A stretch of DNA of 63,590 nucleotides, filler included, from Octopus bimaculoides (Eukaryota): NCBI RefSeq assembly GCF_001194135.2. It is 6 parts of 6 records of this genome, joined end to end, with 100 filler letters (N's around TTAATTAATTAA, not from the genome) between each part and the next. Parts side by side here need not be neighbours in the genome. Positions count along the whole stretch, not along the records: positions 10,343 to 27,515 come from NC_069010.1; 5 more parts are not named here. One strand, 5' to 3'. The translations under genes were made by a program, and so were the position numbers. Numbering within the stretch: position 1 is the first letter of the stretch; each line of letters begins with the position of its first letter. The notes beneath the pieces were generated by a model that did no database searches, was not told the origin of the DNA, and saw only the letters and a program-made list of their open reading frames with translations. Shown here piece after piece: positions 1-63,590 of this stretch.

Positions 1-217
1 ACACCATTTCGAGCGTGGCCGTTTTCGTGCGGGTGACACGTAAAAGCACCCACTACACTCTCTGAGTGGTTGGTGTTAGGAAGGGCATCCAGCTGTAGAA
101 ACTCTGCCAAATCAGACTGGAGCCTGGTGTTGCCATCCGGTTTCACCAGTCCTCAGTCAAATTGTCCAACCCATGCTAGCATGGAAAGCGGACGTTAAAC
201 GATGATGATGATGATGA
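1..217 (+). mobile_element. Family A short retroelement (3' tail of RTE LINE or RTE-tailed SINE) with (GAT)n tail
   Basis: cacgtaaaagcaccc...ggaagggcatccagctgtagaaac...ccatgctagcatggaaagcggacgttaaac(gat)n; the same sequence recurs many times in the window. Confidence 0.8.
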
Positions 218-249
218 TACATACACATACACACACACGCACACACACA

Positions 250-2516
250 TATGGAAAATAAGACTAGGTAGAAAATGCTAAAATAATTTTATCATGAAAT
301 ACATTTTGTAATGGTTAGTACTGCTTTCGGTCTTTTCAACTTTTTTCAACTAAGAGTAAAACAAATGTGGATATTAATTAAGAAGAAAAATAATTAAATC
401 GAAGAAAAAAATTAAATTAAATGTTTTGTAAATATTTCCATAGTCTTCAAATATGTAAGATGTTTTCCCTTTTTTCTGTCTCTCTCTCTCTTTTCCTTTG
501 TGAAGGCTCAGTAGGTAGTAGCAGACGTGAAAAAATAGTGTTTAGGAGTGCAGATAAATATTTGGTTCTGCAGTTTGATGGTTTAAGCAGCAGCAGCTGA
601 GGAAGGAGAAGGCGAAGAAGAAGGAGGGGGAGAAGACAAAGAAGAAGAGAAGAGGAAGAAAAAGATGGGAGTGGTATAACCCAATAGTAGAGGCTGTCCA
701 TGGAATCTGCTTTACTGGTCAAGTGACCTGTTGTAGCAGTAGTAGTAGGAACTGTTCTAAATAAATTCATGGGTAGTGACTGTTCTTAACATATCTATCG
801 TTTTTAATATTTGTGTGAGTATTATTCTAAAATCCTTATAGTAATGTCATCTGGGTGGAAGCATTGAAAAGAGATTTATATTTCGCAATAAAATATGATT
901 CTTTGCTAATGTGCTGATTATAGATTGCAGTCTCCCTAAATTTATAGAGGGGGAAAATTCTAAAGCTGGGTTGTTCATCAGTGGTGCAAATGTTGATATG
1001 TTCATTTAATGCTATTTTTCTGTATTCCCATATTTTCATTTAGGAACTATGTATGGTCATCATCTGGTGTAGACTGTTTTTAGTTTGACCAATGTATTGC
1101 TCTCAACACCCTGTGCAAGTTAACACATATATCAGGTTTTCAGAAGCACATGTAAAGTTGTTTTTCTCTGTAAAATGTTGACCTTGTTTGAAGAACTCCA
1201 ATCCCTTAATTAGGTTGATGCACAGTTAGGTCTTCCGCATATTTTTATTGTTGGTTTCGATCTTGTTGACTGTACTTGGGCTTGGGTTAGAATACTTTTC
1301 ATTGAGTTGTCTTTTGCTCTTTGGAGAATTTGATTCATTCTATGGTCCCTTTTTAGTAAAGGAATATTCTGGAGGATGGCATCGAAGGCCTCATTGTTTA
1401 GTGGGTTGTGTGTGGATATGTTTGGTAGAGCTTTTGGTTGTAATTCATTCTTTAGTTTGGGATGTCTGAGTTCATGGATGTTGAATTGTAGGGCACATTG
1501 AAAACCTATATCAATTAATGATGGTAGGTAATTCTTGCTGATGAGTGTATCCTTTATTTCATGTAGCCATGTGTCCCTTGTGCTTGTATTAGATACTATA
1601 GCGCAATTCCTTTTGCCAAGTTGAAAGGGATATTCATTCTAATGTGTCTGGTGTTGCATGAGTTGAATGGTAAATATTGCTTGGAGTTCTGTTGGATTCT
1701 TTAATGAGGATGTTGAGGAATGGAAATTGCTGATAGCTATATTCCATCGTAAACTGAAAGTTTATGTCAAGTCCATTTAGAAGTGATTGAAATTCTTTAA
1801 GTCTTTCTATACTTTTATGCAAAAGAATGAAGCAGTCATCTAGATATCTGTTCCAGTTATTTTCTATGTAAAGGGAGAATGGGTTTCTGTATTTTTCTAG
1901 TACTTGCGATAAAGAGTGATTTCTATGATCTTAAAATAATACCCACGCAAATATTAAAAATGATAGATAGATTAAGAACAGTCACTACCCATGAATTTAT
2001 TTCGAACAGTTCCTACCACTACTGCTACAACCACAACAGGTCACTTTTAGGTCATTTGACCACTAAAGCAGATTCCATGGACAGACTCTACTACTAGGTC
2101 ATACCACTCCCATCTTTTTCTTTCGTCTTCATCTTCTTCCCCTTCTCTATTTTTTTTTTTCCTTCTTCTTCCTTGGCTGCTGCTTCTTAAACCATTGAAC
2201 TTCTGAATCAAATATTTATTTGCACCCATAAACACTATATTTTCAGATTTGCTACTACCTACTGAGCCTTCACAAAGGAAAAGAGAGAGACAGAAAAAAG
2301 GGAAAATGTCCTACCTATTTGAAGACTATGGAAATATTTACAATACAATTCATTTAATTTTTTCTTCAATTTAATTGTTTTTCTTCTTAATTAATATCCA
2401 CTTTTGTTTTACTCTTAGGTAAAAAAAAAAAAGTCAAAAAGACTGAAAGCAGTACTAACCATTACAAAATGTATTTCATGATAAAATTATTTTAGCATTT
2501 TCTACCTTTTCCATAT
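250..2516 (-). mobile_element. 5'-truncated, decayed Penelope-like element with inverted pseudo-LTR arms (about 250-840 and 1923-2516)
   Basis: Minus strand reads WNRYLDDCF (RT YxDD, 1846-1835), FQFTMEY..QFPFLNILI, and FTCASENLIYVLTCTGC*EQYIGQT (GIY-YIG-like, about 1083-1165). The two flanks are reverse complements over about 590 bp. Confidence 0.8.
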
Positions 2517-2529
2517 ATATATATATATA

Positions 2530-2720
2530 TATCAACTCGTGTGTTACTTTTCAACCTTCTACATAGATCACTAGCCACTACACATTCTTTATTTTCTCTC
2601 CCTGTTTCTTTCTGTGTTCCTTTCTGTGGAAGAGCATAGGCTCGAAATGTTAAAGACTTTTTCACTTCCCAAGCATTAAACTAATACATCTGTTTGTTGT
2701 CTACACCACCTGTCTTCGTC
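2530..2720 (+). mobile_element. Penelope pLTR-like fragment with degenerate minimal hammerhead motif
   Basis: ttt-CTGTGGA-A-GAGC-atag-GCTC-GAAA-TGTT-aaa at 2621-2654; related copies near 20580, 41490 (minus) and 56790. Confidence 0.45.
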
Positions 2721-2733
2721 TTTTGTTTTTTTA

Positions 2734-2814
<81 letters not shown>

Positions 2815-3301
2815 TGCACATGTATATATATATGAGATTAGAGGACAAGAGAAGGAGAGAGTTGTTAAATGTAAGCATATTTTAAGTTCAGTTTATAAAT
2901 AGAATTTTGATTCCTGACTGTAGTTTCTCGTCTTAGAAAAATGTGATTGAGAAAATTCACATTCTATTTGATAATTTATTAATATACTAAATGGAATTGT
3001 TTATCAAATAAAATATGTATTTTATTTGCCTCTAACATTCTTTTGTTTTGTTACATGCATGTTTGTTTCTAAAATTTCCAAGCCTTTTTGTCTTTGAAAA
3101 TGGAAATGGCCTTTGTTATGCTGCCTATATGTTAGTGCATATCTTTTTTCAAGATGTAAATCTATTCCTTTATTATTGTGCTTTCCTTTCTGAAGCTTAA
3201 ACTTTTTTAATATGCATGATGGCTTTATCTCTTGTTTATTTGTTTATTTTCAACATTTTCAAACAATATCCATTAACGCATGATTTCTTTATTTGTTTGC
3301 T

Positions 3302-3302
<1 letters not shown>

Positions 3303-3362
<60 letters not shown>
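3303..3362. repeat. (TTA)n microsatellite
   Basis: Direct inspection. Confidence 0.95.
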
Positions 3363-3365
<3 letters not shown>

Positions 3366-5250
3366 AGTTGGTAGAATCATTACCATACCAGATAAAATGT
3401 TTTTCTTCTTGCTCTTTACATTCTGAGCTCAAATTCTGCTAAAGTCAACTTCGTGTTTCCATCCTTTCAGAGTTAATAAAGTAAACACCATTTGAGCACT
3501 GTGCTTGATAGAATCTACTAGCCTCTCCTCCAAAATTTCAGGCCTTGTGTCTGTACTAGAATGTGTTATTATTATTGTTGTTGTTATAATATTTCCATTG
3601 TTTATCAGACAATTAATGATGATTGTCAAAGATGACTATAAGCTAAAAGTTGGTAATTTGTTCTGTGGGATATCCCTTATCAAAATATTCAACGAATTTA
3701 ATGACATCCACTTTGCTGTAAATAGGTACTACATGAGGATACAGTTCACTAGTACTCTATAGATAATGAGGTTTCTGCAGGGAATTATTCTATGTGCCTA
3801 AAACATGATAAAAAGTTTTCATTTTGCAAGATTGGTTATAAAGTAGTTTCAGGTTTGGTCCCACTGTGTTGTTCCTTGGATAACTGTTTTTTACTGTAGC
3901 CTCGCCTCAGATTGACCAATACTTTGTGAGTGAAATTTAGTGGCCATAAACCAAAAGGAAGCCCATTCTAAATATATGTATATATACACATGCATGTGTG
4001 TTTGTTCCCACATGTCTTTACATTAATGCTGTTTAAGTAGTAGTGACTTTTCTTTGTGTCCCACTTCATGTCCCTCAGCATGGCAGTTCAACATATGAAG
4101 ACAAGCAGAATAAAGTATCTTACTTAAGAAAAGTAAGGGGAAAGGTATCTGACCATAGAAGACTATGCCAACTTGGGAGAAGCAGACATAAAAACTATGC
4201 TGATGAAGGGAGATGGACAAAGTAATGGTGGCAGAGATACTGGTGGAAGTTGGCACAGCAACGCCTAACAAATTTTTCTATTACCTTTGCATATTAGTTT
4301 TCAGCCGTTCAAGTATATTACTTGACATTTCATCTCTGTGTGATCAAGCCTGTTAATTTATGGACCTGACCAATGGAATTCAGCCTGTCTTCTGACCATG
4401 TCTACAAGAAGTTAACTCATCACTTGAAACTTAAAAAATACTTCTAATTTTGTCAGTTGCATTGTTGTTTAAATGTAGTGGCTTCCCAATATTTGTTTTC
4501 CAGTCAGGTGGGCTTGGTCATTTGGGAGTAAAATCTCTTGGTTAAAGAGACATCACAGTGCTGATGAAAGAGTATATACCACTACCACTTTTGTTAGTTG
4601 CCTGGTGCCCTATCAACCACATACAAATATGCAATAATAAACTACCTATGAGATAAGATTGTTGAGCTACAAAAGACAAATCTTTCACTGTAATTGAAAG
4701 AAAAGTGGTAAAATATTTCTCAAATGGAAGCTAATTGCTTTTTTGTTGATTAAATGCTTGATGAAAATATGTAAATAGATAACCAAAACAAAACGCAAGA
4801 TTCTTACCTAAAAGTACCTTAGATATCAGTGAAATTTTCCCCCTTCTTTATGGTGCTGGAGTAAAATGATCTCCTGTGTAATTGTCATCAAATAAAATGT
4901 AAATTTTGAGATTGTAATAGCTTTACTCTTTCGTAATGAAAGAAACCATGTGTTAATTTTATTGCATGGGACATGCTATGGCCAAAAATAACAATGAGTT
5001 AATAACAAGGAATTAATATATTCTCAAGTATGAAGAGTGAGAATAGTGTGTAATAAACTTAGTCTGGATCAATATTGATGTTAAAGATTAGTAATTGTAT
5101 AAAGAATATATTTGACTTCACTTAGTTTCTCTGTCATTCATATTCTGAGAAGATATTTTTTTTCTTAGTATCAGTCAGAATTAACACCAATATCAGATCA
5201 TTGACACAATTTCATTTTTATTACTTTAAATTGTTTTCTTATATTTACAG

Positions 5251-5295
5251 TTGATACTTTTGATACATTGGAAAGCTTGGAAGATCTAAAGTCGA
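5251..5295 (+). CDS. Candidate 45-nt penultimate exon of an unidentified plus-strand gene (xDTFDTLESLEDLKS)
   Basis: ttttcttatatttacag acceptor, open frame, GTAAAT donor; phase compatible with the 5404 exon. Confidence 0.35.
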
Positions 5296-5403
5296 GTAAA
5301 TATTCAGTTCTTTTTATTACTCTTTTCCAGTACTGTATTTACTTTAAAATATTTTATTATACTTTGAAGTTCTTCATGTTAACTTTGCATTTTATTCCTC
5401 CAG

Positions 5404-5438
5404 AGTTTGATTCTGTCATTGCTATAAATACAGCGTGA
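5404..5438 (+). CDS. Candidate terminal exon of an unidentified plus-strand gene ((K)FDSVIAINTA*)
   Basis: gcattttattcctccag acceptor, in frame with the 5251 exon, TGA followed immediately by AATAAA (5439-5444). Confidence 0.35.
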
Positions 5439-5799
5439 AATAAAGCCAGTTGCTAAAAGCTGTAAAAATATTACTTTTGATCATTTAACATAATGCAATG
5501 TGTTCTGATGTTCCATAGTGGTTAAGCATCCAATTGCATTTGGAACATCCATTGCTGTAGTCCCAGACAAACATAATGGTGAAACAAACATAGGTAACAA
5601 ATGATATAATCTGGCTTTTATCATAATTTCTCCTACATATTCTCTATATTATAACCTGTAATACTAGTACATATAATTGTAACCCAAGCACTATTTCGGA
5701 AGCAGAGTAGATGATGATAATCTGTGTGAAACTTTAAACTCAGTAATAGCAGTCATACATCTTTCTGTACACACAAGATATACTAAATATATGTATATA

Positions 5800-5904
<105 letters not shown>

Positions 5905-6235
5905 GTGGTCTCCCTGCTTTCACTCCAGTCTGTACTGTATTCAGTTGTATTCATAAGGCATTTGCCATAATACCCATATGTCAGATTATAGTTAAAGGCT
6001 GCTAGCAACCACTCCTCATGAGAAAAAGGTCTAAATTTCAACATGTTGCTGCTCTGATGTCTACTGTTCTCTGGAGCAGGCATTTCTAAATCTATTACTT
6101 AGAAGTTGTTCTGTTAACACCTGTCCTCTTAAGCAAGCTTTTCTATCAGCTTGAGACTCCAAACTCCATCATTTCTGCCCTGGTGTCTCATGTTTCTTCA
6201 AGCGGGCTTGTCTATCAGCTTGAGATATATATCAT

Positions 6236-6520
6236 CATCATCACCAGTCTTCCATGCTGGCATGGGTTGGACTATTTGACTGGAGCCGGCCAGGTAGAAG
6301 ACTACACCAGGTTACTGTGTCTGTTTTGGCATGGTTTTTACAGCTGGAGCCCTTCCTAACACCAACCACCCTGTAGAGTGGACTGAGTGCTTTATATGTG
6401 GCACCAGCACAGGCGAAGTCAGTTTTATATGGTCTTTACAGTTGGATGCTCTTCCCAATGCTAACCACTTCACAGTGTGGACTAGATGCTTTTTACATGG
6501 CACCAGCATCAGCAGGGTCA
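6236..6520 (-). mobile_element. Family A retroelement copy
   Basis: Reverse complement of the 1-217 family: catcatcat...ccatgctggcatgggttgg...cccttcctaacaccaaccac. Confidence 0.75.
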
Positions 6521-7329
6521 CCTAGTAACTTGCAAAATAAGGAACTTTGGGCATTGGAGGAGGTGATCTTATGTCAGATGATAAAAGATTAGAGTATGAC
6601 AGAGAGGCAGAAACATGTCTTGTTATAAAGGAAGTACATCGTTACCTTGCCAGAGAGAAAGAGAAGGAGAGGGAGAGATTGAGGGAAAGAGAGAGAAGTA
6701 ACAAGAAAGAGAACAGAAACAGGTGTGCTGCTGTAAAGGAGATATTTGGTTACCTAGCCAGAGGGAAGAGCAAAAGTAGGAGAGAGAGAGAGTGATCAAG
6801 AATGAGGGCAGAAACAGGTGTGCTGCTGTAGAGGAGATACGTAGTCACCCTAGCCAGAGGGAAGAGCAAGGGAAAGAGAGAAAGAGTGTGGGAGACAACA
6901 AGAGTGCAAAAGAGAGCAGGAGAGAGAGGATGGTGAAGTTCCAGGGTATACCCAGAAGGAATGAGGTTCAGAGCATAGATGGAATGATAGAGTAAGGAAA
7001 AAAGAGATAAATGGTGGCAATTGCCAGAGCATGCCCTCATGGTACAGGGTCATAATATATGTGGCCAGATATTGCCAAGAAGGTGCAAGTAGGGAATGGG
7101 GGTGGGGATTGCAGTGACTGGTGAGAACCTGGGCATAATGATGGGGATGGAGGAATCAGCAATACAGTGAGCAGGAGAGGATGGAGAGTGAGAAATAATC
7201 ATAGTGTATGAAGAGAAAATGTGAGGAAGAGAAAAAGATGTAGTTTGGATTCTAAGGGTAGGGTTTGTGAAAACTTTATTGTTACATGTGAGTATGACAG
7301 CACTTCTAACACTCAGGTTCGCCAATGTG

Positions 7330-7600
7330 GGTGGGTCTTCTCTAGAACCTTATAGCGCCAGACATCTCAGTCCATTGTCATTTCCTCCATGAGCCCTAAC
7401 ATCCCGAGATCAGTCCTCACCACTTCATCCCTTGTTTTCCTGTGTCTCCCTCTCCTACAAGTACTGTCTATTTTCAGCTTCTGGCACTTCTTTATACAGT
7501 TGTCTTTATTCATGCACATCACATGTCCAAACGAATGTAGTCTACTCTTCCGCATACCACATTTAATTCCTCTTATGCCCATATTTTCTCTCTATACAGT
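7330..7600 (-). mobile_element. RTE LINE C-terminal relic
   Basis: MGIRGIKCGMRKSRLHSFGHVMCM...CRRGRHRKTRDEVVRTDL resembles the RTE RT C-terminus at 34184-34507. Confidence 0.7.
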
Positions 7601-7909
7601 TGTGAATTTTCACTCTGTGCTTGTTTACTAAGTTCTCATTACTCAGCAGGAGAATGCATCCTGCTGAGTAATGAGAACTTGGTAAACAAGCATGCTGAGA
7701 AAATGTCAAGATGTCCCCACTGTGCCAAATATGCATTTTCAAGATTAAGCACTGTGAAATAATTATTATTTCAGGGAGTTTCCCCCTCCCCTTTTTTCCA
7801 CCCTACCTAAGTGTCCATTCATGGCGGTATATGTATATTTTTTTCTCTATATATATAAGTATGTTTGTCTGGCTGTATCCCTCTCTCTCTTTCTTTCTAT
7901 CTCTCTCTC

Positions 7910-7949
<40 letters not shown>

Positions 7950-8109
7950 TACAAATGTAATCTCTAGACCCAGCACTGTCAAATATTAGTATTGCGAATA
8001 ATAACTAATAATGATTCTGTAAATTCCCAGTCAGATTGTGCTTGTCTCCTTATTTATATGCATGGTTGTCAACCCACATGTGTACAGTTCATGAAAGTAT
8101 CTACTTTCT

Positions 8110-10076
<1,967 letters not shown>

Positions 10077-10205
10077 TATATATTGTATTTATGCATGTGT
10101 GCATATGGGTACATACTCATATCTGCACGAGTGTATTTGTAGGTATATATTCATATGTGTACATGTGTGTATTTGTATCTACACGCAAGTGCATGTGTAT
10201 GTGTG

Positions 10206-10242
<37 letters not shown>

Positions 10243-10342
10243 NNNNNNNNNNNNNNNNNNNNNNNNNNNNNNNNNNNNNNNNNNNNTTAATTAATTAANN
10301 NNNNNNNNNNNNNNNNNNNNNNNNNNNNNNNNNNNNNNNNNN
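10243..10342. other. Artificial scaffold join: 44 N + TTAATTAATTAA + 44 N
   Basis: Identical 100-bp construct at five places; the linker has stops in all six frames. Confidence 0.95.
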
Positions 10343-10732
10343 TATATGTATATATATATACACACACACGTGCATATATATATAGATAGATATAGATATA
10401 CATCCATATAGATTTACTTTTGTTTGTGTGCTTTGTAACAATTTTTCTGTTTTTGTTGTTTATATTTTTCAATTTTTCTTCATCTACATATGTATGTGTG
10501 TATATATATATATATGAATGCATATACATGTATGTATATATATGCATATGCATGTGCGTACAAACACACCCACACATGCAGATACATATATATGTATATT
10601 TATATATATATATGTGTGTGTGTTATTTCTATGTATGTATGTTATTTTTTATCTGTTTTTTTTTGTTTGAATGTTTTATTATTTTGTTTGTTTGTTTTAA
10701 TTTTGCTTGTTTTTGGTTTTGTTTTTTTTCAT

Positions 10733-10849
10733 TCACACCTGCTCAGCTTTTCCTCCGCTCCCTCCATTTATGCGGGTGTTTGTCTTCTTGGATTTACCTG
10801 TTTTTTTCCGTCTCTTCTCAGGTACGGGAGTCAACAAGTATTTGAAGCG
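10733..10849 (-). CDS. DAT: DAT alternative terminal exon B: RFKYLLTPVPEKRRKKTGKSKKTNTRINGGSGGKAEQV*
   Basis: Acceptor ccttcattttcctcatttttgtag, phase 0 matching the 15308 exon, paralogous to exon A, TGA at 10735-10733, AATAAA on the minus strand at 10680-10675. Confidence 0.75.
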   Translation of the reverse strand, partial: RFKYLLTPVPEKRRKKTGKSKKTNTRINGGSGGKAEQV

Positions 10850-10873
10850 CTACAAAAATGAGGAAAATGAAGG

Positions 10874-10957
10874 TTATATGCGGCTGTTTGTAATCTTCGA
10901 TTTACCAGTCTTCTTTCTTCGTTTCCATGGCACCGGGGTGGTTAGATACGTCAGACG
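10874..10957 (-). CDS. DAT: DAT alternative terminal exon A: RLTYLTTPVPWKRRKKTGKSKITNSRI*
   Basis: Acceptor ctccttctctcctttctag, phase 0. RL..LTTP matches the post-TM12 segment of invertebrate DATs (Drosophila ..RFTILTTPW..). TAA at 10876-10874. Confidence 0.8.
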   Translation of the reverse strand, partial: RLTYLTTPVPWKRRKKTGKSKITNSRI

Positions 10958-10959
10958 CT

Positions 10960-11528
10960 AGAAAGGAGAGAAGGAGGAGAAGGGAGAGAGAGAGAGAGAG
11001 AGAGCGCGGGACGGAGAGGGAGGGAAAGAGGAAAAAAAAAAAGAAGACAACAAAAATGATGGTTACAATAGGGTTCGTAATATTGGAATTTTGTGGAAGA
11101 AGGAGGCAAAGGAGAAGGAGGAGAAGGAAGAGAAGATGATGATGATGATGATGAAGTATAGGAAGATAATGATGACGACGGCGACAACAACAACGACGAC
11201 GAAGAAGAAGAAGAATCGGAAAAAGAAGAAGAAGAAGCAGACGCGGAAAAAGAAGAAGAAGTGGAAGAAGAAGCGGAAGAAGAAGAAGAAGAAGAAGAAG
11301 AAGAAGCAGAAGTGGAAAAAGAAGAAGAAGAAGTGGAAGAAGAAGCGGAAGAAGAAGAAGAAGAAGAAGAAGAAGCAGAAGAAGAAGAAGTAGAAGAGGA
11401 AGAAGAAGAAGAAGAAGAAGAAGAAGAAGAGGAAGAGGAAGAAGAAGAAAAAGAAGAAGAAGAAGATGAAGAAGAAGATGAAGAAGAAAAGATGTTGATG
11501 ACAATGAACAAGAATGTTAGAGAAATAT
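10960..11528 (-). promoter_or_regulatory. 569-nt AG-free, pyrimidine-rich (TTC)n intron tract with a candidate distant branch point CTAAC (11520-11516)
   Basis: No CT dinucleotide on the + strand between 10960 and 11528; interrupted (GAA)n at about 11090-11500. Confidence 0.45.
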
Positions 11529-12118
11529 CTAGAATCTATTAAGTTATATTGTACAAAGCAGTAGTTACAAACTCCCCTAAACATAATATTATATAACATA
11601 AACTGTTATTAAAAATATATATATATATAAAAGACCAGCAAATTGTTTCGACTTAATACAAAGACATTTGAAGGGTCATAATACAAAGACATTTGAATTA
11701 ATTTTTACAATCCAGCCGTCCTTTCATACGGAATTTCATCTATCTTTAAACTATGACCCTGAGATGACTTATATATAAGGGAACTCTTATTATGTATATA
11801 TATCAGAAAATGTATATTAAGACAAAACAATTTGTTGGCCTAGTATGATTTTTTAAATAATTGTTGATGTTATATATTATGTTATATTATATTCATAGTG
11901 TATTATGTAATATTTGTAATATAAATAAATTATTGGATTGTCAATAGTATCTCTTAATTTAATTTATCTTTGTAATTGCATTATACCCATATTTATATGA
12001 TATTCAACTGACGTACCAGTGAATTGGATGTTTAACACGCCCCTTTGAAGGTTCTCTTTTCCTCAGTTTGTTACTTTATCTATATATATGCATATGTATG
12101 TCTATCTATCTATCTACA

Positions 12119-12149
<31 letters not shown>

Positions 12150-12153
<4 letters not shown>

Positions 12154-12310
12154 TCGTTTAACGTCCGCCCTCCATGCTAGCATGGGTTGGACGATTTGAC
12201 TAAGGACTGGTGTACCAGATGGCTACACCAGGCTCCAATCTGATTTGGCAGAGTTTCTACAGCTGGATGCCCTTCCTAACGCCAACCCCTCCGAGAATGT
12301 AGTGGGCGCT
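12150..12310 (-). mobile_element. Family A retroelement copy
   Basis: atcatcgtttaacgtccgccctccatgctagcatgggttgg...cccttcctaacgccaac. Confidence 0.8.
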
Positions 12311-13405
12311 AGTCTAGTTTTATATTTTTCAATGTTTCTTTTTTTCTCTCAATTTTTTTGAATGTGTTTCTTGCTGTTTGAAATAACACAATTCCTATTT
12401 CTCTCATCAAAGTTTCTAGACCTTCACAGTCTCGTTTTCATCTTCACTGATGAGATATTATTACCAGCATGTTTTGTTGTCACTTCACAATAGGCAAAGC
12501 CAATGTGATTGATTCAGACATAAACACTAGGATTTTAGGAGATGAGGAATTATTTACATTTTTTTTACATTTCATTATATTACATTTATATTATAAAGAA
12601 CCTCCAAAAACTAGACACTAACATCTAAACATTGTTCACTCTTAATTAGGTCACCTATGAAGAAAGCCAAACGATACCAAAATAAGCAACACCCATAAAA
12701 TGTGAATCTAAAAACACTTTCCACTTTAAAAAGAATGAAGGGCAACTCAGAATAATGGGACTAAGAAACAAGAAATTCGATGCTGAGTACAAAAGTGTAC
12801 TCCCATCATCAGCTGCCAAACGGATATCACAATGGTTTTGACACCTAGGCAGTACCATTCAATCTGGCAGTGTTGACAGCATTAAAATTATAATTGCTGC
12901 CTGGGAATCCACCAGCTTATTATTACAATGAAGGATGTGAAAGAAAACAAATAGTAATAATTTACAGCAACAAATCGTATGTATGTATGAATTATAGATG
13001 CATGTCATGTATATCGTATAGACGGTATCATAGTGAGAGAGAGAGAGAGAGAGAAAGAGAAAGAATGAAAGAACAAAATGCAAAAATATGAATTGATAAT
13101 GAAGAAAGGGAGGCAGCAGGGAGGTGGGTGGGTGTGCAAATCTTGTATTGCTGAGAAACGGCGTTCCGGAAGATGCAATTGCGTGCTCGTGTGCACATCT
13201 CGTCATGTGTAGCTGAAGCCAAACGGTGGATTACACACATGGAAAACAACAGCAATAACAACAACAGGCATTACAAATAAATGAATAAATAAACAAATAA
13301 ATGAATAAATAAATAAATAAATAATTAAATAAATAAATGACTGACATAAGCAAAATGATTAAATAAAACAATATGTATATGTATGTATATATTTATGTAT
13401 ATATA

Positions 13406-13485
<80 letters not shown>

Positions 13486-13812
13486 TATATATATATATGT
13501 ATGTATGTGTGCATGATGTATGTATTTTTATTTTTGTGTGTGCATATGTACATATATGTGTGTGTGTGTGTGTGTGTGCCATATTTGATGTCATATAGGA
13601 CATACTGGTTTTTCTCCACCAAAATGTCTCAAAAATATCACCCTGGGTTCTATATGCAATGTTGGGCCAATGTTACATGGTTTTATGCATTCAAAGTATT
13701 TTTCTCTGAATGTATGCTGCTGAAATTGGGACATGTCTGATGCGCCCATGCATTTTTCAAGCCATCAAATATACTATGTATGTATGTATCTATGTATGTA
13801 TGTATGTATGTA

Positions 13813-13985
13813 CAGGGGTTGGACAAAATAATGGAAACACCTAGCATCATAGCATCATAATTTTCAACTATCTATAAAACTGTCAAAAGCTTGTTTATTT
13901 TTATGTTTTTTGTATTTATTATTAGTGTTGCTTAATATGTTTTGCTAAAATTGCTGTTTCTTTTCAGATATCATCGAAACACTTC
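13813..13985. mobile_element. Solo Tc1-like terminal fragment
   Basis: TA|caggggttggacaaaataatggaaacacc is a typical Tc1 TIR start; no partner end seen. Confidence 0.45.
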
Positions 13986-13989
13986 ATTT

Positions 13990-15200
13990 AAAGTTGCTCC
14001 AGCAGCAGCAACACTAATGCCGATAATAGCAACATTAGCAACGGTAGTGAAAGTATGAGCACCAACAGTAGCACTATTGTTAGCACTATTGTTAGCAACA
14101 GTAACTGGGAGCAAAATGACAACAGCAACAGTTGTTGCTATTTTGTTGACTGAGCAGCAACGGCAGAGGCATAATAAATACTGGCACACATAGCAACATA
14201 GCAACGACAATAAAACAGTAATAGCCACATTAGCAGTAGCAACAGGGGAGTCATTACAAACACCCAATACGAAGAAAGTAGCAACAACAAAATGACTGAG
14301 AAACATCAACTTCTGGAAAGAGAATTTGGCACAATCATGCAGAAACTGAAACAGTTGGAGAAGATTGACATTACAATTAACGAAGCAACGGTGGTGGAAT
14401 TAGCAACGTGTACTAAAATAGCAATAATACAACCAGTAGCAGTGGTGGATAGCAACAGTGGAGACATTATCAATGCAAAATGTCAACAAAGCAGTAACAG
14501 CACCTTTGACAACAACAACAGTAAAAGAGCGAGGTATTATCAACATTAGCACAAACAAAATAGCAACATAAAAAGTAGCAATAGTGGAGACGTTATGAAT
14601 ATCAACTTAAATGGCAACAGAAATACTAGCAACAAAAACAGTGGTAACATTATTAACTCTAACATTAACAAAATAGGAATGTCGATAACAACAAGAACAC
14701 CAACAGTAGCAACACCAATAGCAACAATGGAGACAGTTGCAACACCAATAGCAACACAGACATGGGTAAAAGAACAACAAAAGCAACAAGATCAAGAAAA
14801 TTGCAACAGCAACACTGAGGAAACAGTAACGATAACATTGAGAAAATAGCAACAGCAAATATTAAGAAATTAGCAACATCAACAACAATTACATGAAAAG
14901 AGCAATATCAAGGATATAGCAACATCAATGGCAATGCATACAAAGAATAGCAACATTAATACTGAGAAAGCAGCAGCACCAAGGAAATAGCAACAATGAA
15001 GGGGGGAAAATAGCAACATCATTTGTAACGTTGATGAAAATAGCACCGTAAAAGGATCGAGAATATAGCAACAGCATGATCGAACAAAAGTAATGCGGCA
15101 GGGGTGGAAAGAAAAGCATTATCAACGTTATCAGCAAGAAATAGCAACAACATCAATGAGACAACACTGAGAAAGTAGAGAAGCAATAGAGAATTTAAAT
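13990..15200. repeat. Degenerate (AGCAAC/AAC)n low-complexity tract
   Basis: Pervasive agcaaca/atagca motifs. Confidence 0.8.
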
Positions 15201-15307
15201 ATAAAAAAAAACAAAAAAAACAACAGTAACAATCAAAGAAAAAATTTTATGGCCAGCTGTAGCTTGCTTGTGGTTAGTTAGGTGTGCGGTTGCAAATATT
15301 GTCTTAC

Positions 15308-15475
15308 CTCTTTAGCTGTCCCGGGTGTGGTGACCAGACCAAATATAGCGAATCCTGGAATACAGAGGATAGAGGAGAGAGCAACGCACCAACCAATCAG
15401 ATTAGCCGCCCAAGGGTACTCATAGTCGTCGTATTTTAGGGGTTGGTAAGCAACCAGACCGAATATTATGTTGAA
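15308..15475 (-). CDS. DAT: DAT exon (168 nt, TM11-TM12): FNIIFGLVAYQPLKYDDYEYPWAANLIGWCVALSSILCIPGFAIFGLVTTPGTAKE
   Basis: ccttccag acceptor, GTAAG donor, SLC6 YEPL.Y..Y.YP.WAN..GW pattern. Confidence 0.95.
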
Positions 15476-15559
15476 CTGGAAGGAGAGGAGAAATTGTAAA
15501 TATGAAATAAAAAGGGATGATCGGATGGGGGTGGTTTAAAGATGATGGGGGGTAATGGC

Positions 15560-15995
15560 GGATGGGAGGTGGTGAAGGGTGGATTTAATGATGGTGGGGG
15601 GAATGGCGAGTGAACCTTCATCGTTTTCACTCGACGATGATGATGGTGGCATTGACAACAATGATGATGATGATGATGATGATGGTGATGATGCTGGTGA
15701 TCATGATGAACATGATGATGATGATGGCAGTGATGATGACCATGATGATTATGACGATGACGATGATGACAATATCATCATCATTGATCAAGATGAAAAT
15801 GATGATGACAATAATGGTGATGGTGATGATGACGATGACAATCATAATGATGACAGTGATGAGAATGATGATGATGATGACGATGGTTATGATGATGATG
15901 ATGGTCATAATGATGATGGCGATGAGAATGATGATGACAATGACGATGATGATGATAGTGGTGGTGGTGATGATGATGATGATGATGATGATGAC
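15560..15995. repeat. Interrupted (GAT)n trinucleotide tract
   Basis: Direct inspection; source of the spurious poly-D/M/H ORFs. Confidence 0.95.
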
Positions 15996-15999
15996 TTAC

Positions 16000-16100
16000 C
16001 ATTAAGAATACAGGTGCTACGAATTTCCAGCAGACCCGCCAGTAGAAACCGGGGCGGAATCCCATCATAGATTCAATATCGTCAGAGAACTTGTCCACGC
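16000..16100 (-). CDS. DAT: DAT exon (101 nt): (G)[33 protein letters not shown]
   Basis: ctttcag acceptor, GTAAGT donor, SLC6 F..DI..M.G..PG.YW..CW motif. Confidence 0.97.
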
Positions 16101-16299
16101 CTGAAAGAACGAAGAATGACCGGCGTCGTGAGTGGTCAGCATGACGTCAGGAGGACAAGGAGGGTAGTGGTGAGCGGGGCAGAGGGAGTGGTGGATGCAT
16201 GCCCTTGGTTTGGTGGCGGATATGTAAGAAGAGAGGTGGATGCCATTGACGTGGTGGGCATGGGGAGGTTGTTGTCGGTGAAGCGAGCATGAAGTATAC

Positions 16300-16760
16300 A
16301 GCAGGTATGGGATAGGTGGAGAGTGGTGGTGGTGGTGGTGGTGGTGATGGTGGTGGTGGTGGCAGTGGTGATTGGGGTAGTGGTAATGGTGGTGTTCTGG
16401 TTGTAGTGGTGATGGTAGTGGTGGTTGTGGTGGTGGTAGCAGTGGTGATTGGGGTAGTGGTAATGGTGGTGTTCTGGTTGTAGTGGTGGTAGTGGTGGTA
16501 GTGGTGGTGGTGGTTTTGGTGGTGGCGGCGGGGGCGGCAATGGCGGTGGTGGTTGTGGTGGTGGTGGCAGTGGTGATGGTGGTGTTCTGGTTGTAGTGGT
16601 AGTGGTGGTGGCGGCGGTGGTGGTAGTGATTGTGGTGGCGACTGGAGTGTTGGTGGGGGTGGTGTTCCGGTTGTAGTGGTGGTAGTGGTGGTGGTGATGG
16701 TGGTGGTGGTTGTAGTTGTGGTGGTGATGGTGGTGTTCTGCTTGTGGTAGTGGTGTATGA
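16300..16760. repeat. (GGT/GTA)n trinucleotide tract
   Basis: Direct inspection. Confidence 0.95.
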
Positions 16761-17300
16761 TTCATTACACTTACCATTCTCTACATTCAACACCTATACA
16801 CTTACCATTCAAACACTTACTACCCCCTACATTTACCATCCCCTACACTTACAATTCCCTACATTTACCACTACCTACTCTTAACATCCCTTACACTTAC
16901 AATTCCTACACTTACCATTCATTACACTTACCATCCTCTACACTTAACACTTCTACACTTACCATTCCCATACTTACCCTTCCTACACTCACCCCCTTTA
17001 CACTTACCACTTTTACACTCAGTTCCTACACTTACAGTTCACTACACTTACAACCCCTTACACTTACAATTCCTACACTTACTATTCCTACACTTACTAT
17101 TCCTACACTTACCCCCTATATTTCCTGTCCCTCTACACTTGCAATTCCTTCACTATCATTCATTACTCTTACCATCCCCTACACTTACCATTCTCTACAT
17201 TAACTATCCCCTACACTTACCATTCCCCTAAATTTACTGCCCCCCTACACTTACAATTCCTTACACTTACCATTTATTACACTTACTGTTCTGTACACTT
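16760..17300. repeat. Degenerate minisatellite of about 16-17 bp (cttaccattccctaca)
   Basis: About 30 degenerate copies of acacttac(c/a)attcc. Confidence 0.85.
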
Positions 17301-17302
17301 AC

Positions 17303-17402
17303 CGTAACAATAAGAAATTGTTATACTTTCAAAAAAGACAGCAAATAAAATAGAATAACCGGCGGCATATCTATCCATCAGATGAACCACATATGCTCCT
17401 CC
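17303..17402 (-). CDS. DAT: DAT exon (100 nt, TM10): [33 protein letters not shown](G)
   Basis: cattccag acceptor, GTAAGT donor; [10 protein letters not shown] is shared with Drosophila DAT. Confidence 0.97.
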
Positions 17403-17554
17403 CTGGAATGACGTGGAATAGAAAAATAGCAGAATATAAGAATACAAGAATATGAGAATATAAGAATATAAATGTATGGTAACATCTTGACACGACTATG
17501 ATGGTTCTACCGACCTACTGCTTGAATAGGATAAAACCCCCTTCGGTCATGAAT

Positions 17555-17935
17555 GATGGTCATAATGATGATGATGATGATAATCCTTTCTACTGGAAGC
17601 ACAAGGCCTCAAATTTGGGGGAAGGGATTAAGTCGATTTACATTGATCCCCAGTGCGTAACTGGTACTAATTTTATTGACCCTGAAAGGTCGAAAGGCAC
17701 AGTCGACCTTGGCATGATTTAAATATAATAATAATGATGATGATGATGGTGATAATGATCCTTTCTACTATAGGGCACAAGGCCTGAAATTTGGTGGGAC
17801 GGGACTAGTCGATTTAATTGACCCCAGTGTTTCACTGGTACTGGTACAGAATTGAAACTCAGAACGTAGCAGCAGATGGAATACTGCTAAACATTTTACC
17901 AGGCATGTTAACAATTCTACCAGCTTGCCGCCTTA
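17555..17935 (-). mobile_element. Two tandem copies of tRNA-derived SINE family C
   Basis: aatcctttctact...acaaggcct.aaattt...gtcgattt...ccccagtg...ctggtact..., repeated twice. Confidence 0.75.
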
Positions 17936-17937
17936 TC

Positions 17938-17973
<36 letters not shown>

Positions 17974-17976
<3 letters not shown>

Positions 17977-18530
17977 GCTCTAATGCAGTACCAGGCAGTG
18001 GCTGTCATGGCTTCTGATCTTAACTGATTGCAAGTGTTATCATGTACATTGTTTTGTCTTGGTATAAAAGATGGGCTACAGAAAATATTCTGCTTAATAC
18101 CACAGATTTGTTTCTCAGTTGTTTGACCTTAACCAGTTGAGCATGTCCCTTGGTGGCTGATGATATGTGCATCTCTGATCATGAGCAGAAGTAGTGGGGG
18201 AGCATCATAGCCATGTGTTGAGAGGAATTCTTTGGGGTTTGGATAATTTACCTTTGGAAACATGGATTTTTGTTCAACATCCTTAAACAACCTTTATTCA
18301 GGGCTCTTTTGAGTGGGATGGGCTACTCTACCTGAAGAAAATTCTAACTGGGCCTCACCTGCAAGGTCATGCACTGTTTATCTTGATATGAGATCACCAT
18401 GTCGCGCACATATGGTTGTGATGCATGTGCCTGGTGTACCCTTATCAGACGGGTAGTCATGATGGGTATACTGGACTTCGTATATTTTACCCCAGTGTTA
18501 CTTTGATGGCATGCACTGCTCTCTCACTCA
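17974..18530. mobile_element. Non-coding interspersed element of about 560 bp embedded in a (TAA)n array
   Basis: Complex sequence flanked on both sides by (TAA)n; partial second copy at about 19010-19100. Confidence 0.55.
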
Positions 18531-18580
18531 ATAATAATAAGAAGAAGAAGAACAACAATAATAATAATAATGTACTGTAC

Positions 18581-18709
18581 CTGAGCACAACTAGCTAATC
18601 CAACTACAAAGTATACGGTAAACAACATCGCCACGAATAATTCTCGATGTCTTCGTAACCATGGAAACTCATCTGCTAAAGCTGTCAGGATAGCTTCTGA
18701 GCCACCAAA
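18581..18709 (-). CDS. DAT: DAT exon (129 nt, TM8 end to TM9): [43 protein letters not shown]
   Basis: ttgaacag acceptor, GTACAG donor; FGGSEAI.TAL.DEFP is DAT-like. Confidence 0.97.
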
Positions 18710-19239
18710 CTGTTCAAGGGAGATAACAGAGAGAGAAAAGATATCAATACAGAGAAATACAATAATATCTTTTGGTTATAATTCTTTACAATAGAGGGGC
18801 TATAGGAATTGTGTATTATGTTTATATATCAGATAAAACAGAATCCATGGAGATTGGTGGTAGTGGTCTACAGTGGCAAGGCTTGTGTTATCTGGAAAAA
18901 GCCAGGAAAAATTCTGCGAAATTACTGTAGGGAGTGGTGTATCCAACGTTTCTGAAATGTCTTGTCAACTTTACCCTTTTTTTATTTCCTGCCTATCAAC
19001 TTTCCCATAGTGGCTGACAATATGTGCATTTCTGATCATGAACAGGAGTAATGGCGGAGCATCACAGCCATGTGTTGAGAGGAATTCTTTGGGATTTGAA
19101 TAAACGTAACAAAGGCAAAGTTTGAAGGAATTATTAGCCATTTTTCAAACTTTCTAGGGGTCAGAAAATATGAAATAACAGTTACTATCTGAGGACAAGA
19201 ATTGTGTTATACAGTGTAATTTATGCTCAGTACGTCAGG

Positions 19240-19960
19240 ATGTAGAAGTAAGGGTATCAAATGATCAAGGTAGACTTGGTAGAGGCAACAGGATTTGGGT
19301 AATCTAGGCTCATCTAGATGGAGATGTTAGGATAATGAGTAATCCAAGCTCAGTGCATCTGGCTAAAGATGTTAAGATGTGGGGCAATCTGAGCTCAATT
19401 GGTCTAGGTTTAGATGTGACGATGCTGGGTGATCTTCGCCCCAGAATATTGAGTAATCTAGGTTCAGTACCTCTTGGTGGGTATGTTTGACTGACAAATA
19501 ATTCAAGCTCACTACATCTGTGTGAAGCTATTAGGCTGCCTGGCAATCTAAGCTCAGTTGATATAGGTTTAGTTGTAACAATGTTAGTTGATCTAGACTC
19601 AATACATCTTAGTGGAGAAGTTAGTATGTTGGGTAATCTAGGCTCTGTATGTCTGTGTGAAGATGTTAGAATGTTGGATGATTTAAGCTCAGTTAGTCAA
19701 AGTTTAACTATAAGGATGCTGGTTGATCTAGACTCAGTGCATCTTAATGGAGATGTTAGGATATTGGGTAGTCTTGGATCAATATGTCTACATGGAGATG
19801 TCAGGATATCAGATGAACCAGACTTAAATAGATCTTGATGTAGAGGTTAGGATGATGAATGCTGCAGGTTCAGTAAATCTTGGTGGAGGTGTTAGGCTAT
19901 CATTTGGCTTATAACCATTTCATCTGGGTGGAGATTTTGGAGAGTAAATATCACAGGTTT
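19240..19960. repeat. Diverged 45-bp minisatellite (about 15 units) with partial 135-bp higher-order period
   Basis: Unit about ggtaatctaggctcagtacatcttggtggagatgttaggatgttg; starts at 19632 and 19677 are 45 apart; aagctcagtt at 19549 and 19684 are 135 apart. Confidence 0.85.
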
Positions 19961-19976
19961 CAAACCTTGTACTTAC

Positions 19977-20089
19977 CGAACTGTCTAGACCTAGGGTAAG
20001 CAACATGAGGAAGAATATCAATGCCCAAAATGTTGCACCTGGGAGTGTAGCTATAGCTTCTGGATATACAACGAACACTAAACCAGGAC
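19977..20089 (-). CDS. DAT: DAT exon (113 nt, EL4-TM8): (G)[37 protein letters not shown]
   Basis: ttttgcag acceptor, GTAAGT donor; GPGL.F.VYP and LGLDS (Na2 site) motifs. Confidence 0.97.
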
Positions 20090-20139
20090 CTGCAAAAGAT
20101 ACAACAGAGAGAGAGAGAAACAGAGTTAATATTTAATTA

Positions 20140-20385
20140 TTCATTTCAAATTTTGGCACAAGGGCCAGCAATTTTGGTGAGAGGGCTAAGTTGATTACAT
20201 TGACCTCCCCCACCCCACCCCACCCCAGTATTCAACTGGTACCTATTTTATCGATCCCCAAAATGATGAAAGGCAAAGTCAACTTCATCAGCGTTTGAAC
20301 TCAGAATATAAAGAGGGACAAAATGCTGGTAACCTTTTTGCTTGGCATGCTAATGATTCTGCCACCTTGCAGCCTTAATAACAAT
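20140..20385 (-). mobile_element. SINE family C copy
   Basis: ttttggcacaagggccagcaattt...gaaaggcaaagtcaac...tttgaactcagaa...ctgccacc. Confidence 0.75.
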
Positions 20386-20710
20386 AATAATAATAATAAT
20401 AATAATGATAATAATAATAATCGTAATAGTAATAATAATAATAATAATTTCAAGTTTTGGCACAAGGCTAGCAATTTTGATTAGGTCGCCCTCTGTGCTC
20501 AATTAGTTCAATGTAACCTCGTGTATATCGTTGGCGATTTTTTCTTCCTCCGTCTTCCCTTCTTTGGACTTTCCTATATTTCCGACAAAGAGCTCTGCTC
20601 GAAACGTCAAATTCTCTTTCTTTCCTTTCCTGAGCGGCCAGTAACACAATATCTGTATCACGTCCTCGCGTTGTTTTTTGTTGTTTTTTTGTCATTTTTC
20701 TTTTTTGAAC

Positions 20711-20742
<32 letters not shown>

Positions 20743-21287
20743 NNNNNNNNNNNNNNNNNNNNNNNNNNNNNNNNNNNNNNNNNNNNNNNNNNNNNNNNNN
20801 NNNNNNNNNNNNNNNNNNNNNNNNNNNNNNNNNNNNNNNNNNNNNNNNNNNNNNNNNNNNNNNNNNNNNNNNNNNNNNNNNNNNNNNNNNNNNNNNNNNN
20901 NNNNNNNNNNNNNNNNNNNNNNNNNNNNNNNNNNNNNNNNNNNNNNNNNNNNNNNNNNNNNNNNNNNNNNNNNNNNNNNNNNNNNNNNNNNNNNNNNNNN
21001 NNNNNNNNNNNNNNNNNNNNNNNNNNNNNNNNNNNNNNNNNNNNNNNNNNNNNNNNNNNNNNNNNNNNNNNNNNNNNNNNNNNNNNNNNNNNNNNNNNNN
21101 NNNNNNNNNNNNNNNNNNNNNNNNNNNNNNNNNNNNNNNNNNNNNNNNNNNNNNNNNNNNNNNNNNNNNNNNNNNNNNNNNNNNNNNNNNNNNNNNNNNN
21201 NNNNNNNNNNNNNNNNNNNNNNNNNNNNNNNNNNNNNNNNNNNNNNNNNNNNNNNNNNNNNNNNNNNNNNNNNNNNNNNNNNNNNNN

Positions 21288-21324
<37 letters not shown>

Positions 21325-21340
21325 TGCACACATGATGAGC

Positions 21341-21421
21341 TTCTTTCAGTTTCTGTCTACCAAATCGACTTACAAGACTTTGGTTGTCCCCAAGGCCATA
21401 GCAGAAGACACTTGCGCAAGG
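21341..21421 (-). mobile_element. SINE family B fragment, inverted relative to the 21936 copy
   Basis: ttctttcagtttctgtctaccaaatc...agaagacacttgcgcaagg. Confidence 0.75.
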
Positions 21422-21678
21422 TATGAAACCTCCTAGAAGTAAGACAATCAGTTGAAAAGTAACCTCCCCAGCAAGGGATATGGTGGGAGTATGTGTGTGT
21501 TTGATGTAAGTTGAGTGACATGTTGTGTGGTGATGTTGGCAGCGGCGGCGGTGGTGGTGCAGTATTTGGGTTAAAGCATGTTGTGGAGTAGTGGTGGTAT
21601 TGGTGGTGAGGACAAGTCGTGTGGTGTTGCCTTCGCCACGCACCTTACTGGTATGTGGACTGGAGGTGTCCTACCTAC

Positions 21679-21803
21679 CTTGTGTAGCCACCTCTGAAAT
21701 GGGTAGATTTGAGTGTTGTGACATATAGCCCAAAATCATGAAGATAACAAAGCCAGAGAAAAAACTGGTCATACAGTTAACAATACTGGTTAGTATGGCG
21801 TCT
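21679..21803 (-). CDS. DAT: DAT exon (125 nt, TM7): (R)[41 protein letters not shown](G)
   Basis: cctttcag-type acceptor (ctttcag), GTAGGT donor; DA..TS..N..TSF..GFVIF..LGYM motif. Confidence 0.97.
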
Positions 21804-21935
21804 CTGAAAGAAGGAAAGAGAAATGGATAAATAAGTAGATAAATAAACAGACAGACAGGTAAATAGAGAAAGAAAGCGGGATAGAAAGATAGATAAAAAG
21901 AGAGACAAATAGATATTTTTAAAACAGTCTTATAT

Positions 21936-22120
21936 AGGCACAGGAGTGGCTGTGTGGTAAGAAGCTTGCTTCCCAACCACATGGTTCCAAGTTCAGTCCC
22001 ACTGTGTGACACCTTGGGCAAATGTCTTCTACTATAGTCTTGGGCCAACCAAAGCCTTGTTAGTAGATTTGGTAGACGGAAACTGAAAGAGGCTCACCAT
22101 ATATGTGTATGTATATATGA
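21936..22120 (+). mobile_element. SINE family B 5' part
   Basis: aggcacaggagtggctgtgtggtaagaagcttgct...ggttccaagttcagtccc (A/B-box-like head). Confidence 0.8.
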
Positions 22121-22579
22121 GGCGTTTAGTTAACAGACCGTTGTAAGTGCCATAACTTAAAAACCAAGAAAAACACAACATTTCATGACTTTCAGAATGC
22201 AATACCATGGTAAGAAATGAAGTTAGGAAGCTGGTTTTGGTCTTAAAATGACCGTGAAGACCTCCTCTAATCATTCCACCTATGTAAAATTATTTATTTA
22301 TGTATGCATCTGAAAGATGAAACAATGACTGCGTTTTTCTCATTTTGTAGAATATACCAGTAATACGAAACGGTGTATCGTATATTTTCGCCATAATACC
22401 CAGAAAAATCATACAGACACCACCCCACAAAGGTATTGTTTGTGTTTTAATATACCAAGGTAAGTATCTTTAAGAGGTAAGTAAGACAAGATAGTAAGAT
22501 AATAACCCATTATCGTTATGATGGTAATGAGGAATATTAGAAGATGAGCCATAGCATCTCGAGTTCGAAATTTCCCCAA

Positions 22580-22625
22580 GACACCTGAAGAAGGCTGGAG
22601 GGTATATCAGCTGAAACGTTGTGTT
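22580..22625 (+). ncRNA. Minimal type-I hammerhead ribozyme motif in a Penelope pLTR-like fragment (22570-22715)
   Basis: Stem I GACAC/GTGTT, core CTGAAGA plus an extra A, stem II GGCTG/CAGCT, GAAA, palindromic ACGT stem III, GUU cleavage triplet. Confidence 0.55.
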
Positions 22626-22748
22626 AACAACAAACAAGATGAGGACAAATATCGGTTGAATGTAAATAATGTAAATAATGCACGTGAATTCCTCAGCTCT
22701 TAAATATAGAATTGTATTATGTAAGGAAAAATAGGTTGTCTTACTTAC

Positions 22749-22852
22749 CGATAAACATTATTATGAATATCATTATAACTTGCAAATGCCAATAAAACAC
22801 CAAATCCTGGGCCGAGAGAGAAGAAGACTTGTGTGGCAGCATCCACCCATAC
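22749..22852 (-). CDS. DAT: DAT exon (104 nt, TM6): [34 protein letters not shown](R)
   Basis: acaacag acceptor, GTAAGT donor; nearly identical to Drosophila DAT TM6 ([27 protein letters not shown]). Confidence 0.97.
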
Positions 22853-22924
22853 CTGTTGTTTACAGAGAGAAAGAAAGGAAAATAGAAGATAGAGAGGAAC
22901 ATGGAAACAAAAGTTTAATATATC

Positions 22925-23405
22925 TTGGTTTCAAATTTTGGCACAAGGCCAGCAATTTCATGGGAAAGGGTAGGTTGACTAAATCAGCCCAAGTGCTCAA
23001 CTGGTACTTATTTTATCGACCCCCAAAAGGGTAAAAGGCAAAGTTGGCTCTGGCAGTATTTGAACTCAAAACATAAAGATGGATGAAATGCTGCTAAGCA
23101 GTTTGTCCGGCATGCTAACGATTCTGCCAGCTCACTACCTTACTCTTTTACTTGTTTCGGTCATTTGACTGTGGCCATGCTGGAGCACCGCCTTTTAGTC
23201 GAGCAAATCGACCCCGGGACTTATTCTCTGTAAGCCTAGTACTTATTCTATCGGTATCTTTTGCTGGTACTTATTTAATCGACCCCGAAAGGATGAAAGG
23301 CAAAGTCTACCTCGGCGGAATTCGAACACAGAATAATAGCAGCGGATGAAATACCGCTAAGCATTTCGCCTGGCATGCTAACGATTCTGCCAGCTTGCCC
23401 CCTTA
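22925..23405 (-). mobile_element. SINE C copy (22925-23140) followed by a chimeric C-head/B-tail SINE (23140-23405)
   Basis: The family C head joins the family B 3' half at about 23264, in the shared gtacttatt/ggggtcgat core. Confidence 0.65.
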
Positions 23406-23739
23406 CCAGGAATAAATATTAGTTCCATATTTAGTGCTGACTTAAAAGGTAGAAAGTAAGTTTATTGAATTCATCGTATCTGATTGTTTTCTATCGGAAT
23501 TATTTACTGCTCTTCATAGAAACATTACAATAACAACAACTTTTTTGCAAAAGTCTTCCATCTTACAACTGCATCATGGGAAAAGAAAGTTGCAAAATAC
23601 TTCAGTTTTTTTTTTTAAAGAAAAAGTAGACATTTTTTCTGCATGGAGGACAAAAAGAAAAAAAACTATATGAAAAATATACAGTTGTATAAAAAATATT
23701 CTTCTAAAAAGTATTGTTATATGATTTACTAACTGGATT

Positions 23740-24147
23740 ATGTTAAGTTGTATTCTGACACACATGTACATACATACATGTATACATAAATGTGCAGATA
23801 CACACACACACACACACATATATATGCACATGTATGTATGTGCACATATGCATGCACACATGCGTGTGCACACACATGCGTGTGCACACACTCACACACA
23901 CACATATACAATCTCACACACACATATATATAGTCTCGTACACACATACATACAGTCTCAAACATACACACACTCACTCACACACACACTCACTCACACA
24001 CACAGACATATATATATAGTCTCACACACACATATATATATACAATCTTACATACAAACATACATACAGACTCAAATATACACACACATAGATACACGCA
24101 CATATATGTACAGTCCCTCTCTCTCTCTCCCTCACCCATACAAACAA

Positions 24148-24195
<48 letters not shown>

Positions 24196-24495
24196 CTTCA
24201 CACACATATACGTACAGTCTTAAACACACACACACACACATATATATATACAATCTTACATACACACATACATACAGTCTCAAACATACACACACATATA
24301 CACACGCACATATATGTACAGTCCCTCTCTCTCTCCCTCACCCATACACACACACACACAAACACACATATATATACAATCTTATATACACACACACATA
24401 CAGTCTCAAACACATACACACATATGTACAGTCCCTCTCTCTCACCCGCACACACACACACACACATGCATACACATACACACACACATCAAACC
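23740..24495. repeat. Complex (CA/TA)n microsatellite array with internal duplications
   Basis: atatgtacagtccctctctctc recurs at about 24104, 24312 and 24423. Confidence 0.9.
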
Positions 24496-24699
24496 TGTAC
24501 TACTTAAACAGACGAGATAAGATTATAAACAAGTAAAATCTCCGAATATATGCAGAGCCAATTCAGATCACATATTCCCAACACCCACCCTCCTTCCCCA
24601 CCCCATGCTCTCCCCTCCTGTATTGCCCCCCCTTCTCCATCTTCTAATCTCATCTCCTCCTCTCATCCTTGTTTAGCCTCTTCCTCCCCTACAGCATAT

Positions 24700-24850
24700 C
24701 GTCCCTGTAACTTAGCGGTTCAGCAAAAGAGACCGATAGAATAAGTACTAGGCTTACAAAGAATAAGCTCTGGGGTCGATTTGGTCGACTATAAAGGCGG
24801 TGCTCCTGCATGGCCGCAGTCAAATGACTGAAACAAGTAAAAGAGTAAAA
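24700..24850 (+). mobile_element. SINE family B 3' half
   Basis: gtaacttagcggttcagcaaaagagaccgatagaataagtac...gaaacaagtaaaagagtaaaa. Confidence 0.8.
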
Positions 24851-24915
24851 CGAGTAATAGGAATAAACAAAAGTGGCGTTTTACAAGGAAAACAAACATT
24901 GCAGAGTGAACTTAC

Positions 24916-25050
24916 CTCGGAATATGCAAGTCTTGAGAAGTCTGGTGTTAGATAATATTTGATGCCATCTAGGGCCCCCGGCAGTGTTGCCCCACGAATC
25001 ATAAGAATGAACAGGACAACGTATGGGAATAGAGCAGTGAACCACACAAC
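24916..25050 (-). CDS. DAT: DAT exon (135 nt, TM5-EL3): [45 protein letters not shown]; most 5' DAT exon visible
   Basis: cgttcag acceptor, GTAAGT donor; VVW.TA..PY.VL.IL..RG.TLPGA..GI.YYLTP motif. Confidence 0.97.
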
Positions 25051-25191
25051 CTGAACGAATGAGAAAAGAAAGAGAAAGAGAGGGAATTTGTTTAGTTAGA
25101 TATATACAGTTACAAAATGGGTTTCTGTTTTGAAGTTAACAGAAGACGGATATTCCTTGAGTACACAGGAATCAATTTGAATCAATATATA

Positions 25192-26343
25192 CGGGGTGTT
25201 TCAAAGAATTTGATATCATTTGAGATGTAAATATCACAGAAACTACAGAGTCAAAGCAAATGAAACTAAACAGGCTTAATGTTGAGCAACAGAAGATTTG
25301 TAGTAAAGATTGCTTGCCAACATAACATGGCAGTCCTGGTTTAGGAGTAATGTTGCTGTAATTTAGCCCCAGGAGACATCGTCTCTAGCTGGTTATATGA
25401 CATGGTCTGTGTCCTTATATTTTTGATATAAGATAGTATCGTTTAGCCAGCTGGAGACAATGTCTCCTGGGGCTAAATTACAGCAACATTAGTCTTAAAC
25501 CAGGACTGCCATGTTATGTTGGCAAACAATCTTTACTACAAAGTACTGTTGCTGAATATCTCACGTTGTAAGGTTTAAAAATAGTAATTTTCTAACATAA
25601 GATTTATTCCTCCAAATTTGAATGAGAAATTCAAAGCTATGTGGATTCCATGAACAATTTCACAAATGTTCAATATGCACACCACCTGAGACAAGTCAGT
25701 AGTCCAGCTCCTCCCAAACATGCTGCAGCATGTCTTGGGTAACAGTCTCCAGTGCGGTAGTGATTCTCTGTTCAAGTTCCTCTAGGTTTGCAGGAAGAGG
25801 TGGGGACATAGACCAGGCCCTTCACATAGCTCCGTGTTTGCACTTTCACTTGTCATCTGCTGTTATGGCCTAAATGGGCTGCAGCTTGGGGGGTTTCATT
25901 AGCAAGCATTTCCTCAGGAGATGCCAAACTGTCGTTGGAGGAATTTGGGTTTCCAGACTTCGCATGAGTTTTTGGCGAACCCACTTAACCATTTCTTCTG
26001 ATGTTAGTGGTCATCCAGATCCTTTTGTCCTGCACAGAGAGCATTTCCTCTTTGAACTTTTTGTGCCATGTTCAAATCTGCATCGCCATTGGTAACTTTT
26101 TAGAGAACTCTCTCATGCACATTGCACAGTCTTGTTCGACCGTGTTCGAGCATACTCCAACACAAAATGACTTTTCTCTTCCAGTGAATGCCATTTCTAT
26201 ACTAGAAAAGATAAACATATCAAGCATTAAACATAAAATTTTGACCTGTTTCTACACATGCTGTTAAAATTTGAAGTCATTTGAACAAGAACTGGCAAAG
26301 TTATTAGATTGTGAAATGATATCAAATTTTTTGAAACACCCAG
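25192..26343 (-). mobile_element. Internally deleted IS630-Tc1-mariner element with TIRs
   Basis: TA|cggggtgtttcaaagaatttgatatcatt ... aatgatatcaaattttttgaaacacccag|TA; minus-strand transposase remnants (FCVGVCSNT.. N-terminal HTH region; GGVHIEHL* C-terminus). Confidence 0.7.
25297..25542. repeat. Foldback MITE-like hairpin: 96-nt arms with 5 mismatches, 54-nt loop
   Basis: 25297-25392 is the reverse complement of 25447-25542. Confidence 0.9.
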
Positions 26344-26360
26344 TATATATATTGGAAACA

Positions 26361-26753
26361 TGGAGGTGCAATGGCCCAGTGGTTAGGGCAGCAGACTCGC
26401 AGTCGTAGGATTGCGGCTTCGATTCCCAGACTGGGTATTGTGAGTGTTTATTGAGCGAAAACACCTAAAGTTCCACAAGGCTCCGGCAGGGGATGGTGGC
26501 GAACCCTGCTCTACTCTTTCACCACAACTTACCCTCAGTCTTACTTCCTGTTTCTGTTGTAACCTGTATTTCAAAGGGTCAGCCTTGTCATACTCTGTGT
26601 CACACTGAATCGCCCCGAGAACTACGTTAAGGGTACATGTGTCTGTGGAGTGCTCAGCCACTTTCACGTTAATTTCACGAGCAGGCTGTTCTGCTGATCG
26701 GATCAACTGGAACCATCATCGTTGTAACCGACGGAGTGCCAACCACCACCACA
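26361..26753 (+). mobile_element. Full-length tRNA(Arg)-like SINE family D with a 14-bp TSD
   Basis: Head ggcccagtggttagggcagcagactcgcag...ggcttcgattccc; TSD atatattggaaaca at 26347-26360 and 26754-26767. Confidence 0.85.
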
Positions 26754-27515
26754 ATATATTGGAAACACATCATAGAAGGAGAGAATGGATTAAGTAGAGC
26801 AGGAGGAAACATGAGGACGGAAAGGGTCGCTGAAGAGGTCACAGATGTGTGACGAAAGATTTCCGGACAATGGACATGAGTTAAAATAAGTAAAAATAAT
26901 GAACGAGTGAAGGCTGAATAAATAGTGCATGTGTTTATTTGGCAGGAAAGAAAAAAAAATGACTGTCCTGAAATACTGATTGTATGATGGTTCAGTTTCC
27001 CAACAGTAGCAATGGCAACAACATGGAGGAGGAGGAGGAGGAGGAGGAGAAGAAGAAGAAGAAGAGAGATGAAGGAGAAAAAACTATGCTTCTTCCTCCA
27101 AACTCACTCTGAGCCGAATTATGAATAAATATCTCAATTATAGGCTAAACTAAATAGCAGAATGTCATTCAACCGTAAATATTGGTTAATCGGTTCCACA
27201 GTTGAGTGAAGAATCCTCACTCCTGCTGTTGCTGCTACTGCTGAAAATACTACATCAAAAAAAACAAAAAAGGTGTTACCACTCTGCGATTATTATGAAA
27301 CAAAAATCAAAGAAAACTGATCGCAAAAATTCCTCCGATGCACTTCACAGATCAAAGAATAAATCTACTGGAATCAATAAGTTTTTCTTCTTCCTTGATC
27401 TGACCCTGATGACCTTAAAAAATCCTTAACTGATTCCTGTATTTTTTTATTGTTATTATTATTACTATTACTATTACTATTATTATTATTATTATTATTA
27501 TTGTTCAGTAGTTTT

Positions 27516-27615
27516 NNNNNNNNNNNNNNNNNNNNNNNNNNNNNNNNNNNNNNNNNNNNTTAATTAATTAANNNNNNNNNNNNNNNNNNNNNNNNNNNNN
27601 NNNNNNNNNNNNNNN
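27516..27615. other. Artificial scaffold join (linker 27560-27571)
   Basis: 44 N + TTAATTAATTAA + 44 N. Confidence 0.95.
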
Positions 27616-29915
27616 GGGTCGATCTCTCCTGAGGAAATTATTGAGGCTATGTCGGAATGCGGCGGTGGTAAGGCGCCGGGACTCGATGGTCTTCCCTACG
27701 AGCTATATAAAAGTATGCCAGACTTGTTCGGTTACATATTGGCTGGCGTCTACGCGAACTGGCAGCAGAATGGGTTGATTCCCAGATCTGTGCGCCGGGG
27801 AGTGGTGACGCTGGTCAGGAAAGACCCGAGCAAGGGGGACGATGTAAATAATTTTAGGCCCATCACCCTGCTTAACACAGAGGTGAAGATTCTGGCCAAG
27901 GTGTTAGCCAAAAGACTGACGCAGGTCGCGGGTGGTCTGATCTGGAAAGCACAAACCTGTGCGATCCCTGGCAGAACCATCCAGGACTACATTCATCTAG
28001 TACGCTACACCGTAGAGGGGTATGGTAAGAAAACTGGCAAAGGTGGGGCACTGGTCAATTTAGACCAAGCTAAAGCTTTCGATAGGGTGGATCATCGTTA
28101 CCTGGTAACTGTTCTCGCGCAGTTTGGACTGGGTCTCGGATCCCTCAGGTGGATCATACAGTTGTATGACAACATCGATTCGATTGTTCGCGTGAACGGT
28201 TTTCTTTCAAAGCCGTTCAGTATAAAACGGTCGGTTCACCAAGGGTGTTCACTCTCTCCGCTTTTATACGTAATGTCTCTCGAGCCATTGCTGAGAAAGC
28301 TGAGTGGCATCCCGACGAATTTAGGAGGTGGAACATCTGTTACAGCGTATGCGGATGACATCGCTATCATCGTGACCGAGATGGAACACCTGCGTCAAGT
28401 GGGTGAAACCATTAAGGTTTACGAGACGGTGGCAGGAGCAAAGATTAACCGGGAAAAATCAGTCGGCTTGCAACTCGGCACCTGGAGGGGCAAGTCGATG
28501 CCTTCGAATAGCGTCGTGGGGCGCTGGACGGAGGGCCCGGTTAAGTTGCTAGGAATCTGGATTGGTCCAGATCTCCAAATAGAAAAGAACTGGTCAGAGG
28601 TAGCGGACAAGGTATGCCACATAGCCAGGACCTGGTCTTGGCAGTGGCTGTCCTTGAAAGGGAGGGCGGAGGTGGCCAATGTGTTTATCGCATCGGTCAT
28701 TGCTTACCGCCTGACCGTCGTTCCTTGCCCACGTTTGTGGTTAAGCAAGTTGGAGAGGCTAATCTTTCGCTTTTTGTGGAAGGGCACCTCCCCACTTGTA
28801 AGACGTTCTATTTGCTGTCAGAAGCCGTTAAAGGGTGGGTTGGGGATGCTGTAGTTGATGATGCGCAGACATGTGTTGAGGCTGAGGCACCTTCAACTTT
28901 ACCTGGATGGTGAACGGGTGTGGACTTCGCTCGCTAGACGGATGTTCGCCGGCTTCAGCGGTTTTGGCGTTGGAGAAAACTGGTTTAGTCGCAGACCGAG
29001 GTTGGGTTTATGGTATATGGAGTGTCGTAAGGCACTCCTCCAGTTCCAGGACTCGGGCAATTCCAGCGGTCTCAGTATCACCGCAGCCTTTTATAGTAGG
29101 TTGGTAGAGGCAGGAAATGACGATGACCTGGGAACGACCCTGGGTCTCGATGATAATCAGTTGGACAACCTGTTCCGAAGGACATTCGGGCCGAAGACAC
29201 TGGATAATTTCCAAAAGTCTTTGGCCTGGCAGTGTTACAGAGGAGCTTTACCGGTTCGGGATAAACTCACCAGACACGGCCAGCCTGGGCCGTCGTCCTG
29301 TCCAAGAGGCGGGCAGGATGTGGTAACCGCCCTGCACGCTATTGTTCAGTGTCCTGATATTTCTGATGTATAGGTTTATGCAGAACACCCGGACGAGAGA
29401 AGGGTACAGCTATCAACTGATTCGATTTTAAAAATCAATCCACCGGACTTCTTCACGAACGAAGGTAAGAATTGCTTTCTCGTAGTAGTGGCAATGGTGA
29501 AAGAGGTGATTTGGAAGACAAGGGTGAAAGGAATGAGGACAGACAACTTAATATCTGGCCTCGCTTTGGTGAACTTCATGTTTCACTTAAAAAGAAAAGT
29601 GGGGCTGGAAAGATGTCTGTCCGAGAGTGTGTTCAAGAAAACGATGGATGCGTGTTTCACGGATGTTGGGTATGAAAGGCCCTGCGTGAGCACGCCAAGA
29701 AGGGAAAACGGGTGTCGATGAAAAAACAGGGCTCGTGGGGTCGGATCGGACCTGCTTATTTCATCTCATTTGTCTTATTGTTTGTAATCATTGTTTTCGT
29801 GTAACATACGAATAATCATGTATTCGATTTAAAATTTTAATACCCCATTTGTTTGACCCCCAATGCTTGTTTGCATTGTCTCCTCTGTGTACATCCTTTA
29901 TGGTGATAATAAAAC
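27616..29915 (+). mobile_element. L1/Tx1-clade LINE ORF2 3' part (RT plus C-terminal zinc finger) with two in-frame TAG stops
   Basis: KAPGLDG, FRPITLLN, LDQAKAFDRV, HQGCSLSPLL, AYADD, GGLGM, WQCYRGALPVR..SSCPR..HAIVQC; TAG at 28852 and 29371; frame ends at 29721; AATAAA at about 29908. Confidence 0.9.
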
Positions 29916-30899
29916 AGTAAAGTATACTTTAGTGAATTTAGTTATGTCCCTTTACTTTTTTTTTTACGAACGTAAACCGAACAATTACCCATAGTATTTA
30001 AATACAAATATTATACAAATATTATACAAATATTATACAAATATTATTAATAGTGGTAGATTAATGAATAATTAAAAATATTTCACTTGTAATTATTTAA
30101 AACCAGATATAAATGGGTATGTTGTCATAAATGAGTATGTTGTCAAACAGAAGTTTAGTTTCGTACTTCACAATGGAGACTCGAAAATTACAAGAACAGA
30201 TCAAAGGGTGTGTTTATTATTCTATAATGAACTTTTATTTAATTTTCGTTTTCTATAATTTACTAATAATTCTACCGTATCTATTTTACTTTAAAAATGT
30301 ACTTCAGAAGGACTTCAATTTCTGTAGGGAAAGAGATAGATAGAGGGACTATGCTTACGGGTGTATGTGTTTGTAAAAGATAAGGATGAAGTTTGTTTTG
30401 TTGATAAAAAAAAAAGTGTTCAGCTTCTTTAAACAATTTATTTGATGTTCCACTTAACATTTTCTTTTCAGAATGTATATTTAAAAAAAAAAATTGTATT
30501 ATTTTTCGGTTGTCTATATATAATATATATAAATCAAATTTTCGCGAAGGATTGTCTGTTACGCGTTACTAGCAGGGCGGGATTAAAGCTCTTAAAGCAC
30601 AAACTCAGCGATTGTTCCTTCTCGGCATTTCTTTAGTAATTGTCTGACAAAAGATATTAAGACCTGCGCTGAGTGTGAAATAATAGATTAAAAATAGTAT
30701 TCTCCTAGACCTTACGCTATTTTAAATGTAACTTGTCTGTAATAAAGAAACAATGTAAACAAATTATTTACTAAGGCAAATTTTAAAACAAATATTAGGA
30801 AAAACTACATGTACAAAACTTTATTGAAAACAATTCTGCCTGCGTAAATCCATGTTAGTGGTCAATTGAAAAACAAAGTATCAATAAATATTTACGAAA

Positions 30900-32420
30900 T
30901 GAAACTTATTTCATTCATTCCTTTCTGATGCTGGAATACATTTCTCGCTGATACCCGGCGAGTCCGATTCGCGACAAAGAGGCACGACTGCAGAGGCTGC
31001 ATGGGGAAGGTAGGATTATCAGGGTTGGTTGTAATGTTCTTATTTTCCCTCTTATCTGCAAGGATGATCTTGTGCATGTCTTCAAGAGATGCCAGACTTC
31101 TCAGCGCCAAGAACAGACCACTGGTACTGGTCGATGTGATAGGTGCCAAAGTATTTCTTGAGAGTCTTTGTACCTCGTTTTGGTGCTCCTCTATCATGGT
31201 GACCAGAGGAGAGTTTACCATACAACATGATCTTGCGAAGTCTATGATATTCCATCCTGGTGACATGTCTTATCCGTATTCAGCATAACTGAGTTGCTTC
31301 GATGCTGGTGACTATTACCTGCTCTCGGACATCAATGCTAGTGACAAAATTACTTCAATGGATGGTGCAAAGGTGGTGCTAATGGTCCCTTTCTTCAAGT
31401 GGTCATTGTTCCAAACTTTTGTACAGTCTGCTGAATATGCTGTTTGTCTTGGCTAGTCTTTTATCAACTTGTTAATTTTCGCAACTTATGAGATGGTGCA
31501 CTCTAGGTTGGTGAACTGGTTGGCTGTCTGTTGTTCAGTCTCCCTGATGATGATGCAAGGGAGTGGTATTCTTGCTATGGTGTGGGTTGATGAAGGACTT
31601 CTGTATTTTTGCACTATATTCTAGAGTCTCTGCAAAGTTGAGTTCTTTTGGTGAGATTTATCCACTCTTCATTTTGGATGTCATGGAATTTGCACTGGAG
31701 ATTGTTGCAGACAATGTGGGAGGTTGTTTGCTTCCCAGGACAGCTTGGGTCTGCAAGGTGAGTCTGATGGGCAGATCTTTTCTTTACTCGTAGTTTCAGA
31801 ATCTCTTAGTTATCTTTGTCAAACCAGTCCTTGTTCTTTTTTGTAGAGAAGCCCAATCCTTCAGAGGTTTGCATGATAGCAGCTTTTAGGTATTCCTAAA
31901 GTGCTTCAGAAGAGGGGTCTGAGGGACAACTGGGATCTTTGAGCTTTAGCAGGAGTTTTGTCTGGAAGTTAGCTTTCATTTTAACTGAATGTAGGATGCT
32001 GATCTTGAACTTCCACTTTGGAGCCTCAACTCTCTTGGCATTGAGTTTGTAGCAAACTGTCTGTTGGAGGAGAGTGTTGGTGATGGTTAATTGTTGCTTT
32101 GTACAAAACTCCATCAGAAGCCACCCATTTTTGTTGCAGTTCCCAACACCATACTAGCCCCAAACTCCTTTCTGGGCTTGTGAATCTTGGGCCACATTTG
32201 TATTGAAGTTACCAAGGATGGTGACCTTGTTGTCTGCTGGGTTACATTGGAGGAGGCTGTGCAAATCAGCATAGAACTTATCCTTTTTTTAAGGTCAGCT
32301 TGCAAAGTTGGGGTATACACACTGAAGAGACTGGTATGTTGCTTGTTTTGGATGGGAAGACATAGATATGATGCAGTCGGTGACCTGTTGGAAAGTCTTC
32401 TAGCTTGGAGGCAACAAAGT
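30900..32420 (-). mobile_element. Heavily deleted RTE (BovB-like) LINE
   Basis: Endonuclease remnants (VYTPTLQAD..KFYADL..GNFN..GVGNCNKNG.LLMEFC) and RT C-terminal remnants (KVWNN.HLKKGT). Confidence 0.7.
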
Positions 32421-33422
32421 TTCTGTCTCTGAAGCTAATACCAGAGAAAAATCATTTATCTTGTGGCTTGCCACACTAGTAGCTACATCAAACCACATAC
32501 CATCAAACCTCTACTGGCAGTGACTATCACACAACTGTTTCTCATTTGCCTGCAATAGTGGGCTCTGTTAAAAGCATCCAAGGTGCCAAGAGGTGGTGTA
32601 TCTATGTGCATATGCATGTCTTCTTTTAAATTTTTTGGATCAGGTGAAGAAATGATAGTGATTTTAGGACAATGTTGTGAACTGATAATGATTATGTGTG
32701 GTCTTCACATGCCTCCCACGCTGGTGACATTCATGTGGTTAAAGTTCCTTTTCCTTGTTGCAATTTGATGGCCGCAAGAAAAATATGGGGGAAAGACCAA
32801 ATTTCAGAGGGTTGACTTTCTGGAGATGAAGGATTATGGTGTATTAATTAATGCAGGGCCTGCAGAGTAACAAGAAAAACAAAGACTGATTAGTTAAGAA
32901 TGCTTGAGTGTAAGTGATCTTAGACAAACCACTTATGAAGAGTTGAGATCAATGTAGTAACTGTAGGGAAGGCATAGAGAGAAGACACAACATGTATGTA
33001 GTCCTGAGATTGGAGTGTGTTGGTGGGTGACTTCATAACAAGTCTATTTTGGATGAAGTCTGGGATATGTGTGTGTGGGTGTAAGGGTGGGGGCAGGGGC
33101 AGCGACATGGTTCTAGGAGCTGAAATATTTTTGCCTCTGAAGGAGAAAGACAGTCTTTGCAACAGAGTTTTCACTATGTTGTGGAAAGCTGGGACAGATA
33201 TTCAGGGATGGTAGGAGAAAAAGTGCAAAATATTTACTCTCAAACTAACAAGTTATTCAAATCATTGTGCTGCTTAATTACAAAACAATGGATCAATTTT
33301 GTTTAAGTAAAAGAAAATATTACACCTGTCATCAGATAAGCTTTTTCACAGTGTTTCATTTGTCAATCTAATCTATTTAATCAGAACACTAAGTCATATA
33401 CATATCAACTGGTATATATATA

Positions 33423-33487
<65 letters not shown>

Positions 33488-33659
33488 TTGTATATATGTA
33501 TGCTTGATAGTGACAATAAAGATTACTACTTAATTGATAAAGATATTTTCATTATCACTTGAACTTTAGAATAGAGGTATGCTTTGTATATAATACCTGC
33601 AAATCGTATAAATATAAACTGTGTATATTTATATATACTGGCAATGACCACGCTTGAAT

Positions 33660-35245
33660 GTTGTTTTTCACATGCCACCGGCACATGTGCCAGTAGGCGA
33701 TGCTGGCAATGATCACACTCGAATGGTGCTTTTTACATGCCACTGGCACGGGAACCAATCAGTGGCCCTGGCAACAATCATGCTCGGGTAGTGCTTTTAA
33801 CGTTCCACTGGCACGAGTGCCAATCAGGCGGTACTGTCATCAGCCACATCAGCAATTTTGATTTCACTTGCCTCAACAGGTCTTCACAAGCAAAGTTTAT
33901 TGTCCAGTGAATGAGGGGTACTCATAACTGGGCTGATTACACCCACTGGCATAGGCCACACTGGCATGGTCTCACTTGGCTTGTCAGGTCTTCTCAAGCT
34001 CAGCATATCTCCAAAGGTCTCGGTCACTAGTCATTGCCTCAGTAAGGCCCAATGTTCAAAGGTCGTTCTTCACCACCTCATCCCAGGTCTTCTTGGGTCT
34101 ACCTCTTCCGCAGGTTCCCTCAACTGCTAGGGTATGACACAGTTGTCCTCATTCATATGTAACACATGACCATACCAGCACAGTCATCTCTCTTGCACAC
34201 TACATTTGATGCTTCTTAAATCCAACTTTTCTCTCAAGATACTTTCACTCTGTCGAGTATGCACACTGACATTACACATCCAGCGGAGCATACTGGCTTC
34301 ATTCCTTGCGAGCTTACGCATATCCTCAGTAGTCATAGCCCATGTTTCACTGCCATGTAGCATGGCTGTTCGTACACATGTGTCATACAGTCTACCTTTT
34401 ACTCTGAGTAAGAGGCCCTTTCTCACCAGTAGAAGTAGGAGCTCTCTGAACTTTGCCCAGGCTATTCTTATTCTAGCAGCAACACTTTCAGACCATCCAC
34501 CCCCCACTACTGACTTGGTCCCCTAGGTAATGGAAGCTATCAACTATTTGTAGTTTTTCTCCCTGAAATGTGACAGAAGCTGTTCTCTGCATATTTTCAG
34601 TGTTTATTGCCCCTGAGCATTTGCCACATACAAAAACTATCTTCCCAGTTAGCCTTCCTTTGATATTGCTGCACCTCTTATGTGTCCATAGCTTACACTG
34701 AGTACATCTTATGGAGTTTCTACCTACGCCTTTTCTACACATCGAGCAGGGCCATCTATCTGAAGGGATTTGTGGTTTGTGTGCCTTCCTACTTATTAAG
34801 ACTTTGGTTTTAGCTTGGTTGACTCTAAGGCCCTTCGATTCTAATCCTTGCTTCCACACATCAAAATTTTCCTCTTGTTCTGATAGTGACTCGGCAATAA
34901 GAGCAAGGTCATCAGCATAGAGGAGCTCCCAGGGGCATCCTGTCTTGAATTCCTCTGTTATTGCCTGGAGGACTAAGATAAATAGGAGGGGGCTGATGAC
35001 TGAACCTTGGTGGATCCCTACATCTACCTGGAATTCTTCACTACTTGTTGCCAACCCTCACCTTACTGACAGCATCCCTGTACATGGCTGGCACAGCTCT
35101 CACTAACCATTCATCTATCCCTAGTTTCCTCATTGACCACCAGATAAGGGATCGGGGGACCCTGTCAAAGGCTTTCTCCATATCAACGAAAGCCAGGTAC
35201 TGAGGTTTATCTTTGGCTAGGTATTTCTCGTGCAGCTGTCTTACC
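33660..35245 (-). mobile_element. RTE-clade LINE 3' part with a PHD finger inserted in the RT domain, plus a tandem-repeat 3' UTR
   Basis: FVDMEKAFDRV, HQGSVISPLLF, LYADD (34919-34908), C4HC3 finger CSMC..CTQC..HKRC..CGKC (34748-34617), FHYLG, MLHGSETW. Confidence 0.9.
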
Positions 35246-36329
35246 AGAAATATAGCACTTTGGTATAGTTTCTAAAGGTGGATGTTTTCCTAATGCCATC
35301 TACTTTACATAGTGTACTGGGTGATTTTGTATCTGGCACCTACACTAGTGAGGTTACCATGAGCTTACATGACTAATACTTGTTTCAGTAGAGAGGGAGG
35401 CAGCTTTATGCTGGGTGATGAAAAGTTAGGCTATAAAGAAAGGAGCAGAATAGGTTTCTTGCTGTAGAAGAGATACATGAGTGCTCTTGTTGTACAAGAG
35501 TGGGCAGGAGTAATTTGTGTGCAGCTGGAAAAAGAGACAAAGATATTAATGACAAGATGTCAGGATGGGTTTTGGAGGTAGAACACAAAGAGGAGTAAAG
35601 TTTTGTGAGAGTGAGGGATGGTAGTATGAGAATATACTGAATGCTGAATAATGGTTGAAGTGGGGAGGATTGATGATAAATATGAGTTGGATGGAAGGTA
35701 GGGAGAGTAGGTAGTGACCAGAGATTGGGCTGGATTGAGGGGTGAATGTTGTGAATAGCAGAGCAGTGATCTGTGATACAGGTCATTTGTGGAAAAGGTT
35801 CAGGAGAGTAGGCGCTGACTGACTGTATAGAAATGGTGAAGAGCAACAGAATAGTAATAATAGAAAGATGAGGACAATGATAATGTGTGGGTAGGTAGGT
35901 TGCAAGAGTGTGAGTTGTGGTGCAGATATAGTACATGGGAAGAGTAACAGATGTATGGTGATATGAGCAAGTGTTGGAGAGGAATCATGGGGATAGTGAG
36001 AGACATAGTGATAAGATCATCTCAACAGGAGGTGATGTGGTGGAAAGAGAAAGAGAGATAAAGGTAGTGGAGTGATCAATGTAAAATGTGGTTGGAGAGG
36101 GACAGTGTTAGGAATGAAGGATGGATGTCAAGTAAAGTGGTTTTAGGTATAGAGAAAGGTAACTGGTATCACAGAAAAGATTATAAAAATATGGCAGCAG
36201 TATACTGCAGTTAGTCAAGTGATGGAGAAATCACTGATAGAAAAATATGAGGATGGAATGGCAGGGTTGGTGAGGATTTTAAACAAAGAGTCTCAATTGT
36301 ATATATAGACATGCTTCCAGAACCCCAAT

Positions 36330-37640
36330 TTTACCTAGTTTCAAGGGGCAAGGCTCTCATGCTCTATTTATCACCCATTGACCAAGTTCTTTATACAGCT
36401 GTCCTCATCCATATGTATCACATGACCAGACCAGTACAGTCTCTTACACACTATTTCTGATTCTTCTTATGTCTAATTTTTCTCTTAACACATTTGTACT
36501 TTATCGTTTATGCACACTGATGTTGTACGTCCAGCAGATCATACTAGCTTCATTCGAGGCCTATGTCTCACTACCATGTAGCCCTGCAGTTTGTAAACAA
36601 ACATCACTCTGAAAGAAAGTCCTTTTGTTACCACCAGAGGTAATAGCACTCTGAACTTCTCTAGCCAGTTCTTATTCTAGCTACTATACTTTCAGAGCAT
36701 CCTCCCCCACTGATAATTAAGTCACCTAGGTAACAGAAACTATCTACTACCTCAAAGGATCCTCCTGGGCATTTGAGAAAATCCATTTTCCATATGTCCT
36801 TAGTATTCATTGTTACGGTGCATTTGCCATATACAAAGTCAATATTCTCTGTTAACCTGTCTTTGATACCACTGTACTTCTAGTGTGTCCACAGTTTGCT
36901 TTGGGTATACTGCAAAATTTCTACTTACTCTTTTTCAATGAAGCAAGCAAAGCTATTTACCTGAAAAGAGTAAAATCTTGCTTTCCTACTTACAAGAACT
37001 TTGGTCTTTGCTAAGTTCATTTTCAGGCCCTTTGATTCTAGGTTTTTCTTCCGTATCTGGAATTGCTGGATTTAGCTATAAGAACAAAGTCTTCAGTTCC
37101 CAATGACAACCAGTCTTAACCCTTTTGTTTCCATATTTATTTTGAGATGCTGTGTGTTTTTTTTTTCAATTAATTTTAAATATAACAAAGAATTTTAATA
37201 AAATAACTTAGTTATTATTAAGCTAGTGTTAGGAACATAAATTGTGACTAAGGTTTGGTGGAAGATTTTTATTCAAAACTTATGAAAACAAGACATTTGT
37301 ACTAGAGAGCCAGAGGTGGTTTCAGCCAGGTTGGTATCAAAAGGGTTAAACTCTTGTTATGGCCTGAAGGACTATGATAAAAGGAGGTGGGCCTGCGAAC
37401 CAAGCCCTTATGAACTTCTACTTGCATATCAAACTCATAGTTGTACTCATTGTTAATCCTCATCTTACTAACAGCACCTCAATACTCTCACAAGCCATTT
37501 GTGTACTCCTAGCTTCCTCAGTGACAACCAGATCAGAGTGAGGGACTCTGTCAAAGACTTTCTCCGGGTTGAGGAATATTAAGTACAGTGGTTTACTTTT
37601 AACCAAGAACTTCTGCAGAAGAGGGCATCGCAAATACTTT
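36330..37640 (-). mobile_element. Older, degraded copy of the same RTE family, interrupted by a MITE
   Basis: EKVFDRV remnant near 37550 and nucleotide similarity to the 34184-35054 region. Confidence 0.55.
37120..37345. mobile_element. piggyBac-type MITE
   Basis: TTAA|CCCTTTTG...CAAAAGGG|TTAA. Confidence 0.8.
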
Positions 37641-39702
37641 TCCTGGCACAAAACCAAGTTGCATCAAATAACTTTTACGTTGTGCTCAACTAACACATAT
37701 GATTGTATTGTGCTTAATTAGCTTATCATGTTCTCGTTTTGCTCAGTTAACTCACAAAATCATAAATAATACTTAAATTGCTCTTCACTGCTGATTTCCA
37801 TGTATTCCATACACCTTCACATTATCATCACATCTTTTATTTATGTATTCTTGTATACTTTAGTTAAACTTTAGTGTTTGATGTTTACAGTGCACTTTCC
37901 TTCCTAAACTAATTAGGCCAGTAGAATATTAGAATTAGGTCATTAGAACAACAATTAATTAGAATCAAATAACTACTTTATCTAAACAGTTTATAGTCTT
38001 TGTCCTTTAAATGGTTGTACTTTATACTTTAGTTATTGTTGTTGCTTGGTTGATTCCTCATCAGTTTTGATTGAGTAGACTTATGATGAAAGCTATCCTA
38101 ACCACAATCATCCCATCTTTTTATATATCACTGGATTAAATTATCCACTGTATCCTGCTTTATTTAAGATGGTAGGTTGTAATTTTAGGGAGATTTTGCT
38201 GCCATTTGTAGCAGGTCAAGCAGCCCTATATAGGCATTCCCATTGAAACTCCATCATGCAATTGTCATCCATTTATATGGAAAATCTGAAATCTTAATCC
38301 TTCAATCAACCTATTTGTGATTTTACTGTACTGTTTTCACATCTTTTGGTTTAGTTTCCAGTATATGATTCCTGTTTTTTTTTTTTTCTCTGACACTGAA
38401 AAATATAGCTAATACATTAGTTTTGTTACCAGTAATTCTTTCTTCAGTTTTGATTCTGTTCATGTGTAGGCTCTGTCTTGTGTTTATAAGCTCTGTCTTG
38501 TGTTTAGCTATAAACATTTTGATATAAGCTTTCATTCCTCTGATGGCCTATAAACTCTTTGATATAAACTCTTATCTGTGTTCACCTATACACTTTTTGT
38601 TTAAAACTAAATTTTCCTATTCACTAATCATCTTGTTAATTGTTGTGGAAGGATCCTGACCACCCCCACGTGACTGAAAGTAGACTAATGCATTTCAATA
38701 AAATAAATAAAAACTGTGAACTGTCAGTAGTTGATAAATTGTAATTGTTATGTCTAACTCTTAGATTTGTTCTACAATAGTTCTGTCTTCTAGAAAAAGA
38801 GAATTCTATTAGTTTTTCTTCTACTGTAGCCCTTCCTCTCACCACTAGCCATCCACTCCACCTCCTCAGTTGAAGGGGCTTTTATTCTCAAGGGCTATAT
38901 GGCTTCTTCATCAATGCTGGTACTATGGGAAAAAAAAAAAAGCTTGCATACTCTTTGTAAAGTGGTTGGTGTTAGAAATGGCATCCAGTCATAGAAATCA
39001 TGCCAAAGCAGACATTGAAGCACAATGCAGTCTTTGGATTTGTTGAATCTTGTCAAACCATACAATCCATGCCAGCATGGAATATGGACATTAAATGATG
39101 ATAATGGTGATGATAAAGATGATTTATTCCTAAATCTATGTCATCATGTGATTTTATTCAGGGCACATACAGACATGTAAACCATCTTTGAGAACATGTA
39201 GTTTTAATGGTACCTTAGTGAATGAAATCCTACTAGATTGAAAACATAGTTTTCCAGCTTTAACATTTATGTTTTCTTTTGGGGTTAGAACTTCAAAATT
39301 AATTTAGGTCATTGTTGAATTGTATATATACTGTTTGATTAATTCATCTACTTTGGTGTGTTATGTGGTCTATATGAACTAGTCTTTCACATTTTCAGAA
39401 CTTATTAATCAATCAACAAATCCCTGTGAAGTAATTTCTGTTGTAATATAAATCAATAGTAACACATAAGATACTTTCCATTGCTAACATAATTCTATAA
39501 TTGAACTAATTAATATTTCCAGGCTTGTTTATTTAGTTTATCAAATTATGTGATCTTTGTACAAAACAAACGTGTATTTTAAAACTTACTGAGTCAATAA
39601 TGTGATCCTTTGCTTATCAGATTTCTAACTGATAACCTAATTTCAATATGAATTCTCAAAAGCTGGAATTTTTCTTTTTTTTTAATATTCATTGTTTTTA
39701 AG

Positions 39703-39756
39703 ATTATCGCTGTCAACAGTTGGGAGCATTTTCAATTACAACTTGGAGTGACAGAA
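39703..39756 (+). CDS. Weak candidate 54-nt exon (IIAVNSWEHFQLQLGVTE) of an unidentified plus-strand gene
   Basis: T-rich acceptor ttgtttttaag, open in two frames, weak GTATCC donor. Confidence 0.2.
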
Positions 39757-40142
39757 GTATCCTCTTTCATTTCTCCTGTGTTCCTTCACTTTCATGTCAT
39801 TGTTATGTCAGTTGACTTTAGTGTCATGATGACAGACATCGAAGAAATCGAGATAGTTGGAATTGTATTGAAGAAACATGAGGTGATAATAAAAGCAAGC
39901 ATTAACCAGGTCATGTCATAGGACTTGCTACTCAGCTCTTGGAGAATGCAAGTCCATGCCAGCCATCACTATAACCATTAGCCTGATAGTCCTGTTAAGG
40001 TACTTGGGGTATGGTCTGGTCTGGAATTCATGGTGAATATGAACTTGGGATGAAATTACTCACAAGATGATCACCCTCACTCACAAATGGATTCAGAGGG
40101 AGTTATTTGTAACAGATGGGGGCAGATATGGTGAATATATAT

Positions 40143-40610
40143 GAGAGGACGTCAAAAATTATCTGCACTTTTGCCATAACATATCTTTATTACTGTCACA
40201 CTGCCTTCTGCGTATGCGTGCTTTTAAGTGGTACTATTGTGGTCATGTGATCAAAGTTTGTGCCATTTTTCTTTCTGGCTTTACAGTGTAAGCATGGCCT
40301 CTCCACTAGTGATATGCACCAAAGAAGAACAAAGAGCAGTGTCCTGATTTCTCTGGTTGGAAGGTGTGTCCGGTGCTGAAATTCATCAGAGGCTTTCAGC
40401 ACAATTTGGGGACAGTGCACTATTGTGTAGAAGTGTGTTTGAGTGGATCAAGAAGTTTAAAAGTGGCCAGACAAGCAGGACGCCTGTCAACCGCCATCAC
40501 TGATGAGAAGCTTCAGCAAGCTCGAGGGATGGTAATGGTGAACCAGTTCACTGTTGCCATCTTGACTTCCTCTCATATATCTCCTCCATCATTTATCACT
40601 GCCTAATTTT
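40143..40610 (+). mobile_element. Mariner transposase 5' fragment
   Basis: QRAVS*FLWLEGVSGAEIHQRLSAQFGDSAL..RSVFEWIKKFKSGQTS (mariner HTH). Confidence 0.65.
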
Positions 40611-40679
40611 CATTTGAATAGCATAGACCATCTGCACTAACTTGTGGAAAGGATGGATTCTGTTGGTTAGAAGGTCCAG

Positions 40680-40897
40680 TAGCTGGCAGAAACATTAGCA
40701 CACTGGGCGAAATGCTTAGCAGTATTTCGTCTGCCGTTACGTTCTACGTTCAAATTCCGCCGAGGTCGACTTTGCCTTTCATCCTTTCGGGGTCGATAAA
40801 TTAAGTACCAGTTACGCACTGGGGTCGATGTAATCGATTTAATCCCTTTGTTTGTCCCCTCTATGTTTAGTCCCTTGTGGGCAATAAAGAAATAAGA
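40680..40897 (+). mobile_element. Young SINE family C copy
   Basis: agctggcagaaacattagc...gttcaaattccgccgaggtcgactttgcctttcatcctttcggggtcg...aaagaaataagaa; near-identical to 52986-53217. Confidence 0.85.
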
Positions 40898-41579
40898 AGG
40901 TCCAGTAGCTGACTACATCCTTTTACATGGTGGGCATGGCAGGCTAGATGTGAAAATATGCAGTGAAGCATGAGGTATCTGCAGAGACTCCTGGATAGTG
41001 ATAAAGTGTGGTTGTCACTTGTTAGTTTCCTTGCAGCTTATCTCTTTGACTGAGCCATAATCCCAAGATGCTAAGTTGTAAGACTGAAACCAGGACATCA
41101 TGGTAGCAGAAGCAATTTTCTTAACCATGCATATTTTATCTACCTTGTCTGTTGTTTGTTTCTCTCTGTCTCTGCCAAGACTAACCTCACCTGTGCTAGT
41201 GCCACGTAAAGAGCACGAAGTCCACTCTACTGAGTGCTTGGTGTTATGAAGAGTATTCAACTATAAAAATCCTGCTAAAACAGTCACAGAAGTCTGGTGC
41301 AGGCTTCTGTCTGGCTGACTCCTGTCAAACCATCCTACCTGTATCAGCAAGGAATCGGACATTAAATGGTGATGATGATATATAGTTCAAATTTATAGAA
41401 AAACAAAAGATGAAGACAGGTATAGGAACAACAAGAAGGGGTATTAGTTTAACACTTGGGGAAAAATGGAAATGTCTTTTATGTTCCAAGCCTACGCCTT
41501 TTGACAGAAAGGAATAAGAGGAAAAACGGAGAGAGAAAATGAAGATCTTGGGTCCAAGAGAGTAGGAAGTTCAATCGTG

Positions 41580-41812
41580 TGTGTGCGTGTATGTATACTA
41601 GTGTGTATACTATATGTGTGTATATATATATATGTGTATGTGTGTATATATGTATGTGTGTATATATGTATATGTGTGTGTATGTATATTTGTATATATG
41701 TGTGTGTGGATTTGTGTGGATGTATATGTGTGTGTGTGTGTGTATATATATATGTGTGTGTGTGTATGTATGTGTTTGTATATGTATATATATTCATGTG
41801 TGAATGTGTGTC

Positions 41813-41872
<60 letters not shown>

Positions 41873-41910
41873 CATGTGTATAATTGTGTGTGTGTATGTA
41901 TTTGTGTATA
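41580..41910. repeat. (TG/TA)n microsatellite array
   Basis: Direct inspection. Confidence 0.95.
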
Positions 41911-42802
41911 TACAATTGTCATCTGCCAAACAGCCAATTTCTCCCATACCACATCAGTCAGTTCAAGGTTATTATAGCAGAAGCCACTTGTCTGCAGTGT
42001 CACACAGTGGGGCCAACCCCCAAACCACATGACTGCAGTGTGAACTTCTTAACAACACAGCTATGGCTGTACATCTGCTAACCTATTCTGCTGTAGTTAA
42101 CATTTCTGTAATACCATAAAAGATATTTTCAGTCTCTCAGTGTTGAATCTTGTTGTCCTCAGCCAATTCTGAGTTTTGCTTTCTTTATCCTCATACACCT
42201 TGTTCTGTCTTGTCAAATATTGGCTAGTGAGAGTTGTTTTTTGTTTTTTTCTTAAGGAAGCCTTACAATGACATTTTCTAATCCTATTTTCAATTTAGTA
42301 TTTTTTTTTTTTATCATTCTTTAAAATAGTCTCAGCTCTTTCTTGAAGTTTGTTTTATATTTGTTGGCTTCCTTGAAGATAGAAAACAGACTTTTGCCGA
42401 CTTCATTCTTTGTTGCTTTGTTGGTATATATATTTTAGTACTCAAACAGTGGGTATTTATAATGATTTGCTAGCTGCAGAAAATTCCTGTCTTTCTAGAT
42501 AGTAGTAAATATAATAATCCTTTTGTTGGCTTTTGGCTAGTGTATTTTCTTCTTTCCTGTCTAGTTATAGCACAAATTTGCTTAGCTTAGAGTTAAAAGA
42601 AAATTATTGATTCCTAACACTAGTACAAGATTTTATTTTTGTAGTGAGATTGTTTACATTGATTCCCGGTTCCTTCATTGATTCCTATAGTTCTAGACAT
42701 GGTTATGAATTCAGCCAGTGGTTTTTCTAGTCCCCTCAGACTGGTTAACCATGTATCTCCTCTACAGCAACACATCTGTTACTGGCCTCAGTCTTGATCA
42801 CT

Positions 42803-42842
<40 letters not shown>

Positions 42843-43379
42843 GTATCTCTTCTACAGCAAGACGGCTGTCTCTGTCTCTCTGTCACACTCAAACCTTTCA
42901 TCATCTGGTACAATATTGCCTCCCCCAATGTCACATCCCCTCTTAAAGGATCTTTGTCTTGCAAGTTACTTGGTGACCCTGCCACTGCTGGTGTCACGTA
43001 AAAAGCATCCAATCCACACTGTAAAGTGGTTGTAAAAGTCATGCCAAAACAGACTGCAAAGCATGATGCAGTCTTCTGCCTAACCAGCTCCTGTCAAAGC
43101 ATCCAACCCATGCCAGCATGGAAAGTTGACATTAAATGATGATGATGATATATATATACACACATACATACACACAAGATTCTTTGTTTCCATCTACCAA
43201 ATCCATACAAAAATTTGGTTGATCCAAGACATTTGCCCAAGGTGTTGCACAGTGGGACTGAACCCAGAACCATGTGGTTGGGAAGTAAACTTCTTATCAC
43301 ACAGCTATGCCTGTTGAAATTTTGAATCTATAGGGTACCTAGTTTGACCCCAGGTGGTTGGTGCCCTGCTGGGGCATTT

Positions 43380-43862
43380 ATATTTCTGGTATGCTGGAAA
43401 TGCAGGAAGACATGGATGGAAGTACTGAAGAACAACCTCAGGAAGCTGAACCTTTCAGGCAAGATGACAAAGGACTGTACTCAGGAAGATCTGTACCTCA
43501 CAGCAGAAGTGTTAAGATTGATCCTGCTAGTGGGGTAACACACTTGTGGATGTGCCATTTAAAAGTGCCTGTGTGGTGTCACGTAAAAGTGCCTGTGTGG
43601 TGTCACGTAAAAGTACCTGTGCAGTGTCATGTAAAAGCACCTGTATGGTGCCACGTAAAAGTGACCATGCAGCACCATGTAAAGGCATCCATGTAAAAGT
43701 GCCCACTCTGTAAAGTGGTTGGCATTAGGAAGGGCACCCACCTGTAGAAACCATGCCAAATCAGACAAGTCTGGTGCAGCGCCCCCCCCCCAGCTTTGCC
43801 AATTCTGGTCAAACTGACTAATCCATGCCAGCATGGAAAACAGATCTTAAACGACAATGATG
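43380..43862 (+). mobile_element. RTE 3' end: RT tail remnant, 24-bp tandem repeats, family A tail
   Basis: WMEVLKNNLRKLNL, then about 6 units of gtgcctgtgtggtgtcacgtaaaa, then the family A tail. Confidence 0.7.
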
Positions 43863-44289
43863 ACTTGTTTTCACATACCACATTCTATACATGCAATTTC
43901 TGTAATCTGTCTTCTGAGTCCCACCATTCTTTGCCCTTGTGGCGAATAAATTAGGGTGGCAGCTTGGAAGAATTGTTGGGGTATTGGAAGAAATGCTTTG
44001 CTGTATTTCTTCTGGTTCTTTAGGTTTAAGTTCAAACCCTGCTGAATTCAGTTTTGCCTTTCATCTCTCTGGTGTCAATAAAATAAGTATTGATGAAGTA
44101 CTGAAGTCAGTGTTATCAAGTAACTCTTCCTCTCAAAATTGGTGACATTGTGTCTCTAAATCAGAAATCAAGATTGGTAGATTAACAGAATCGGTACAGC
44201 ATTGGACTCTGTGATATTTGCACTGATTCTGAGTTTAAATTCCTCCAAGGTCAGCTTTGCCTTTCAGTCTTTTCATCATTATCATCATT

Positions 44290-44960
44290 CTTTAACATCC
44301 GTTTTCTATACTGGCATGGTTTTGACTGTAGCTGGCAAGCTGGAGAGCTGCACCAGGTTCCTGTCTGATTTGGCTTGGTTTCTACTGCTGGATGCTTTTA
44401 ACATGACATCAGCACGAGCGATTTTACATGATACCGGCACAGGATTTTTTGCAGGCCAATCCACTTCACCAGGGGATGCAACCTTCATCATCCTTCGACC
44501 AACTTATGATTGGTCAGAACTCCATTGACAATCCCCTTCCACACTACACAGTCCTGCATTACTGTGTTCAGATCTCTCATATCCAGCCCTGAGTCCCGAG
44601 ATATAGTATCTGGAAATGTTAGTTGTCTGGAGAAAACACTTCCAGATGGATGCCGTAGAAGCAGGGATGAGATAACCTCCTTATCTGTTTGATGACAGTG
44701 GCCAGCAAATTGTAGGCATTTTTGCTTTAGCCTGAGGGATATTGGTTCTTTGTTGCCTTGTCCAAAAGGTTCAGTGTTCTGAGGTCATCCTTCAGTACTC
44801 TGTCCCTTGTCTTCTTGAATCTCCCTCTTCCACAAGTTCCATCCACTTTGAGTGAATGGCACTTCTTTTTGGACATCTCCTGTCTAAACCAACACAGTCT
44901 TCTCTCTTGCATACTGCATTTAATTCCTCTTATGCCTAACTTCTCTCTTAATACACAAGC
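44290..44960 (-). mobile_element. RTE 3' remnant and family A tail
   Basis: VLREKLGIRGIKCSMQERRLCWF..GTCGRGR at 44727-44960; family A tail at 44290-44460. Confidence 0.65.
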
Positions 44961-45579
44961 ACATTGTTGCACTGGAGTCAGTAGAATCAATTAACCCCCT
45001 TCCCTTGAAATTGCTGTCCCTGTACCTAAATTAGAAACTGTTATTGTTATTGCTGCTGCTTAGGTGGTGAGCTGGCAGGATCATTAGCAAGTCAGACAAA
45101 ATGCTTATTGGCATTTTGTCTGTCTTCATGTTATAAATAAGGCAATTTTTTTTTTTTGCCAAAAAGCTAAAATTCATAAAAACATTCGTTTCAAGGTTAA
45201 AACTAAAGATAAAACATTTTTTTATGATTAATCATTGTAATTAATTTTTAAAGTTAATAAAATTAAAATTGTGCAATAAAGTTAAAAAATAAAGATAAAA
45301 TAAAGTTAAAAATCAAAATTTCAATAAAAAGTATTTAAAAAAAAAATTAGATATTGAAAAGAGTAAATAAATTCATTGACATATATTTCTGCTTGTGTTT
45401 AGTAGAATTGTTGTATTGGACTACCCCTTTGGAGTTATTTTTAGCACTCCTTATAGCTTGTCCTATGCTTTGATGTTGAAAATTATTTGACATTATGTGT
45501 GTCCTGTCATTTGAATACAAACAAAAGTCTTGCATGTCTGTATAGTTTTTCTGTAAGACAAATTTCCAATTTCGAGGTA

Positions 45580-46146
45580 CAGTAATGCCTTGATACACAA
45601 GTTAATTTCCTCCCGGAGACCACTCGTAAAGTGAAGACTCATAAAGAAGAACAGTAATTTCCCATAGTAGCAATGTTATAAATTGTAATTTGCCCCCCCC
45701 CCCATATTTTACCTATAAAATTTATAATACTCGTAAATAAACGGTAATAAAACAACAGTAGAATGTAAGGAATATTTTATGTAAAGTGAAAAAAATGTCA
45801 AGATCATTTATAATAAAAACTTATTATTATTGTAATTGTTTTCTAAATCACTTTCACTTGCATTAGACTTGCGCACACCATCACTTGCAAACACGATTGC
45901 TGAGTCATAAGCACTCATAGATGAACTTGTAGATTTCTTTTTAAAAAACAAGTCTAGAGTTTTTTTTGCTTAGAAGAAGCTTTTTTTTTTATGCTCTCTA
46001 TAAATTTCTCAGTAACACGCAGAAGCATTTATTATGATAGTAGACACTTTTGATCTTTGTTCAAAATTTGGATCTTGTGCTTGAAAAATAAAACTCATGA
46101 GCCCGTGTTCTCATAATGCAGGTCCTTATAAAGTGAGGTATTACTG
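45580..46146 (+). mobile_element. Tigger/pogo-like MITE
   Basis: TA|cagtaatgccttgatac...gaggtattactg|TA; second copy at 54233. Confidence 0.75.
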
Positions 46147-46619
46147 TACTTTTACTAATGAGGTTTAAAAAGTATGAAAACAATAGTTGTTTGTTTGTTC
46201 CTTCTTGAGCTATGCCTGGCTCATAAGGGCCAGCTCTCTGGTTTCATTGGCATATAGGTTCTCCACCTGGATGGGACACTGGTCTGTCACAGGTGAGCTG
46301 CTAGTTGCAACAGGAAAGAGTAAGAGAAAGTTGTGGTGAAAGAGTCAGCAGAATCAACAATTTTTAAGGTTGAAAAAGAATTGTCCTGGTTATGAGTTCA
46401 AATGCCGTTGAGGTCAGCTTTGCCTTTCATCCTTTTTTTTTTTTTGGAGGTGGTGGTGGTGGAGGATGAAATAGGTACCAGTTAAGTACTGGGGTTATTA
46501 TCATTGACTAGTCCCCTTGCTCAAAATTTCAGGCCTTATGCTTCTAGTAGTTGTTTGTTCCTTCTTGAGCCATGCCTGGCTCATAAGGGCCGTTTTCCCA
46601 GTTTCTTTGGCTTATCGGT

Positions 46620-46850
46620 TCTCCACCAGTTTGTCACAGGTGAGCTGCTAGAATGCAGGACGAAAGAGTGAGAGAAAGTTGTGGCAAAAGAGTCAGCAGA
46701 AGTTTGCTATTACCTTCTGCTGGAGCCACGTGGAGCCTAGGTGTTTTGCTCATAAACATACATATTGCCTGGTCTGAGATTCGAACCCACAATCCCTCAA
46801 CTGCGAGTCCGCTGCTCTAAGCACTAGGCCATGTGCTTCCACATGCTTAT
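46620..46850 (-). mobile_element. SINE family D-like copy
   Basis: Minus head ggcctagtgcttagagcagcggactcgcag...gggttcgaatctc. Confidence 0.65.
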
Positions 46851-47229
46851 AGTAGAGAGCATTATTATTGCTCTCTACGATATAAGGTAGTGAACTGGCA
46901 GAATCATTAGCATGCCAAATAAAATGATTGGTAGCATTTCATCCTTCTGTACTTTCTGCAAAAGTTAACTTTGCCTTTCATCCTTTTGAGGATCAATAAA
47001 ATAATTATCATTTGAGTCCTGGGGGTCAATATAATCAGTAAGCCCTATCCCATCAAAAGAAAAAAAAATCGGGTTTTATGTCTATAATACAAAGGTGGAC
47101 TAAAATGCTTATAGGTTGATTATGAAGGAGTGATGCTATAGCTGTAGAAGCTTGCATGCATTAATTTCAACTCTTCTTATTAATAACTGCATTGTTTCTT
47201 TCCAAGTAAACTGACATCTGACTGTTTAA

Positions 47230-48345
47230 AGAAGACTTCAAAATTAACTGGTATTGACTTCTCTTGTAAATGGACAAGGTGCAAATGGAATGTGGTGTTA
47301 TCAAGTATCTGCAGAAAAAAGGTTTAGCCCCAAAGGACATTCATGCTGACAGGGTTGATACATTAAGGGATGATGCTCCAGCTTTATCAACTATGAAAAA
47401 GTAGGCAGATAAATTTAGAAGAGAAAATGAGTCTTGAAGATGACCCAAGGTCTTGACATTCTGTGACTGCCACACACTGAGGAAAACATTGATCATGTTC
47501 ACCACATGGTGATAGATGACAGGTGATTGACTGTAAATCGAATAGCCATTGCTATTAACATATCCTGTGAGAGAGTTATGAAGTTGATATGATGACGGTT
47601 TCTGCTCAGTCTTTTGACATTGATCAAAAGCACACCAAGCTGATCACTTCACAGGAAAATCTGATATTGTGTCAGGCTGATTCAGCTGAACATTTCCTAA
47701 CCCAGGATGAGTTCATCACTTTGAGCCAGAGATAAAGAGACATTCCATGCAGTGGAAAAACTCCTCCTCACCTGCTCCAGAGAAGACCAAGGTTGTTTCA
47801 TATGCAGGAAAAATGATGGCCTCAGTTTTTTGTGATGCAAAAGGCATTGTGTTTATTAACTATCTTCAGAAGTGTCAAACCCTCACTGGAGAGTACTATG
47901 CCAACTTGCTGAGACAGTTATGAAAGGCTATCAAGACTAAACACCCAGGAAAACTGATGAAAAAAGTTTTGTTTCATTAGGACGATACTCCAGCTCACAA
48001 ATTTTTGATTTCAATGTCTGCTGTGCATGACTCTGGCTTTGAACTGGTTGATCAGCCTCCCTATTCTCCTGATTCAGCTCCACTTAACTTTTATCTGTTC
48101 CTCAGTGTGAAAAAGCATTTGGCTGGGAACCAGCATTGCAATGATGATGATGATGTGCTATCTACTGTTGATTTTCTTTGAGCAACAGGATGAAAGCTTC
48201 TTCACCAATGGGATCCAAGCACTGCAACACTGATGGATGAAGTGTGTGGACCACAAGGAGGACAATGTTGAAAAATAAACCTCATTTGGTTACTTTCCAT
48301 GAGAGTATGTTGGTCAACTTATGAACTTTTCAGCTGACACTCGTA
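47230..48345 (+). mobile_element. Near full-length decayed mariner element
   Basis: MDKVQMECGVIKYLQKKGLAPKDIHAD...; H*DDTPAH-like remnant; PPYSPDSAP..FYLF; multiple stops and frameshifts. Confidence 0.8.
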
Positions 48346-48387
48346 GAAAGGATTATTGTTGTTGCTATTTCAACTCGTGTTATTATA

Positions 48388-48800
48388 TACTCTTTACTCT
48401 TTTACTTGTTTCAGTCATTTGACTGTGGCCATGCTGGAGCACTGCCTGTAGTCAAGCAAATCGACCCCAGGACTTATTCTTTGTAAGCCTAGTACTTATT
48501 CTATCGGTCTCTTTTGTTGAACCGCTAAGTTGTGGGGACGTAAATACACCAGCATCGGTTGTCAAGCAATGTTGGGGGGACAAACACAGACACATAAACA
48601 CACACACACACACACACACATATGTATATATACATATATAAGACAGACTTCTTTCAGTTTCCGTCTGCCAAATCCACTCACAAGGCTTTGGTCGGCCTGA
48701 GGCTGTAGTAGAAGACACTTGCCCAAGGTGCCACGGAGTGGGACTGAATCTAGAACCATGTGGTCAGTAAGCAAGCTACCACACAGCCACTCCTGCACCT
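48388..48800 (-). mobile_element. Full-length SINE family B
   Basis: aggtgcaggagtggctgtgtggta...(gtaaa(a)ga)n tail. Confidence 0.85.
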
Positions 48801-50268
48801 ATATAATTAACAAAGCAAAGGTGTTTAAAAATGTAATTTGATAATTTGGCTTTAACAGGCCTTTGTCTTGAACATAAAAATGTGAAATTGGTAATAAACT
48901 GTAAATGACACCAAATTCATAATGATACATATAATTAAAGACTGACAGCATAGCTGGGATATTTTGGCCACAATGGTTTTAAAAAATTCAGTAAATTGTT
49001 GACAGTAGAAAAGTTCATGGTGATTGATTGCCAAGTTATGGTTGCATTTTACGTATGAGAAAGTGCTTGAAATCAGCAGCTTGGTATGTTGAAGGATACC
49101 ATAAGTTATGGTTGTTTCTTTTTTTTGGGGGTTTTTTTTTTGTAACATATGCATTAAAGTAACAATATTTGTTATTGCATCAAATTCTGCTGAGGTTGAC
49201 TTTGCCTTTCATCCTTTCGGGGTCGATAAATAAGTACCAGTTGTGTATTGGGGTTGAGCTAATCGACTGTCCCCCCATCCCCAAAAATTTTGGGCCTTGT
49301 GCCTAGAGTAGAAAAGAATATTTGTTATGTGTCTGAGGTCACAGAGTAACAATCACCACAATCTTTTTGACTTGCAACAAGTTATTACATGATTTTAATA
49401 ATTGTAGTTATTTTCATAATCATTCCTCACAGTAATAATATCCCTCTGTGTGAATGTCTGCTGCTATTGTTTATGACTTTCATTATGTATTTTTGTTTTT
49501 CAGGGAGGTGCATAGCTTAGTGGTTAGGGTGTTGGCTTTATCATCATAAGAATGTGGTTTTGATTCCTGGACTGCAAAAAACACTTCATTTCATGTTCCT
49601 CCATCCACTCAACTAGTAAAAGTTATTAAATCTTGTGATGGACTAGTGTCCCATCCAGGGAGGAGTAGGCCAGAGAAACTGGGAAACCAGCCATATGAGT
49701 TTTTATTGAGTGATGTGGATTATCCATAACCATTACTTATTCAGGGAAATTTTTCAAGTCATGCAAGCTTTTAAAGGAATGTTGGGCTGTCCTTTTAAGT
49801 TATCGAAACTATAAAGTTGTTAATACTTCCAATATTAATTGAAAAAAAAAACAATGTAAATAGTAGAGGAGTGTTGGTAGTTTGCTTGAGACATAACAAT
49901 AATATAGAATTTTATAGCAACAAAGAATAAAATATTGATGGCACTTTTAGTAATATTTTTAAACTATTTCTTGTTGTGGTTAGGTATGTTACTCGAAATA
50001 TAAGGAATCAATGAATTATATAGTTTTTCATATTGTAAGAAGCTTTCCTTAAAATTCAATTTCATGTAAATAATTTTCTTTTTTTTCTTTTTTCTTTCTT
50101 TTTGTTATTTGATAAATTATTTTTATTTGAGGAAGAAATTATAAGGACTATAATTAAAGATCTTCTCCAAAACATAATTATAGTTTGTGACTGCTTTTTT
50201 AAAATTGAATGTAATTGTATCTTGTTTTTTTTTTGCGGGGCTGTAAAACAAGACTGTATCTTTTTCAG

Positions 50269-50388
50269 GTCTGTAAAATATCGTAAAAAGGCAACATTAA
50301 CATTAGCTCCTACTCTGCTTCAACCAAGTTCTCACCTAGCGGATTTAGCATGTTATGCTGGTGTCAAAATGAGTCCAAAAATTTTCCA
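50269..50388 (+). CDS. Candidate 120-nt internal exon of an unidentified plus-strand gene: xSVKYRKKATLTLAPTLLQPSSHLADLACYAGVKMSPKIF(Q/H)
   Basis: tatctttttcag acceptor, CA|GTAAGT donor, single open frame, length divisible by 3, non-repeat sequence. Confidence 0.55.
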
Positions 50389-50453
50389 GTAAGTCTTATT
50401 TTCTCTTTTCCCAACATATTTTTATTCCTAATTTGGCATTGTTAGACATTTAA

Positions 50454-50673
50454 CCCTTTGGCATTTGGATTATTCTGTCAAATGGAATGCTTATTTATTC
50501 ATATTGCTTTCAGTTAATCATGTCTTGACTCGTAGCTTTGAGATTTCAATTGTGTGTCTGCTTATTTTTAGAGTAACATTGTAGGGTAGGTATGAGAGGC
50601 AGGATCTGGTTGGTTTGAACATAAAACAGGTAGAATATTTAGGCCAGATATGGCCAGTTTAAATGCTAAAGGG
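50454..50673. mobile_element. piggyBac-type MITE
   Basis: TTAA|CCCTTTGGCATTT...AAATGCTAAAGGG|TTAA; related inverted copy at about 51980-52158. Confidence 0.8.
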
Positions 50674-50744
50674 TTAATTTTGACAGTTTATTCTGTATCA
50701 CTGAAATGTATTTGTGCTGCAATACACAAAAATATCGAGTGAAG

Positions 50745-51075
50745 TTGTTGCCAGTGCCGCTGGACTGGCTCCTGTGCAGGTGGCACGTAAAATACACCTT
50801 TTTGAGTGTGGCCGTTGCCAGTACCGCCTGACTGGCCCTCGTGCCGGTGGTACGTAAAAGCACCCACACCACTCTCGGAGTGGTTGGCGTTAGGAAGGGC
50901 ATCCAGCTGTAGAAACTCTGCCATATCTGATTGGAGCCTGGTGCAGCCTTCTGGCTTGTCAGCCCTCAGTCAAATCGTCCAACCCATGCTAGCATGGAAA
51001 GCGGACATTAAACGATGATGACGACGATGATGATGATGATGACGATGATGATGACAACGATGATGATGATGATGA
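50745..51075 (+). mobile_element. Family A element with upstream tandem units of about 52 bp and a (GAT/GAC)n tail
   Basis: gttgccagtgccgc...cacgtaaaa...; tail identical to the 1-217 family. Confidence 0.8.
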
Positions 51076-51249
51076 TCATCATCATCACTTCATCATGAAG
51101 ATGAAACTGAAATTGTTCTGTTCTAAACAAAATGCAAGTAAGTTTATAAAAATATGAAAAAAACTCTGACTGAAAAAGATAATTGAGAACACAGTCATGT
51201 TTTAAATAAAACATCTTTCTTTCTCCCCTCTATTTCTCTCTCTTTCTCT

Positions 51250-51288
<39 letters not shown>

Positions 51289-51328
51289 TGTGTATGTGTT
51301 TGTTTGCATGCGCATGTATAATTTAGAC

Positions 51329-51583
51329 CACTGTTTCTCAACCATTTTCTTTCCCTGTGGACCCCTTTGACTCTTATTTTACTCTACTGGACCCTCTTAA
51401 CCATTTGATGTTTAAAAGAATCATATAACTTTTTAATAATTAAGTATTATTAGGCATCATCTAAAAAAAATTAAAATATTTTTTGTATTGTAGAAGTATA
51501 ACCAATTTATTGGACATAAATTTTAACAACAAAATCTTATATGGACCCCAAAGGGCCATTTGGATCCCGGTTGGGAATCACTG
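51329..51583. mobile_element. hAT (Charlie-type) MITE with an 8-bp TSD
   Basis: TIRs cactgtttctcaacc / ggttgggaatcactg; TSD ATTTAGAC at 51321-51328 and 51584-51591; related copy at about 55110-55372. Confidence 0.85.
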
Positions 51584-52985
51584 ATTTAGACCATAAAGTA
51601 CCAGTGACACTGTATGAAAGAATATCATGTGAATATATCCTGTGTGTCTACCTATTATCACAAACACAGTTACATCTCAGCTTTTTAAAATTACAATTGA
51701 ATTACAATTGTAACCTTGTGAAAAATCATTCAACCTTTAAATAGTGGACACCATCAGTTGATGTTACAAAAATTTTATATTGAGACAGCCATCATCAAAG
51801 GAAATTGAATATTTTAAGGCACTTTCCAATAATGAGATTGTAAATGTTTATGTGTAAAGTACTAATGATTATTATAGCTTTTGTACTTATATAAAGTGAA
51901 AATATGTAATAAAAATTATCCTTAAGAAAACGAGATTTGTTTTTTGTATTTTGCCCATTTGGCACTCACATTCATGCAACCCTTTAGCACTTAAACTAGC
52001 CAGATCCAGCCCAAATATTTTACTTGCTTTATGCTCAAACCAGCCAGGTTGAGCCTCTCAAACCTACCCGACAATGTCATTTTATAAATAATCAGATCAT
52101 CGAAACAAAATAATGCATACATCTGATAAAGTAATCTGAATGCTAATGGGGCTAAGGGTTAATGAGTTTAAAATTTGTACTAAATGTATCATCTACACAG
52201 CCCACAACCACACGAACATGTGTTAATGCTATTAAACAAAAGCATTGTTTTTGTAGTTCTAATATCTCTCCCCCCCTCCCACAACATATCTTCCTGATAG
52301 TCCTCCAACTTCCAGTGTACACTCACTGCATTCCCTTCCACCTCCCATTCTCCTTTCACAATATCGGTGAACTTACTCGATAGCTTACCCTCTCATCCCT
52401 ATCCAACCCTCTGTATCACTTCACTTATTAAAACCACCTCCCTGTAACATGAGGATGCACCCTGCCACATACTCATCATCTCCCCCCCCACACTCTCACC
52501 TAACTCCCTACCTCTCCTCCCCACCCCCGTCACCTCTCTCTCTCTATCTCTCCTCCTCCCCTCTTTCCAACTGAAGCAGCCATGTGTTTCTTCTACTGCA
52601 AAACACCTATTTGTCATGCTGGAATAGGTTGGACAGTTCACTAATTTCAGGGAGGGTTAAGTTGAGTACATCGACCTCAGTGTTTAGTTGGTGCTTATCT
52701 TATCGACCCCTTGGAAGGATGAAAGGCAAAGTTGACCATGACAGAAATCGAACTCAGAACCTAAAGACAGATGAAATGATGCTAAGCATTTTGCCCTGCG
52801 TGCTGACAGTTCTGTCAGCTCGTGGCCTTGTTAACTTTCATAATGCCAACCATTTCACTGAGTGTATGGGATGCAATTTAAAAAAAAAATTTTATTAGCT
52901 TCTGCACTGGTGAGATCATCTTGTAATTCTCAAGACTAAAGAAGTCTTCTTCAGTTCTTTAGTTATCAGTATTTTTCACTATCAA

Positions 52986-53217
52986 AAGGCGGCGAGCTGG
53001 CAGAAACATTAGAACACCAGGCGAAATGCTTAGCGGTATTTCGTCTGCTGCTACGTTCTGAGTTCAAATTCCTCCGAGCTCAACTTTGCTTTTCATCCTT
53101 TGTCGATAAATTAAGTACCAGTTACGCACTGGGGTCGATGTAATCGATTTAATCCCTTTGTCTGTCCTTGTTTGTCCCCTCTATGTTTAGCCCCTTGTGG
53201 GCAATAAAGAAATAAGA
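52986..53217 (+). mobile_element. Young SINE family C copy
   Basis: aggcggcgagctggcagaaacattag...aaagaaataagaa. Confidence 0.85.
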
Positions 53218-53472
53218 ATTGTTAGCACAATAAACGAAATGCTTAACACGATTTTGTCCATCTTTATGTTCTGAGTTCAAATTCTACCACAGTTGACTTT
53301 GCCTGTCATTGTTTCTAGGTTCCATAAAATAGGTACCAATTGAGCACGGGGATCAATGTATTCATTGTAATTCAAATTTCGGTCTTGTGCCAAAATTTGA
53401 AACCATTATTTTGCATTCTTTCCGATTCTGAACTGCCTGCCAAGCTTGTCAGTCTAACAACAATTTTGACAG

Positions 53473-53560
53473 ACCAGCAGCACTCACTGTCTGAGACCAT
53501 CATTAGTGAAGTGAATAATTTTGGTCTGTTGCTAATAGGCTCGTTTTTTTCATCATTTTG
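53473..53560 (+). CDS. Candidate 88-nt exon (xDQQHSLSETIISEVNNFGLLLIGSFFSSFW)
   Basis: CTAAC branch-like motif, ttttgacag acceptor, TG|GTGAGT donor; phase not directly compatible with the 50269 exon. Confidence 0.3.
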
Positions 53561-54232
53561 GTGAGTCTCATTGAAACTTTCTACTGTGGTTCTGTATTCC
53601 AAGAACATTGTTGTTGGGAGGATGTCTGTTGTCAGGTGGCAGCTAACAACAGCTGTTTAGAATTATTACTGAAAGCTTCCTAAGGAGTTTCAGGCTGCAA
53701 TGACTTTGGTGAGATATGGTTGTTCTTTAGTGTTGTGCTGATGCATAAGATGTCAAAGGTTGAAAAAGAATAGGAGCCTGTCATATTAACAATATCTGTC
53801 AATCTTGTATTTGTATTAATTGTTGTCGAGTAGTCCAAGGCCAGACTTGATTGAATTCTATGATCAAAGATACTTCATCATCACTATCTTGTGTTTTTTA
53901 CTATGAATTATGAACCAAGGGTCACCTTATGTAACGTATCCCTTTTTTAACATATAGGATGTGACTTGATAGAAAAGACTTTTTAATCACATAACCATTG
54001 CCAAAATAGCTGGCCAGTCACTTAACATGTGTGATGTAGGTCTTCCCATTAATATTTGAATGTTTATGATGAGAAATTTTTCAGGGATAGAAATACAAAT
54101 TTACAGAATTTTAGTTGTTAATTCATAATATGAGAACAAATTTTGATTACTTTTTATCGTTTTTTTTAAAATTCAGTGAGCATCCCAGGAAAAAAAATCC
54201 ATAGCCATTGTTCACAAGTGTGTAAACATGTA

Positions 54233-54775
54233 CAGTAATGTCTTGATATACGAGTTAAATTTGTTCCTGGAGACTTCTCGTAAAGCAGAAACTTGTAAAG
54301 CAGAGCAATAATTCCCCATAGCAATATTATAAATTGTAATTTGTTCCCAGAAAAATATTTTACCAATAAAATTTATAATACTCATAAATAGATGGCAATA
54401 AAACAACAGTAGAATGTAAAGAATATTTTATGTGAAGTAAAAAAAATGCCAAGATCATTTATAATAAAAAATATTATTATTATAATCATTTTCTGAATCG
54501 CTTTCACTCGCACTAGACTTGCGTACGCCATCACTTGTACACTTGATTGCTGATTTGCAAGCACTCATAGATTTCTTTTTAAAAAACAAATCTAGAGTTG
54601 TTTGCTTAGAAGCAGCTTTTTGCTCTTTATAAATTTCTCAGTAACATGCAGAAGAATTTATTATGGTAGTGGAAACTTTTGCACTTTGTTCAAATTTTGG
54701 GTCTTGTGCTTGAAAAATAAAACCCGTAAACACAGTGTCTTGTACAGCAGGTCCTCATTAAGGGAGGTATTACTG
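54233..54775 (+). mobile_element. Tigger/pogo-like MITE, second copy
   Basis: TA|cagtaatgtcttgatat...gaggtattactg; collinear with 45580-46146. Confidence 0.75.
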
Positions 54776-55601
54776 CACCATGCTTTTGTTTAAGTGTTTT
54801 AGGTGACTAAGTAGTCTTGACACAATCTTGGCGCTCCCTCCCTGGACCCAGTGAGTGAAACATTGAGAATGTGACAGAGAGGTTAAAATGCTACAGTAGT
54901 GTTTGGCTTGTACTCATTTTTTATTTGAGTAGACTGGAGTTACATAGAAGAATTAAGTATCTTGCTCAAGGACAAATGTGCCACTCCCTTCAGGAATTGA
55001 ATCCATCATCATATGATCTACAATTGAGCACTCCTAACTATTAGGCCATGTGCCCTCACAGCCCTCTAAAAGATGATCAAAAATTTTTTTTGCTTTTTTG
55101 CTTCTTTTTAAGGTGGTTCTCAGCTGAGGTCAACATGACCTTTGGAGGTCCATATAAGATTTTGTTGTTAAAATTTACATGCAATGAAATTGATTAATAC
55201 TTCTACAATACACAAAATATTGCAACAATTTCGTTATACATTTCTTAATAATAATCAAATTATAAAATTATCATAGGATGTCTTTTATACACATTGAATG
55301 GCTGTAGGGGTCCTGTTGAATAAAATAGGAATCAAAGGGGGTCCATATGCAAAAAATGGTTGAGAGCTGCTGGACTGGAACCATGAAGGAATTTTTCTCC
55401 TCACACAGGTGCAGGTATGGCTGTGTGGTAAGAAGTTTGCTTCACAACCACATGTTTCTGGGTTCAAGTCCCACTTTGTGGCACTTAGGCAAATGTTTTC
55501 TACTATAGCCTTGGGCCAACCAAAGCCTTGTGAGTAGGCTTCTTAGATGGAAACTGAAAGAAGCTCATTGTATAACTATGTGTGTGTGTGTGTCTTTGTA
55601 T

Positions 55602-55701
55602 NNNNNNNNNNNNNNNNNNNNNNNNNNNNNNNNNNNNNNNNNNNNTTAATTAATTAANNNNNNNNNNNNNNNNNNNNNNNNNNNNNNNNNNNNNNNNNNN
55701 N
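55602..55701. other. Artificial scaffold join (linker 55646-55657)
   Basis: 44 N + TTAATTAATTAA + 44 N. Confidence 0.95.
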
Positions 55702-55812
55702 AACAGAAAACGAACTTTTTTTCGAACAACGAAAAAAAAACAAGGATGCATAAGTTATTTGAGGATATGCATTTTTGGGGGTCATTGCTACATGTTTTGC
55801 TCTGTATAATCT

Positions 55813-56310
55813 TTGTTTCAGAAAATAAAAATGGCGGACCCTCATCTTACTCAAGAAATGAAGAAGCATGCTGCCATTGTGGTTATGAAGGCTAAGCATA
55901 GCGATTTAGAAATATCTCGATTTTTAAATGTTGCCAGATCTTTCGTCTACAAAGTTTGTAAGGAGCTAAAGACTGAAGATGGAAACGTATCGCCACTAGC
56001 AAAGCATAAAAAGCATTCTAAACGCTCTGAAAGCATCAGAACACTTGAGTTCAACAGACCATTGATCACGATCCCAGAAAATCCATGAGGTCAATTGTAA
56101 AAGATCTCCATTTGTCCGAAGGAACAGTCAGAGATGTTATCCACAAAGAAATCAGAAATAAGTCTTATATGACGAGGAAAGGTCAATTTGTCAGAAAAAG
56201 CAAAACAAAATCATTACATCAGATCTTTGAAGATACATAGAGAAATTGACAAATCCAGCAGAAGAAAATTTGATTTGGTTTTTCTCAAACGAGAAAAACT
56301 TCAAGCATAC
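55813..56310 (+). mobile_element. IS630-Tc1-mariner transposase N-terminal relic
   Basis: HSDLEISRFLNVARSFVYKVCKEL (HTH), then frameshifted ..LHLSEGTVRDVIHKEI..WFFSNEKNF. Confidence 0.6.
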
Positions 56311-57000
56311 ATAAAGTATATACATGCATAAAGTGTATACGCACACATTAGCTGCTACATACATACATAAGCACACACACATACACACACATACGCACAA
56401 AAGCGCACACCATCTGATGACTTCATACACATAACTTAAACAGCCTCGCACACTCCCATACATACACTTTCGTCCACACACACGCACAAATAAATACATG
56501 GAACACACATGCATACACAGGTCTACAAACGCACAGGTAATATTCATACTCACACACGTACTTATCCCCACAAACACATGCACCGAGCTCGCCCATACAC
56601 ACGTATAAAAACACGTACAAATTATACTCATATCAACACATACGCTTGGCCCAACACACTTGAGCCAGGTCGCTATGTCACACGTGCCATTCGTGTCTCC
56701 AACCACATCCTGCAACAGGTAATCTAGACACGATTTGTTTCGATTTTACCTCCGTTGTTTTTCCGACTCCATCCGTTTTCTTATCTCAGTCTTTGTCAAG
56801 AAGGGCATAGGTTCGAAACGTCAAACGCTCTTCCATTTTTGCTGAGCATCAAACTAAAACGCTGTGTTTGTTGTTCCCACACCCTTGTCTGTCTTTTGTT
56901 TTTCGTTTTTATGCACAATTTTGGAACACACACACGCACATACTCAGAAATATATATATATCGTCTTAAATATATGTGTATACATACATATATACATATG

Positions 57001-57035
<35 letters not shown>

Positions 57036-58081
57036 NNNNNNNNNNNNNNNNNNNNNNNNNNNNNNNNNNNNNNNNNNNNNNNNNNNNNNNNNNNNNNNNN
57101 NNNNNNNNNNNNNNNNNNNNNNNNNNNNNNNNNNNNNNNNNNNNNNNNNNNNNNNNNNNNNNNNNNNNNNNNNNNNNNNNNNNNNNNNNNNNNNNNNNNN
57201 NNNNNNNNNNNNNNNNNNNNNNNNNNNNNNNNNNNNNNNNNNNNNNNNNNNNNNNNNNNNNNNNNNNNNNNNNNNNNNNNNNNNNNNNNNNNNNNNNNNN
57301 NNNNNNNNNNNNNNNNNNNNNNNNNNNNNNNNNNNNNNNNNNNNNNNNNNNNNNNNNNNNNNNNNNNNNNNNNNNNNNNNNNNNNNNNNNNNNNNNNNNN
57401 NNNNNNNNNNNNNNNNNNNNNNNNNNNNNNNNNNNNNNNNNNNNNNNNNNNNNNNNNNNNNNNNNNNNNNNNNNNNNNNNNNNNNNNNNNNNNNNNNNNN
57501 NNNNNNNNNNNNNNNNNNNNNNNNNNNNNNNNNNNNNNNNNNNNNNNNNNNNNNNNNNNNNNNNNNNNNNNNNNNNNNNNNNNNNNNNNNNNNNNNNNNN
57601 NNNNNNNNNNNNNNNNNNNNNNNNNNNNNNNNNNNNNNNNNNNNNNNNNNNNNNNNNNNNNNNNNNNNNNNNNNNNNNNNNATATATATATATGGAGTGA
57701 TAGATAGTGTGTGAGAGAGAGAGAGAGATGGAGAGAGGGAGAACTAGACAAAGATCAGATACGTCATCCATTAGATTTTCTTGTATTTCTAAAGGTGTTG
57801 CCAAGTAGTCATTGATAATGGTAGAGCAGCAGTAGAGCACAGGTGTGATAGCTAATTAGTATTGCAGATGTTTTGATGTATACGAAACACATAACGCACA
57901 GATGATTACTTCAGATTTCAATAAGAACCAAAGCTAGATCACAAGTTCAGAACACGGGTCTTGTTAGATAATGTTTCTCGTTCTGAAAGCTTTCGTTGCC
58001 TTCTCATCATTATAGACATATACATATACATACATATATAAACACATACGGACATGCATAGATAGATAGATAGATAGATAG

Positions 58082-58181
58082 NNNNNNNNNNNNNNNNNNN
58101 NNNNNNNNNNNNNNNNNNNNNNNNNTTAATTAATTAANNNNNNNNNNNNNNNNNNNNNNNNNNNNNNNNNNNNNNNNNNNN
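58082..58181. other. Artificial scaffold join (linker 58126-58137)
   Basis: 44 N + TTAATTAATTAA + 44 N. Confidence 0.95.
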
Positions 58182-60277
58182 GTACGTACGTAAGAAAGAA
58201 CAGACGAACGTACGTTCGTACGAACGAACGAGCTAACGAACGAAGGAAGGAACGAACGACCGACCGAAGGAAGGAAGGAACGAACGAACGTACGTACTAA
58301 TGAACGAACGAACGAACATTCGTACGAACGAACAAACGAACGAACGAACGAACGTACGTACGAACGAACGAACAAACGTACGTACGAAAGTACGAGCGAT
58401 CGAACGAACGGACGAACGAACGAACGAACGTACGAACGAACAAATTAATGAACGAACGAACGAACGATCGTACGTACGAACGAACGAACGTACGTACGTA
58501 AGTACGAGCGAACGAACGACCGGACGAACGAACGAACGTACGAACGAACGAACGTACGTACGAATGAACGAACGAACGATCTAACGAATGTATGTATGTA
58601 CTACGTACGAACAAATGAACGTACGTACGAAGGAACGAAGGGATGAATGGACGTACGAATGAACAATCGTACGTACGTACGTTCATACGAACGAATGAAC
58701 GAACGACCGAACGAACGTAAGTACAAACGAACGAACGTACGTACGTACGTACGAGCGAAAGATCAAACGAACAAATTAATGAATGAACGAACGAACGTAC
58801 GTACGTACGTATGTAAGTATNNNNNNNNNNNNNNNNNNNNNNNNNNNNNNNNNNNNNNNNNNNNNNNNNNNNNNNNNNNNNNNNNNNNNNNNNNNNNNNN
58901 NNNNNNNNNNNNNNNNNNNNNNNNNNNNNNNNNNNNNNNNNNNNNNNNNNNNNNNNNNNNNNNNNNNNNNNNNNNNNNNNNNNNNNNNNNNNNNNNNNNN
59001 NNNNNNNNNNNNNNNNNNNNNNNNNNNNNNNNNNNNNNNNNNNNNNNNNNNNNNNNNNNNNNNNNNNNNNNNNNNNNNNNNNNNNNNNNNNNNNNNNNNN
59101 NNNNNNNNNNNNNNNNNNNNNNNNNNNNNNNNNNNNNNNNNNNNNNNNNNNNNNNNNNNNNNNNNNNNNNNNNNNNNNNNNNNNNNNNNNNNNNNNNNNN
59201 NNNNNNNNNNNNNNNNNNNNNNNNNNNNNNNNNNNNNNNNNNNNNNNNNNNNNNNNNNNNNNNNNNNNNNNNNNNNNNNNNNNNNNNNNNNNNNNNNNNN
59301 NNNNNNNNNNNNNNNNNNNNNNNNNNNNNNNNNNNNNNNNNNNNNNNNNNNNNNNNNNNNNNNNNNNNNNNNNNNNNNNNNNNNNNNNNNNNNNNNNNNN
59401 NNNNNNNNNNNNNNNNNNNNNNNNNNNNNNNNNNNNNNNNNNNNNNNNNNNNNNNNNNNNNNNNNNNNNNNNNNNNNNNNNNNNNNNNNNNNNNNNNNNN
59501 NNNNNNNNNNNNNNNNNNNNNNNNNNNNNNNNNNNNNNAACAAACATACGTACGAACGAATGAACGAACGAACGTATGTACGTACGTACGAGCGAACCAA
59601 CGAACGAACAAATTAATTAACGAACGAACGTACGTACTTATGTAAATATGAACGAATGATCGAACGAACGAAAGAACGAACGAACTAATGAACGAACGCA
59701 CGTACTTAAGAACGAACAAATGAACGTACGTTCGTACGAACGAACGAACGAACGAACGAACGAACAAACTTACGAACTAACGAACGAACGAACATACGAA
59801 CGAACGAAAGAACGAACGAACGTACGTTCGTACGAAGGAACGAACGTACATACGAACGGACAAACGACCGTATATACGAACGAAAGAATGAACGTATGAA
59901 CGCACCAACGAACGTACGAACGAGCGAACGAACAAACGAATGTACGTACGAATGAACAAACGAACGTACGTATGTACGTGCGAACGAACGATCGAACGAA
60001 TGTACGTATGTACTACTTACGAACGAATGAACGTACGTACGAACGAACGAACGAACAAACATACGTACGAACGAATGAACGAACGAACGTATGTACGTAC
60101 GTACGAGCGAACCAACGAACGAACAAATATGAAAATATGAACGAATGATCGAACGACCGAAAGAACGAAGGAACGAACGAACTAATGAACGGAAGAATCA
60201 ACTGACGAACTCTCGTACGCATCCAAAAACGAACGAACGAACGAAGGAACGAACGAACGAACATACGAACATACGAA
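58182..60277. repeat. CpG-rich (ACGA)n/(ACGT)n satellite with an internal N gap
   Basis: Continuous aacg/tacg units; a block of about 73 bp is repeated exactly at 59541 and 60056. Confidence 0.95.
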
Positions 60278-60377
60278 NNNNNNNNNNNNNNNNNNNNNNN
60301 NNNNNNNNNNNNNNNNNNNNNTTAATTAATTAANNNNNNNNNNNNNNNNNNNNNNNNNNNNNNNNNNNNNNNNNNNN
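60278..60377. other. Artificial scaffold join (linker 60322-60333)
   Basis: 44 N + TTAATTAATTAA + 44 N. Confidence 0.95.
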
Positions 60378-60428
<51 letters not shown>

Positions 60429-60588
60429 ATATACATATGGACAGAGAGAAAGGGAGAGAGAGGAAGTTACATACATACATAATGCATATATACATACATA
60501 CATTTACATGCATATACATATAAGTATTTGTAAATTTATATTTGTATACATAATTAGATAGATAGAAATAAAGACGGGTTAATGGACG

Positions 60589-60637
<49 letters not shown>

Positions 60638-61231
60638 GCAGACGCATGCAGACAGGCAGGCAAGTAGATACAGACACATGGATGGCAATACGGCAGTGGC
60701 AGCCACTAATGTACTCCAAGCAGATGTATATCTTAATTTTGTGCGACACGCGTTCAAGTGAATAAGGTCAAAGCGATGTAGTTCATGCATTGTGAAAGCA
60801 ATGCACTTATGAAACATCGGCCCATTGTTATGAATTTTCGCCGCCAGTCAATGTACGGAAAGGAATTCTTCATGAAAGAAACGTATCAGATTTTCCTCTG
60901 GTTTTTAATCTGATTCGCAAAATACTTTCAAATTATTTAGATAGCTTGAAGACAACTGTAATATCTAGGTAATGAATAACTCGCCAAGCAGGGTTGTTAT
61001 CTCTCAAAAGCTATAAGAAATGAAGGTATCTCTGTCCTTATACTTCACACGCTATTCATTATCGTCTCTTCTCTCTCTTCTCTCTTTCTCTATTTCTATC
61101 AATTTATTTATCTCTATCTTTTCTTAATGAGTATTTAAGTAAAGAATGTATGTAAAGTGTGTGTATATGTCTGTGTGTGAGAGAATGTGTATGAATATAC
61201 ATGTATCAATAGATAAACTGATGGTCAGAGT

Positions 61232-61800
61232 TCACCTAGGAATAAATGTCTCATTTTTGCCATACAGTTTCAAATTATCCATGAAGAGGAGGTGGTTGAT
61301 TGTTTGTGGTTTTTCCTTTAGTTGGTACCCCAGGTTCATTTTCCTGAGTACCAAAGTCAGAACGAAAAGCAACAGAGATAGGCTTTCACCCTGGAAAATC
61401 CCACTTCTGATACCTAAAATGCCCAGGCTTTTTCCGGAAGATGTCAGTTCAGTTTTCCATCCCACCATTCTTCTCTTCAGGAAACATGCTACATTCCTCA
61501 CAATTCCAAACAGATCGAAGCCCTCGATGATCCACCAATGTGGAATCATATCACAAGTTTTGTGATAGTCAATCCAGGCCATTCCCAGATTTGTTCTCCT
61601 TCGTTTACAATCTTGCATTACCATTTTGTCTATCAACAGTAGATCTTTGGTACCTCTGCATCTCATTCTACCGCCTTTTTGTTCTGGCAATAATACATCG
61701 TTCTCATCAAGAAATTTATACAGTTCTGCAATTTTCTTCTGAAAAAATTCTATAGGTCCCAGTGTATTCAGCTGCCCGAGGATCTCGAGTGTAGGGGCCC
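61232..61800 (-). mobile_element. R4/Dong-like (RLE-type) non-LTR RT fragment
   Basis: [57 protein letters not shown]. Confidence 0.8.
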
Positions 61801-62371
61801 AGTTACGATCTTTGTATGCTGTGGATTGCTGTCAATAATTACTACAGGACCCAGTATAATGATTCGACTGTGTTTTATAATGCAGCTAAGACGGCCTTGC
61901 TTAGAGGTAGAGTTCGTACGGGTATTATACACATTATCTAATATCTAGGAGAAATGCTTTTTGTAGCTAAAAGATTATTGTATTTTCACTGGAATATATG
62001 TTAAGATTATTTAGGTGCAGAAGAATACAGAAAAATAAATTTTGCTGAAATAGAATGGAAAATTCTGTGGTAACAAAATTGATTATAAATGCGCAAAAGA
62101 CACAAACTAAGACGGCAATTAAATTAAATTAGAGGCTACTCGTTGCAATACATTTCAATGCTGTGTGGGGGAAATAATGCAATTTAAACGAAAATAAAAA
62201 AGTAATGCCACACATATATATATATACATATACATANNNNNNNNNNNNNNNNNNNNNNNNNNNNNNNNNNNNNNNNNNNNNNNNNNNNNNNNNNNNNNNN
62301 NNNNNNNNNNNNNNNNNNNNNNNNNNNNNNNNNNNNNNNNNNNNNNNNNNNNNNNNNNNNNNNNNNNNNNN

Positions 62372-62432
<61 letters not shown>

Positions 62433-63229
62433 TACATATATATTTATATATATATATATATACATACATATATACATATATATAATAGCCTCTCTAATTT
62501 AATTACATTGCTATTTTTTGCAATTAATTAAATTCTTGCGTCATTCGTTTACTCGCAATCAAAAAAATCTATAACCTCAATTCGAGAACATTCTGCTCTT
62601 AAGATCAAATTTTATTTAACTCATTCTTTCACGTAACTAAACTTACATCTTTTCTCTCTACTTCATTCTCTACTTTTATTGTTATTATAGTGAAAGGTCG
62701 CAAGACGATACTTAAATATTTCATGTACATACATACTTACATATATATATATGCATGAAGGAAACCAAGAAAATATAAGAGATTGCTTCTAAAATATTTA
62801 CATACATCCGCTTACGCAGGTTTCATTAACAGCGAATGAATATGCTAGTTTACATAGTATAAATTACATAATCAAAGTGCATTGTCAAATCTTCAGAGAC
62901 CTGTTACCATCATGGGCATAGGAGGTTATTTGTCGTGCAATCTAAATTTTAAGACTCATATAAATATATAGATATGTATGCATACATATGCATATATGTG
63001 TGTGTGGGGGGGGGGGGTATGTGTGTGTGTGTGTACATACATACATATACATAAAGGGTATAAATGGCGGGCTTTAGATATTTATTCATTTGTGCATTAT
63101 GTACTTACATTTGTTTCTGATATGCATTTTAGATGCATTCATGGTTCTGTTTATTCAATCGGTCGATTGAGAGATTGAAAAATTGAATGACTAGCACATC
63201 ATGTGCCAATATATATATATATGAAAGCC

Positions 63230-63352
63230 ATAGTTCTATATTTAAGAGATGCGGAATTCTGTACATTATTTACCTTATTTACATTATTTACATTTGACGG
63301 ATATTTGAACTCATCTTGTTTGTTGTTAACACAACGTTTCGGCTGATATACC
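63230..63352 (-). mobile_element. Penelope pLTR-like fragment (same family as 22570) with only the 3' half of the hammerhead
   Basis: Minus gagggtatatcagccGAAACGTTgtgttaacaacaaacaagatgag; the CUGA half is replaced by a SINE B fragment (63353-63480). Confidence 0.6.
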
Positions 63353-63540
63353 CTCACAAGGCTTTGGTCTGCTCGACGCCATATCAGAAGACACTTGCTC
63401 AAGGTGCCACGGAGTGGGACTGAACCCAGGACCCTGTGGTTGGGGAGCAAGCTTCTTATCATACGGCCACTCCTGCACCTATATGTGTGTGCGTCTATCT
63501 GTCGGTGTGTGTGTGTTTGTGTGCGTACTACACAGACTAT

Positions 63541-63590
<50 letters not shown>

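What the first reader, a model, noticed from the sequence alone, without database searches (positions are those of the whole stretch)
10733..10957. Tandemly duplicated terminal exon gives DAT two alternative C-termini with different PDZ-type ligands
Seen: two paralogous phase-0 exons 108 nt apart, each behind its own pyrimidine tract and AG. Exon A is RLTYLTTPVPWKRRKKTGKSKITNSRI* and exon B is RFKYLLTPVPEKRRKKTGKSKKTNTRINGGSGGKAEQV*. They share 21 of 27 residues, yet 14 of those 21 codons differ synonymously. That pattern indicates an old duplication with protein-level purifying selection on both copies. Only 24 nt separate stop A from acceptor B, so the choice is an alternative 3' splice site with a shared 3' UTR. 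Established: monoamine-transporter C-termini bind PDZ proteins (human DAT -LKV binds PICK1) and control trafficking. Inference: A ends in a class I-type motif (S-R-I) and B in a class III-type motif (E-Q-V). This would be a splice switch of scaffold partners that keeps the polybasic KRRKKTGKSK segment.
Basis: partly seen in the sequence, partly recalled or inferred. Interest (0 to 1): 0.85.

Follow-up and report, generated by a model that had tools for sequence, protein, structure and literature searches.

The report
Duplicated last exon in cephalopod DAT
A cephalopod dopamine-transporter gene carries two tandem, diverged copies of the start of its last coding exon, each with its own splice acceptor. 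Their codons show both have been kept as protein-coding, so the gene very probably makes two tails: the conserved one and a shorter one that lacks the conserved end.

Summary
On the minus strand, two phase-0 coding segments start 108 nt apart (A 10957-10874, B 10849-10733). Each lies behind a pyrimidine tract and a TAG acceptor, downstream of the TM12 exon of an SLC6 transporter. That transporter is closest to Drosophila DAT and to cuttlefish SLC6A3.

A and B share 21 of 27 residues, and 14 of those 21 use different codons. Nearly all synonymous sites differ, against about 15% of non-synonymous sites (p = 4e-9). No neutral simulation reproduced this, so both copies have been under protein-level selection. 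That makes alternative 3' splice-site use likely, but no transcript data could be reached.

New here:
- B is the ancestral tail. It keeps the ...R-x-NGG...x-Val end; 102 of 115 protostome DAT homologues end in Val.
- Three bivalve-type loci have a single B-type exon.
- A is a truncation just before NGG.
- Its stop codon supplies the likely branch point for B.
- Synonymous divergence is at least at the window-cuttlefish level, so the duplication is old.

The "PDZ class switch" is only a formal motif match. A better description is "with versus without the conserved Val terminus". Verdict: real, ordinary in kind, moderately interesting.

The parts
15308..15475 (-). Penultimate coding exon (TM12). 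It encodes FNIIFGLV...TTPGTAKE. The donor is AAAGAG|gtaaga in phase 0 and is shared by both tails.
   Evidence: The same exon boundary is present in the Mizuhopecten locus; the homologous exons of L001, L002 and Sepia L004 align to the same end. 89% amino-acid identity to the cuttlefish exon.
10958..15307 (-). Last intron when acceptor A is used (4,350 nt). When acceptor B is used the intron extends to 10850.
   Evidence: Splice-site inspection. No further tail-like exon lies inside it.
10960..11528 (-). AG-free zone of 569 nt, 87.5% pyrimidine, directly upstream of acceptor A. On the gene strand it contains (TTC)n at 11201-11492 and (CT)n at 10966-11004. The last 37 nt before the acceptor are 100% pyrimidine.
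11062..11067 (-). Candidate branch point for acceptor A: TGTAAC, with the branch A at 11063, which is -106. The only other URAY core in the AG-free zone lies at -560.
   Evidence: Inference from consensus only.
10874..10957 (-). Tail exon A. Acceptor tag|CGT; 27 codons RLTYLTTPVPWKRRKKTGKSKITNSRI; stop TAA at 10876-10874. It is the derived, truncated copy and lacks the NGG...x-V end.
   Evidence: Comparison with orthologue tails.
10850..10873 (-). 24-nt spacer that serves as the polypyrimidine tract (86% pyrimidine) and TAG acceptor of exon B. Together with the stop codon of A it forms ATAAC, with the branch A at 10874, which is -25. No AG lies between that branch point and the acceptor.
10733..10849 (-). 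Tail exon B. 38 codons RFKYLLTPVPEKRRKKTGKSKKTNTRINGGSGGKAEQV; stop TGA at 10735-10733. It is the ancestral, canonical tail.
   Evidence: It shares the R[LF]xxLxxP...xR[LVMI]NGG...xV architecture with mollusc, brachiopod and annelid DAT homologues.
10675..10701 (-). Poly(A) signals ATTAAA (10701-10696) and AATAAA (10680-10675), 32 and 53 nt after stop B. None lies between stop A and acceptor B, so the 3' end is shared.

Best explanation
A 108-bp tandem duplication copied the 3' splice-site region and the first ~84 nt of the last coding exon of the cephalopod dopamine-transporter (DAT/SLC6A3-type) gene. The duplication is old: its synonymous divergence is at least as large as that between the window species and a cuttlefish.

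The donor of the TM12 exon (15308) can now join either of two acceptors.
- Acceptor A (10957) gives a 27-residue tail that stops at TAA. Exon B then becomes 3' UTR. Because that stop lies in the last exon, nonsense-mediated decay is not expected.
- Acceptor B (10849) gives the ancestral 38-residue tail ending ...RINGGSGGKAEQV.

Both tails keep three features:
- the proximal R-[L/F] plus Y-L-x-T-P segment, which in SLC6 carriers corresponds to the ER-export and C-terminal-latch region (established knowledge, not tested here);
- the lineage-specific polybasic KRRKKTGKSK stretch;
- its Thr and Ser.

Only B keeps the conserved NGG...x-Val terminus, the kind of end that binds PDZ scaffolds such as PICK1 in mammalian DAT. 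The switch therefore most likely produces a scaffold-competent transporter and a tail-truncated one, differing in trafficking or anchoring.

The choice is probably regulated at acceptor A. That acceptor sits behind an extreme CU-rich, AG-free tract with a distant branch point. B uses its own branch point, built from A's stop codon.

Shown: the sequence anatomy, the homology, the selection signature, and the polarity (B ancestral).
Inferred: that both junctions occur in mRNA, how they are regulated, and the functional consequence.
For: - Gene identity. Pfam SNF, E = 1.3e-131. Best solved-structure match is Drosophila DAT at 513 bits, ahead of hNET 424, hDAT 400 and hSERT 377. Best database proteins are mollusc 'sodium-dependent dopamine transporter-like' entries at 69-75% identity. 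The cuttlefish SLC6A3 locus has exon-level identity of 87-100%.
- Gene structure. All exon junctions are GT-AG and in frame with either tail.
- Selection signature. Sd 18.5 of 19.7 synonymous sites against Nd 9.5 of 61.3 non-synonymous sites, Fisher p = 4e-9. If A were neutral and B constrained at equal rates, the probability of the observed synonymous excess is 2e-8. In neutral simulations, 0 of 50,000 kept the protein.
- Age. 67% of residues conserved between A and B use different codons, against 60% between the window and cuttlefish orthologous exons.
- Polarity. Scallop, two bivalve-like contigs and all retrieved lophotrochozoan proteins have one tail exon of the B type. 102 of 115 homologues end in Val.
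- A keeps W11 and the L-T-T-P of the widespread protostome L-T-T-P-W motif, where B has changed. This argues against A being a decaying copy.
- Each acceptor has its own branch-point-like motif, pyrimidine tract and AG, with no intervening AG.
- Both alternative acceptors are TAG, whereas all 8 constitutive acceptors of the gene are CAG.
- C-terminal splice isoforms that alter expression and function are documented for the sister transporter NET (PMC2916826).
Against: - No transcript evidence of any kind was available.
- No second cephalopod tail locus could be examined. The cuttlefish locus ends 10 kb after the penultimate exon without reaching a tail exon.
- The selection signal rests on only 27 codons and comes entirely from codons 1-17. 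Codons 18-27 are almost identical at the nucleotide level and show no dN/dS contrast.
- None of the 115 longest annotated protostome DAT homologues has an A-like truncated end.
- The functional reading (PDZ or scaffold binding, trafficking) is extrapolated from mammalian DAT. Even there, surface targeting does not strictly need canonical PDZ binding (Bjerggaard 2004, as cited in PMC2916826).
Confidence: 0.65

Rival explanations
1. Only the canonical acceptor B is used. Copy A is an unused relic of the duplication that merely looks coding.
For: - B alone matches the tail architecture of all orthologues.
- No A-like tail is present among the database proteins.
- Codons 18-27 of A could have been refreshed by gene conversion from B.
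Against: - In codons 1-17 every one of the 13 conserved residues uses a different codon, while only 4 residues changed. An unused copy as old as this synonymous divergence (at least the window-cuttlefish level) would have lost its frame and residues. Neutral simulations gave 0 of 50,000, and the A-neutral model gives p = 2e-8.
- A keeps an intact acceptor with a perfect pyrimidine tract.
- An unused strong acceptor 108 nt upstream of the real one would be expected to be selected against, not preserved.
Confidence: 0.17
2. Both acceptors are used, but isoform A is a non-functional or regulatory by-product. For example, it could be a way of lowering the output of full-length DAT, with the protein tail itself irrelevant.
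For: - A removes the most conserved part of the tail.
- Dominant-negative or poorly trafficked C-terminal variants are known for NET (PMC2916826).
Against: A purely regulatory splice choice would not conserve the amino-acid sequence of A at synonymous saturation.
Confidence: 0.12
3. The duplicate is an assembly or haplotype artefact, or a chance resemblance.
For: The piece contains an assembly gap (20743-21287) and many microsatellites.
Against: - The copies are only 65% identical in nucleotides but 78% identical in protein, with different flanks. Collapsed haplotypes or a mis-joined duplicate would be nearly identical.
- The tblastn match of A to B has E = 6e-11 within the piece.
Confidence: 0.01

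Closest known systems
C-terminal splice variants of the noradrenaline transporter NET/SLC6A2 (human, rat, bovine)
   Same: - Same clade of SLC6 monoamine carriers.
- Alternative 3' exons replace the cytoplasmic tail after TM12.
- The variants differ in trafficking, stability and function (PMC2916826).
   Different: - From my own knowledge, not tested here: the NET variant tails are unrelated sequences from separate downstream exons, not homologous tandem copies.
- Here the two tails are paralogous and the choice is between two acceptors 108 nt apart within one terminal exon.
- For DAT itself that paper states no splice isoforms were known before its exon-6 variant.
Alternative exons derived from tandem exon duplication (mutually exclusive homologous exons)
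   Same: - Adjacent homologous exons of equal phase.
- Both are kept by purifying selection and give isoforms that differ in one homologous segment.
- Such events are described as rare, mostly ancient and functionally important (PMC9013439, PMC8373072, PMC9741552; abstracts seen).
   Different: - Classical cases are internal cassette pairs with a donor and an acceptor each.
- Here the duplicated unit is the start of the terminal exon. The upstream copy ends in its own stop codon, mutual exclusion follows automatically, and the downstream copy is carried as 3' UTR.
- No competing RNA structure was detected (z = -0.23).
PDZ-ligand C-terminus of mammalian DAT (-LKV, PICK1)
   Same: Exon B ends in x-x-Val like DAT homologues generally. 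PICK1 binding to monoamine-transporter tails is established (Torres 2001, cited in PMC2916826).
   Different: - No binding was tested.
- Position -2 is not conserved among protostome homologues.
- The -SRI of A is a by-product of truncation at a conserved internal x-R-[LVMI] motif.
GLT-1a / GLT-1b (EAAT2) C-terminal isoforms
   Different: It belongs to a different carrier family (SLC1), and the tails are not paralogous.

Membership tests
SLC6 / sodium:neurotransmitter symporter family (Pfam PF00209) | Significant match to the SNF profile across the TM5-TM12 region | tested here: met
   E = 1.3e-131, 440 bits, profile positions 205-522 of 524.
DAT-type monoamine transporter (DAT/NET clade) | Closest to characterised DATs rather than to SERT, GAT or GlyT | tested here: met
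   Drosophila DAT 513 bits, hNET 424, hDAT 400, hSERT 377, GAT1 352. Top database hits are named dopamine transporter, and Drosophila DAT is 67% identical. The nearest gene is cuttlefish 'SLC6A3'.
DAT-type monoamine transporter (DAT/NET clade) | TM1 aspartate and other substrate-site residues; dopamine uptake | not testable with these tools
   The exons for TM1-TM4 lie outside the piece. An octopamine-transporter-type specificity cannot be excluded by sequence rank alone.
Alternative exons derived from tandem exon duplication | Adjacent homologous exons of the same phase, each with its own splice signals | tested here: met
   108-nt period; 78% amino-acid and 65% nucleotide identity; both phase 0. 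Each has a branch-point-like motif, a pyrimidine tract and a TAG acceptor.
Alternative exons derived from tandem exon duplication | Both copies under purifying selection | tested here: met
   Sd/S = 18.5/19.7 against Nd/N = 9.5/61.3, p = 4e-9. Neutral simulations 0 of 50,000. The signal comes from codons 1-17 only.
Alternative exons derived from tandem exon duplication | Transcripts show mutually exclusive use of the copies | not testable with these tools
   No RNA-seq access. No cephalopod transcript covering the tail was found in the protein collection.
Alternative exons derived from tandem exon duplication | Both copies conserved in related species | tested here: inconclusive
   The cuttlefish locus L004 has no tail exon within the 10 kb available downstream. 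The outgroups (bivalve-type loci L001, L002, L003) have a single copy.
C-terminal PDZ ligands | Consensus at positions 0 and -2 (class I S/T-x-hydrophobic; class III D/E-x-hydrophobic) | tested here: met
   A ends S-R-I and B ends E-Q-V. This is a formal motif match only. By my rough estimate, roughly one random tail in six fits some PDZ class.
C-terminal PDZ ligands | Evolutionary conservation of the terminal residue, and actual PDZ binding | tested here: inconclusive
   Terminal Val occurs in 102 of 115 homologues, which supports B. The A-type end is seen in none. Binding is not testable here.

The most novel reading that the evidence does not exclude
Coleoid cephalopods have kept a built-in two-state switch in their dopamine transporter since before octopods and decapodiforms split. 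One acceptor yields the scaffold-competent tail ending in Val. The other yields a tail that retains the lineage-specific, phosphorylatable polybasic segment but drops the conserved terminus. The choice would be made per neuron class by CU-tract-binding (PTB-like) factors acting on the 569-nt AG-free tract, with A's stop codon doubling as B's branch point. The near-identity of codons 18-27, against complete synonymous turnover in codons 1-17, would then mark a nucleotide-level regulatory element shared by both copies rather than gene conversion.
Probability: 0.2. Interest if true: 0.55.

Novelty: new member of a known kind. Interest (0 to 1): 0.4.

Why it matters
DAT is the standard marker and the key clearance mechanism of dopaminergic neurons, including in the octopus optic lobe (PMC9815951). 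In mammals its C-terminus controls ER export, surface stability and scaffold binding. [quoted passage not shown]

A naturally evolved pair of DAT tails, with and without the conserved terminus and both preserved by selection, would be a ready-made comparison for asking what that terminus does in vivo. It would also be a clean example of tandem duplication of a terminal exon creating isoforms in the cephalopod nervous system. The kind of event (paralogous alternative exons, and C-terminal isoforms of SLC6 carriers) is already well known, so the value lies in the specific case rather than in a new principle.

Tried and rejected
- Cephalopod relatives of the tail. An 83-aa query (penultimate exon plus tail A) found only a bivalve-like ORF fragment. 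The 363-aa query returned many protostome DATs but no cephalopod in the top 120. A 150-aa C-terminal query found one fragmentary cuttlefish model. Its locus ends before any tail exon.
- Metagenome scan with an alignment of the penultimate exon. It found one bivalve-like contig with a single tail exon.
- Degenerate KRRKKTGKSK pattern in bacterial and archaeal genomes. It gave only three chance bacterial hits.
- Literature searches for the peptides and for cephalopod DAT splicing found nothing.
- RNA structure that might pick between the acceptors. The fold of 10720-11010 is no better than shuffles (z = -0.23), so a docking/selector mechanism is not supported.
- A third tail copy, or a more distal terminal exon, within the piece. 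None was found.
- Internal GGTAAAT 5'-splice-site-like motifs in both copies. Splicing from A's motif to acceptor B breaks the frame (checked by hand), so this was rejected as a cassette model.
- "Synonymous sites more different than saturation". This is partly a property of the Nei-Gojobori count, because orthologous window-cuttlefish exons also give pS of 0.66-0.97. The 13-of-13 run remains mildly unusual (p = 0.001-0.007).
- Transposase-like ORFs at 25560-26720 gave no Pfam match.
- The Rfam and tRNA scans of the piece were empty.
- The Pomacea locus was not on record.
- The exhaustive representative-protein search and structure prediction were not run. The tails are short and the collection had already been shown to lack cephalopod tails.

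Full report
**What is in the sequence**

The finding lies on the minus strand. Read in that direction, the piece carries the 3' two-thirds of an SLC6 transporter gene. There are eight canonical GT-AG exons:

| Exon | Minus-strand coordinates |
|---|---|
| TM5 | 25050-24916 |
| TM6 | 22852-22749 |
| TM7 | 21803-21679 |
| TM8 | 20089-19977 |
| TM9 | 18709-18581 |
| TM10 | 17402-17303 |
| TM11 | 16100-16000 |
| TM12 | 15475-15308 |

The TM12 exon ends ...ACAGCTAAAGAG|gtaaga in phase 0.
- Exon A follows ...cctttctag| at 10957. It encodes RLTYLTTPVPWKRRKKTGKSKITNSRI and stops at TAA (10876-10874).
- After a 24-nt spacer, ccttcattttcctcatttttgtag|, exon B starts at 10849. It encodes RFKYLLTPVPEKRRKKTGKSKKTNTRINGGSGGKAEQV and stops at TGA (10735-10733).

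There is no third copy in the piece.

**What gene it is**

- The partial protein matches Pfam SNF at E = 1.3e-131.
- Among solved structures it is closest to Drosophila DAT (513 bits). Human NET (424), human DAT (400), SERT (377) and GAT1 (352) follow.
- In the protein collection the best full-length matches are mollusc proteins named sodium-dependent dopamine transporter-like, at 69-75% identity.
- A shorter C-terminal query brought in a fragmentary model named SLC6A3 from the cuttlefish Acanthosepion pharaonis.
- The cuttlefish locus (L004) carries exons 87-100% identical in protein to those of the window. Over 276 codons the amino-acid identity is 94.9%.

Substrate specificity cannot be checked, because the exons for TM1-TM4 lie outside the piece.

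**Is the duplicate under selection?**

- A and B differ at 28 of 81 nucleotides. Seventeen of these are at third codon positions.
- By Nei-Gojobori counting, 18.5 of 19.7 synonymous sites differ, against 9.5 of 61.3 non-synonymous sites (Fisher p = 4e-9).
- When the same number of substitutions was placed at random, none of 50,000 trials kept 6 or fewer amino-acid changes without a stop. The mean was 16.5 changes.
- I also tested the specific null that A is an unused neutral copy while B is constrained, with equal mutation rates. The observed non-synonymous divergence then predicts about 29% synonymous difference. The observed excess has p = 2e-8.
- As a clock, 60% of conserved residues use different codons between the window and the cuttlefish orthologous exons. 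Between A and B the figure is 67%.

The duplication is therefore old, at least at the window-cuttlefish level of synonymous turnover. A has kept its reading frame, its residues and its acceptor throughout. This is the main evidence that A is translated. An assembly or haplotype artefact is excluded, because the copies are only 65% identical in DNA and have different flanks.

**An unexplained detail**

The divergence falls into two parts.
- In codons 1-17, all 13 conserved residues use different codons, and 24 of 51 nt differ.
- In codons 18-27 (GGTAAATCSAAGANNACAAACASCCGCATA), only 4 of 30 nt differ, and three of those four changes are non-synonymous (Fisher p = 0.003).

Either a short gene-conversion tract refreshed the 3' part, or that part carries a nucleotide-level element in both copies. 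I could not distinguish between these. The 13-of-13 run is itself mildly unusual (p = 0.001-0.007).

**Which copy is ancestral**

Tails of DAT homologues from the following groups all follow the pattern R-[LFIV]-x-x-L-x-x-P, then about 16 residues, then x-R-[LVMI]-N-G-G, then 4-6 residues, then x-V-stop:
- scallop, clams, oysters and mussels;
- four gastropods;
- Lingula;
- two annelids.

Exon B fits this pattern exactly (...T-R-I-N-G-G-SGGKAEQ-V). Of 115 near-full-length protostome homologues retrieved, 102 end in Val and 8 end in Leu.

Three outgroup loci have a single tail exon of the B type, with no second copy nearby:
- Mizuhopecten L003;
- an ENA contig with a bivalve-like tail, L001;
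- a JGI metagenome contig, L002.

B is therefore the ancestral terminal exon. A is the derived copy, cut off immediately before NGG. A's S-R-I is the counterpart of the conserved internal x-R-[LVMI] motif.

A also keeps Trp-11 and the L-T-T-P motif. These match the widespread protostome L-T-T-P-W motif where B has changed. That again fits a long-maintained copy rather than a decaying one.

The geometry suggests a 108-bp tandem duplication spanning -24 to +84 of the original exon. Even without the TAA, A's frame would have ended 8 codons later, at the TAG of B's acceptor (reading; inference).

**Splice-site anatomy**

- All eight constitutive acceptors of the gene are CAG. Both tail acceptors are TAG.
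- Acceptor A sits behind a 569-nt zone without a single AG. The zone is 87.5% pyrimidine and is made up of (TTC)n, (CT)n and CU-rich sequence. Only two URAY cores lie in it, at -106 (TTGTAAC) and -560. This implies a distant branch point.
- Acceptor B has its own compact unit. The stop codon of A plus the next base gives ATAAC, with the branch adenosine at -25. An 86% pyrimidine tract follows, with no AG before the acceptor. A's stop codon therefore probably doubles as B's branch point.
- The first poly(A) signals (ATTAAA at 10701-10696, AATAAA at 10680-10675) follow stop B, and none lies between A and B. An A-type mRNA would carry exon B as 3' UTR, and its stop would lie in the last exon.
- Folding of the region gives no structure better than shuffled controls (z = -0.23). 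I found no support for a competing-structure mechanism.
- A CU-tract-binding repressor acting on acceptor A is a reasonable but untested idea.

**Most likely function**

Both tails keep the following:
- the proximal R-L / R-F and Y-L-x-T-P segment, which from general knowledge of SLC6 carriers is the ER-export and C-terminal-latch region;
- the lineage-specific polybasic KRRKKTGKSK stretch, with its Thr and Ser in a basophilic-kinase context.

They differ in six residues and, above all, in the presence (B) or absence (A) of the conserved NGG...x-Val end.

In mammals the DAT and NET termini bind PICK1 and influence trafficking. Surface targeting of DAT, however, does not strictly require canonical PDZ binding. 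NET C-terminal splice variants differ in expression and function (PMC2916826).

The most economical reading is a switch between a transporter with the conserved scaffold- or trafficking-competent terminus and one without it. It is not supported by conservation, because position -2 varies freely among homologues, and it was not tested.

**What could not be done**

- No RNA-seq, Iso-Seq or EST resource was reachable, so use of both junctions remains inferred.
- The one cephalopod locus I could fetch ends 10 kb after the penultimate exon without a tail exon. Conservation of A and B in other cephalopods is therefore untested.
- Searches of papers found no description of cephalopod DAT isoforms or of these peptides.

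**Verdict**

The duplication-plus-selection inference stands and is now polarised: B is ancestral and A is a derived truncation. Alternative splicing is likely (about 0.65) but unproven. The PDZ-class story is over-interpreted.

In kind this is a new instance of two known phenomena: paralogous alternative exons from tandem duplication (PMC9013439, PMC8373072, PMC9741552) and C-terminal isoforms of SLC6 carriers. It has an unusual terminal-exon geometry. Interest is moderate.

Noticed in passing
window 10769-10957 (-): Divergence between the two tail copies falls into two parts. In codons 1-17 every conserved residue is re-coded (13 of 13). Codons 18-27 are 26 of 30 nt identical. This suggests either a gene-conversion patch or a shared nucleotide-level element.
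   Followed up: partly
window 10905-10911 and 10797-10803 (-): Both tail copies contain GGTAAAT, a good match to a 5' splice site (CTG|GTAAAT in A, CAG|GTAAAT in B), inside the T-G-K codons. Use of A's site with acceptor B would break the frame. The bivalve-like L001 tail also has GGTAAAT, at a different position (13036-13042).
   Followed up: partly
window 15661-15994: A (CAT)n microsatellite on the gene strand, about 110 units by Tandem Repeats Finder, begins a few bases after the donor of the TM11 exon. It stays open in frame with that exon (ORF 15781-16098). Intron retention would append a long His-rich run.
   Followed up: no
window 16065-17303: The intron between the TM10 and TM11 exons holds a G+C-rich block (up to 51%) with strong GC skew. 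It contains a 242-aa Pro/Thr/His-rich open frame on the gene strand. Next to it is a degenerate tandem array of about 110-nt period (16756-17303) that abuts the TM10 donor.
   Followed up: no
window 20743-21287: An assembly gap (545 N) flanked by (TA)n lies inside the TM7-TM8 intron. G+C falls to 14% in the profile there.
   Followed up: no
window 20144-20377, 22929-23143, 23264-23406; 23140-23266 with 24721-24848: Introns carry several copies of an interspersed repeat, 74-79% identical. A 92%-identical inverted pair lies about 1.45 kb apart within the TM5-TM6 intron and could form a long RNA duplex. No tRNA or Rfam match was found.
   Followed up: partly
L004 (Acanthosepion pharaonis, CAHIKZ030000446.1) 10001-23671: The deposited cuttlefish SLC6A3 model (P0134, 193 aa) is fragmentary. 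It omits the TM10 and TM11 exons, which are present in the locus at 17765-17869 and about 20620-20735. It also reads through the TM12 donor into the intron. The last intron there exceeds 10 kb, against 4.35 kb in the window.
   Followed up: partly
window 10960-11528 (-): A 569-nt stretch without any AG, 87.5% pyrimidine, lies upstream of acceptor A. It is unusually long and is largely built from the (TTC)n and (CT)n microsatellites.
   Followed up: partly
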